Assembly (NCBI RefSeq): GCF_963921235.1
Contig: NC_086097.1
Location: 84,012,001 to 84,076,000, forward strand
Direction of reading: 5' to 3'
DNA: 64,000 bases
From: Mobula hypostoma
Taxonomy: Eukaryota
This document shows, piece by piece, positions 1 through 64,000 of this stretch; the first letter of the stretch is position 1, and every line of letters begins with the position of its first letter. The translations under genes and the position numbers were made by a program. Under the pieces are notes generated by a model that ran no database searches, had not been told where the DNA came from, and saw nothing but the letters and a program-made list of their open reading frames with translations.

Positions 1-2015
1 CAGGCTTCAACTACATCCACTTTGCTGAAGTGTTTCCCTCCAGAAAGGATAGCAAAGATATCCTCTCTCCTGGGCAAAGGGTATCGATCCACTTTCACAA
101 CTGGGTTGATGGTGACCTTAAAATCACCACAAATCCTGACAGACCTATCCTTCTTGGTTACTGAGATCACTGACATTACTCTTGGGTTCCACTCAACCAT
201 GGAAAGAATTCTTACAGCCTCCATGTGACTTAGCTCACCGGCTACTTTATCACAGATGGTGTAAGGAACCGGCCGGGCTTTGTAAAACTTACATATGGCA
301 TTTTCATTTAACACTATGTTACCCTTTATATGTTTGAGTTTCCCAGTGCCATCCTTGAACACTGCTGTGGCATCATCCAGTACCTTTCTTGGTTTGCTTT
401 CAATTTACTCTATTGAAAGTGGTGGATGGATCACCAATTAAGTTGTCTCAGCCAATCACCTCCTCAGAATACCGACCCTCCTGGTTTTACCAGATACAAG
501 CCCAGTTGTCTTGATGGTTGTTGTATTTCACTGTTACCAATAACATTCCCACAGGAGTTATCTTTTCTCCAGTATAAGTTCCTAGTTGGATATTTTCAGT
601 TCAGATTCTTTGAAATGCCGTTCAAACGGAATGAGCAAATCAGCTAAGCCAGTGTCCAATTCAATTTTAATCAACTTGCTGTTCACTTTTGGTGTAAACC
701 ATATTGCTTATCTCTTGTTAGTTTTCATGTTGTAAATCTCAAGGCTACTTAGTCCTTTGTTACTCTCATCACTGTCAGTTTTTTTTATCAACAGCATGCA
801 GATTAGTGCTCTTTTTGAAACTGCAACTTCTTACCTTCTTTTCCCTGTGCATTCCATTAGTTTTGTCTGCCCGACATGCTTTGAATGCATCCTATTTTGT
901 GGCATTTTCTATAAGATTCACCTTTAAACCTCCATTGGTCTGGTGTATGTGAATCCTTAATACAATGGTAACACAACTTATTCAGCTGGGTAGGTTTATG
1001 TGTAGACTTTGCAATTCTGTTCATGCTCACTTTCATTCCTGACTGCAACTCAATTGCATCTCTAGCTGCTGTTTCCATTGATACAGTGATTTCAGCTGCT
1101 GTTTTAAATGTGAGTTGTGCGTCAGTTAGGAGCCGTATTTGAATGCTTTCTTGTAAGATATGCAAACTACTTGATCTCTCAGTGCATCATTAAGCCCATT
1201 ACTGAACTGACAGTCCTCAGACAATTTCTTCAATTCAGCCAATAAGCGGTAATGGACTTCCCTTGCTTTTGATCCACTTATGAAACCTAAAGCATTCTGA
1301 AATCAACATGGTTCTAAATGTTCCCGCATTGCTTTCACGATATCAACAAAGCTTATTCTGGCTGGTTTGGTTGGCACAGTTAAATTTCTAAGCAAACTGT
1401 ATGCTTTTCCATCTATTACACTCAGTAATACTGGCATTCACTTTTCATTGGCTATTTAATTTGCTTCAAAATACTGCCCAATTCATTCAGTATAAATTAG
1501 CCATTTATCTGTTGTGTAATCGAATGCATCTACCTTTCCAATGAAGCTAGCCACTTCTGCGTTTTTTATTATTATGATTATTATCACCTGGTACTCACTG
1601 TTTATGACCCAGTGAATTTTATCCATTGTCTACACTTTTTTTAAACTTGACCATTTCTCTCCCATTTCTGAAGAAAAAAAATGTGCTGCACTATTTTTTA
1701 AAACTCGAGCTTCTCGCTGTGCTTCAACAGACAGGTAATTGTCTTGGGATAGCTTTAAAGTTTCTTCGATGCCACTGTTATGATTTGTAACTCCAGAAAC
1801 TAATTGAAAGAAAAACATGGGAACCTGGGAATAATGTGGCTACTTCATTTTACTTTTGTGAAGTATGCACGTATGACATGGTGGTCTAATGACGTATGCC
1901 ATTCACATACCTTTACATAAAACTTGTAATGGATTATGAAATAGCAAACAATGCTTAATCAAACGATATATTTAGAATATTACTCAAATATTACTGAAAT
2001 GTTAAATACACAACA
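1..2015 (-). mobile_element. Gypsy LTR retrotransposon, decayed 5' part (5' LTR, PBS, gag, protease, start of RT); continues off the window's left edge
   Basis: Minus-strand LTR 2015..1776 is bounded by TGTT...AACA and followed by a PBS-like TGGCATCGAAGA. A gag-like start (ASFIGKVDAFD) lies at ~1550 and a zinc-knuckle remnant in ORF 857-1165. Protease motif IELDTG is at ~655, and RT-like DFKVTINPVVKVDRYPLP at ~70-125. Stops and frameshifts throughout. Confidence 0.85.
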
Positions 2016-2099
2016 GATACCACCTATTTTCAAACACAAAGAAGACAATATTATTTTTTACATCAGGGTTAATACCTGCTGTATCTCCAAATATTAATG

Positions 2100-4510
2100 G
2101 AATCATAACACAGAAATAGGTTCTTTGGCACATCTAATCCATGCCAAGCTGTTACTCTACTCATTGACACACACCTGGGCCATGTCCTCCATGTACTTAC
2201 CCAAACTTCTCTTAAATGTTGCAGATGAACTTACACCCACCACTGCTGTTGGCAGCTGATTCCACAATCGCGCTTCCATCTGAATAAAGAGATTACCCTT
2301 AAATATTTCATCTTTCACCCTTATCCTATGACCTCTAGTTCTAGTCTCTGCAAACCTCAGTAGAAAAAGCATGCTTGCATTTACCCTATCTATACACCTC
2401 ATAATTTTGTATACCTCTTTCAAATCTCCCCTCATTCTTGCTGCAGGAAATAAAGTCCTAATCTATTCAACCTTTCCTTATAACTCAGGTCTTCAAGTTT
2501 TGGCAACATCCTTGCAGATTTACTCTGCTATATTACAAAAAAAAAGCTTCTTAGTAGTTCAAGTAACACCAGAGGCTAATCATCCAATCATGCGTGAGTC
2601 ACGTCTTAGGTAGAGATATCCAATTATTCCCACTCTCACAAACATAAGAATCAGTAGCAGAAGTAGTTCATTCAGCTCCTCCACACTGTCCCGCTATTCA
2701 ATAACATCACAGTTCATTTTCTGCCTCAGCGGCTCTTTCCTCCCTAACCTTTGGTTCCTCTAACATCCATTTCTGTTTATAATGCAACCATTGACTGAAC
2801 ATATCCCCCTCTAGAGTAGAGGTTTCCAAAAGTTTACCCTCCTTTGAATGAAGAAATCTCACCTCAATTTTGTCCAAAATAGCGTACCTCCCATTTTGAC
2901 ACGACCCAAGATCTAGATTCCTCATCCAGCAGAAACATCTCATCATAACCACCCTACCGAACCCTTGAAGAATTTAGTATGCATCTTTCTTTTAAACTCT
3001 AAGGAATAGAAGCTGTACTTATTCATCTTTCTTCCTATGACAGACCAGTACCTGAGAAGCCAACATGTGAATTTTCTTTGCACATCCTCTCTTTTCGATG
3101 AGGAGATCAAAACTGCACACAACTCTCACCTCTCACTTTGGATCTATAATATTGTACTAAGATACCTTCACGTAAATTTCTTGCAGAAGGGCTAACATAT
3201 CATTATCCTTCTTACCTATTGCACTGGCACGTTAGCTTTCAGTGACTAATGTACAAGGATACTGAGCTCTTTTAAATATTAACATTTCCCAGTTTGTCTC
3301 TATTTAAACATAATTCAGTATTTCTGATCTTTGCACTTAAATGGACAACAACATTTTTTCTCCAAACTGTGCTCTCTGCCAAGTTGTTGCAGGTTTTCTT
3401 AGCTTCTCTGTTTTCACTACTTACATTCCTGCTGTGCGAATGTGCAAATGTGGCAATGTAAAGTTTGATTCCTGAGCCTAATCATTGATAATAGATCATG
3501 AATATCTGGACCTAAGCACCAATCTCTGCAATACCCCACATGCAACCATAGAAGGACCCATTTATAGCTATTCTCTGTTTTCTAACTGTTAAACAATCTA
3601 AATCCACATGAGTATATTACCCTCAAATCCATGGGCTCTAACTTTGTTCAGCAGTCTCCTGTGACAGAACTTATTGAAAGCCTTCTTAAAATCTAAATAG
3701 ACCAAATTCAAAAAATCAACCTCAAAGAACACCATAGGTCAGTTAAAAGCTATTTACTTTTCATAAGACCATTTTAACTCTATTAAATCATATTATAATT
3801 TTCTACTTTTCTTTATATTACATCTTTGAAAGATCCCAGCATCTTCCCAACTGATGTCAACTAAGAAGTCAGTAGCTCCATGTTTTCCCTCTCCCTCCTT
3901 TCTTATATGGTGGAGCCACATTTTCTATCCTCCAGACTCCAGGATTCACTTCAGAATTAATGGAAGTAATGAAGCTGATAACCAGAGCCATTGCCAATTA
4001 TTTCAAAACTCTCCGATATTGATTTTGGGTCCTTAGGAATGATTAGTTTTATTGGCTCTCATTTGAACAGAACATAGAATAGTACAGTGCAGAACATGCC
4101 CTTCACACCACAATGTTAAGATATAAAACATAAAACAACAGGAGAAGAGTTAGGCCATTTGGCCCATCGAGTCTGCTATGTCGTCCATCATGGGTGATTT
4201 ATTATCCCTCTCAAAATCTTGCTCCTGCCTTCTCTCCATAAACTTTCACACCCTTACTAATTAAGACCCTTACAACCTCTTTTCTAAGTATAATCAATGA
4301 TTTATTTGGCTTCCACAGCTGTCTATGACAATGAATTCCAAAAATTTACCACTCTCTGACTAAATAAATTGCTCCTTATCTCTGTTCTAAAGGGACGTTC
4401 TTCCATTCTGAGGTTGTGCCCCTTGCCCAAGACTACATCCCCACTCTTCTGGAAATATCCTCTCCATGTCCATTCTATCTAGCCCTTTCCATATTTGACA
4501 GGCATTAATG
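2100..4510 (-). mobile_element. Several old, degenerate CR1-type LINE 3' fragments
   Basis: ORF 2157-2435 (RGDLKEVYKIM...TRGH...LWNQLP) is the CR1 ORF2 C-terminus. Similar decayed tails lie at ~2640-4040 and ~4130-4510. Boundaries are approximate. Confidence 0.65.
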
Positions 4511-4637
4511 AGAGGTGCTGACCTATGATGTTTCTTCACCAATATTAATTTTTTAAACTTACTTTTTTCAACCAGAAATTTTGATTATTTTCCTCTGCCT
4601 ATTCCTTATTTATACTTTAAACTCTCCCACCTCTAGA

Positions 4638-5480
4638 TTCAAAGTTTCAAGGTATATTTATTATCAAAGTTTGCATGCAGTATACATGGATAGATACATA
4701 GATTTGTCCTCCTGCAGGCAGCCATGAAACAAGGAAACACATCCAACGAAAACATCAAACGCCCAACGTGCAAAAAGGAACAAATTGCGCAAATGGCAAA
4801 GAGCGAGCAAATAACACACAGAATATTAAATGTCAAACCACAGGGTCCTTGAAACAATCTAGAAATGTTCAGTTTATTCAGTTTAATTTAGCGCTGTGTT
4901 GTTCATTGACCGCGGACTGCAGAGCCAGCCCGTGTTGAAGTGCCCCAATCAATATCACGCAAAATAGCAAAAAAACAAAGGTGTACAGACACCTATAACA
5001 CATATAAAATGAACTGCAGAGTCCTCTAAAAATGGGGCCAAGCCACAAACTGTGTCTATCAAATCTTGCCCAAGACCCAAGACACCTGCACCTTCTTCCA
5101 GCTGCAGCAAGCCAGAGGTAGAGGGAGACCGGGCAAATGTTGAACACCCGCTCGCCTTCTTCTCTCATCCTCGTTGATTTCAATCTTGCTCATCACGTTA
5201 ATTCGTGAGATCAGCGGGTAATGGAGCCAGTCATGGGTTTGTGCTGCGCTGTTACGCTGCATACTCCATTCTCAACCACGCCATATTCTCTCGGAGACAG
5301 CAAAAGCGCCTGATCGCTCAGTCGGCCCAAAATCATGTCATCAAAATGTAAATTACAGGCTCTGATCATACACAAATTAGTAATAGAAGTATAATTAAAA
5401 GAAGAAGGAGTAGAAAAAGTAGTTTCATGAACTATCTGCAGGACGTCGTCGTTAGTCATGTTGGTTGCAGGCACACATTT
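4638..5480 (-). repeat. Non-coding interspersed repeat with a Rex1-like 3' tail
   Basis: The minus-strand end (...GCTGCCTGCAGGAGGACAAATCT...CTTTGATAATAAATATACCTTGAAACTTTGA) resembles the tails at 18040-18105 and 62625-62710. No coding motif. Confidence 0.4.
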
Positions 5481-5840
5481 ACTCACATTGGTCTTTTCAC
5501 AGGTGCATAGAAACTCCTACATATTCTCTTCTGTCCTTTTTCATTAGGTGAACAAATATTCCCCTCTGGGCATTTATCCAATTCTATTTTGAAAGTTATT
5601 ATTGAATCTTCTTGCACATGTAAGTTCAAGTGATGCAATTCTCATCATAATAATATGCAGTTTTAAAGAAGTCACATCTGTCTCCTTCACCAATTACCTG
5701 AAACTGAGCCTCCTGTGTACAGACTTTTCTGCTGCAGTAAACAGTTCCATGAGTCTGAACATGCCCGTTAAACACTGGTTTCTCTACTTATTCCATACAA
5801 CCAAAGTCCTTGATCAGAAACACAGTGAGTTTTGGAGAGA

Positions 5841-6580
5841 CTTCTGGTAAGATGGTGACATGCTCAGATGCAGCGGCTTCTAGGGGGCCTGCCAAAGGAG
5901 TTAGTGTCTTTTTAAAAATATTTTTTTAGGATTGCAAGACCCAGCTGGATATTAAGAACTTAAGGTACTGCAGGTCTACACCATCAGCGAGTTGCTCATT
6001 GGCGATAAGTCTGAAGGAGTCAGTGTGTGAAGGTGATGTGCAGTCTAGCAGTGAGTAATCATCTTATTTGCTTTTTTTGTGACTGTAAGACCCTGTTGGA
6101 TATTGTTAACACGGAACGCTGCAAGTCCAGTTCATTGGTTTATTGGTGGATGGTGGAGGAGCAGTAGTAGCAAGGACTAGGCCTAAAGCTGTGATGTCGC
6201 CTGTTCACTCACTCGGGAGAGAGGTGTCGGAGTCGGTGCACTCCAATGGAGGTGGTGTGGTGCTGTGTCCATGCAGGAGCCAGTACTGCCCTCCAGTGTT
6301 CACTCAGCAGAAGACAATATGTATGGAGTTTGACTGCAGACTGCTGCAACATTCATGGACTCAGGGATTTGGATTATATATATTTTTTTGTAAGACTCTA
6401 TCTTACTGCTTTGTTATATAGTATGTGCTTACTATCTTATGTGTGCTAAACAGTATGTGCCTTGTGCTGTGTATGACTGTTGGCACTGTGTTTTGTACCT
6501 TGGCCCTGGAAAGATGTTGTTTTATCTGACTGCATTCATGGGTTTTCAAGTATGGTTGAATGACAATTAAACTTGAACTA
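5841..6580 (+). repeat. Non-coding interspersed repeat (probable non-autonomous retroelement)
   Basis: Starts CTTCTGGTAAGATGG and ends GAATGACAATTAAACTTGAAC, with an internal partial duplication (~5925-5975 vs ~6075-6125). No protein motif. Confidence 0.35.
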
Positions 6581-6589
6581 GTGAATTAC

Positions 6590-9500
6590 ACAGAACATAG
6601 AAATTTACAGCACATTACAGAGCCTTCGGCCCACAATGTTGTGCCGACCATGTAACCTACTCTAGAGACTGCCTAGAATTTCCCTAGTGCATAGCCTTCT
6701 ATTTTCCTAAGCTCCATGTACCTATCTAACATCAAGGCTCTTGAAAGTCCCGATTATATCCACTTCCACCACTGCCGCTGGCAGTGCATTCCATGCACCC
6801 ACCACTCTCTGTGTGAAAAACTTTACCCCTGACATCCCCTCAGTAACTATTTCCAAGCACTTTAAAACTATGCCCCCTCGTGTTAACCATTTCATCCTTG
6901 GGAAAAGGCCTCTGGCTGTCCACACAATCAATTCCCCTCATCACCTTATACACCTCTATCAGATCACCTCTCATCCTCTATCACTCCACGAGAAAAGGCC
7001 AAGTACATTCAACCAATTTTCATAAGATATGCCCTCCAATCTAGGAAACATTCTTGTAAATCTCCTCTGCACTCTCTGTATAGTATCCATATCTTTCCTG
7101 TAGTGAGATGACCAGAACTGAACATAGTACTCCAAGTGGGGTCTGAACAAAGTCTTATATAGTTGTAATATTACCTCACAGATCTTGAACTCAGTCCCAT
7201 GGTTGATGAATGCTAACACACCATATGCCTTCTTAACAACAATTTCAACATGCGCAGCAGCTTTGTGTGTCCTATTGTCACGGACCCCAAGATCTCTCAG
7301 ATCCTCCACACTGCCAAGAGTCTTAACATTAATGTTATATTCTGTCTTCAAATTTGACCTGCCAAAATGAACCACTCACACTTATCTAGGTTGAAGACCA
7401 TCTGCCACTTCCCAACCCGGTTTTGCATCTTACCTCTGACAACCCTCCAGACTATCCACAACACCCTCAACCTCTGTGTCATCAGCAAACTTACTAACCC
7501 ACCCTTCTACGTCTTCTTCCAGGTTATCTATAAAAATCCCAAGGGGAGGGGTCCCAGAACAGATCCCTGCGGAACACCACTGGTCTCCAATCTCCAGGCA
7601 GAATACAAGCCATCTACAACCACCTTTGCCTTCTGTGAGGAAAGCCAATTCTCGATCTATAAAGCAATGTCTCCTTTGATCCCATGCCTCCTTACTTTCT
7701 GAAGGAGCCTTGCATGGAGCATCTTATCGAATGCCTTACTGAAATCCATGTACACTACATCCACTGTTCTATCTTCATCAATGTGTTTTATTACATCCTC
7801 AAAGAATTCAACCATGCTCGTAAGGCACAACCTACCCTTGACTATCCCTAATCAGATTATGTCTCTCCAAATGCTCATAAATCCTGCCTCTCAGGATCTT
7901 ATCCAACAACTTGCCCACCATTGAAGTCAGACTCACAGGTCTATAACTTCCTGAGTTATCGCTACTCCTTTTGTTGAACAAGGGAACAACATTTGCAGTC
8001 CCCCAATCCTCCGGTACTTCTCCTGTCCCTATTGATGACACAAAGATCATTGCTAGAGGCTCAGGAATCTCCTTGCTCGCTTCCCACAGTAACCTGGGAT
8101 ATATCTCATCAGGTCCAGGTGACTTATCTAACTTAATGCTTTTCAAAAGCTCTAGCATATCGTCTTTCTTAATGTCTATATGCTCAAGCATTTCAGTCCG
8201 CTGTAAGTCATCCCCACAGTTGCCAATGTCTTTTTCCCTGGTGAATACTGAAGCAAAGTATTCATTAAGTACCTCGACTACCTACTCCAACTCCTTGCAC
8301 ACGTTTCCACTATTGCACTTAATTGGTCCTTTTCTCACACAGCTCATCCTCTTGCTTTTCACATACTTGTAGAATGCCTTGGGGTTTTGCTTAATCCTGC
8401 TCACCAAGGCCTTCTCATGACCCCTTCTGGCTCTTCTAATTACATTCTTAAGCTCCTCCCCAGCAAGCTTGCAATATTCTAGAGCTCTAACTGTACCTAG
8501 TTTCTTGAAACTTTCGTAAACTTTTCTTTTCTTCTTAACTAGATTTTCTACATAATTTGTACACCATGGATCTTTAACCCTACCATCCTTTCCCTGCCTC
8601 AATGGAACTGTCACAGTGGTGGGGCATTGGGAGGAAGGGTGGACCCAAATGCAAGACACATCTTGTGAGGTTAATTAAATTTAGTTTATTGTTCGATACC
8701 AGGAGAGCAAGGCAGGAGCAGGAGTAGCGAAATGGACAAGGACTCAGGACTATGACTAGGCTGGGCCAAGGGTCTGGGCTAGGACTTGGAATTGGATCCC
8801 AGAACTAGAGGAGACACGAAGAGGCTAGGGTATGGACTCTGAGCCAGAGACTGGGCAAGGACCCAGTACCTGGGTCTTGCCTCAGGCTCGGACCCCAGAA
8901 CCAGGCATGGACATGACATGGGCTAGGGAGAGGAGGAACATGGGAACACAGAGCCTCGGTCTCGGGAGAGCAGGTACATGTAACCATGGACACATACACA
9001 GAACACAAATTGGGGACCCCTCCTTGGGAACAGGACATAAGGCCGGGACTCATGACCCCCCCGCGGAGCAACAGCAAGACGGCCTGACTTACCCCATGGA
9101 GGCGAGGATAAGACAAGACAAGACAAGACATGACCCCCCCGCGGAGCAACAGCAAGACAGTCTGACTTACCCTACGGAGGCAAGGACAAGACAAGACAAA
9201 CACCAAAGAACAACACAGTTCCTATCTAGCTCCAGCGATAGAACTAGACCGAGGTGCAGGCGAGAGCTACAGACGAGGGCTAGGGGCGAGAGGGGCAGAG
9301 AAGGGATTCAGACAGGGGGGTAGGACAGGAATCACAGACCACCAGGGCCAAGACTTGACTAGGTACTCGGATGCCACCAGGGCCAGGACTTGACTTGGTA
9401 CTCGGATGCCGCCGGGGCCAGGACTTGGACCTGGTACTTGGATGCCGCCGGAGCCAGGACGTGGTACTTGGAACCTCCGGGTAGTGCCGAGCTCTCGACT

Positions 9501-10294
9501 CGGCCCAGGAACAGTAGACAGCGGCTCCTGATTCTCTCCAGCGGGTTAACTGACGGACCCACCTTGATGAGGAAACTTTGCAGGCTCGCTTTGGCGAGGT
9601 AACTGGACAGGGTTGCTCCAGTGAGGAAGGGCGAATTACCGGCACTCGCTTCTGCAGAGACTAGGCTCGCTCCGGCCAGATGACATCGGCACACTGTACC
9701 TTTGATGACTTTGCAGACGCTCCTGCGCCGAACAGCTGAAAGCTGGAGACTATAAACTACTGGTTCAGCCGAGCGTTAACTGCCTCTAATCACCAAAGCC
9801 AAGGGACACGGGAAAACAGGGAATCAATGGTTTGGATCGTAACATAAACAAGGTAAATTTAAAGGGACCCCGATCCGGACCATGACAGGAACATACCTAT
9901 GCAGAACTCCATGCAAATGTTCCCTGAACATTTACCACATTTCTACCATGCATATTCCTGAGAACATCTGCTCCCAAATTATGTTCCCAAGTTCCTGCCT
10001 AATATTTCCCCTACCTCAATTAAATGTTTTTCCAAATTGTCTGCCCTACCCTTCTCCAGCACTATGGTGAAGGAGATAGAGTTGTGGTCACTACCTCCAA
10101 AATGCTCTTCCACCGAGAGACACCCAACCAGGTTCATTTCTCAATACCATTTCAAGTACAGCCTCTCCTCTAGTTGGCCTATCTACATATTGTGTCAGGA
10201 AACCTTCCTGAACACACCTAACAAACTCTACCTCATCTAAACTCCTTGCGCTAAGGAAATGCCAGTCAATATTAGGAAAGTTGAAATCTCCCAT
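6590..10294 (-). mobile_element. CR1-clade LINE, 5'-truncated ORF2 (APE end + RT), split by an LTR insertion at 8609-9887
   Basis: Minus-strand ORFs carry MGDFNFPNIDW, KSPGPDEIYPRLL, YRPVSLTS, SKFADDT and RPHLEYYVQFWS, with the 3' tail at ~6590. Confidence 0.9.
8609..9887 (-). mobile_element. Solo LTR (Gypsy-type) with internal tandem repeats
   Basis: Termini TGTCA...TGACA; perfect 5-bp TSD GGAAC (8604-8608, 9888-9892); minus-strand AATAAA at ~8685-8690; duplicated ~78-bp unit (9051/9129) and ~36-bp repeats at 9340-9480. Confidence 0.85.
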
Positions 10295-12684
10295 GTTTTA
10301 TGGTTTGACATCTTTCTTAAGGTCTAGTGTCCCAAAATGGTTATGATATTGCAACTGGAATTTCATTGGTATTCTTTGATTTATCACACCAATTCCAAAA
10401 GTATCGCAAAAACCAAAACTATAATCCATACCACAGCCTGTCTGGATTTCTTGATAGCTCCCTGGTAAGATCTATATCCACTACCATTTAAAGGGCAAGT
10501 AGATCTGTGTGTTTCTGATTCAGTCACCCACTATTCTGACTTAGGCATATATTGCCATTCTTTCATAGTCATTGTGCCTAAATCATGGAACTCCCTACCC
10601 AGCAGTACAGTGGAGGCCACGTAGTAGAGTATAGGAATAGAGTGAGGTGGAGGATAAATATGTGGCTGAGGGATCGGAGCAGGGGGCAGGGATTCAGATT
10701 TCTGGATCATTGGGACCTCTTTTGGGGCAGCAGTGTCCTGTACAAAAAAGACGGGTTGCACTTGAATCCAAGGGGGACCAATATCCTGGCGGGGAGGTTT
10801 GCCAAGGCTACTGGGGAGAGTTTAAACTAGGATTGCTGAGGAGTGGGAACCAAACTGAAGAGAAGGAGGAGGAGGTGATTGGCTCACAAATAGAGAAAGC
10901 TTGGAGACACTGCGAAAGGGAGGATAGGCAGGTGATCGAGAAGGGATGCATTCAGACTGATGGTTTGAGATATGTTTATTTTAATTCAAGAAGTATTATG
11001 AACAAAGTGGATGAGCTTAGAGCATGGATCAGTACTTGGAGCTATGATGTTATGGCCATTACAAGACTTGGATGGCTCAGGGGCAGGAATAGTTACTTCG
11101 AGTGCCAAGCTTTAGATATTTCAGAAAGGACAGGGAAGGAGGCAAAAGAGGTGGGGGCGAGGCGCTATTGATCAGAGATAGTGTCATGGCTGCAGAAAAG
11201 GAGGAGGACGTGGAGGGATTGTCTACGGAGTCTCTGTGGGTGGAAGTTAGGGACAGGAAGGGGTCAATAATTCTACTGCATGTTTTTTATAGACCACCCA
11301 TTAGTAACAGGGACATTGAGGAGCAGACAGGGAGACAGAATGGGGAAAGGTGTAATAATAACAGGGTTGTCGTGGTGGGAGATTTTAACAAATATCGATT
11401 GGCATGTCCCTAGAGCGAGGGGTTTAGATGGGGGGTAGTTTGTTAGGTGTGTTCAAGAAGGTTTCTTGATGCAATATGTAGATAAGCCTACAAGAGGAGA
11501 GGCTGTACTTGATCTGGTATTAGGAAATGAACCTGGTCAGGTGTCCGGTCTGTCAGTTGGAGAGCATTTTGGAGATAGTGATCACAATTCTATCTCCTTT
11601 ATCATAGCATTGGAGAGGGATAGAAACAGACAAGTTAGGAAAGCGTTCAATTGGAGTAAGGGAAAATATGAGGCTATCAGGCAGGAACTTCGAAGCATAA
11701 ATTGGGAACAGATGTTCTCAGGGAAATGTATGGTAGAAATATGGCAAATGTTCAGGGGATATTTGTGTGGAGTTCTGCATAGGTACATTCCAATGAGACA
11801 GGGAAAGGATGGTAGGGTACAAGAACCGTGGTGTACAATGGCGATTGTAAATCTAGCCAAGAAGAAAAGAAGAGCTTACAAAAGGTTCAAAAAGCTAGGT
11901 AATGATAGAGATCTAGAAGATTATAAGGTTAGCAGGAAGGTGCTTAAGAAAGAAATTAGGAGAGCCAGAAGGAGCCCTGAGAAGGCCTTGGCGGACAGGA
12001 TTAAGGAAAACCCCAAGGCATTCTACAAGTATGTGAAGAGCAAGAGGGTAAGACATGAGAGAATAGGACCAATCAAGTGTAACAGTTGAAAAGTGTGTAT
12101 GGAACTGGAGGAGATAGCGGAGGTACTTAATGAGTACTTTGCTTCAGTGTTCAGTACAGAAAAGGATTGTGGCGATTGTAGGGATGACTTAGAGCGGACT
12201 GAAAAGCTTGAGCACATAGATATTAAGAAAGAGGATGTGCTGGAGCTTTTGGAAAGCATCAAGTTGGTTAAGTCACCAGGACCAGACAAGATGTACCCCA
12301 GGCTACTGTGAGAGGCAAAGGAGGAGATTGCTGAGCATCTGGCAATGATCTTTGAATCATCAATGGGGACGGGAGAGGTTCTGGAGGATTGGAGGGTTGA
12401 GGATGCTGTTCCATTATTCAAGAAAGGGAGTAGAGGTAGCCCAGGAAATTATAGACCAGTGAATCTTACTTCAGTGGTTATGTTGATGGAGAAGATCCCG
12501 AGAGGCAGGATTTATGAATATTTGGAGAGGCATAATATGATTAGGAATAGTCAGCATGGCTTTGTGAAAGGCAGATTGTGCCTTACGAGCCTGATTGAAT
12601 TTTTTGAGGATGTGACTAAACACATTGGTGAAGGAAGAGCAGTAGATATATATGGATTTCAGCAAGGCATAGGATAAGGTACAC

Positions 12685-15600
12685 TATTCATTCAGGTGCC
12701 TTGCAATTTGGCATGGGTGATCATACCTCTCCATCCATCATTGTCCCTGACCTTCCAAATTGTGGTTGTTGCCTCCCCTGTTTCTAACCATGATGTTATT
12801 CCATCTATCATTTTCATTCTCTGTCTGCCTCTGCTTCTTTTTCCTTCCAGCTTTCCAGTTGTAACTAAATGTTCTAATGTCTCTCTTCGCATGATATGTC
12901 CAAAGAATTTTGATTGCTGTTTTCTGATTTTTTAAAGTAATGTACATTTTGTTTTTGTTCTCTGTAGAACTTCTTCATTGGTTATCCTGTCCGTGTATGA
13001 TACGCATGGCATTCTTCTGAGGAACCACATCTCTGCTGCATTGATTCTTTTTTCCATTGCATTTGTGATGGCCCATGACTCACAGCCATACATCAACATA
13101 GGAAAAACGTAGCCGCTGAGAGTTCTAAGGGGATGTCGATTGCTATTTTCTTGTTTGTTGGGATGTTTCTCATTTCTATAAATGCTGTTCTTGCCATTGC
13201 TATTCTTGTTTTTATGTCTGTTTTGCATTTGCCATCAGATGTTACCCATGATCTAAGGTACTTGAAGTTGCGAACTTGTTTCAGGATTTCATTTCCCAAT
13301 ACAATCCTACAGATTGGGATATCAGGTTTCTTTGATATTATCATTACTTCAGTTTTCTTTTTGTTTAAGGTTAGGCCAAGTCTTTCACTCTCTGTGTTGA
13401 TGGTAGATACTAGTTTCTGTAAATTTACTTCACTGTTTGCACTCAGTACTGTATCATCCGCATAGTGGAGGTTGTTGATATTGTATCCTCCTATAATTTT
13501 TCCAGGTAGGTCTTGTATGGTTCTCATGATGTTTTCACTGTACAGGGAGAACAGGTCTGGTGATAGAACACAACCCTGTCTGACCCCTCGCTTTATTGGC
13601 TGATAGTCACCAATCTCGTTGTCTATCCGTATGGCTGCACTTTGTTGCCAGTGGAGATTCCTGATTATTCTTAGATCTTTTTTGTTGATATTAATATCTT
13701 TAAGCATTTTCATGATGATTTGGTGCTTCACTGTGTCAAAGGCTTTTGTGTAGTCAATGAAACAGAAGTATAGGTCTTGTTGTACTTCTATTGACCTCTC
13801 GATAATATTCCTGAGAATATAAGTAGCGTTTGATGTTCCCTTGCCTTCGACAAAGCCGCACTATTCTTCACTGATCTCTAGTTTAATTTTGTTTCTTATT
13901 CTGAGCATGATGATTCTAAGCAGAATTTTTGTGAGGTGGCTTATTAAACTAATTGTTCTGTGTTGTCCACACTCTGTTGCACCTGGTTTCTTTGGCAGTG
14001 CAATGAATACTGTCTTTAAAAGATCTTCTGGTACTTCGCCACTGTTGTATATTCTATTCAATAAGATTGTTAATCTCTCTACACCAAAATCTTCTAGCGC
14101 TTCATACAGTTCAACCGGAATGTTATCTGGTCCTGATGATTTCCCATTTTGCATTTTCTTCATAACATGTTCCACTTCTTCTTTCAGTATTGCTGGGCCC
14201 TCGTTGTTGTTGCCAATATCAAACTTGTCCTCTCGGTCTTTGTCGTTGTATAGGTCTTTGATGCATTCTGACCATCTTTGCATTATTTTTCCTTTTTCCA
14301 TAATTGTAGAGCCATCTTTTGCTTTTATACATCCTGTCGTTACCCTGCTTTTCTTCCGATTTGTGACCTCTTTGATCTTGTTGTGCATACGCTTGCTGTT
14401 GTTGGTCTTCTGCAATTGTTCTATTAACTCACATTTGTCCTTAAGCTACTCTTCTTTTGCTTCCTTGCACTTGGTTGTTATCTGTGCATTCAAGGATACG
14501 TAGGCTTTTTTGTTTTCCTTACATTTTCTTCTTTGTTCCATAAGGTTCAGAATTTCTTCTGCCGTCCATTTCTTTTTAGCTTTTTTCTGTTGTTTGGGAA
14601 TCACCTCTTGTGCTGCTTGTGTTATCCTTTCTCTGAGGTTTTCCCATCGCTGTTCTATAATAGTGATGTTTTGTAGAGCCTCGAATTTGTTCTTCACTGT
14701 TATTTGGAATTCATCTTTGATGTCACTCTTTTATCTCAGAAGTCCCAAATTCAGCTTTGGCTCTACTCTTGGTCTTTTAAGCTTTCTGAGTCTCAGGTAC
14801 ATCACGCTGATTATTGGTACGTGATCACTGTAGCAGTCTGCACCAGATAGGTCTTGCATGATTTCAGGGCATTTCTATACCTTCTCCTTATAAACACGTA
14901 ATCAATCTGATTTCTGGTGTTATACCCTGGGCTCTTCCACGTCCATAGTTTTCTCGGGTGTTGCTTGAAGATGGTATTACCAATTATAGAAACATAGAAA
15001 CATAGAAAATAGGTGCAGGAGTAGGCCATTCGGCCCTTCGAGCCTGCACCGCCATTTATTATGATCATGGCTGATCCTCCAACTCAGAACCCCGCCCCAG
15101 CCTTCCCTCCATACCCCCTGACCCCCGTAGCCACAAGGGCCATATCTAACTCCCTCTTAAATATAGCCAATGAACTGGCCTCAACTGTTTCCTGTGGCAG
15201 AGAATTCCACAGATTCACCACTCTCTGTGTGAAGAAGTTTTTCCTAATCTCGGTCCTAAAAGGCTTCCCCTCTATCCTCAAACTGTGGCCCCTCGTTCTG
15301 GACTTCCCCAACATCGGGAACAATATAATCTTTTTCTGTGACCCATGTAGCTAGTCGTTCACCTCTCATTTCTCTCACCTATGCCGTGATGCCCAATATT
15401 GTCCTCGTCCGTGGTCTTGCCTACTTTTGCGATGAAGTCACCTTGAATAATGGTATTTTCTGAGCTTTTACATTGTCTTAACGCTGTTTGTAGTTTGTCA
15501 TAAAATTGATCGATGCTTTCTTCACTGCTGTCTGCTGTTGGGGCATAAACTTGAATGATGTTAATGTCAAAAGGTTTTGCATGTTGCATTCAATCTGATA

Positions 15601-15685
15601 TTGTCTAATGGCCTTTTATTGATTTTGCATGTTCTTCATCTAACACAATTCCAACACCTTTTTCATGTATTTCTCCTCTTGAGTA
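12685..15685 (-). mobile_element. RTE-clade LINE, near-complete but disrupted ORF (APE+RT)
   Basis: IIQVYAPTADS, NQIDYVFIRRRYRN, GVRQGCVLSPDLFSLY, NNLHYADDTVL, LMYGCESW and GKLEGKRSRGRQR motifs, with a very short 3' UTR. Confidence 0.9.
14987..15324 (-). mobile_element. Young CR1 3' fragment inserted in the RTE element
   Basis: Near-identical reverse complement of 21540-21875 and 49498-49827. Removing it restores the RTE peptide EKDYIIGNTIFKQH. Confidence 0.9.
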
Positions 15686-17095
15686 AAAGAGTGGTTGTAG
15701 ACGGGTCATATCCTGCATGCCTCAGGGATCTGTTCTGGGACCCCTACTCTTCGTGATTTTTATAAATGACCTGGATGAAGAAGTGGAGAGATGGGTTAGT
15801 AAATTTGCTGATGACACAAAGGTTGGAGGTGTTGTGGATAGTGTGGAGGGCTGTCAGAGGTTACAGTGGGACATTGATAGGATGCAAAACTGGGCTGAGA
15901 AGTGGCAGATGGAGTTCAGCCCAGATAAGTGTGAGGTAGTTCATTTTGGTAGGTCAGATATGATGACAGAATATAGTAATAATGGTCAGACTCTTGGCAG
16001 TGTAGAAGATCAGAGGGATCTTGGGGTCTGAGTCCATAGGACACTCAAAGCTGCTATGCAGGTTGACTCGGTGGTTAAGAAAGCATATGGTGCATTGGCC
16101 TTCATCAATCGTGGGACTGAGTTCAAGCGCCAAGAGGTAATGTTGCAGCTATATAGGACCCTGGGCAGACCCCACTTGGAGTACTGCGCTCAGTTCTGGT
16201 TGCCTCACTACAGGAAGGATGTGGAAACCATAGAAAGGCTGCAGAGGAGATTTACAAGGATGTTGCCTGGATTGGAGAGCATGCCTTATGATAATAGGTT
16301 GCATGAATTCGGCCTTTTCTCCTTGGAGTGACAGAGGATGAGAGGTGACCTGATAGAGGTGTATAAGATGATGAGAGGCATTGATCATGTGGATAGTCAG
16401 AAGCCTTTCCCCAGAGCTGAAAAGGCTAGCATGCGAGGGCACAGTTTTAAGGTGCTTGGAAGTAGGTACAGAGGAGATGTCAGGGGTAAATTTTTTATGC
16501 AGAGAGCGGTGAGTATGTGGAATTGCCTGCAGGCAGATATGATAGGGTCTTTTAAGAGACTCCTGGACAGGTACATGGAGCTCAGAAAAAATAGCGGGCT
16601 ATGTGTTATTTCTGAGGTAAGGACATATTCGGCACAGCTTTGTGGGCCGAAGGGCCTGTATTGTGCTGTAGGTTTTCTATGTTTCTATGTTTCTATAAAA
16701 TGCAGCAGCTCAAAAGGGTAACTCATCATTGGTTTCTCAAGAAAATTTAGGAATGGTTACATATAGCCATGCTGTCATTAATGTCCACATTACACGAGAA
16801 AATGAGAAAAAAAATCTCAAATCAGATGCTGTCCTTTTCACTTGCTGTAACCTCTCAAGCTGCTCCTAGTAACATAGAGAGATAGAGACAGAATGTTATA
16901 ATGGGCCAAGGTAACCAAACAAAGGAAAGCCAAGAGTTGAAATCAGGCAGTTTACCTCCAAAGGTCACTAGTAAATTGACTTGCTTATCAAGATTATTCC
17001 AATCTCAGTTAACAATTATGGCTTGTGAAACTATCTGGAGCTGTGTTGGTAAAATTCCAAAATAATAACTGAATAATGCAGAGAACTTTATAATA

Positions 17096-17960
17096 CAGGT
17101 ACGCATCGCTTAACGTCCATGATACGTTCTGTGAAATCAGACGTTATGTGATTTGGATGTTGTGTGAACACCATATTATATACTTAGCAAATTTATATGG
17201 AGTACTGTAGTGTGGTATGACTAAATAGCCAAGAACTTACACTAAAACTGTATACTGTACACTACAATACATACATACGTACACTATAATTTTTTATTTC
17301 ATTTTAAACTTCTTATTTTTTTTCACTTTTAAAACTTTTATGTAAACAATTTCTTAGCCTATATCACACACAATTTATCGATATCTTAGTCTGGTCCTGC
17401 ATTTTCTTTAAGCACTTGGAACAAGCTCCATGCCCTAGCAGGGATCGTCAATGTGCTGAGAGGGATTCTGTTTTGTGTTTGGTCCTCAATTCATGTCATT
17501 AGCAATTTCTCCATATCCGATATAAGTCCTTCTCACATTTTTGTGAGCCTTGCAGTTTTCAGAGAAGCTGATCCTTTAACATCTTCGATAATTTTTTCTT
17601 TGCTTTTCAGGATCGTCGTGATTGTTGAGTGCGACATGCCTAAATCCCGAGCAATAGCATTCACTGGTTTTCCACCTTCATATTGTTTAATAATCTCTTG
17701 TTTCACTTCCAAATCAATACTTTTCCTTTGCCTCTTGCTGCTGCTATCACAAGGAGTGGTTTTGCTGCATCTGGAAGCCATGATGCACTTTACGGTAATA
17801 TTTTCAAAAGAAAATTAAACAGAGAGATAACACTACTACACTCAAGAGACATGCGATACACGAGATTGGTTATGTCCGCTACGTCACGTTCTCCGATCGG
17901 GACTACGGACGTATATGCGATTGGACATTGTCCGAATGGACATTAAGTGGCGCATACCTG
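17096..17960 (-). mobile_element. Tigger/pogo (Tc1-mariner) DNA transposon, internally deleted
   Basis: TA TSD (17094-95, 17961-62). 25-bp TIRs CAGGTACGCATCGCTTAACGTCCAT and CAGGTATGCGCCACTTAATGTCCAT match at 20/25. ORF 17533-17781 encodes a CENP-B-type N-terminal HTH (RKSIDLEVKQEII...GMSHSTITTILK). Confidence 0.9.
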
Positions 17961-19758
17961 TAGTACACTATTTGATGGTCTTTGTTTTTAAAAATTGACG
18001 GTCTTCTTGTTTATAATGTGTTCTTTTGGGCTTCTTTGTTTTGTGGCTGCCTGTAAGGAGATGAGTCTCAAGGTTGTATAATGTATATGTACTTTGATAA
18101 TATAGGCTTAAAGTAAAAGAACCCTTAGGGGAAAGTGATCATAATATGATCAAATTCACCCTGAAATTTGAGAAGGAGAAACTAAAGTTAGATGTATCGG
18201 TAATACAATGGAATAAAGGGAATTACAGAGCCATGAGAGAAGTTGGCCAGAATTGATTGGAGAAGAACACTGGCAGGGATGATGGCAGAGTACCAAAGGC
18301 TGCAATTTCTGGAAGCAGTCAGAAGGCACAGGATATATACATCCCAAAGAGGAAGAAGAGTTCTAAAGAAAAGATGACACAACCATGGCTAACAAGAGAA
18401 GTCAAAGTCCACATAAAAGCCAAAGAGAGGGCATATAATAGAGCAAAAATTACTGGGAAGTTATAGGATTGGGAAGATTTTCAAAACCAACAGAAGGCAA
18501 CTAAAAAAGTTATTAAGAAGGTAAAGATGAAATACCAAAGTAATCTAGCCAATAATATTAAAGAGGATACCAAAAGTTTCTTCAGATACATAAAGTGTAA
18601 AGGAAAGGCAAGAGTGGATATCAGGCTGCTGGAAAACAATGCTGGAGAGGTAGCAACAGGGAACAACAAAATAGCAGACAAACTGAATAAGTATTTTGTG
18701 TCAGTCTTCACTGTGGAAGCCACTAGCAGTATGAAGGAAGTCCAGGAGTCAGGGGGCATAAAGTGTGTGAAGTTACCATTACTACAGAGAAGACTCTTGG
18801 GACATTGAAAAGTCTGAAGGTAGATGAGTCACGTCACCTGCACCAGATGGTGTACACCCCAGAGTTCTGAAAGGGGTGGCTGGAGAGATTGTGGAGGCAT
18901 TAGTAATGATCTTTCAAGAGTCACTAGATTCTGGAATGGTTCCGGAAGCCTGGAAAATTGCAAATGTCACCCCACTCTTCAAGAAGGGAGAGTGGTTGGG
19001 AAGATCACAAACAAGAAAAAACTTGCGGATGCTGTAAAATCAAGCAACACACACAAAATGCTGGAGGAACTCACCAGGCCAGGCAGCATCTATGTGTGTG
19101 GTGGTTGTGAAGATGTTGAAGTCAATTATTAAGGACGAGAAGTCAAGATATTTGGAGGCACATGATAAAATAGGCCATAGTCAGCATGGTTTTCCCAAAG
19201 GAAAATCTTGCCTGACAAATCTGCTGGAATTCTTTGAAGAAGTAACAAGCAGGATGCACAAAGGAGAATCTGCTGATGTAGTGTACTTGGATTTTCAGAA
19301 GGCCTTTGACAAGGTGCCACACATGAGGCTGCTTAATAACCTATGAGCCCATGATCTTACAGGAAAGATTCTAGCATGGATAAAACAGTGGCTGACTGGC
19401 AGGAAGCAAAGAGTGGGAATAAAGGGAGCCTTTTATGACTGGATACCAGTGACTAGTGGTCTTCCACAGGGGTCTGTGTTGGGACAGATTCTTTTTACGT
19501 TATATGTTAATGATTTGGATGGTGGAATTGATTACTTTGTTGCAAAGTCAGCAGATGATATGAAGATAGGTGGAGGGGCAGGTAGTTTTGAGGAAGTAGA
19601 GAGGTACAGACGGACTTAGACAGATTAGGAGAATGGACTAAGAAATGCCGGATGGAATATAGTGTTGGGAAGTATATGGTCATGTACTTTGGTAGAAGAA
19701 ATGAAAGGGTTGACTATTTTCTAAATGGAGAGAAAATACAAAAAACTGAAATGCAAGG

Positions 19759-21278
19759 TGTTACAAAGGGCATTGGAAGCAGACCCAAGTGCAGGACACA
19801 GGCACGGAGAGCGGGTTAGGATTCTTATGCGGACTTGAACGTTGACTTGGACTCAGAGCCTGGACTTGGACTTGACTTGGACCCAGAGCCTGGACTTGGA
19901 CTTGACTTGGCCACCGAGCCTGGACTTGGACTTGGACACCGAGCGACAAAACCAAACAATGACAGACAATTCGTATCGCGGCTTGGAGCAGTGGCAAATG
20001 GCCAGCAATACTCAGCTGGACACAAGACGACAAAAATCAACAATGACAGTCCATTCATATCTTGACTCCAGGTAGCACATGAATCGGCAAATGGCCGGTA
20101 AAACTCAGCTGGACGGCAGGCTCTGGACTCGACCCAGGAACTGCGAACGGCAGGCTCTCGACTCGACTCATTCTCGGGGGCCCAGAATGAGCATAGCCGC
20201 CCTGCTGAGGTGACGAACCAGCAGCGAGTAGATGTAAGCTGGAGTTTTTATGCCGCTGGTTTGAATGAGGATCAGGTGCCCTAATCAAGGAGCCCAGTGG
20301 ATCACAGGGAAAATGAAATTAACTGAAATGAGGTGTCAACCGACCGGACCTTGACAGTAGCACCCCCCCCACCACCCCCCATGGGAGCCTCCAGGCGATC
20401 CAACAGGCTTGCATGGATTATTGATGACCCGGGCGGGTTGGGGGGGGTGGTTTGGCAGGAGGGGACTCTGGTTAGCAAGAGTTTGTAAGACGGTGTCTGT
20501 GTCCGGTGGGTCTGTGTTTGGCTGGTCCGTTCTGTTACAAGGGGCATTGGAAGTGGACCCAAGTGCAGGACACAGGCACAGAGAGCGGGTTAGGATTCTT
20601 ACGTGGACTTGAACGTTGACTTGGACTTGGAGCCTGGACTTGGACTTGACCTGGACTCTGAGCCTGGACTTGGACTTGGCCACTGAACGACAAAACCAAA
20701 CAATGACAGACAATTCATATTGCAGCTTGGAGCAGCCGCAAATGGCCTGCAATACTCAGCCAGACACAAGACGACAAAAACAAACAATGACAGACAATTC
20801 ATATCGCGGCTTGGAGCAGCAGCAAACGGCCTGTAATACTCAGCTGAATACAAGACGACAAAAACAAACAATGACAGACAATTCGTATCGCAGCTTGGAG
20901 TAGCGACAAATGGCCTGCAATACTCAGCCAGACATGAGACGACAAAAATCAACGACGACAGTCTATTGGTATCTCGACTGCAGGTAGCACATGAAGCACC
21001 AAACGGCCGGCAAAACTCAGCTGGATGGCAGGCTCTCGACTTGACCCAGGAACTGTGGACAGCAGGCTCTCGACTCGACTCGACTCAACTCATTCTCGGC
21101 AGCCCGGAATGAGCATAGCCGCCCTGCTGAGGTGACGAACCAGCAGCGGGTAGATGTAAACCAGAGTTTTTATGCTGCCAGTTCAAATGAGGATCAGGTG
21201 CCCTCATCAAGGAGCCCAGTGGAACACGGGGAGAAGGAAATTAACTGAAATGAGGAGTCAACGGACCAGACTGTGACA
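19759..21278 (-). mobile_element. Miniature two-LTR retroelement (TRIM-like deletion derivative of a Gypsy element)
   Basis: LTRs 19759-20356 and 20533-21278 (TGTTA...TGACA); 5-bp TSD CAAGG (19754-58, 21279-83); only 176 bp of internal sequence, including a minus-strand G-rich polypurine tract at ~20362-20380. Confidence 0.88.
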
Positions 21279-21304
21279 CAAGGGGAGTTGGGAGTCCTTG
21301 TGCA

Positions 21305-21875
21305 CCACACCTGGAGTATTGTGTGCAGTTTTGGTCCCCTAATCTGAGGAAAGGCATCTTTGCCATAGAGGGAGTAGAAAGAAGGTTCACCAGATTGATT
21401 CCTGGGATGGCGGGACTTTCATATGAAGAAAGACTGGATGAACTGGGCTTGTACTCGTTGGAATTTAGAAGATTGAGGGGGGATCTGATTGAAACGTATA
21501 AGATCCTAAAGGGATTGGACAGGCTAGATGCAGGAAGATTGTTCCCGATGTTGGGGAGGTCCAGAACGAGGGATCACAGTTTGAGGATAGAGGGGAAGCC
21601 TTTTAGGACCGAGATTAGGAAAAACTTCTTCACACAGAGAGTGGTGAATCTGTGGAATTCTCTGCCACAGGAAACTGTTGAGGCCAGTTCATTGGCTATG
21701 TTTAAGAGGGAGTTAGATATGGCCCTTGTGGCTACAGGGGTCAGGGGGTATGGAGGGAAGGCTGGGGCGGGGTTCTGAGTTGGATGATCAGCCATGATCA
21801 TAATAAATGGCGGTGCAGGCTTGAAGGGCCGAATGGCCTACTCCTGCACCTATTTTCTATGTTTCTATGTTTCTA
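21305..21875 (+). mobile_element. Young CR1 3' fragment
   Basis: ORF 21323-21778 is almost identical to the C-terminus of ORF 48412-49737; TTTCTATG tail. Confidence 0.9.
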
Positions 21876-22799
21876 TTCCCTATAGGTTAATTTGCAGTTT
21901 CAGTCTGTGTTGAGGAAGGCAAATGCAATGTTAGCATTTATATCAAGTGAATTAGAATATAAAAGCAAGGATATAAGATTATTAAGGGATTGGACACGCT
22001 GGAAGCAGAAAGCATGTTCCCGCTGATGGGTGGGTCTAGAACCAGAGGCCACAGTTTAAGAATAAGGGGTAGGCCATTCAGAATGGAGTTGAGGAAAAAC
22101 TTTTTCACCCAGAGAGTGGTGGATATGTGGAATGCTCTGCCCCAGAAGGCAGTGGAGGCCAAGTCTCTGGATGCTTTCAAGAAAGAGATGTACAGAGCTC
22201 TTAAAGATAGCAGAATCAAAGGTTATGGGGAGAAGGCAGGAACTGGATACTGATTGTGGATGATCAGCCATAATCACGGTGAATGGCGGTGCTGGCTCGA
22301 AGGGCCAAATGGCCTACTCCTGCACCTATTGTCTATTGTGATGTAATGTTGAGACTTTATAAAGCACTGGTGAGGCCTAACTTGGAGTATTAAGAGTAGT
22401 TTTGGGCAGAGTGGTGAATCTGTGGAATTCTTTGCCACAGGCAGCTGTGGAGTCCAAGTCTTTTTGTATATTTAAGGCAGAGGTTGATGGATTCTTGAAT
22501 GGTCAGGGCATGAAGGGATACAAAAAGAAGGCAGGAGAATGGGGCTGACAGGAAAATTGGATCAGCATGATGAAATTGCGGAGCAGACTCAATGGGCCAA
22601 ATGGCCTGATTCTGCTTCTATATCTTATGGTCTTATGGTCTAAATGTACTTTGAAATATTCACAAGGGGAGCCTAATATATTTTTTAAACTTGTCCTTTA
22701 TGTGTTATTTTCTGCATTCATCAAAATAATTTCCCACTCGAGATCGATAAAGTCCTTATTATTTTGGAATGCTGGAATAAATTCTGGTTATTGTCAATA

Positions 22800-24000
22800 T
22801 GAAAAATTCTACTTCCTCAGAAGGCTAAAGAGTTTTGGCATGTCCCCATTGACCCTTACCTATTTTTATCAATGCACTATAGAAAGAATCCGATCTAGAT
22901 GTACATACAGTATTATGCCTTGGTGTGGTAAATGCTCTGCATGTGACCGCAAGAAACTACAAAACACAGCTCAGCACATCATGGAAATCAGCGTCCCCTC
23001 CATGGACTCTGTCTATACATTTCACTGCCTCAGTAAGCAGCCAGCATAATTAAAAACTCGCCTGCTCTGGACAATCTCTCTTCTCCCCTCTCCCATCAGA
23101 CAGAAAATACAAAAGCCTGAAATCATGTACTATCAGGATCAAGGACAGCTTCTATCCAGCTGTTATCAAACTTTTGAACGGATCTCTTGTACGATTAGAC
23201 TATTGACCTCAAAATCTATTTCATTATGATCTTGTACTTTATTGTTTACCTGTACTGCACTTTCTCTATAGCTCTTACACTTTAATCTGCATTATTATTG
23301 TTTTATCTTGTACTCCTTCAATGCATGATGTTGTTGTAACGTGGATGAAATCACTGGAGAGACAGAGTCACTGGTAGATACAAAGCAGCTTCTTTATTCG
23401 ACACAAGGTACAGCAGGCATCTACGGATGGAGACGCTTTCCCTAGAAAGGTCTGCTAGCCCAATGAGGTCTCGATATTTATATACTAAACACAAAGGCAA
23501 TCGGTACTTAAAAAGCTATAGACAATGCATAGACAATGTTCCTATTGAAGCGACATACAAACTATCACACCACCTAACATCATCCTTTCCTTCCGACGCC
23601 AACATGTCTGGGTTGGTATCCACAGCCTTTAGGAATGCAATTAAATTCACAATACATTTATTCGGCATTTTACGTGCTAACATAGAAGACAATTAATATT
23701 TATAATGTATAGATAATACTGTCTTCGAAACTACAGCATCAGGTCAAACAATGGCGCCAGAAGCATCTGGTATTCGCACCTTTTTAGGAAGCGCATTGTT
23801 GCGGACTCAATCCACAGTACTTTGTCAAATAGTCAAATAGAAGTCTGGTGGCCAAAGTCATTTAAGTGTAAACAAATCACCTACCCAAAAAAAAACTCAC
23901 TCTAACAGTGTAATGATTGATCTGCATACCAGTGTGCGAGACAAACTTTTCACTGTATCTTGGTACATATGACAATAATAAATCAATACCAACACCAATG
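22800..24000 (+). mobile_element. Rex1/Babar-type LINE 3' fragment split by a solo LTR
   Basis: FYFLRRLKSFGMS...FYQCTIE...WCGKCSACDRKKLQ motif, and a 3' tail GACAATAATAAATCAATACC. Confidence 0.75.
23332..23907 (-). mobile_element. Solo LTR (576 bp; ERV- or Gypsy-type)
   Basis: Termini TGTT...AACA; imperfect 4-bp TSD ATGT/GTGT; minus-strand TATATAAA (23477-23484) lies upstream of AATAAA (23393-23398). The host LINE tail rejoins on removal. Confidence 0.75.
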
Positions 24001-24189
24001 TTGCATAAAGGGATGTTTCCTTCTTTACAATGCAACCTTAAACAGAGACTGACTTTCTGGAGTTAGATGACACTGGCAGTCCTCAACATCCCTGATCAAT
24101 GGTTGATTAAATTATGCTACCCAGTGGTGCCTATTGGAAAGTTTGTGAGGGCGTGAAACAGAGATTGTGATACTCTTTACTTTATATCT

Positions 24190-24420
24190 CATATTGCTGT
24201 TTGTAAGGAATCTGTGCATTCTCCCCATGACTGTGTGAGTTTCCTCCGGGTGCTCCAGTTTCTCTCCCACGTTCCAAGGACGTATGAGTAAGCTGTGGGC
24301 ATGCTACGTTGGTGCTAGAAACATGGAGACACTTGTGGTTTGCCCCCAGTAGATCCCTGATGCAAACAACATGTTTCACTGTATTTTTTGATGTACATGT
24401 GACAAATAAAGCTAATCTTT
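24190..24420 (+). mobile_element. V-SINE/HE1-like SINE fragment
   Basis: Core TTCTCCCCATGACTGTGTGAGTTTCCTCCGGGTGCTCCAGTTTC and tail GTACATGTGACAAATAAAGCTAATC. Confidence 0.65.
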
Positions 24421-24640
24421 ATAGGAATAATATTTTTCTATTGTTTCCCTAAAATTATGAACCTTTCTGGAATTTCATAGGATTTCTTGCCTTTAGTTGG
24501 TCCATGAACATTGTGTGGCTAATTGAGAATAATGGGGAGGGTCTTAATATGACAGATCAGCCCCCAAACTTAACTTTGAATTGTTAACCTGACCAGACAA
24601 CATAGCACATACAACTTGTGTAGTCCAAACTCGTTAGCTT

Positions 24641-25634
24641 TGCCAAAGAACACTGAGAAAATTCATGACAGACACTTAAACCACAAAGGTAATATAAAGC
24701 CGTACAGGGTGCCCTGAGAGTTTATTCATAGGCTCACAGAGTATGGGCGTCACCGGTGGGACATGACACTGAAGGATCTAAGACTGCAAAACAAAAGAGG
24801 CAACAAGTGGCTTTTGCACTGACGTATGAGAAATGGCACCTGAGCAATAACAGCATAAACAAGTCTTTTAACATCACCAGGTGGAGGTTGAAGAAACTGT
24901 GGCTACACCCTCCCTCCCTGAAGAAAAAGCAAGAGATGCCTCCAATAAATATGGGTCATGGCTGTTGTCACTCAGCAATATGTCACTTAGTACCAATAAC
25001 TGTTGTGACACAACAGAAGCCTATTGACATAATTGTGGTGGTTACAGACTGGCAAAGAGCAGAAAAGATAAAGATTGATTAGTCCCTTTCAGCAGAAGTT
25101 GATGCTACCCTCTCTCACTCAGGCAAGAAAGAACAGCTCACCACCTTCTGATCTTGAAGCCACCCATTTAATCCTAACCCTGCCTCAGCAATGGAACATT
25201 ATGGACCACTTCTTGCACTACTGTGGACCTACCTTTGATTATTTGACCTACCTTTGTTTTATTAACTAAACTCTTGTGTTTACATAGTCCTCTTTTCACT
25301 AAATGGCACAATTTATTGATCATTTATATTTTGTGTGCAGTCTGAATCCATATGCTTGTGACGTTACTGCAAACAAGTCTTCATTGTACTCTATCTCACC
25401 ATACTTGTGCACATGATAATAAACTTGACTTGACTCTTTTTAAAGAATTAGGGTGCCAAAAACACTGAGAAAATGCACAAGAGACACTTAAACCACAAAG
25501 GTAATATAAAGCTGTACAGGGTACCCTGAGAGTTTATTTACAGGCTCACAGAGTATGGGCGTCACCGGTGGGACATGACTCTAAAGGATCTAAGGGTGCA
25601 AAACAAAAGAGGCAACGAGTGGCTTTTGCGCTGA
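24641..25634 (+). repeat. Local direct duplication of ~180 bp (24641-24822 and 25454-25634)
   Basis: Both copies read ...CACTTAAACCACAAAGGTAATATAAAGC...GCTCACAGAGTATGGGCGTCACCGGTGGGACATGAC...GCAAAACAAAAGAGGCAAC..., with scattered mismatches. Confidence 0.9.
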
Positions 25635-27639
25635 AGATATCAGTGCTAATCATATATCCATCCTCCCTTCACAAGCTCACAATGGAGTACAGAGCCTCAG
25701 CTAGTATCCACCTACCAAAGGTTGACCATGACATAAATGTTTGCCCCTGTCATCTCAATACCTCTTCCTCTGAGCAGAACCAGTGTAAGGTTCAGAAAAA
25801 AAACAGCCTCTCCCTCGCAAGTTCCTGGGTTCTATGTTATTGTATCTTGTCAATGAACAACTGGACAATCTCTCATTGATGGGAATGGAGAATGAATGCC
25901 CTTTTCAACAATGATGACGTTTTCAACATCTGGACCCTTGCCACCATCCACTAAGCACCACTTAGCTGAGTGAAGCCAATACATATCACTTCCCACTCTT
26001 TTGTTTTCATCCTCTTTTCTTATTTCTCTCTTTTCTGTTTACCCTCTGGTTTTTTTCCTTTCCCCATCCTTTCACAATCCCCTCCCTCTTTGAAATCTAA
26101 ACTGATCCCTCTTCAGTCTTAGCTTCTAGCATTGCATATAGATTAGGGGCTGAATAGAGAGGGGCAAGACTGCAATCAATAAAGAAAGCAGTAGGAAGTT
26201 AGATTGAGAGAGGAAAATGTTTGGAATACAAAACATAATGAAGGATAGAAGAGAAAACTGAACTAGGAAAACAGTGGAGATTAAGGCAACAACACGGTGG
26301 ATGAGGAAGAGTGAGAGACGACAGTGGTAGGTCAGGAAAGGACAAATCAGGTGAAAATTTCACCGAGAGAGGCACAAGGAAAGAGAGTTAAAGGGGACAG
26401 CTCAGGGACTGGGACAAAGAACAACAGGCAACAGCGTCACAGGTGGTGAGAAAACACTTCTGAAAAATTGAAGGGGAAAGATGTAAAAATTGTAGACAAG
26501 AGAAGTATCAACAATAATGTTATTGGGTTAAGGAGTGGACTGAGGTGTACACCAAGATAATAGGTGCATCTTCTTGTAACAGCACACTTCTCCTGCTATC
26601 ATGTTTACTCATCATAACACTTAGTAAATCCTGAAATAAAGCGTGGTTATGTTTTGATAGCAAAGCTGTGGGATTATGTTAGGCAGTCCCTTAGGGTTGT
26701 GAATGATTTGCTTTCAGTCCTCCTCTGAGCATCCTGGGGTGAGACATGCTGCCCTTATCACAAATAGGGCAGTAGGAAATCATAAACATAAGAGATTCTG
26801 CAGATGCTGGAGATCCAGAATAACACATACAAAATGCTGGGGGAACCCAGCAGGACAGGCAGCATCAATGGAGAGGAATAAACAATGAATGTTTTGGGCC
26901 AAATGGAATAGGCAGATAGGTTGTTTGTGAGGTGGCTGAATTCTTCTACCTTTAGTGCTGAGCTTCTTCCTGCTCATGATGCATGCATAGAGTGGCTGGT
27001 GAAATCCGAATGCTCCTTCACTACTTTAAATGGTCATAGGATGTCATATTATTTTAGTGATGCTGTACCAGGAGCTGCCCAATTTAGCCCAATGACTTAT
27101 TCACTGCTCTTTGTTATGTCCTCAAGTCTGATCAATTTCAACTTACCCTGGTTATCAAATTTCTTTCTATTAAGTCATTTGGAGGCAATTCAATATAGGA
27201 AATATAAAGTTCATCCTTACATAAGCTAAATTCAATTCTTCTGCCAAATAATACTGCCTAAGTACTGCCTAAATTCTTGCCTAATACACCAATGCATAAC
27301 TAAGTCGTTGGATAGGCTATTTTTTTATGATCTATTAAATCAAGGACCTATGTGCTCCTAGTTTTAATTTAAAGAAAAAACTGATGTTACACAAGTGAAA
27401 TGGCCAGTATTTCTCCTTCACTCAAAATTACTAAAAAAAGAATAACTGGGTGTTTGTGAAACTGCAGAAATATAGTTCTGATTCAATAAAGCCGAGTGGA
27501 TAAAACTGTGGTTGAAGTCAGCGGTTTTGCATGAAAATATGAAATGGAATCTTTTCTCATGGAGAAAACCACAAATAACAGAAATTTAATGATAAGAAGG
27601 ATCCATGAACATCAACTGGCTGTCAAGCAACATACCCTA

Positions 27640-28065
27640 GTCTCTACCCATGAAGATCAAGAAAGGCAGAGATTCATCTGGGCATCAGTGGCACAAGCAA
27701 ACATGTGAATTCCTAGAAGCACGGTTTTCCACAAACAATTCCGTAACCAGACATGTGGACATCAATCCTATTTATGAGCCAATGTGGGCAAAATTCCAGA
27801 CCACAGTGCATAAAGTTCGCCACACAACTGATCAGCGACGAGACTTGCTTGCTACATCACAATTGAGTTCCCATGATGATGACCATTCAGCTGATTGATA
27901 AGTATATAAAAGCCAAGCATTGGGAGGACATCACAATTAACAGCACACCGATGATGTCTCCTCGTATGGCGACAAAACGTTTGCAAATAAATTGCCAAGA
28001 TCAGAGAACAACACAACCCAAACATTGACCACCTGAGCTACATATTATCCAAATTATTTCCAATA
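27640..28065 (+). mobile_element. Penelope-like element (Poseidon-type) 3' end with a decayed hammerhead motif
   Basis: EFLEARFSTNNSVTRHVDINPIYEP resembles the GIY-YIG C-terminus. It is followed by TATATAAAA and CCGATGA-stem-AAAACGTT at 27943-27984. Confidence 0.65.
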
Positions 28066-28567
28066 AGAAGGATTCTATGTGCACAGGTGACTAAAATACA
28101 GTTGCCTGATACAATAAAACAGTCAAAATATTGTAACAGCTAATAAATATCAGATGTCAGTATCAAAGAGCTTGCAATGATTCAAATCCCAGAGTAGGTC
28201 AATCTGGAATACTGCCTTCAGCACCTTAAGGAGAATATATTGAATTGTGCAGTGTGGTGATATGAGTGAGATATTTTTAGGATTATGAAAAGTATTGTGA
28301 ATTTTATTTCTGCTGGTGGGTGAGTGGAATGTGGATGTTGAATGCTAGAAATTAATTTGAATGGACACAGATGGTCAAGTCCTCAATGCTGCAAGCATAC
28401 TTAGTACAGAAAAACAATTACAAAATGAAAATTTTAATTAAGAGGGAAAGAAAGGAAAAGGACGAAAAAACAAATATGAAATTTTACATAACTATCAATG
28501 CATCATTTGGCAGCATAAACTCAGATACTTGAAAATGTTCACTTTCTATCAGAAAGGCTGATTTAAA

Positions 28568-28825
28568 GACCCGGCTGGTGGTGTAGTGGCATCAGTGTTG
28601 GACTTCAGGATGAAAGGTCCCGAGTTCGAATCCAGCTCTGGCCAGCTCCCCTGCATGCTTTCCATCCATGCTGGGTTACGATGGTGATCTCTTTGATCAC
28701 CCAGCAGAAGGCAATGCAAACCACTGCTGTAACTTGCCTCGTACGTGGTTCCCCACTACATCAGAGAGGTGTGGTGGGAAATTGTCTGCTAACCGGAGAA
28801 ATTCTGGATGCGATGTTCCTTTCCT
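28568..28825 (+). mobile_element. tRNA-derived SINE with an RTE-like body
   Basis: Pol III A box TGGTGTAGTGG (28579-28589) and B box GTTCGAATCC (28624-28633); AGAAGGCAATGCAAACCACTGCTGTAACTTGCC segment; flanked by TTTAAA on both sides. Confidence 0.75.
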
Positions 28826-30829
28826 TTTAAAAAACAGTTCTATGATCTTAAGTTTCAGTAGATTTACTAGCAATTTCAGCAAATGCTTACAATAAGCCCA
28901 GAAGCTAAGGGCAGAATCAAACACAAAGTTGCGTAGATTCACAATCCACATACCTATTAACCCCTGAATTTGCAAGCCAATTTTTTCTACTTAAACAATG
29001 GCAAGAATTTCATAGAATTTTGCAGCATAATAGGCCATTCTCTCCATCTAACCTGTAGAACTTTTAAAGGAACAGTCAGTTACTCTTCCATATCAGCCCT
29101 TTCCAAAACAATTTTTACCCCTTCAAACATCTATTTGATTCTTTTTTTGTGTTTGAAATGGGCTTGGCCTCCACAGCCATATGTGGCAATGGATTCCACA
29201 GATTCACTACCACCTGGCTAAAAAAAAAATGCTCATCTCTGTTCTAAATGGACATCCTTTTATTCTGAGGCAGACCCCTCTTGTAGACTCATCTACTATG
29301 GGTAAACATCCTCTTCATGTCCCCCTCATTGTTCTAAACTCCGGCGAGTATATATGAGTGTGTGAGAGTGTTAATGAGAAAAGAATGATACGATTTTCCA
29401 ACAGTCTGGAAAATATACTAATCCAACCAAAGTGCACTGGATTATTGGAACTGTACTGTATATACTTTAATTTTTACAAATAAAATGTATTTTTATAGGA
29501 AAACAGATCTACTATGTTTGGGGACTGGCATCTAAATTATGGGATCCATCTCAGAGTTTAGGCAAGCAACATCTACAGTTGTTATATTCATAGAATCATA
29601 CCTTATATATAATGTCACTAATCTGTCATAATTTTCAATCATTATTTCCGAATCACAGGCAAAACAAACCAGTAAGAGTGGCTGTATAATTACTTGTCTC
29701 AAGTTATTGAGTCAAAATCTTTCTGATTACCACCCTAGTGTCCTCCATCAGCAGATGAATCAGCATTCCTTCATATCAAACTATACTTGGAAGAAAATTT
29801 GAATATTTTAAGGACACAGAATGTACTCTGGATGGGGAACTTCAATGTGGGTTTCAGCAGAAAAGAAGCTGAGGCAAGGAAGGATATGGGAAAATCCACG
29901 GTGCAGGATCTCAATACAGGTACTTTAAAAAAGACAAATCATTGCTTACCAAATTGATTCCTTGGATAGCAACTTTTTAACTTGGCAAGATTAAGCAGAT
30001 TGGCCTATAATCTATTGACTTTCGGAGATTGAAAAGTCCTGTTATTGAAGTATACAAGCTTCTCACAAGGCTTGACGGTGGGTGAGGAAGAATTATTTCC
30101 CTTGGCTGAGATACTTAGAACTAGAGGGTCAACCATTGAGATGAGGTAAAATTTCTTCTCCCAGATTCTGTAAATCTTTGGAATTCTCCACCCATGAGGC
30201 TAAGTCCCTGAGTTTCCAAAGGAAATATTGTTTTTTTTTGCTATTTAGGAAATCAAGAGATACTGAGTCAGTACTGGAAAGTGGTACCAAGGTAAAACAT
30301 CAGCTATGAACTTACTCAATGGCAAAAAAAGGCTGAATGATCTGCTTCTATGAATCAGGACACATTCTGATTAAGTCTGAACTTTTAAGAACCAGTACAT
30401 ATGTACGAACAAAAATAAATCTGAAATTTCAGAAGCAAAAAAAAATCTGCTTGAAGAACTCAATTTGTCAAACAGCACCTGTAAATGCAAAGAAACGTGT
30501 CGGGTCGAGACCCTGCATCTGGTCTGAAGTTTCAAAGTTTTGGGGTCCTGGAAAATAGTAAGTTAGAATCAGAGACAGTGCATTTGATTACGGTTTCATT
30601 CCACTTAGGACTAAACGCTTGCCTGGAGCTTGGTAAAAACACCGAAAGGTGTTGTTGGGCGAAATAGCCACGGTAGCTTGAATTAAATAACACATACTGT
30701 GACCGGAAGGTTGAAAGCTGGACGGACCAAACTGTAATTTGCTTTAACGCATTTTATACGAGCTAGGTAGGAGGTGGGTTTGGACAGTAGGGAATGTTGG
30801 CTGCAAACTGGCTAAGTGTGTGATTACTG

Positions 30830-31380
30830 TACAAGACGGTACGGAGCTCCGCGCTGCTGGAGTAGATCCCAGAGATCACAGGTGATGAAGGTGAATCCCC
30901 GCCATCGCTCTAAACCGGGCATACTTGCCCCGGGGCCAGCAGTCGCCATGGCGACGGGGCGGGAGTGGAAAATCCGTTGTTAGGCACCCGGGAAATGACG
31001 GCACAATCGCCGAGGTGGGATTGGTCGAGGCCGGCGGGGCGGCCCCCATTTTGAGCCACGCAGGGCTGCGGGTAAGGTTGTGGTTGTCGAGTGGCTGAAC
31101 TGAAGACCAGCGCAGGTAGTGTCCCGGCGTGGGCATCGCTGCCGTCCGAGGGAGGCCCGGATCCTTTCCTTTCCCCTTAAGTGGGCCCACTCTCGGGCAG
31201 GGTTAGGGTCGTCTGGTTTTTGTTGCGTAGGAGGTCCGTCCTTCGGTGATGACCACTGGGCCGGGCGGAAGGGTCCTAGCCCCAGGCGTCGACGATCCCC
31301 CTTCTTCACCCGTCCCGACCCCAGCAGCCTCACTTTTTTTTAATGGACTTGGGGGAAGGGGTCGTCTTGTTACGTTGCCT
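30830..31380 (+). promoter_or_regulatory. CpG-island promoter of the SRSF5-like gene
   Basis: GC- and CpG-rich non-repeat stretch. It holds the palindrome GTCGCCATGGCGAC (30942-55), ATTGG (31020-24), GC box GGGGCGG (31036-42) and YY1-type CCATTTTG (31046-53); ETS-type CCGGAAG lies upstream at 30703. Confidence 0.85.
31045..31115 (+). other. SRSF5: Probable non-coding exon 1 (start approximate; donors after 31071 or 31115)
   Basis: Candidate donors G|GTAAGG (31072) and CAG|GTAGTG (31116). Exon 2 begins after an acceptor AG only 10 nt before the ATG, which implies an upstream UTR exon. Confidence 0.55.
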
Positions 31381-31971
31381 TTGCTATTAACTGGATGGGA
31401 ATTACTGTAACCTGGTTAATTTTCAGTCCTGTCCCCTCAGTAAACCCGGGCCTCCTGTTATCTGCAGCCTACAGCAGTAAAATTCTCCATCTGCTCAACT
31501 CCACGCGCTGATATCTCCCTTCTACTCCCAGTTTGCAAGCCTGTCAGTTTATCTACCAGGTTCTGTCTATAAACGTTTGCAGACCGTTGCCTTTTAAAAA
31601 AACTTTACCATCTTCTTGAATGATGAAGATTGGTACTGGTCTATTATTGTCAGATGTATCAAGATACAGTGGAAAACTCGCCTTTAATACTGTTCATACA
31701 CAGCGCATTGATGTAGAATAAGGTAAAACTATAACATGCAGAATAAAGTATAAACGTTACAAAGAAAGTGCAGTGCCGATAATAAAGTGCGAGATCATAA
31801 CGAATTAGATTGTGAGGTCAAAAGTCCATTTTATTGTTTCATCATAAGCTTTAGCTCGGTGGCTCAATCTGCGTGTTCAAGTGATGCTTTGAACTGTGTA
31901 GAAAGTATAATGGAAGTATAATTACTTGAAATGTTCCTGTTTGTGCGAAGTTGTATTCTAGGTCGGTAAAG

Positions 31972-32094
31972 ATGAATGCTCGGGTATTCATTGGCAGACT
32001 GAGCCCGTATGCCACTGAAAAAAATGTGGAGAGGTTCTTCAGAGGATATGGACGAATTAAGGAAATTGATTTGAAGAATGGATTTGGATTTGTG
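31972..32094 (+). CDS. SRSF5: SRSF5-like SR splicing factor, coding exon 1 (RRM1 N-part)
   Basis: MNARVFIGRLSPYATEKNVERFFRGYGRIKEIDLKNGFGFV; acceptor AG at 31960-61, donor GTAAGA at 32095. Confidence 0.95.
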
Positions 32095-35000
32095 GTAAGA
32101 TTCTCTTAATTTTAATGCAGAAGTTAATTCTATTCTGAGTACATGTGAAGTAATTGAATTCATTCAATTGCCCAGTTTTTCTTTAACATGATGTGACTAC
32201 TGGGTAATTAGTATAGCGAAATTGATTTTGACAAATACTGAATTCTGGATGCAACTGATAATTTTATAATAAATAAAACTTGCCCTGCACATCTCCTTTG
32301 AGTCTACCTCTCACCGTAAGTGTATGCCTCTCATAATCCTATGAACACTGATCAGATCTCCCTTCACCCTCCGCTGCTCCAAAGAAAACAGCCCAGGTTT
32401 GTCCAATCTCTCCTCATAGCACCTACCCTGTTATCTTGGTAGCATCTTAGTAAATGTCTTCTGCACCCGCTCAAGGGATTCAACATTCTTCCTGGAGTGA
32501 CCAGAATGGAATGCAGCCTAACTAGATTTAAAAAAAGCACTATGGCTTAACTTCCCAACTCTTGAACTCAATACCTTGACTACTAAAGGCAAGCATGCCA
32601 TATTCCTCCTTTACTATTAACTTGTACAGCCACTTTCAGAGAGTACATGGATGTGTACCCCAAGATCCTTTCACACATCATCACTGTTAAGGATCTTGCC
32701 ATTAACAATGTATCGTTTCTACATTCGGTTCAATTAAACACTGGATTCCTTATTGATACATACTGTGAATAGTTAGGACCCAAGCACTAATCTCCACAAC
32801 ACTCCACCAGACATTGCCTGTTAACACAAGAAAGTCTCATTTATTCTGATTGCTTAATTTCATGAAAGTATATTGCCTCAATCCCACATGCTTTCATTTA
32901 ACCTATCTGTCTCTAATGTGGGATTTTATCATGTAATCTGTGATTTTTAAATTTAGTTTATTCCAATCACTTACAATAATCATAATTTCAGGTCAGACTA
33001 CTTGTGTACACTTCAGTGAATGAGAAGGGATGAACTTATTTGTATTGAAGAGTTAGTTTATTGACATTAACCAAGATGAGATAAGGCATTTGCAATTAAA
33101 TGCTCACCAAAGTCCAGCAGTCAAATAAAATTGCAGATGGTCATAACTGATTACTGTGTTTATGAAAACCGCTTAATAAGCTGGGGTGTGAAGTCAGCTG
33201 TGGATAGTTACATGCTTAGCATGTAGCTAAGTTCATCAACGTTAAGTCCTCTTACCTCTAGGATAATAAAAACAGAAAATACTGGACATATCAAGCAAGT
33301 TGGGCCACATCCATGGGGAGAGCTCTGTTACTCTCATCACGGATGATGCCTGACTTGCTGGGTATTTTCAGCATTGTGTTTTTATCTTAGATTTTTACCA
33401 TCTGCAGTTTTTTTTTGGGATGTTCACTTCTAAGTCTTGGGCTTTGATACAAAAACTCATACTTACGTGATGACAATATCTTCTGCTCACTGAGTTCAGG
33501 ATATCCTTCATTTTATCTCCCATTCATCAGCACAATCTTATAGACAGGCAACAGGTTTAAAGGAACCAAAGTAAATCGTACATGTATCTGAAATGCATCA
33601 TCAAGCTGCTGGCTTCAAGTGGAGCCTGAACATTTGAACTGTTGTGAAATAGCCACAAGCTTGAAACAACTGTCAGCCCAAGCTTCAATGCTCACATATC
33701 TTGATTCACAGAAGAAAAGTATTTTTATGATAGTAGAATAATTTTTTGGTAAAAGGGCTCTTTGAGCAAATTGCTGCTCCCTTGACAGAGCCTTGGTTGG
33801 ATTCCTATCACTTCCTTCAAATTTAACAATGAACAGAAATAGACCATTGATGAGGTAACACAAGAGTTCAAGGAACCAAAAATCTGTCTACTAATTTTTC
33901 AGCACGATTAATACAGAAAACAAAAGGGAAACCCTGATTGAAATATTATTGCAAATGCAGTTTACTTCCAAAGGCGTAACAGTTGCATAAAGCTATGCAA
34001 ATCAATCGCATTGGCATGACCAGCTGCTTGAATCAATAGTGAAGAAAACATGCAAGCTGTAATGCTGTGATAATTCAAAGTACCATCAGGGTTTTGTAAC
34101 TATTTTAAATAAATCTTTTTGAAAGAAATCATACCAATTAGAATCAGAGTAATATCACTGGCATATGTCATTAAATTTGTTGTCTTTGTGGCAGCAGTAC
34201 AATGCAATACAATAAAACCTGAATTATAGTAAATATATGTATTAGATAAATAAGTAGTGCAAAAATAGTAATTTAAAAAGTAGGGAGGTAGTGTTTGTGG
34301 GTTCGATGTCCTCCAACATCTCTACTGCACTATCAGAGTCTATATGACATCTCCACAACTCCATGCTACAAAGCCAACATCAGAGCTACTCCATGCTTCA
34401 ATATTATGTCTTAACAATTTACAGCTGCAAGGAGACCTTGCAGGAAAAAATTTTGATGCCTCCAACCAGTTTGTAAAATAGTAACATTTTAATTTAATCT
34501 TATCATTTGGAAATTATTATCCTTGTGTGGGAATGAACACAGATGCTAAACGGTTCTAACCAATCTTCATTGTAATGCAGGCATAAAACTAATCAGTCAT
34601 CTTATCATACTTGCTTCCTTTTCTCTGCCAGCGAGCAACTCACTGATGGGATAGACCTGCAGTACTTTAAGTTCTTAATGTATAGCAGGATTTTGGGATC
34701 AGTAAAAGTATGTTTAAATACGACAGTAGCACCTTTTGTTGACCCAGTGGAAGCTGCTGTGATTGAAAGATCGTAGTTCTTCTTTTCCTGAAGAGGGAAA
34801 GAGCTACTGAGGTGACTTTTTGTGCAACCATCATTACCCATTATGAGGTCAATAAACACTTTACTTTCATTCTTTCATTTTTGAAAAAACTCAGCATCAT
34901 CACCATAACTCTTTAAGAACATTAAACCACTAAGAACTAGTCAATGGTAATAAATAAAGTCTGCAAAATGAGCTAATTATATTCAGACTTGGAAATTTGA

Positions 35001-35769
35001 TCGCAGAACTTGCATTAACAACAGTGGCAAAATTCAGTGAAATGTCACAATAAGGAAAATCGACCAGGTTCTTATTTAAATATGATTTTTAAAAATCGTT
35101 CAATGTGGAAAGGCAGATGAGGATAGGACCCTTGCAGAAAATGGGAAGGTCCTGGGGGGTGTTGTAGACTAGAGGGACCCAGAAGTACAAGGCTCCCTGA
35201 ATGTGGTGCCGCAGGTAGACAGGATGGCAAAGACAGCTTATGGCACACTGGCCTTCATCAGACAAGACACTGCGTATAGAGGTAGGTATGTTCCATTACA
35301 GTTTTACAATACAGTGGTGAGGCTGCATTTGCAATATTTTGTTCAGTTTTAGTTGTCCTGCTATAGAAAAGGTACCATTAAGCTGGAAAGTGCAGAGGAG
35401 ACTTCCAAGGATGTTGCTGTGATTCAGGGCACTCATTTATGTAGAGAGGTTGAGCTGGTTGGGACATTTTTCATTGTTGTGTGGGAGAATGGTGGGGAGG
35501 TGATCTTACAGGGGTACGTAAGATTATGAGGGCACACATAAGGTGAATGAGCGGTCTTTTTCTCGGAGTCGGGGAATCAAGATGTAGAGGGCCTTAGTTT
35601 AAAACCGTATGAACAGATGAAGGCTATTTATTCTCCCTTTTGAGGTGAAGAGGTAGCTTTCTAATCACATATTTGTAAAAAAAAATACTTCCAGTAATTA
35701 GGATCTTAGATCCACAGTAATAACAGACAATGCTGAAAATATTCATGGGTAAGATTGCATCTGAAAGAA

Positions 35770-37771
35770 TTTTTTTTTAATAAAAATTTTTATTGAGTTT
35801 TCAAGTGAATACATGAGAAAATAATATCTACCCTCCCCCCTCCCCCCCCCCGATATATACTCCTACCTAAAGAGAAAAGAAAAAAAGAAAAAAAAAGAAC
35901 CGCCTGAATATTGGAAGGTTTGCACATGCTCCATAGGATTAAAAATTAATGTATATTTGTTACTTTCCCCAAGGAACCAAGATCTTTATCATCGGAGCTG
36001 TAAATAAGGGCTCCAAATATTCAAAAATGTTTCATATTTATCTCTTAAAATCTAAAACATTACTTAACTTCTCAACTCTCATAGTTCCCTGGGGAATCTC
36101 TTTGAACTTCACCATGTTGCTATGTATTTCCCTCCTAATCATCCAGGCAAAAAGAAAAAAAAGATAGATAAGATACAAAAAAAGAAAAAAACAAAATCCC
36201 CCCCCCCCACTAATGTTGTGAATGAAAAGATACACAACACTACCCCCCTCCATTGTGCAGGTCGTGGCTATTGCCACGCTTGCACACATGAATAACGTAG
36301 TGATTGGTCAGTGTTTCTTACAGCTCCCCCATAACAAAAAATTATATATATAAAAATTAATGTCATTATTCCCAGCTAATATAACTCAAATTTTAACCTT
36401 TCTTCCCCTCCATCATAATTAATAATATATTTATATATTCATCCGCCTAAAAATCCAACAGGCCTAATCCTTGATCCAGTCTTCATCTTCAATCCATCTC
36501 GCTCCCCTGGGTTTGTTCTTGTATCTGGTGAATATTCAAAGAATCTCGCACAAACTCCTCTGCTTTCCGATAATTGTCAAAAAATCTTTTTTCTCCACCA
36601 GGCAAAAAAATCTTCAAGGTTGCAGGATAACGCAATATACATTGATAACTGTGATCCCATAGGGCTTTTTTCACTGGATTAAATTTCTTCCTTCTCTTCA
36701 AAAGTTCATAACTTATGTCAGGGTAGAAAAAAATTTTCTTCCCTTCTATCATCAGTGGCCCTTTTCTCTTCTTGGCAGCTTGGACAGCGGCCTGTAGAAT
36801 CCTCCCTTTGTCTTGAAATCTTAAGAATTTTATTAAAATTGATCGTGGATATTGGTCATCTTGTGGTTTTGGTCTTAGAGCTCTATGTACCCACTCAATT
36901 TCAATTGATCAGTCTTCCTCTTTCATTTGCAAGGTTTTTGGGATCCATCTTTGAAAAAATTCTGTTGGATTATCTCCCTCTATACCTTCTTTAAGACCAA
37001 CAATTTTAATATTATTATGTCTACTAAAATTTTCCAACACGCCCAATTTCTCCAAGAGTCGATTTCTTTCCGTGTTCCAGACAAGCACATCATTTTCTAT
37101 TTTTTCCACTCTATCGTTAATATGCTCCATTGTTCTTTCCATCTTCTGAAGTTTCTTATCCATTTTATCCTTTTTTTATAGCTTTATCATAGCACATTTT
37201 CACGTCTCTAAGCTCTGTTCTTAATTTTCTTAGTTCAGCCGTTAATTGCAATAAAGCCTCTCTTATGTCTCTGTCGTCTCCTTTACTTCCAGTCTCTTCC
37301 AGTTCTTCCTCCTCCTCTTCATCTGTATTCTCTGCGATATCCAATTCTGACTGAGTTGCTTTCAGTTGCAGTGGCCGTCGGTTCTTGTAGTTTACTTTGT
37401 GTCAATTTGCGCATGCGTACTTCTTTGCGCATGCGCAATTCCGGCATCTCCTTCTGAGAGACCGCTACCGCCGCCATTGCTCCCTGTGCTTCTACGCCAG
37501 AGGTAAAATGCGTCTCCTCTGAAGGAGATCCAACCTGAATCCGAGGCTCCATCGCTGCAGTAGGCCCTTTTTTCTTCCCATCTTGCAGCGACTTCATAAC
37601 AACAGACTTCTTCTGTTGTGGTTTACGAGGCATATCGTAGCGTAGTCTTACGAAGTTTATAAGTAGTTTTCGGGAAATATTTATTAACTTTGTTTAAACG
37701 GTACTTTGCTGATTTTTTAACGGGAGAGCTGGATTTGCACGTCTCAATCCCACATTATCACATGATGCCCC
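35770..37771 (-). mobile_element. L1-clade element with both ends but only ORF1 (HAL1-like), in intron 2
   Basis: L1 ORF1 motifs (LENFSRHNNIKIVGLKEGIEG, KIFFYPDISYELLKRRKKF, LRYPATLKIF); G-rich 5' end at 37771; AATAAA plus polyA at 35770-35794; imperfect TSD CATCTGAAAGAA/CATCAAAAGAA. Confidence 0.8.
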
Positions 37772-37829
37772 CATCAAAAGAAAAATATTTTAAGGTTTTG
37801 TGTCAGAAACAGGTTCATTTTCTTATTAC

Positions 37830-40020
37830 ATGGAATTTGTTTTGCGGCAGCAGTACAGTGCAAATACAGTTACTATAAATTACAAATAAAAGTGTTTAAA
37901 AAAGGATTAATAAGGTAGTAGTCATAGATTGTTCAGAAATCTGATGGTGGAAGGTTAGAAGCCATTTTCAAAGAGTTGCGTATGGGTCTTCAGCCTCCTT
38001 TACCACCTCCCTGATGATAATAATGAGAAGGAGGCATGTCCTGGATGGTGATGGTTCTTATTGATGGATGGCACCTTCCTGAGGAGCTTGCTTCTTGAAG
38101 ATGTCCTCTACGGTGCGGAGGGTTGTGCTTGTGATGTGAAGGAGCTGGCTGAGTCTACATCCCTCTGCGGCCTCTTGTGATAATGTGCATTGGAGTCTCC
38201 ATGTATGGCTTTGACATAACCAGTCAATGCTCTCAGCCATACTTCTGTAGAAATTTGGCAGAGTATTTGGTGATGCACAAAATGTTCTCTCACTCTTAAA
38301 TGAAGTAGAACCACTGGAATGCCCTGTTCATGATTGCATCAATGTTTTGGGCCCAAGACAGATCATCTTAGATGTTGACACTTAGGAACTTAAAAGCTGC
38401 TCATCCTTTCCACTGCTTGACCCCTCAACGAGGACTGGTGTGTGTACTCATGACTTCTCCTTCTTGAAGTCCGCAATCCATTCCTTGGTTTTGCTGGCAT
38501 TGAATGCAATGTTGTTTTTGCGACACCAGTCAATCAGCTGATCTATCTCACTTCTGTACACTTGCCTCATTGCTGTCTGAGACTTTTACCAACAAGAGTG
38601 GCATCATTGACAACTCTATAGACAGATTTTGAGCTGTGCTTAGCCATACAATCACGAGTGGGGAGAGAGTAAAGGCCAATTTATACTTCTGCATCGAATC
38701 TACGCCGTAGGTATGGCGTAGCCTGATGCACACCTCCCCAAAAATGTAACTACGCATTGTGGCGACACAGACTGCAACAACTGTGATTGGTCTGCTTGGT
38801 AGCATCGCATTTCCTCCTACACATTTCTGGTTACTTCCACCTGAAGTTAAAACTCAAATGGTGATTGCAGTCTCTGAGTAAGTCTATAGGCATAGTGTGC
38901 ATACACTGATGCGAAATAAATGGTTGGAGATGATGAACCAAATCGTCAAATCTACCTTCCGTCATCCAAAAATATTTGAAATGCATTTCCTCGTCCATGT
39001 CTCTCAGTGGCCGGACAAGCACAGAAAATTCACCCTCCCTCTGCCTCAATCCGTTAATGGTCGTACACACCATCTTCTCTCTCTTCTGCGTTGCAGTAAT
39101 TTCAATAAAAGTAACTCATGTTCGACGTTTATTAGCTCCAACTCCAACATGATGTGCTCAGTTTCTGCCGCCATTGTTTGAAATACACAAGGAAACTCAA
39201 CACGAAGAAACTCAACACAGTGACATAGAAACCCCACCACTAACTAGCATTTTGGCGGTGAATTGCAGAGGGACGCAGACACACCAATGCACAAGTATAA
39301 ATGCTCACAATGGCGTAGGCCGCAGCGTAGAGCCTACGCAGAAGTATAAATCAACCTTAAAGCAATGAGCTAGCACACATCCTTAAGGAGTGCCTTTATT
39401 TGTCAGTGAGGAGGAGATGTTAATCACCAATCCGTACTGACTGTGGTCTGCCAATGAAGAAATCAAGGATTGAGTTGCAAAGGGAGGCAACAAGGCCCAG
39501 GTGTAGAAGTTTTGTGACTAATACCTAGGGGATGATGGCATAAAACACTGAATTGTAATCAATAAACAGCAGTCTGATGTATGTTTTACTGTTGTCTAGA
39601 TGCTCCAAAGCAGAGTGGAGAACCAGTGAGATTATGTCCACTGTAGATCTGCTGCAACAGGTCCAGGTACTTGCTCAGGCAGGAGTTGATTATGGTTAGA
39701 ATTAACCTCTTGAAGTACTTTATTATGATAGATGTGAGTGCTGCAGGGGGATAGTTGTTCAGGCAGCTCACCCTGCTCTTCTCAGACAGTGGTATCGTTT
39801 TGCATCTTTGAAATAATTAGGAGCCTCAGACCATATCAGTGAGAGGTTAAAGATGTCAATGAACACTGCCGTCAGTAGATTGGAACAGGTTTACAGTACC
39901 CGGCCTGGTGCTCTGTTGGGGGCCTTGCACCTTATAAGGTTTCATCCTCTTGAAGGATGTTATGATATTGGCCTGGAGGAAGAGTTCACAAGGTCATCAG
40001 ATTTTGTGGGGATTGTGCAG
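37830..40020 (-). mobile_element. Degenerate Rex1/Babar LINE split by a Harbinger element
   Basis: SCLNNYPPAALTSIIIKYFKRL motif; colinear similarity to 46348-47128. Confidence 0.7.
38673..39357 (-). mobile_element. PIF/Harbinger DNA transposon, internally deleted (685 bp)
   Basis: TAA TSD (38670-72, 39358-60). TIRs AGGCCAATTTATACTTCTGC and AGGTTGATTTATACTTCTGC match at 17/20. Transposase N-terminal remnant RRWCVRP...GEFSVLV...HFKYFWMTEGRFDDLVHHL. Confidence 0.88.
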
Positions 40021-40188
40021 TGTTGAAGACTTTGCCTTCATCTTTGATTTGATGTTTTAACTCAGTTTCTTTTCCCACAGATGCAGTCTGATCTGTGCAT
40101 TAATTGTGTTTTCTGTTTTTATTCTACAGTCTCTGCATCTGCAGTTTTGTTTTAAATTTCACCTACAAATATATTGTTCTATCCTCAG

Positions 40189-40259
40189 GAGTTTGAAGAT
40201 TACAGAGATGCAGAGGATGCTGTTTATGAACTAGATGGAAAAGAGTTGTGCAATGAAAG
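40189..40259 (+). CDS. SRSF5: SRSF5-like coding exon 2 (RRM1)
   Basis: EFEDYRDAEDAVYELDGKELCNE(R); CAG acceptor, GTAATA donor; 71 nt, phase consistent. Confidence 0.96.
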
Positions 40260-40351
40260 GTAATAACTCCAGTCTCATTATCTAATCCATATAAGGGTGA
40301 TGCTTATTCTGTAATGTTGCTAGCTACAAATTAAGCATTTTGTGTATGCAG

Positions 40352-40444
40352 AGTGACAGTTGAACATGCCAGAGCACGTAATAGAGGAGGACGAGGACGA
40401 TATCAAGGTTTTTTTAGCCAAAGCTATCAATATAGTTCTGGAAG
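40352..40444 (+). CDS. SRSF5: SRSF5-like coding exon 3 (RRM1 end, RGG linker)
   Basis: VTVEHARARNRGGRGRYQGFFSQSYQYSSG(R); CAG acceptor, GTATGC donor; follows a 92-nt intron. Confidence 0.95.
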
Positions 40445-40558
40445 GTATGCTTATTTTCCTGTTTTTTTTCTTAATTGGAAATGCAATATTTTGAATGGAA
40501 ACAGTATAAAATTGGATAATAAATCCAACTCATTACATTAAACAAATCCAGACACTTC

Positions 40559-41446
40559 TTCCTTTTCAAATCTTTTTATTATTATTATCCAAAATTAACA
40601 AGAGTACATCGAAATAGGCAACACTTACAATGTCTCAAGAAAAAAAAGTATTGTATTAAAGATTGGAAAAATTTTGGTGAAAAAAAAAGAGAAAATAAAT
40701 CCCTACTAAAGCAAAGTAAAGTAAGGAAAAAAAACCCATTAGGTGTTCAACCCCGGAGCCATGCGTCATACAAAAAGCTTCCAAAGATAAACATCAAACC
40801 GCCAGCAAGAAAAAAAATGTACCAAAAATTAACAATTAGATCGTGGAGGAAATCTTTCAATTAACTCAAATGAAAGTAACGAGCAAATGAACCCCATCTT
40901 TTTTCAAAATCAAACATAGGTTCAAAGGTTTGACTTTTAATTTTCTCCAAACTAAGACATAGCATCACTTGAGAGAACCATTGTGACAAAATGGGAGCCG
41001 ATGTATCCTTCCACTTCAACAAAATGGCCCTCCTAGTTATTAATGTAACAAATGCAATAGCATGTTGGTCAGTCAGAGATGCCGCGGATATTTTGAGGAA
41101 TTAATCCCAAAAGCACAGTTAATTTGTTAGGTTGTAAATTAATTTTAAGTACTTTAGAAATTGTAGAAAAAACTGACTTCCAGAGCTGTTCCAGTATAGA
41201 CAAGACCAAAACATGTACGTCAGTGTAGCTGTCTCAGTTTTACATCTATCGCAATTACTATCAACATTAGGAAACATTTTAGACAATCTCTCCTTCGTCA
41301 AATAGTAACGATGTACAATTTAAAATTGAATCAGTGAATGACTAGCACAGATCAAAGAAGAGTTAACCAGCTTCAGAATCCGCATCCAGTCCTCCGTCAT
41401 AAAAGTCAAATTAAGTTCCTTTTCCCAATCTTATTTAATCTTAAAT
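40559..41446 (-). mobile_element. 5'-truncated L1-clade LINE in intron 4
   Basis: Perfect 17-bp TSD ACAAATCCAGACACTTC (40542-58, 41447-63); ORF2 C-terminal Cys motif CDRCKTETATLTYMFWSC; AATAAA/A-rich 3' end. Confidence 0.9.
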
Positions 41447-42155
41447 ACAAATCCAGACACTTCATATGACAAGCTGATCAATCTACCAGAATTTAAAGAA
41501 AGTAAGCTTGTATGCTATTTACAAATGCTGAAACCTTTTATTGTCTGATGTTTATATTAAGTCCCTGTTAATTTGTCTGTTAGTTAAGTAGAGATGTTGT
41601 TTGCCATAAATAGTTGACTTAGTGTGGTGCTGAGCCTTTGGAACTGAAAGGTCATGAACTTCTGCTTTTAGCACTTTGGGCCATTATCTTGAAAACCTCA
41701 GGGATAGGAGCATAAAAATGTTTTTTTTTATTGAAATGACTTATAGAAACTCCATAATGATTGAAGACCTAAGTAACTGCTGCCTAGTTAGTAAGTATAC
41801 TGATGGCATTCAATTTACAGACCCTCAATTGGGTAAGATTATTTAAATAGACCAACCAATGTTTGGATATTGTCATCACCCGTGATCTCAGCCTTTGTAT
41901 TGTGGGAAGAGAAAGTTGGTCAATGTTCTTAAAGTAAACCTTGGACTTATAAAATCTACATTAATCTACAGAAAATAAGAACTACTTTTGAGTTATTAAT
42001 GTTCTTAAAATGATTAATGATTTTAAAGTGGAAATTGCAGAGAAGCAGAGAGTTTTGTTTTTCCCATCAACATGTCTTTCCTGACCTACCTATATCCACA
42101 AAAGACTACCTGTTGATATCTTAAAGTACAGAGGATAACATATTATCCATTTTAG

Positions 42156-42225
42156 AAGTGGACCGCCAGTTCGCACTGAAAACAGAGTTATTGTTGAGAA
42201 TCTATCTTCCAGAGTTAGCTGGCAG
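42156..42225 (+). CDS. SRSF5: SRSF5-like coding exon 4 (RRM2 start)
   Basis: [26 protein letters not shown] acceptor, GTATGT donor. Confidence 0.97.
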
Positions 42226-43688
42226 GTATGTTGCATGTAATATCTAATTATATATGACTCATGTTTTCTGTAATTATTAAACCAGTTGAAAAAGAAATGG
42301 AATGAAGCTAGCACTATTTAATTGTAAAAGCAGAGGTTTTAAGATGAGAGTCATTTTACCGTGCAGGACACAGTGTAATATTGTCTCTGCCAGATTTCTG
42401 ACAAATCGTCTCAAGTGTTACTTTCAAACAACACCTGTTGACAGTTCTAACTGAATTTAAAGCAATGTTAATAAATAATTGTTCACTGCATATATCAGAG
42501 AAATATGGTGTAGGAGAACAAAAAGTTGATCTTAACATTTGGCATTATATATGTAGCATAGTTCCTTCCAAGAAAGCTACTGACTTGCAGTTGAAGCGTC
42601 GTATGTAACCGTAATAGAATGGTACAATAAATAGCTTAAGCTGCTACCATTCCTAAACTGGATTAGCAGTTTCTGTATTTATAAAGATACCAATTTTCAT
42701 CAAATTAATATATGAACACTCTGAAAGGTCCACATTAAATATGTAACCTTTTTATTGTGAAAACGACTCTTAATTGAAAACAACCTGTCATCAACAGTTG
42801 ACTGATAAAGGTTGTAATTTTTCAAAGTGTTTCTATTTTCTATACACGGCGCTACACCCAATCCCAAAGTCTAAGTTTGAGTTGGTGCATTAACTTCATT
42901 TTTTTCGCTATGAGGTCAATTTTTTTTTAAAGCAGTGAGGCTGACTTTTAAGTTGCTTAGAGACCTGTGATGATTTTGGAATTAGTCCATTGTTGAATTC
43001 TTTTCCATCTTAAACATTTAACAAAAACAATCTTGAGGGGCCCAAAGGCTTTTTAAAGAATGTATTCTGATTTTGATCAAGATAAATGGATAGCTGATCT
43101 AGATTAATTTGGATGATGTTTGACAGTGTATGCTGCTAAACTGGAGTAGAGAAAAAAAACGAAGCCAAATGTCCTGGTTAACAATATTATTGGAAGGTGA
43201 AAGATTAAGTGGTTTGCTTTTTGAGATTTCTAGACCTCATAGCACAGTTGCTTGCTGACACTTGTGTAAACTTGCACAATGGTTAATTGGAGAATGTACT
43301 GGGAGATCCAGTACTTCTGAAGGGAAAATTTGGGTTAGGTAATTAAGTTCAGTATCATGGAGGGAAGCTGAAACTTCTAATTATTTTTGTCATGTAATTT
43401 ATTTTGTGCTATAACTAGCATTGCCACTCTGTGCATTTTTTGTTGCCCAATTGACCTCTTTGCAAGAAAGAGAAGGCATTCCATATAGAACAGATGTGAA
43501 CTGTATTTAAGAATGGATTCTCCTTTTAGTTGCTGTTCCAAATTAAGTGCTGTACCTATTATCATGATTAGTTTAAATTCTTTAAATACAAATAACTTTT
43601 GTTTGCCTACTAACCTTGAAACTAAAATGTGTTCACTCAGATTTTGATTTAAGAAATTTAACCAAGTGTTAAAACCTTTATTTACCAG

Positions 43689-44220
43689 CCTTTCGTGTCG
43701 TTGGCCTTGTGACGTGGAGTGCCGTTGGTTTTCCTAATCGCTGTGCCTTGGTCTCTTGGGCCTAGTTGAAATGCCAATCTGCTCCTACCTTTGTCAATTG
43801 CTGATCTAAATCTGTGTTGTGGTGGCCTGACCAACACTGGTGGGCACTAAGTTTAGTGCCATTACCTTGCTGCATCCCTGAAACTGATAACAGTGTGTCC
43901 TAAAGTCGCGAGTTCTGAGAGCCTGCTGTAAAATGCGAGGTCCTTGATTGGGAGAAATTCGCTGGTAGGGTTGTTTGGAAGCTCGATTGGAGTAAGGCAA
44001 GAAGTCCGTGGTCACAGCACAAGAGTAGCAATCCTGGTTCCTATGGCAATGCCACAGTCTGCCTTTAAGGGAGGGTGATGACCGGGAAGGCTTCCATCGA
44101 ATGGGTAGTGTCAGTCAAGCGGGTGGTGAAGAGAACCGTCTGGTCTTCGGTCGTGGTGGTGCCTCTGCGAACACTTGTTACATTTGGCTGGTTGAATAGC
44201 CTAGGGAATTTTACAGGAAG
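43689..44220 (+). other. SRSF5: Putative poison (premature-stop, NMD-inducing) exon / conserved block in intron 5
   Basis: Acceptor TTTATTTACCAG|CCT, then in-frame PFVSLAL* (TGA 43710-12); candidate donor AAG|GTAATA at 44221. It sits in the intron between SWQ and DLKD, where SRSF4/5/6 poison exons are known. Confidence 0.75.
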
Positions 44221-44339
44221 GTAATACATATTTTGTAATTGGATGTCTTTTTGCTTGCTTTTTCAGTGGTATACATTGGAAATAGAGACATTTTGTGTGA
44301 ATATGCTTTGATTTGTCTAACTACTTTTCTCTTGCATAG

Positions 44340-44413
44340 GATCTGAAAGATTTTATGAGGCAGGCTGGAGAAGTTACCTTTGCAGATGCACACAGGCACA
44401 AGATGAACGAAGG
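44340..44413 (+). CDS. SRSF5: SRSF5-like coding exon 5 (RRM2)
   Basis: DLKDFMRQAGEVTFADAHRHKMNE(G) completes the SWQDLKD signature; branch CTAAC, pyrimidine tract, TAG acceptor, GTGAGT donor. Confidence 0.97.
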
Positions 44414-45841
44414 GTGAGTTAACAATAGTTTGATATTGTTTTAGCTTATTGAGCTAGCTTGGCTTTTTTATAAATGCAGCAGGAGGCAAGAACTAAAAGA
44501 TTTGCTCTAATGCTGCTGTGAGAAACTGGTTTGTAATTCTATATCGACATCTACTGGTCTACATTTCACTGTAAATGGACCTAAAACTAGAGTTACAGAA
44601 TGATTTAAGTGGTTTTAAATAAATGACTGGGTTGTCATATTTTCTTATCATGCTTGTAAGAAAATCTTAACGTTTACACTGTTTACTGCTATCTTGGGCA
44701 TTCGGAATAGTCTTGCACTTTCCGCAGAACTAAAATATCAAGCATAGAGTATTAAAACATAAAGGAATTAATAGCTCAGTTAGCCTGACAATACTGGAAT
44801 CTATTATTGAAGAGAAACAAGGTACTTGGAAAATAACAATAGGATTGTGCAAGGTTATGAAAGGGAGCTCATGCTTGATAAATCTATTGAATTTTCTTTA
44901 TTGTAGCTAGCTTAAAAGTGTCAATCAGTTAATGTTGTGCATTCAAATTTAAAAAGCTTTGCAATAGATTACTGAACAAAGTGCTGGTGTTGGGAATCAA
45001 TCTTATAGTAGTGTGGATTGAGAATGTTAAAAGATAAAACAGGAATAAAATTTGTTATTTTTGAGTTAGAATTTTGTTACTAACTGGGTGACACAGGGAG
45101 TGATCCTTTGGCTGTAAGTGCACTAATATCAATGGTGTGATAAGAGTATCATATCCAACTATGAAACAAAACCAGATGGTGATGTGGGCTGTGAGCACGA
45201 TAGAGAGGGACTTCAGGGGATGGCGACAAAATAAATGGAAAATAGAATATGCATAAGCAAAATGTGAAGTCATCAACTTGGTAGAAAAAATAGTGAGACT
45301 TTTTTTAAAATCCTGAAGAATTGAAGGTTGGTGTTCAAATGGATTTGGGTGTTCAAATCACAAAGTTAATATGCAGTTTCAGCAAGTAAGTAGGAAGATA
45401 TGCAGTATTTTGGCATTTCATACGGATTTCTCTGCAAGAATAAAGACTTCCTTGCTGAAGCTGTGGTGCTACACAAAGAAGAATATATTGCAGTAGGGAG
45501 TGCAGCAAAGATTTACCAGATTGACTCGGGTGAGGAGAGTACTTGATACTGGACTAATATTTTATACAGTTTCACAACATTCTTAAATGTTTGGCAGGAT
45601 AAATGCAGCTGAGGACCCTGTCAGTTATGGTCAAAAGGAAGTCATAGTTAAGAAAAAAATGTCTGAAGCACTGGTGTGGAAGATTCTGTTGTTGGGGCAA
45701 GTAATCATAAAGAACGAGAAAATGAGAGCAGGATGGGAGATTTTATTCAAGATAACTGGGCTTGCATTCAATGTCAGCTGTATATCTGTGCCCCTAAGAT
45801 GGAGGTGCTGATGGAAAACTCAAAATAGAGAAAGGATATAA

Positions 45842-46110
45842 TGCAACACACACAAAATGCTGGTGGAACGCAGCAGGCCGGGCAGCATCTATAGGAAGAA
45901 GTGCAGTCGATGTTTTGGGCCAAGACTCTTCGTCAGGACTAACTGAAAGAGGAGATAGTAAGAGATTTGAAAGTGGAAGGGAGAGGGGGAGATCCAAAAT
46001 GATAGGAGAAGACAGGAGGGGAGGGATGGAGCTAAGAGCTGGAAAGTTGATTGGCAAAAGGGCTACAAGGCTGGAGAAGGGGGACGATCATGGGACGGGA
46101 GGCCTGGGGA
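45842..46110 (-). mobile_element. Penelope terminal-repeat fragment with a hammerhead-like motif
   Basis: Reverse complement of the Penelope 3' end seen at 55700-55990 and 62255-62350; motif AGTC-CTGACGA-stem-AAAAC-ATC-GACT at 45904-45940. Confidence 0.75.
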
Positions 46111-46347
46111 TATAATGCAGTTTTTTCCCCTTCTGGTTGGATCAAAGAAGGCTCACTTTCTCAGAAAAAAAATGCCAGGTATGAGGTGGAAATGAGAAGA
46201 AAATTCTTTGCCTAGATGGTAGTGAACCTGCACCCAAGAGAGATGTTAGAGCTTGTTAAGTATATTTGAGATGAATTGAAAGGTTTTGGAAATTAAGGGA
46301 ATCCAGGGATGTGGGATAAATGCAAGAAAGTGGTGCTGAGATGATCA

Positions 46348-47128
46348 GAATCAGGTTTATTATCACCGGCATGTGACGTGAAATTTGTTACCTTAGCAGC
46401 AGCAGTTCAATGCAATACATAATCTAGCAGAGAGAGAGAAAAAATAATAATAAATAAAATAAAACAATAATAAATAAAAAAATAAATCAATTACCTATAT
46501 TGAATAGACTTAAAAAATGTGCAAAAACAGAAATACTGTATATTTTTAAAAAAAGTGAGGTAATGTCCAAAGCTTCAAAGTCCATTCAGGAATTAGATGG
46601 CAGAGGGGAAGAAACTGTTCCTGAATCGCTGAGTGAGTGCCTTCGGGCTTCTGTATCTCCTACCTGATGGTAACAGTGAGAAAAGGGCCTGCCCTGGGTG
46701 CTAGAGGTCTTTAATAATGGATGCTGCCTTTCTGAGACACCGTTCCCTAAAGATGTCCTGGGTACTTTGTAGGCTAATGCCCAAGATGGAGCTGACTAGA
46801 TTTACAACCTTCTGTAGCTTCTTTCGGCCCTTTGCAGTAGCCCCTCCATACCAGACAGTGATGCAGCCTGTCAGAATGCTCTCCACGGTACAACTATAGA
46901 AGTTTTTGCGTGTATTTGTTGACACGTCAAATCGCTTCAAACTCCTAATAAAGTATAGCCGCTGTCTTGCCTTCTTTATAACTACATCGATATGTTGGGT
47001 CCAGGTTAGATCCTCAGACATCTTGACACTGAGGAACTTGAAGCTGCTCACTCTCTCCACTTATGATTCCTCTATGAGGATTGTTATATGTTCCTTCGTC
47101 TTGCCCTTCCTGAAGTCCACAATCAGCT
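46348..47128 (-). mobile_element. Rex1/Babar LINE 3' fragment in intron 6
   Basis: ERVSSFKFLSV...KKARQRLYFIRSLK...ESILTGCITVWYG; possible ATCA TSD inside an old CR1 tail. Confidence 0.85.
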
Positions 47129-47260
47129 ATCAACCATTATCTTGTTGAATGGTGGAACAGTCATGGAGACCTTGAATGGTCTACAATTGTTTTTGTTTCC
47201 TATGAAGCCTATTCTATGTGATTACAAATTTAAATATGTGTCGATTTCTTTTTTTTCTAG

Positions 47261-47371
47261 AATTGTGGAGTTTGCCTCCTATAGTGATGTGAAAAATGCT
47301 CTTGAAAAGCTCTCTGGTGCAGAGCTCAATGGAAGAAGGATCAGAGTGATTGAGGAACGTAAACAACGCAG
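47261..47371 (+). CDS. SRSF5: SRSF5-like coding exon 6 (RRM2 end)
   Basis: [36 protein letters not shown](R); T-rich TAG acceptor, GTAATC donor. Confidence 0.96.
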
Positions 47372-48267
47372 GTAATCATAAAACATTTTGAACAAGCTTT
47401 TTATTGATTATCAATCTTAAATACAAATTCTTAAAATTTGTTGAGGAGGTACAAAAGGAGCATCTGCACTTAAGTTCAGATTGGATGCATCTGATAAGAA
47501 AACTAAAGGAAGTTACAAGAGATTGTAACTTCTCAAATATTTGTAGATTTCTGGAATGACATCTGGGGACTTGAGTATGTAAATATTATGCCATTATTGA
47601 AAAGAGGGCACAGAGATGAACTCAATAACTATCCCTGATTATTGTTTCATTAATTTTCTGTGCCTTAGATTAACCTAACCCATTTAGAGATCGAGAAATT
47701 CCAGTTTCTGTCTTGAATATACTCAGTGACTTAAGCTTCCTAGGCCCTCGGATCGGGAACTTCAAAAGTTCTGTGTGGGTGAAAAATTTTTTTTTACTTC
47801 AGTTTGATTTTCTGACTCCTTATTTAAAGCTTGAGACCTTTGGTACTACGCACCTCAGAAAGGAGATACATTATTATTTTAGTCAAGCTCTGAGACTATT
47901 TTGTATAATATAATGAGATCACCTAAACATAAGAATAATTCTAAACAGAAGAATATAGACCGTCTGCTTAATCATAGAATCCCAGGCATCAATGTGGCAA
48001 TTCTTTGTTGCACTTTTCATCAGAAGCATATCCTCCCTTGGAATTAGACCAGCCTTGCTGCATACTCAATGTGCAGTCTTGCCAGGGTGCTTTAAGCGCA
48101 GAAAATCTTCTTGCAGAAAGGCCAATGTATGTGATGCATCTTCATTGCCTGCTATCTCTTAACTAAATGTACATGGGCTCCCTCGGCTGCCAGTATCTTG
48201 ATTTATGGAAATACAACTTTAAGCAAATTTTCCCATACCTACAGAATTTTTCAAACTGGTAATACAT

Positions 48268-48470
48268 TTATTTATTGAGATAGTGTGGAGTAGGCTCTTC
48301 GTGTTCTTTAAGCCATGCCACCCAGCAATCCCCCAATTTGATCCTGGCCTTATCAGGGCACAATTTAAAATGATCAATTAACCTACCAACCGGTACATCT
48401 TTGGACTGTGGGTGGAAACTGGAGCACCTAGAGGCCATGGGGAGAATGTACAAACTCTACAGATGGGCAG
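48268..48470 (-). mobile_element. V-SINE/HE1-like SINE fragment
   Basis: Minus-strand GTTTGTACATTCTCCCCATGG...GTGCTCCAGTTTC core and CAATAAATAAA tail. Confidence 0.6.
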
Positions 48471-48481
48471 GAATAATAAGA

Positions 48482-49827
48482 TACAGTATATAACAGCACA
48501 TTTGGAAAGCAGTGAAATGATCGGACAAAGTCAGCATGGATTTGTGAAAGGAAAATCATGTCTGACGAATCTCATAGAATTTTTTGAGGATGTAACTAGT
48601 AGAGTGGATAGGGGAGAACCAGTGGATGTGGTATATTTGGATTTTCAAAAGGCTTTTGACAAGGTCCCACACAGGAGATTAGTGTGCAAACTTAAAGCAC
48701 ACGGTATTGGGGGTAAGGTATTGGTGTGGGTGGAGAATTGGTTAGCAGACAGGAAGCAAAGAGTGGGAATAAACGGGACTTTTTCAGAATGGCAGGTGGT
48801 GACTAGTGGGGTACCGCAAGGCTCAGTGCTGGGACCCCAGTTGTTTACAATATATATTAATGACTTGGATGAGGGAATTAAATGCAGCATCTCCAAGTTT
48901 GCGGATGACACGAAGCTGGGTGGCAGTGTTAGCACTGAGGAGGATGCTAAGAGGATGCAGGCTGACTTGGATAGGTTGGGTGAGTGGGCAAATTCATGGC
49001 AGATGCAATTTAATGTGGACAAATGTGAAGTTATCCACTTTGGTGGCAAAAATAGGAAAACAGATTATTATCTGAATGGTGGCCGATTAGGAAAAGGGGA
49101 GGTGCAACGAGACCTGGGTGTCATTATACACCAGTCATTGAAAGTGGGCATGCAGGTACAGCAGGCGATGAAAAAGGCGGATGGTATGCTGGCATTTATA
49201 GCGAGAGGATTCGAGTACAGGAGCAGGGACGTACTACTGCAGTTGTACAAGGCCTTGGTGAGACCACACCTGGAGTGTTGTGTGCAATTTTGGTCCCCTA
49301 ATCTGAGGAAAGACATCTTTGCCATAGAGGGAGTACAAGGAAGGTTCACCAGATTGATTCCTGGGATGGCGGGACTTTCATATGAAGAAAGACTGGATGA
49401 ATTGGGCTTGTACTCGTTGGAATTTAGAAGATTGAGGGGGGATCTGATTGAAACGTATAAGATCCTAAAGGGATTGGACAGGCTAGATGCAGGAAGATTG
49501 TTCCCGATGTTGGGGAGGTCCAGAACGAGGGGTCACAGTTTGAGGATAGAGGGGAAGCCTTTTAGGACCGAGATTAGGAAAAACTTCTTCACACAGAGAG
49601 TGGTGAATCTGTGGAATTCTCTGCCACAGGAAACTGTTGAGGCCAGTTCATTGGCTATATTTAAGAGGGAGTTAGATATGGCCCTTGTGGCTACGGGGGT
49701 CAGGGGGTATGGAGGGAAGGCTGGGACGGGGTTCTGAGTTGGATGATCAGCCATGATCATAATAAATGGCGGTGCAGGCTCGAAGGGCCGAATGGCCTAC
49801 TCCTGCACCTATTTTCTATGTTTCTAT
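48482..49827 (+). mobile_element. Young 5'-truncated CR1 LINE with an uninterrupted RT reading frame (intron 7)
   Basis: ORF 48412-49737: QHGFVKGKSCLTNL, YLDFQKAFDKVPH, GVPQGSVLGP, SKFADDTKL, ending in a TTTCTATG tail. Confidence 0.95.
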
Positions 49828-50185
49828 ATTCCACCAGTTAAGTTATGGATAGAGTTGGAGGCTTGAACTAAAGTGTCAATAATATCTTTGCTTGCATTTA
49901 TGCTGCTTGACCCACAGAGTTCTCCAGTAGTTTATTTCTTGCATCTGCAGTCTTTTGTCTCCTAAGGAGATTGGTATATACACAGGCTGCGAAATAGGCA
50001 AACATGGCAGATGAAAGTTCATGCTGAGAAATGTGAAGTGTTACATTTTTAGGAAGAATGAGAGCTCTTAGTGTAATTCAGAGGGCACATTTGTTAAAGG
50101 AGCACAGGAACAGATCAACAGGTGTATATGCATAATGCAATGAAACTACAAGTGCAGGTTGAGAAGAGGTTGAAGAACCATTTGC

Positions 50186-50186
<1 letters not shown>

Positions 50187-50238
<52 letters not shown>
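50187..50238. repeat. (AC)26 microsatellite
   Basis: Perfect dinucleotide run. Confidence 0.97.
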
Positions 50239-50239
<1 letters not shown>

Positions 50240-53200
50240 AATGCTGAAAGGGAAGAACAAGATCAGAGCCATCAACACATTAGTCCTACCAGTCATCAGA
50301 TACCCAGCTGCAATATTATGTTGGCCAAGGAATGTACTGGAAGCTGCTGAGAACTACTAACAATACATAGAAGATTCCATCCAATGTCAAGCAGCTGTAC
50401 ACCTGCCAGAATAAAGGAAGAGGGGGACTTAGGAATGTCAGGGCCATAGTCCTGGAAGAAATATGAAACATCCCTGAGTATGTCAGGAAGATGGCCCCTA
50501 AGGACAACCTGCTAGGTGAACACCTCAGACAGCAGCACGGGGCATGGAAATGGAAGTGGGTGAAGCAGAGCCAGATGACCAGAGGCCATGTCAGGACAAG
50601 CCACTGTATGGGATGTACAATTGCCAGATATCGGAGGCGGCTGACACAAGAAAGTCTTACCAATGGCTGGAAATGCTCAGAACAGGAGCTGAGCACAAGA
50701 GCAATAGAAGCAGAGCTCTATCACACCAGACAAGTCGTAAGATGCAGACTGGTCAAAGAATCCGCTGAAACCTTCCAGCACATAGTAACAGGGCGCAAGA
50801 TGCAGGCAGGGACAGCATACACTGAATGACACAACCAAGTTGCAGGAATTGTGTACGGAAACCTCTGTGCTGAGTATGGATTGGACACTCCAAAGTCCAA
50901 ATGGGAAAAACCCGAGAAGGTAGTAAAGAATGACAGAGCTAAGATCCTGTGGGACTTCCAAATACAGACTGATAAGCAGGTACTGGGCAACCAACCAGAA
51001 ATAGTAATACAGGACAAGGAACAGAAGAAAACAATAGTATAGATGTGGCGATCCCACATTTATTCATGGGATAGTCATGGCGGATTTCAGCATGCAGGTC
51101 GATTGGGGAAAATCAGGTTGGAAATGGATCCCAAGAGAATAAGTTTGTTGAATGTTGACGAGATGGCTTTTTAGAGCAGTTTGTCGTTGAGCCTACTAGG
51201 GGATCAGCTATACTGCATTGGGTGCTATGTAATGAACCGGAGGTGATTAAGGAGCTTAAGGTAAAAGGATCCTTAGGAGGCAGTGATCACAGTATGATTG
51301 AGTTCAACTTGAAATTTGGTACGGAGAAAGTAAACTCTTTATGTAGCAGTCTTTCAGTAGAGTAAAGGAAATTACAGTGGTATGAGAGAGGAGTTGGCCA
51401 AAGTAAATTGGAAAGAGATGCTGGCAGGGATGACAGCAGAGCAGCCGTGCGAGTTTCTTGGAAAAATGAGGAAGGTGTAGGATAGATGTATTCCAAAAAC
51501 AATGAAATACTCAAATGGCAAAATAGTACAACCATGGCTGACAAGGGAACTCAAATCTAATGTAAAAGCAAAAGAGAGGGCATATAACAAAGCAAAGATT
51601 AGTGGGAAGATAGAGGATTGGGAAACAATCATTAGGAGGGAAAAGATGAAATATGAAAGCAAGCTAGCAAACAATATTAAAGTGGCTAATTAAAGCTTTT
51701 TCAATATGTAAAAAAATAAAAAATGAGAGTGGATATAGGACAGCTAGAAAATGAGACTGGAGAAAAAATAACAGGACAAGGAGATGGCAGGTAAACTTAA
51801 TGAGTATTTTTGCATCAGTCTTCACTGTGGAGGCCACTAGCAGTGTGCAGATGTTGAAGGGTGTGAGGGAAGAGAAGTGAGTGCAGTTACTATTACAAGG
51901 GAGAAGGTGCTCAAAAAGCTGAAAAACCTAAGGGTACCTAATGGCCAGATGAACTGCACCATAGGGTTCTGAAAGAGTTAGCGTTAGACATTGTGGAGGC
52001 ATGAGCAATGATCTTTCAAAAATCGTACTCTGGCATGGTGCTAGAAGACTGGAAAATTGCAAATGTCACTTCTGTCTTTAAGAAGGCAGCAGAGAGGAAA
52101 TTATAGACCAGTTAGCCTGACCTCACTGGTTGGGAAGATGTTGGAGTCGATTGTTAAGGATGAGGTTCTGAGTACTTGGTGACACAGGACCAGGTAGGAC
52201 AAAATCAGCGTGGTTTCCTTAAGGGAAAATCTTGCCTGACAAACCTGTTAGAATTCTTTGAGGAGATTACAAGTAGCACTGATAAAGAGGATGCAGTGGA
52301 TGTTGTATATTTGGACTTTAAGAAGGCTTTTGATAAGGTGCCACGCATGAGGCTGCTTACCCAGTTAAGAGCCCATGGTATTACAGGAAAGTTACTAACA
52401 TGGTTAGAGCATTGACTGATTGGTAGGAGGCAATGAGTGGGAATAAAAGGATCCTTTTCTGGTTAGCTGCCGGTGACTAGTGGTGTTCCGCAGGGGTTGG
52501 TGTTGGGACCACTTTTTTTTATGTTGTATATCAATGATTTAGATGATGGAATAGATGGCTTTGTTGCCAGATTTGCAGATGATACGAAGATTGGTGGAGG
52601 GGCAGGTAGTGTTGAAGAAACAGGCTGCAGAAGGACTCAGACATATTAAGAGAATGGGCAGAGAGTGAAAAATGAAATAACAGTGTTGGAAAATGCATGG
52701 TAATGCACTTTGGTAGTAGAAATAAATATGCAGATTATTTCTAAATGGGGAGAAAATCCAAAAACTGTGATGCAAAGGGACTTGGGAGTCCTTGTGCAGA
52801 ACAACCTAAAGGTTAACGTGCAGATAGAGTTGGTGGTGAGGAAGGCACTTGCAATGTTAGCATTCATTTCAAGAGGTATAGGATACAAGAGCAGTGATGT
52901 ACTGCTGAGGATTTATAAGACACTGGTAAGGCCTCCTCGAGTATTGTGAACAGTTTTGGGCTCCTCATCTGAGAAAAGATGTGCTGACATTGGAGAAAGT
53001 TCAAAGGAGGTTCACAAGATGATTCTGGGAATGAAAGGGTTATCTTACGAGGAACATTTGATAGCTCTGGGTCTGTACTTGCTGGAATTTAGGAGGATGA
53101 GGGGGTTCTCATTTGAAACCTTTTGAATGTTGAAAGACCTGGACAGTAGATGTGGAAAGGATATTTTCCATGGTGGGGGAGTCAAGGACAAGAGGGTACA

Positions 53201-53760
53201 GTCTCAGGATAGAGGGGCATGAATTTGTGAAATTTATTACCACAGGCTGCTGTGGAGACCAGGTCATTGGGGGTATTTAAGGCAGAGCTTGACAGGTTCT
53301 TGATTAGCTACAGCATCAAAGGTTATGGGGAGAAGGCTGAGCAGTGAGGCTGAAGAGGGGGATAAAGGATCAGCCATGATTAAATGGCAGAGCAGACTCG
53401 ATGGGCCAAATGGCCTAATTCTGCTCCTGTGTCTTATGATCTAATCCTGAATGACAGTAACATCAGGAAGAAAGAATATGAGAAACTGGAGAAATACCAG
53501 GGCTTGTAATAGCAGACAGAAAGGATGTGGAAGGTTAAAGCCAGAGTGATCCCACAGTTGATACGAGTACTTGAAACTGTGACACATGGACTGGGAGAGT
53601 GGCTCCAACAAATCCCAGGAACAACATCTGAGATCCAGGTCCAGAAGAATGCACTACTAAGAGCAGCAAGGATACTGCACCCAAACCCTCAAGCTCCCGG
53701 GCCTCTGATGGAAGACCGGAGATTGAGGGAAAAATACACATGCACGCCTCCCTTAAAGGG
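50240..53760 (+). mobile_element. R4/Dong(Rex6)-like non-LTR element with restriction-like endonuclease, split by a CR1 at ~51060-53443
   Basis: GKNKIRAINTLVLPVIRYP; CRLVKESAETFQHIVTG; HNQVAGIVY; KILWDFQIQTDKQVLGNQPEIV...DVAIP. It resumes at ~53445 with NDSNIRKKEYEKLEKYQGL...WLQQIPGTTSEIQVQKNALL. Confidence 0.75.
51060..53443 (+). mobile_element. Degenerate CR1 LINE nested in the R4-like element
   Basis: GFLKGKSCLTNLLEFFE, YLDFKKAFDKVP, FADDTK and RDLGVLV motifs, plus a 3' tail. Confidence 0.88.
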
Positions 53761-54237
53761 TGGGTGGAATCAAATACATAAACAGAATATCAATATAAAG
53801 GCTTAGCATTGGCTACATCAAGTTTCAGTGCATCCTGTAGCCTGGACTGTGCCAGACTGCAGCATTCCCTTACTGGCATCTTGCCAATGAGTTTCAGGCA
53901 GACCAAAGGCTCAGTTAAAGACCTTCCAATAGTACCTGATATGTTGCTGGGAACAGTCCACAGATCGGAGAGGCCTCTGTTATGTAGTTACTGGGGATGA
54001 ACTAGGATAATATCCTATTTACAAATCTGTAGTCTGCAGAGTTGAGTGAGATCTGTTCCCGACTGTAGTTATCCTAAGAACATAAATAGAAGCATGGAGT
54101 ACATATACAAAGAAGTCTTGACGAACTGGAGTAAGTGCATTTGGAGTATTATGTCTAGCTTTGGGTGCCACACTTCAAAGATGTGTGGTCTTCAGACAAA
54201 GTTAAAAAAAATTAAACAAAATGATTTCACTAAGAAA

Positions 54238-55990
54238 GAAAACAAACAGAAAATCTGCAGATGCTGGAAATCTGAGCAACACACAGAAAATGCTGGATGA
54301 ACTTATCAGGCCAGGCAGAATCTATGGGGAAAAAAGTACAGTCGATGTTTCAGGCAGGACTGGAGAAAAGCAGCTGAGTAAATTTGAAAGGTGGGAGGAG
54401 GGAAGAGAGAAACGCCAAGTGAAGAGTGAAACTTGGAGGGGGATGGATGAAGCAAAGAGCTGGGAAGTTGATTGGTAAAAGAGATAGAAGGCCATGGAAG
54501 AAAGAAGGAAGGAGGTGGGGGGGGGAGCACCAGAGGGTGGCGATGGGTGGGCAAGGAGGTAACATAGGAGAGAGACAAGGGGATGGCAAATGGTGAAGGG
54601 AAGTGAATGGCCACTGGGAGATCCCACTTGTTCTGGCGGACGGAACTTAGATGCTCGGCGAAGCGGTCTCCCAATCTACGTCGGGTCTTGGATGGTGGAG
54701 GAAGGGAAGCCTCTTTCTTTGAAAAAAGGAGGACATCTCCTTCGTTCTAGAATGAAAAGCCTCATCCTGAGAGCAGATGCGGCAGAGATGGAGGAATTGA
54801 GAGAAGTGGATGGTGTTTTACAAGTAGCAGGGTGGGACAAGGTATAATCCAGGTAGCTGTGAGAGTCCGTTGGTTTATAATAGATGGCGGTGGATAAGCT
54901 GTCTCCGGAGATAGAGACAGTGAGAGTGAGAAAGGGAAGCTACTTGTAACTTTCCTTCTTCCACCATCAATGCTGCCCTCAACTTCATCTCTTCCATTTC
55001 ATGCATGTCTGCTCTTACCCCATCCTCCTGCCATTCTACCAGGGATAGGGTTCCTCCTGTCCTCACCTACCATCCCCACCAGCCTCCGCGTCTCAGCACA
55101 TAATCATCTGAAATTTCTGCCACTTCTAACTGAATCCCACCACCAAACACCTCTTTCCCTCACCCCCCCCCCCACTTGCTGCTTTCTGCAGGGATTGCTC
55201 CCTGTGTGACTCCCTTGTCCATTTGTCCCTTCTCACTGATCTTCCTCCTGGCAGTTATCCTTGCAAGCGGAACAAGTACTTTACCTGCCCCTATACCTCC
55301 TCCCTCACTACTATTCAGGGCCCTGAGCAGTCCTTCCAGGTGAGGTGATACTTCATCTGTGAGTCTTTTGGGGTTGTATATTGTGTTCGGTGCTCCCAGT
55401 GTGGCCTCTTGTATATCGGTGAGACCTGACATAGATTGGGAGACTGCTTCACCGAGCATATATGCTCCGTCGGCCAGAACAAGCGGGATCTCCCAGTGGC
55501 CACCCATTTTAATTCCACTTCCCAATCCCATTTTGATATGTCCATCTATGGCCTCCTCCACTATCGGAATAAGGACACACTTAAGGTGGAACATTTTGTA
55601 TTCCGTTTGGGTAGTCTCCAACCTGATGGCATGAACATAGATTTTTCAAACTTCCAGTAATGCCTTCACCATTTCCCATCCTCTTGTCCCTCTCTCATGT
55701 TACCTCCTTGTCCATCCATCACCTCCCTCTAGTGCTCTTCCCCCTCCTTCTTTCTTCCTTGTCCTTCTGTCTCTTTCACCAATCAACTTGCTAGCTCTTT
55801 GCTTCATCCCTTCCCCTCAAGTTTCACCTATCGCCTGGCATTTCTCTCTTCCCTCCCCCCACCTTTCAAATCTATCTCCTCAGCTGCTTTCCTCCAGTCC
55901 TGCCGAAGGGTTTCAGCCTGAAATGTCGACTGTACATTTTTCCATAGATGCTGCCTGGCCTGCTGAGTTCCTGCAGCATTTTGTGTCATT
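54238..55990. mobile_element. Penelope-like element fragments in inverted arrangement (minus ~54238-54945; plus ~54950-55990)
   Basis: The plus arm has a GIY-YIG domain (VVYCVRCSQCGLLYIGET), RLGSLQPDGMNIDFSNFQ* and the terminal repeat. The minus arm is the reverse complement of overlapping parts (GDRFAEHL...DLPVA). Confidence 0.85.
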
Positions 55991-56658
55991 TAAAAAAGAA
56001 CTTCACTTAAAGTGGAATGTGTAGATTGTAAATTCTGAGAGTTATTTTAGGATGGTATAGGATACAGCCAGGAGTTGGACGGTTCCCATTGGTGAAGCGG
56101 TCAAGAAACTGGGGGCCACAAAACAAAACTGTACTAAAGAACCAAAGTGAAATAGTGGGAAAAGCATACAGTGAGTGGTTATGGTCTGAAACACATTGCC
56201 ATTGTAGTGTTCAAAGGGGATCTGGATAAACATCTGAAAGGAAAGAATTTATAGAGTTGGGAGAGGGTCAGTGTTTGGGATAAACCAGATTGCTCTTGCT
56301 CAGAGCTGAAGGCTTTGGAGCTAAAAACCTGTTAACTATTGTATCACCCTTCTATAATTCTGTGAGCTTGTAGTACCTCGCTGTATTGTGTGTTGGATTT
56401 TTATTAAGATTTATAAAATAGAATAGCTTTTGAATATTGATTAACTTGGAGACAACAGGATTCTTTGGCTAGAGTGATTAAATATGTATATTTTAGTTTA
56501 AGCAGTTAACACTTGGGTAGATCGATACCAATTTAGGAACATACTAGTCAATGTTAACTGGATAAAACGTAAACCTTTTGCAGGCCTGTATCTAAACTGA
56601 GTTGTTGTAAGATAGTATTTTTGCTTTGACCGTTCAAGTGTACACTGCTTTTTTTCAG

Positions 56659-56902
56659 GTCTCGTAGTAGGTCTCGTTCTCGTAGTCGAAGTTCTTCCAG
56701 ATCTCACTCCAGGGGCCGCAAGTCCTATAGTCGTTCCAGGAGCAGGAGCCGGAGCAGGAGTAGGAGCCGCAGCCGCAGCAGGTCCCATTCTGATAGTAGA
56801 TCACCTGCTCCTGCTAAGGAGCAGGGAGGTCATTTGTCAATGACCTCTGGAGACCATGAAAGGTCACGTACACGATCACCTTCTGTTGAGAGTACAGATT
56901 AA
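56659..56902 (+). CDS. SRSF5: SRSF5-like terminal coding exon (RS domain)
   Basis: SRSRSRSRSRSSSRSHSRGRKSYSRSRSRS...RSRTRSPSVESTD*; TTTTTTTCAG acceptor; TAA at 56900-02. The joined CDS is 786 nt with no internal stop. Confidence 0.95.
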
Positions 56903-57099
56903 GCTTGTTGATGTGGATCTGAATGGGTGAAAGTTGATGCAAAGAAAAAGTCTAAAAAATGCACATCTTAAATTTGTTAACTGAAGTTGTTACATTTAAT
57001 GAGCTGCATTCATTTAACTTGTCACTTACAGAAGAAAATTACTCATTTACTTTTTAGATTTCTCTGGCAATGGATCCAATTCCTTTTTTTACTTTTGGT

Positions 57100-57195
57100 A
57101 TTAAATGTAATATGTAAATTACATTTTTCTTACGTACTCCTTTTAAATAAAGAATGTACATAGTTACTGAGGGTTTTGTGCATCTCGTGTTTCCG
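57100..57195 (+). terminator. Polyadenylation signal of the SRSF5-like gene
   Basis: AATAAA at 57146-57151 (also ATTAAA at 57100), upstream TGTA motifs, and a downstream GT-rich element at ~57171-57192. Confidence 0.75.
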
Positions 57196-57734
57196 AACTT
57201 TTTATTAGGGATACAAATCTCTCTCATTGGTACTGTTTATTTGATTATAAAATGGACAGTGTCAGATCCAAAAGCAAGGATAATCTGAAACAAAGTGGCC
57301 AGTACTGGAAATTTTACAATTTTAACTCTCCCTAGTTGAAGAATAGGGTTCATAGGTCACACTTTGCATCTGTTGAGTGACTTGCTATGTATTTAAAAGT
57401 TCTGTACCAAGTTTGTCTGAAAATCACTTTAGTATATGTGGCCTGCACACTGCCACTGCTATCTACATTCAGTGCTATGATTTGGATTTTTAATTTATGT
57501 AGGTTATAACTGATATTCTAAACCTCTTAATGCCCGGCTTTCTTACTTCAAACATACAACATCTGCAGTATTTTGCTTTTGCTGTACCAAGGTTTAGAGC
57601 TATCAGATTGCAGAAACACCAATCAAGCCTGCTACTGTGCACTTAGCTCAATTAATGCAGCAGGATTTGATCATACTTGTCTATATGTCTTATTATTTCA
57701 GCTGTTCCACATTAGTAACAGCATTATAGTTTTC

Positions 57735-59010
57735 CTATAACTCAGGCCCTAAAGTCCCTGTAGCATTCTTTGCATTTTTCTCTGCATGCTTTCAAGCTTA
57801 TTGATAGCTCTCCTGTAGGTAGGTGACCACAACTGCACACAGTACTCCAAATGTGGCCTCTCCATACAACTTCACCATTACATCCCAACTTCTGTACTCT
57901 ATACTCTGATTTATGAAGGCCAGTATGCTAAAAGCTTTCTTTATGACCCTATCTACCTGTGACACCACTTAAAGGAATTAGGATCTGTATTCCCAGATCC
58001 CTCTGTTCTGCTGCCCTGTTCAGTGCCCTACTATTCACTAGTTCTACCCTGGTTTGTCCTCCCAAAGTGCAATATTTCATTCTGCATTAAATTCCATCTG
58101 CCAGTTCTTCAGCTGGTCCAGATCCCACTGCAAACTTGGATAGACTTCCTCCTCGTCTGCAATTGCTGCCAATCTTGGTGTCATTTGCAAATTTGCTGAT
58201 CTAATTTACCACATTATTATCCAAATCATTAGCATAAATGACAAACAACTGACGCAGCACCAATCCATTATCCCAGGCCTCTAGTCAGGGGCAACAATGT
58301 ACTACCTGTCTGGCTTCTGCTGTTAATTCAAGGTCTGATCCATTATCATCTAAATCACTAATGTAGTTGATAAACAACAACAAACTTAGCACCAGCCAGA
58401 TGCAACCATCTACTTAAATTCTCTGGCTTCACCAGCTAGGATTATGTTGAATCTAATTGACTACTTCATCCCGAATGTTAAGTGAACTAACCTGAACCAG
58501 CCTCCCACATGAAATGCCTTGCTGAAGACAGTATAGACAACATAAACAAAATTTTCTTCTTGATAACCTTAAAAAACTGAGCTGGGTTAGACATGACCTA
58601 CTATGCGTAAAGCCATATTGACTCCTTTCTATCCTAATGCCCTGTCCCTTAGAATTCCTTCCAATGATTTACCCACAAATCATGTCAGGCTCACTGGCCT
58701 ATAAATTCCCATCTTATTCTTGAAACCCTTGAACAACAGAATCTGTCGGGGCCCTTAAGGTACAAGGGGACACCATATTAAGTCCTGGGGATTTATGCAT
58801 CCTAATTTGCCTCTGGACTGCAAGCACATCCTCCTCTGCAATCTGGATATAATCCATGACTTCACTATTTGGCCTCATTTTTATGGACCCTGTGTAAATA
58901 CAGATGCAAAATACTAATTTAAGATCTCCCAGTTCTCCTTTCTGCTCCATCCATAGATACCCTACTGATCTTCAAGAGGACCAATTGCCATCCTTTTGCT
59001 CTTTCAAGAT
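57735..59010 (-). mobile_element. Degenerate CR1 LINE
   Basis: Decayed minus-strand CR1 RT region (SKFANDTKIG-like; KSPGL). Confidence 0.65.
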
Positions 59011-60232
59011 GGCACTGGCAATACATAGAGACATATTGTAGGCAGCTCTCAAAACTGAATGTATGTGCATGGTTGGCATAGTCTTAACTAAGAGACTCAT
59101 GGATGAGTACATCCCCACAAAATCTTTCCGCCTTCCCCAACCAGAAGCCCTGGACGAACCAAGAGATCCATAATTTGCTGAGGGCTTGATCAATAGTGTT
59201 CAGGTCTGGCAACTAAGAAAAATACAATGGTCAAGGTAAGACCTCTAGAAAGCAATCTCACATGCTAAGTGACAATTCTGGACCAAATTTGAATCACAGA
59301 AGGATGCTCAACAGCTGCGGTAGGGCACTTCCTACAAAGCAAAACCAAGCGTTGTACTGTATATGGCGCAGGATTTTGCTCCCAGATGAGCTCAATGCCT
59401 TTATGATTACTTTGCCCAACAGAACATGGAGACACTTTCGTGAACCCCCACAGCCCCCAATAACCCTAGTCTTTGAGGCCAACATAAAAGCATCCTTAAG
59501 GAAGGTGAACCCATGGAAAGCATCTGGCCCAGACAATGTACATAGCCAAGTACAGAAGACCTGTGCTACTCCACTAGATTGGATATCCGTCATGCTCAAC
59601 AATGACAGAACTGTGCGGGAGAGTCATTGCATTGGGACAATTCCACTCTCTCGACCTCAGAAGTCCAGGTCCAGCAATACAAGTAGTCATCACAAATGGG
59701 GCTCTTCCTTGGTTGCAGTGGATGACCATGACTTTTTCTGTGCCATGTCATGCCCTTCTCTCTCCACAAAGTGTTGCAAAATTGCCTTCCTGGCCGTTGG
59801 ATAGTACTGCCACCCAGTCCACCAGAACTGTCTTCAGATGCTATGACAGGCATGTTCCTATCTCTCCAGGGTACAAGACCTGCCAGCTACCCTCACCTAG
59901 TTTAGCCCGCCTAATGAAGTGGAGTACTGGGGTGTGGCCGTTGTCACATGCAAACAGCTACTTGGAGCCACAGGTGAGAGCTGAGTGTCCGGTGGAGCCA
60001 AAAGGAGACTAGTAGTATCATGGCCTGGAATGGAAACACCAATCCCCAAGAACATAAAAGACTACAAAAAAAAGGTAGTTACAGCCAAAACATCACAGGA
60101 AAAGCCCTCCCCACCACTCAGCACATCTACAAGGAACACCACCATAAGAAAGCAGCATCTATCAAGGGCCCTCAGCATCCAGGCCATGCTCTCTTCTTGC
60201 TGCTGCCATCAGGAAAGTGGTAAAGGAGCCTT

Positions 60233-62350
60233 TTGAACGCACTGCCCTCCACTCTCTCCGCAGTAATCCCAACCTCACCATCAAACCTGCTGACAAAGGT
60301 GGTGCCGTAGTAGTCTGGCGGACGGACCTCTACCTCACTGAGGCCAAACGGCAGCTCTCTGACACTTCCTCTTACTTACCCCTGGAACAGGACCCCATCA
60401 AAAAATATCAAACCATTGTCTCCCGCACCATCACCGCCTTTATCAACTCTGGAGACCTTACATCCTTAGCCGCTAAACTCATTATTCCCACACCCCATAC
60501 CGCTCGGTTTTACCTCCTCCAAAAGATACACAAGCCTGACTGTCCCGGTAGACCCATAGTTTCTGCCTTCTCCTGTCTCACCGAACTTGTATCTGCCTAC
60601 CTGGACTCCATTTTGTCACCCATAGTTCAGTCCCTCTCCACCTACATCCGAGATACATCCCATGCCCTCCACCTCTTCCATAACTTCCAATTCCCCGATC
60701 CCAACCACTTCATTTTTACTGTGGATGTCCAATCCTTATACACCTCCGCTACTTCCTGGATAATAGACCTCACCAGTTCCCCATCACCACTACCCTCCTC
60801 CGGTTGGCGGAACTGGTTCTCACACTTAATGACTTCTCCTTTGGCTCTTCCCACTTTCTTCAGACTAAGGGTGTAGCTATGGGAACTCGCATGGGACCCA
60901 GCTACGCCTGCCTCTTCATTGGCTATGTGGAACAGTCTGTGCTCGAAACCTATTCTGGTACTGCTCCCCAACTTTTCCTTCGGTACATTGACGACTACAT
61001 TGGTGCTGCTTCCTGCACCCATGCTGAGCTCATCAATTTCATCGACTTTACTTCAAACTTCCACCCAGCCCTCACATTCACTTGGTCTATCTCAGATACT
61101 TCTCTCCCCTTTCTCGATGTCTCGGTCTCCATCTCTGGAGACAGACTGTCCACTGACATCTTCTACAAGCCCACTGACTCTCATAACTACCTCGAATATA
61201 CCTCTTCCCACCCCACCACATGCAAAAATGCCATTCCCTATTCCCAGTTCCTCTGTCTCCGCCGCATCTGCTCCGAGGATGAGGCTTTCCATTCCAGGAC
61301 ATCTCAAATGTCCTCTTTCTTTAAGGATAGTGGTTTCCCTTCTACTGTCATCAATGATGCCCTCACCCTGATCTCCTCCATTTCTCACACTTCGGCCCTC
61401 ACCCCATCCTCCTGCAACCACAACAGGGACAGAGTTCCCCTTGTCCTTACCTACCACCCTATTAGCCTCCGGATCCAGCACATTATCCTCCGCAACTTCC
61501 GCAACCTTCAACAGGACCCAATCACTAGGCATATCTTTCCCTCTCCAACCCTCTCCGCTTTCCGCAGGGATCGGTCCCTCCGCGTCTCCCTTATCCACAC
61601 GTCCCTCCCCACGGATCTTCCACCCGGCCCTTATCCCTGTAAGCATAAGTGCTACACCTGTCCCTACACCTCATCTCTTGCCACCATTCAGGGCCCCAAA
61701 CAGTTCTCCCAGGTGAGACAACACTTCACTTGTGAGTCTGTTGGGGTCATCTATTGCATCCGGTGCTCCCGGTGTGGCCTCCTCTACATCAGTGAAACCC
61801 AATGCAGATTGGGGGATAGCTTCGTCGAGCACCTCCACTCCGTCTGCCAGAATAGACAGGATCTCCCGGTAGCCACCCACTTCAACTCTGCTTCCCACTC
61901 TCATTCAGATATGTCCATACACGGCCTCCTCTACTGCCATGATGGGGCTAAACTCAGGTTGGAGGAGCAACACCTCATATACCGTCTAGGTAGTCTCCAG
62001 CCCCTTGGTATGAACATAGAATTCTCCAACTTCTGGTAACTCTCTCCTCCTCTCTTCCTCTATCCCTATTTCACTCTGCCCCCTCCCCCAGCTGCCTATC
62101 TCCTCCCTCATGGTTCCGCCTCCTTCTTCTACTACCCATTGTTTTCCTGCCTATGACATCCCTGCTTCCCCTCCCCCACCCCTTTGTCTTTCAAATTACT
62201 GGTCTTTCAACTGAACCTACAAGCATTCTTCAAATCCTTCCCCCTCCTTCTTTGTTCAGTCCTGACGAAGGGTTCTGGCCTGAAATGTCGACTCATCGTT
62301 TCCACTGATGCTGCCCGACCTGCTGAGTTCCTCCAGCGTGTTGTGAGTGT
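60233..62350 (+). mobile_element. Penelope-like element (Neptune-type): RT + GIY-YIG endonuclease, one frameshifting deletion
   Basis: IKPADKGGAVVV, PGRPIVS, DVQSLYTS, GVAMGTRMGPSYA, RYIDD, Cys linker CKHKCYTC and VIYCIRCSRCGLLYISET; near-perfect 12-bp flanking repeat TA(A/C)AGGAGCCTT (60221-32, 62351-62). Confidence 0.93.
62258..62293 (+). ncRNA. Minimal type I hammerhead ribozyme motif in the Penelope terminal repeat
   Basis: AGTC (stem I) - CTGACGA core - AGGG TTCTGG CCT (stem II) - GAAA - T GTC (cleavage triplet) - GACT (stem I'). Confidence 0.7.
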
Positions 62351-62916
62351 TACAGGAGCCTTATATCTCACACCAACAGGCACAGGAACAGTTATTAATC
62401 ATCAGGCTCCTGAACCAGCATGGATAACTTCACTTACCTCAACAATGAACTGCTTCCTCAACTGATCAATTCACTTTCAAGAACTCCACATCTCATGTTC
62501 TTAGTCTTATTTACCCATTTATTTATTTAGTATTTTCACAGTTCATCTTTTTTTGCACTTTGGGTTGTCAATCTGTGTTTGTGAGTAGTTTTTCATTGAG
62601 AATCTATTATATTGCTTTGTTCTGTGAATGCCTGCAAGAAATTGCATCTCAGGGTTGTATAGGTTACATATATGTAACTTTGATAATATATTTACTTTGA
62701 ACTTTGAACTTTATAGAAACCCTTGGGATTCTCTTTCACCTTGTCTGCCACAGTAACCTCATGTCCTCTTCTTGCCCGCTTGATTTATTTCTTCAATTTC
62801 CTCTTGATCTTCTTATACACTTCAATCACCTCATTTGATCCTATCTATCTATACTTTAAATGGGCCTTCTTTTTCTTCACCAGGGTCTCAATATCCACCA
62901 ATAAACAAAGTTCACT

Positions 62917-64000
62917 TGTAACAGTGGAGGTTGCTGGGCTGGGTTTGAACTGGGATTGTTATGCTCAAGTTTTGTTTCTTTAATCAGTGGTCTTCAAGGA
63001 GAGACTTAGACCAGGTGGACCCAAGTGCAGAGGGGACTGGAGATGAGGATGGAACTAAACAAAGAATCTTTACTTGTGAACTGGTTAGTAGAGAATACAT
63101 GCTAGGACTCAAGAATCACTACACACAGGGTAGGTAAACTCAGGACTGAGCAAAGATGAACAAAACAGAAAACTTAAATAAACAACAAGACACAGTGCAC
63201 TGATAACTAAGATAACACATAGGTGAAACTAATCAACTAACAATTAGGGGTGCAGGAGTATCGGAACCTGGAGGACTTTGGGGCCCCCAGGTGGTCAGAC
63301 TGAGGCATGACAGGAATCCCCATACCTTTTCCTGACTGGCTGCTGACATCCCAGGGCAATGGTGAAAGGTTTTGATCAGGTCTAGGTCCAGAATGTCATG
63401 GGGGTGGCCGGGGGGTACCCACAGTGTTTCCTGTGGGCTATATTCCTCCCATTTCACCAAGTACTGGAGCAGCCATGAACCAGAAAAGGATCCAGAAGCT
63501 AACAGATGGTGAACACTGGCAAATGATGCAAAGAGCTGTGGGCAAACTCAGGACCTTGCCAGCAGACTGCACAGAAGGAGCTTTGGATGGCAAACATGGA
63601 AGGTGGAGTTGACATTCATGGTATATGTCCACTAAAGATGGTAAATAACTGGGTTGATCTGAACCTTGATAGTCTGATGTAGCATGGCACTGGTTTCTGA
63701 GACTTAAACCACAGAGGGATGTCGTTGATAGATAGATTTTTTTGACCAGGAGGGAACAAATGCCGCAGCAGACTCTGATGGTTGGCTTGCTACTGTTGTT
63801 ACAGAGAGGCCTTCGGCAGGGCTGCCTGAACTTTCCTCCATTTTTGCCAGCAATGGCAAGCTAGCTGTTCAGCAGACAGGACTTCCACCTCGGACTCCTT
63901 CTAGGGAAACAGAAGTGGGGGGGGTGGGGGTAACCAAAACGACTCTCGAAGGGAGACATACCAGTAGAAGAGCAACACAGTGTTATCAGCAAGCTTTGTC
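62917..64000 (-). mobile_element. Gypsy chromovirus-type LTR element: 3' LTR (~62917-63312) and decayed integrase/chromodomain end
   Basis: TGTAACA...CATGACA LTR shares GTGGACCCAAGTGCAG with the other LTRs here. Minus-strand QYLVKWEEYSPQETLWVP...DILDLDLIKTFH is a chromodomain. Confidence 0.8.

Follow-up and report, generated by a model that had tools for sequence, protein, structure and literature searches.

We find that the intron following the ..SWQ exon of an SRSF5 gene in Mobula hypostoma contains a cassette exon of 532 nt, at 43689-44220 on the forward strand of the window (the whole 64,000-nt stretch of DNA analysed here, to which all positions without a contig name refer), and that this exon is both included and skipped in contigs whose RNA nature is inferred from their GT..AG joints. 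We consider it highly probable (about 0.9) that it is the ancestral poison cassette exon of SRSF5 and that its inclusion likely sends the message to nonsense-mediated decay (NMD). The initial annotation had described here a GC-rich block that starts after a CAG, stops at codon 8 and ends at AAG/GTAATA, between the SWQ and DLKD exons of SRSF5; all of these elements are present, and the assignment of the host as an SRSF5 gene with a spliced poison cassette is borne out by the cassette and skip joints. The host gene (31972-56902, forward strand), called copy W below, is the third of three tandem copies, and the two upstream copies are called A and B.

The upstream constitutive exon (42156-42225, forward strand) ends in ..SWQ with a phase 0 donor, CAG/GTATGT, and contig joints depart from 42225; the downstream constitutive exon (44340-44413, forward strand) begins with DLKD.., and loose ends of contigs at 44413 run on into the letters of the exon at 47261. 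The cassette between them has 50% GC and 18 CpG, and the flanking intron has 33% GC upstream (1463 nt) and 30% GC downstream (119 nt). The acceptor AG ends at 43688 and is followed by CCT TTC GTG TCG TTG GCC TTG TGA; upstream exon and cassette together read ..SWQ PFVSLAL before the in-frame TGA at codon 8 (43710-43712). This premature stop is separated from the cassette donor by 508 nt, and three exon junctions follow it. The distance to the nearest of them exceeds 50 nt and two more come later, an arrangement consistent with the exon-junction rule for NMD, and the codon-8 stop suggests that the message is likely sent to this pathway. Plain intron retention reads ..SWQ VCCM and then also meets a stop. 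The first stops in the other two cassette frames are a TAA at 43735 and a TAG at 43763, but a trap of stops in all three frames (the earliest at codons 8, 16 and 25) arises about one time in three by chance on a rough reckoning, and we do not count it as evidence.

The 3' splice site of the cassette forms a module (43657-43688) with a branch-point-like TTTAAC at -31, a pyrimidine tract and a CAG, conserved in copies W, B and A and in a bird-like ortholog described below. TTAAC stands at -31 from the 43689 acceptor in all four and is the sole branch-point-like motif common to them, and branching likely takes place at this TTTAAC. The donor GTAATA (44221-44226) is used in the joint 44220>44340, and AAG/GTAA is shared by the same four sequences. 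A second strongly conserved module (44089-44224) contains a purine-rich GGTGAAGAG-type motif and TAGCCTAGGGAA before the donor. No AATAAA or ATTAAA occurs inside the cassette, and there is no sign of the early polyadenylation known from frog and zebrafish ESTs.

Contigs of 8 of 22 runs, none of the 22 registered as RNA, were placed on 42100-44500, and the joints counted here are those listed for them; such contigs drop rare forms and cannot give levels, and their depths are not read as expression. Both cassette junctions that the initial annotation had suggested looking for are found, the acceptor joint 42225>43689 in one of the eight runs (X5) and the donor joint 44220>44340 in four (X5, X19, X14 and X16, the last, with a likeness of 80, perhaps from a paralog). 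The skip joint 42225>44340 is listed in five runs (X1, X5, X19, X14 and X16). In addition, record 9 of X14 holds the whole cassette (11 differences over 533 nt), preceded by 27 additional letters and followed by the downstream joint, which is consistent with both joints. The joint from exon 5 to the cassette also appears in loose ends of contigs for copy B (X5, X14 and X16) and for copy A (X16), indicating that all three copies include the cassette. RefSeq isoforms of rays and sharks (P0004, P0005, P0241, P0242, P0244, P0246 and P0247) end in SWQ followed by PLVSLAL, PLVMSLAL or PLVMSWAL, the peptides with which the cassettes of copies A and B begin; no isoform among the 93 non-DLKD tails of 274 proteins ends in the cassette tail of copy W itself.

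Copy W has seven coding exons (31972-32094, 40189-40259, 40352-40444, 42156-42225, 44340-44413, 47261-47371 and about 56659-56902), and its product has two RRMs and an RS tail. SRSF5 and SRSF5-like proteins are its best database relatives, and it has the SRSF5 exon structure, with an intron directly after ..SWQ. A CpG island at 30751-31400 is likely the promoter and non-coding first exon of copy W. Because this island suggests a non-coding first exon, the cassette-bearing intron is counted as intron 5, the intron in which the excerpted text of PMC10796970 places the mouse poison exon. A genome search returns three places that match the cassette block, all on contig C1 and all in SRSF5 intron 5. 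Besides copy W, the matches lie upstream of the window, at distances of about 35 and 20 kb, and each falls in a complete SRSF5-like gene (C1:83,973,885-83,978,500, loci L003, L006 and L017; C1:83,988,164-83,995,700, loci L002, L005, L018 and L019), where the cassettes are 499 and 517 nt long. The tandem copies are less than 100 kb apart, and A, B and W each have their own CpG island.

The tandem copies form a group with mouse SRSF5 and fish srsf5b, with supports of 86/94 in a 56-row tree and 74/96 in a 24-row tree, neither value being starred, and an AU test does not reject a grouping of the copies with SRSF5A (p 0.204). About 50 kb downstream, on the opposite strand, is a gene for a bile acid transporter resembling SLC10A1 (NTCP) (C1:84,117,076-84,119,455, L032, minus strand; E 2e-38 to its best PDB match), and about 375 kb downstream there is a SPARC calcium-binding domain, a candidate SMOC1. 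The host locus thus sits in an SRSF5-SLC10A1-SMOC1 neighbourhood, with SMOC1 as the candidate member, and excerpts of PMC10751923 give SRSF5, SLC10A1, SMOC1 as the human gene order. The best reading of trees, neighbourhood and cassette homology is that the tandem copies are co-orthologous to SRSF5. An assignment of the host to the SRSF5A/srsf5a type, suggested by the motif LKNGFGFV, was dropped on these three grounds, although the AU test alone does not reject it. Copy W pairs with the whale shark protein P0002 (support 100/99 in the two trees), and B-type isoforms are found for sharks and rays alike, which indicates that at least W and B are older than the shark-ray split.

The genome also has a fourth SRSF5-type gene, the unlinked paralog D (C50:5,587,929-5,597,184; L007, L022 and L023), and two SRSF4/6-type genes on C80 and C2. 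In paralog D only the acceptor and about 40 nt retain detectable similarity to the cassette (E 7e-6), and D-type RefSeq isoforms end in LVVRSLAF. In the trees built here the D clade consists of cartilaginous fishes only, and the intron 5 of D has a GC-rich block of its own of about 450 nt. A SPARC-domain gene about 215 kb downstream of D suggests that D is a whole-genome-duplication paralog.

The initial annotation had expected the block to be more conserved than the flanking intron, and the comparisons agree. A scan of metagenome contigs returned one locus with the cassette motif (L033), a sauropsid, bird-like SRSF5 whose cassette reads PICVVGLMTRSACGLS, as does the pigeon isoform P0126. This cassette is 533 nt long, has the same acceptor and donor as that of copy W, and is identical to it in 362 of 501 aligned columns (72%; z 27 against 40 mononucleotide shuffles), whereas the two flanking intron parts align no better than shuffles (z 0.6 and -0.8). 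The local matches cover 172 nt at 77% (E 1.5e-30) and 136 nt at 72% (E 3.5e-13), the latter being the second module. The cassette thus shares homology and borders with the tetrapod SRSF5 alternative exon. Global alignments of the cassette give z values of 27 to 47 in all three comparisons, and the six flank comparisons give -0.8 to 4.8, with some flanks somewhat above shuffles (upstream W-A z 3.4, downstream W-B z 4.8). Among the tandem copies, the cassettes are identical at 425 of 502 positions for W-B (85%) and 392 of 487 for W-A (80%), a level equal to that of the coding exons in the comparison (372/441 and 360/441, with the length-variable exon 4 left out) and far above four-fold sites (24/47 for W-B and 26/42 for W-A, 51-62%). 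In an alignment of the three ray copies and the bird, 258 of 722 columns are invariant. The cassette is therefore conserved above both flanking intron and synonymous sites, without a frame constraint. Orthologous contigs show the same contrast in record 13 of X16 (98 differences in 786 nt upstream vs 20 in 646 nt in or just before the block, p 3e-11) and in X19 (26 in 1436 nt upstream vs 0-2 in 532 nt in the block, p 0.0005-0.017), while the deficit of block differences is not significant in the other two of these four comparisons (X5, p 0.053; X14, p 0.11).

The likeness of the tandem copies could in principle come from gene conversion or from a repeat insertion, as they lie within 100 kb of one another. 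We give this explanation practically no credence: it is already refuted by the bird ortholog, which is 72% identical in the cassette with flanks at shuffle level, and it sits badly with four-fold sites that are near saturation between the copies, with a block that matches the genome at SRSF5 intron 5 only, and with the lack of any Rfam match to the block. A second alternative holds that the cassette is kept because it yields a short protein with RRM1 alone and a conserved peptide at its C terminus. Its attraction is that rays, sharks and two frogs stop in frame after 7-8 residues (..SLAL; from the 93 non-DLKD tails of 274 proteins), the frog tails (PICVSLAL; P0131 and P0133) and that of the unlinked ray paralog (LVVRSLAF; P0256) all ending within 8-9 codons, and that the insertion which sets copy B apart from W is 3 nt long and in frame. 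However, amniotes and the coelacanth read the same bases in another frame (a 16-residue tail), teleost srsf5b uses yet another (24 or more residues), the SLAL-stop of the bird cassette lies in frame +1, and the VVGLVT of copy W lies in frame +2. About 500 nt past the stop are also conserved, and most cassette indels are not a multiple of 3 (10 of 12, 13 of 18 and 23 of 28 in the three pairwise comparisons), which makes the peptide explanation very unlikely.

The bird stop in another frame and the 23 of 28 frame-breaking indels instead support selection on the RNA sequence rather than the peptide, as had been proposed, and the bird cassette, 72% identical but stopping in a different frame, agrees with the likeness to the mammalian exon at nucleotide level that the initial annotation had pointed out. 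A conserved RNA structure was looked for and not found: the fold of the cassette is not beyond that of shuffles (z +1.79), the covariation term for the four sequences is +1.5 kcal/mol and Rfam gives no matches at E up to 1. Without a conserved fold or an Rfam family, the constraint would most simply fall on linear binding motifs.

The initial annotation further proposed two stop-coupled acceptors, and the strings that it named upstream of the cassette are present. A perfect branch-point consensus, TACTAAC, lies at 43608-43614 on the forward strand, followed by a candidate acceptor AG at 43639-43640 and by ATT TTG ATT TAA, with the stop at codon 4 (43650-43652; forward strand), and use of this AG would yield ..SWQ ILI and then a stop. 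It is possible to read copy W as having two working stop-coupled acceptors, TACTAAC serving 43641 and TTTAAC serving 43689. The AG at 43639-43640 is the first after TACTAAC, a motif expected about 0.009 times per 100 nt of host intron (roughly 1%) and found five times on the forward strand of the window, and neither X5 nor X19 has a listed difference from the window at 43608-43641. Several observations make this reading improbable. Of the four sequences W, B, A and bird, only W has the TACTAAC (at -81 from the 43689 acceptor) and the AG (at -48): copy A and the bird lack them, and copy B has only TGTTAAC at the aligned place, with other AGs. The pyrimidine tract is weak at 43641 (8 of the last 14 bases vs 10 of 14 for the 43689 acceptor), two more AGs (43653 and 43666) stand between the two proposed acceptors, and in AT-rich sequence any intronic AG can be expected to meet a stop within a short distance. 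The suggested junction 42225>43641 is not among the joints listed in the 8 runs, whose contigs drop rare forms. TACTAAC and this AG could constitute a minor acceptor, and excerpts of PMC5959240 report that SR poison introns hold many branch points. A candidate internal donor, GGA/GTAAGG (43992-43997, forward strand), was also named and is present, with a GT at this column or one beside it in B, A and bird. By a crude U1 match it ranks below the terminal donor, it is not top-ranked in any of the four cassettes, and no joint from 43991 is listed in the 8 runs; a working donor at this place is not upheld.

In the mechanism proposed here, skipping (42225>44340) gives the full two-RRM/RS protein. 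Inclusion runs from the AG at 43688, with the TTTAAC at -31 as its likely branch point, to the donor at 44221 and brings in a stop eight codons into the cassette and thereby probable decay. SR proteins (the SRSF5 copies and, by analogy with mouse, SRSF3 or SRSF4) would likely bind the conserved motifs and raise inclusion, and this would act as negative feedback on the SRSF5 level. Unspliced intron-5 RNA would likely form a detained pool that resolves either way. In human cells the SRSF5 event triggers NMD; it is shared throughout animals, and fungi retain an intron at the corresponding place (PMC4379411). For mouse Srsf5, excerpts of PMC4281565 describe an NMD isoform that is stabilised by Upf1 knockdown, promotion of inclusion by Srsf4 and higher poison exon inclusion upon Clk inhibition, and those of PMC3439968 describe binding of the region by SRSF3, which raises poison use. 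Inclusion of the exon in zebrafish srsf5a (the 5a paralog) rises in upf1 mutants, according to the excerpted part of PMC7354994. In the excerpts of PMC3594168, total SRSF5 mRNA shows no NMD effect in proliferating erythroleukaemia cells, which suggests that the switch need not act in every cell type.

A further alternative, compatible with the poison cassette as the best explanation, is that the main regulatory product is a nuclear transcript with intron 5 detained, the block slowing splicing and the cassette with NMD being a minor exit. Single contigs span all of intron 5 in X1 (record 3, 42197-44367), X9 (record 19) and X12 (record 3), with no copy-W cassette joint among those listed in these three runs. 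Detained introns lie on both sides of the mouse Srsf5 poison exon; they are not NMD substrates and gain no stability upon Upf1 knockdown (excerpts of PMC4281565). Human ESTs count 87 and 68 for retention vs 20 and 5 for inclusion (PMC4379411 Table S1). On the other side, X5 carries both cassette joints, and ray and bird share precisely the same acceptor and donor. Contigs give no levels, and intron 4 (over 42100-42155) is covered in several runs at depths like those of intron 5 and may be retained or detained too, so the intron-5-spanning contigs may be detained RNA, ordinary pre-mRNA or DNA; the bin 44449-44500 in intron 6 has no cover in any of the 8 runs. We regard detention as the main product as a tentative proposal, one that should not be dismissed, and unspliced intron-5 RNA may arise as often as the cassette form. 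The initial annotation would have taken the lack of NMD-sensitive spliced or retained reads as a refutation; this holds for the exon-included form but is too simple for retained reads, since intron-retaining mouse Srsf5 is not NMD-sensitive in the excerpts of PMC4281565.

The poison cassette described here corresponds to the SRSF5 (SRp40) intron-5 cassette of Lareau and Brenner (2015; PMC4379411), with the same gene family, the same intron after ..SWQ, a premature stop, homologous sequence and borders (533 nt in bird, 532 nt in ray) and likewise adjacent intron retention. It differs in the position of the stop, which is a TGA at codon 8 in the ray, at codon 17 in the bird and after a 16-residue tail in the human-type isoform P0125, and in its setting within a tandem SRSF5 triplet; Table S1 of that study has no cartilaginous fish. 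The proposal that the circuit predates the split of cartilaginous and bony fish is correct but understated, as PMC4379411 traces it through animals to fungi. Mouse Srsf5 (Boutz et al., 2015; PMC4281565) has, in excerpts, cassette forms and forms with an unspliced flanking intron, as in the ray; detention, Clk control and Srsf4 dependence are known from the mouse, whereas the ray is known from sequence and contigs. The RefSeq "SRSF5-like" isoforms of Mobula birostris (P0005), Rhinoraja longicauda (P0004) and Stegostoma tigrinum (P0242) use the homologous acceptor in copies A or B, and P0005 is identical to the product of copy A with the cassette included. An alternative exon also occupies this intron in the SRSF5A paralogs (chicken SRSF5a, frog krt5.1 and zebrafish srsf5a; PMC4379411 Table S1), which share LKNGFGFV with copy W but form a separate clade in both trees and have different tails in their shortened isoforms.

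The cassette is kept in second copies of chicken, frog and zebrafish, and its retention in paralogs is as such not new (PMC4379411 Table S1); the present case adds a cartilaginous-fish example of a long-known mechanism. An elasmobranch tandem triplet with the cassette in every copy was not found in the literature searched, which included few subscription papers. We suggest, as a speculation, that sharks and rays have kept one poison-exon code in the triplet (plus the unlinked paralog) since before their split, as a pooled, cross-regulating dosage circuit acting through the same SR proteins, and that copy W may have its own second branch point and acceptor (TACTAAC, 43641), decoupling it from its sisters. 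The value of the locus is comparative: three long-diverged copies and a bird ortholog cut an exon of about 530 nt down to a few invariant motifs, which offer themselves for a dissection of the cis-elements, a task that PMC4379411 described in 2015 as still to be done, and the tandem triplet offers a way to ask whether duplicated SR genes share or split feedback.

Some further features of the region were noted. Upstream of the triplet, the decayed first two coding exons of a fourth SRSF5-like gene lie at C1:83,929,228-83,929,513 (L012), with no cassette remnant nearby (best E 0.065); this fragment is possibly a lost srsf5a-type copy, and no intact srsf5a-type gene was found in the genome. Between copies B and W there is a second CpG-rich patch (9351-9750), near which no SRSF5 exon was found. 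The coding span is about 25 kb in copy W vs 4.6 and 7.6 kb in A and B, and the introns of copy W are full of repeat-like inserts. Three stretches (48500-49780, 51100-53400 and 60240-61950) look by eye like decayed retrotransposons, perhaps of LINE or Penelope type. The RS tail of copy W is shorter and ends in a distinct acidic stretch, and the function of this copy may have diverged.
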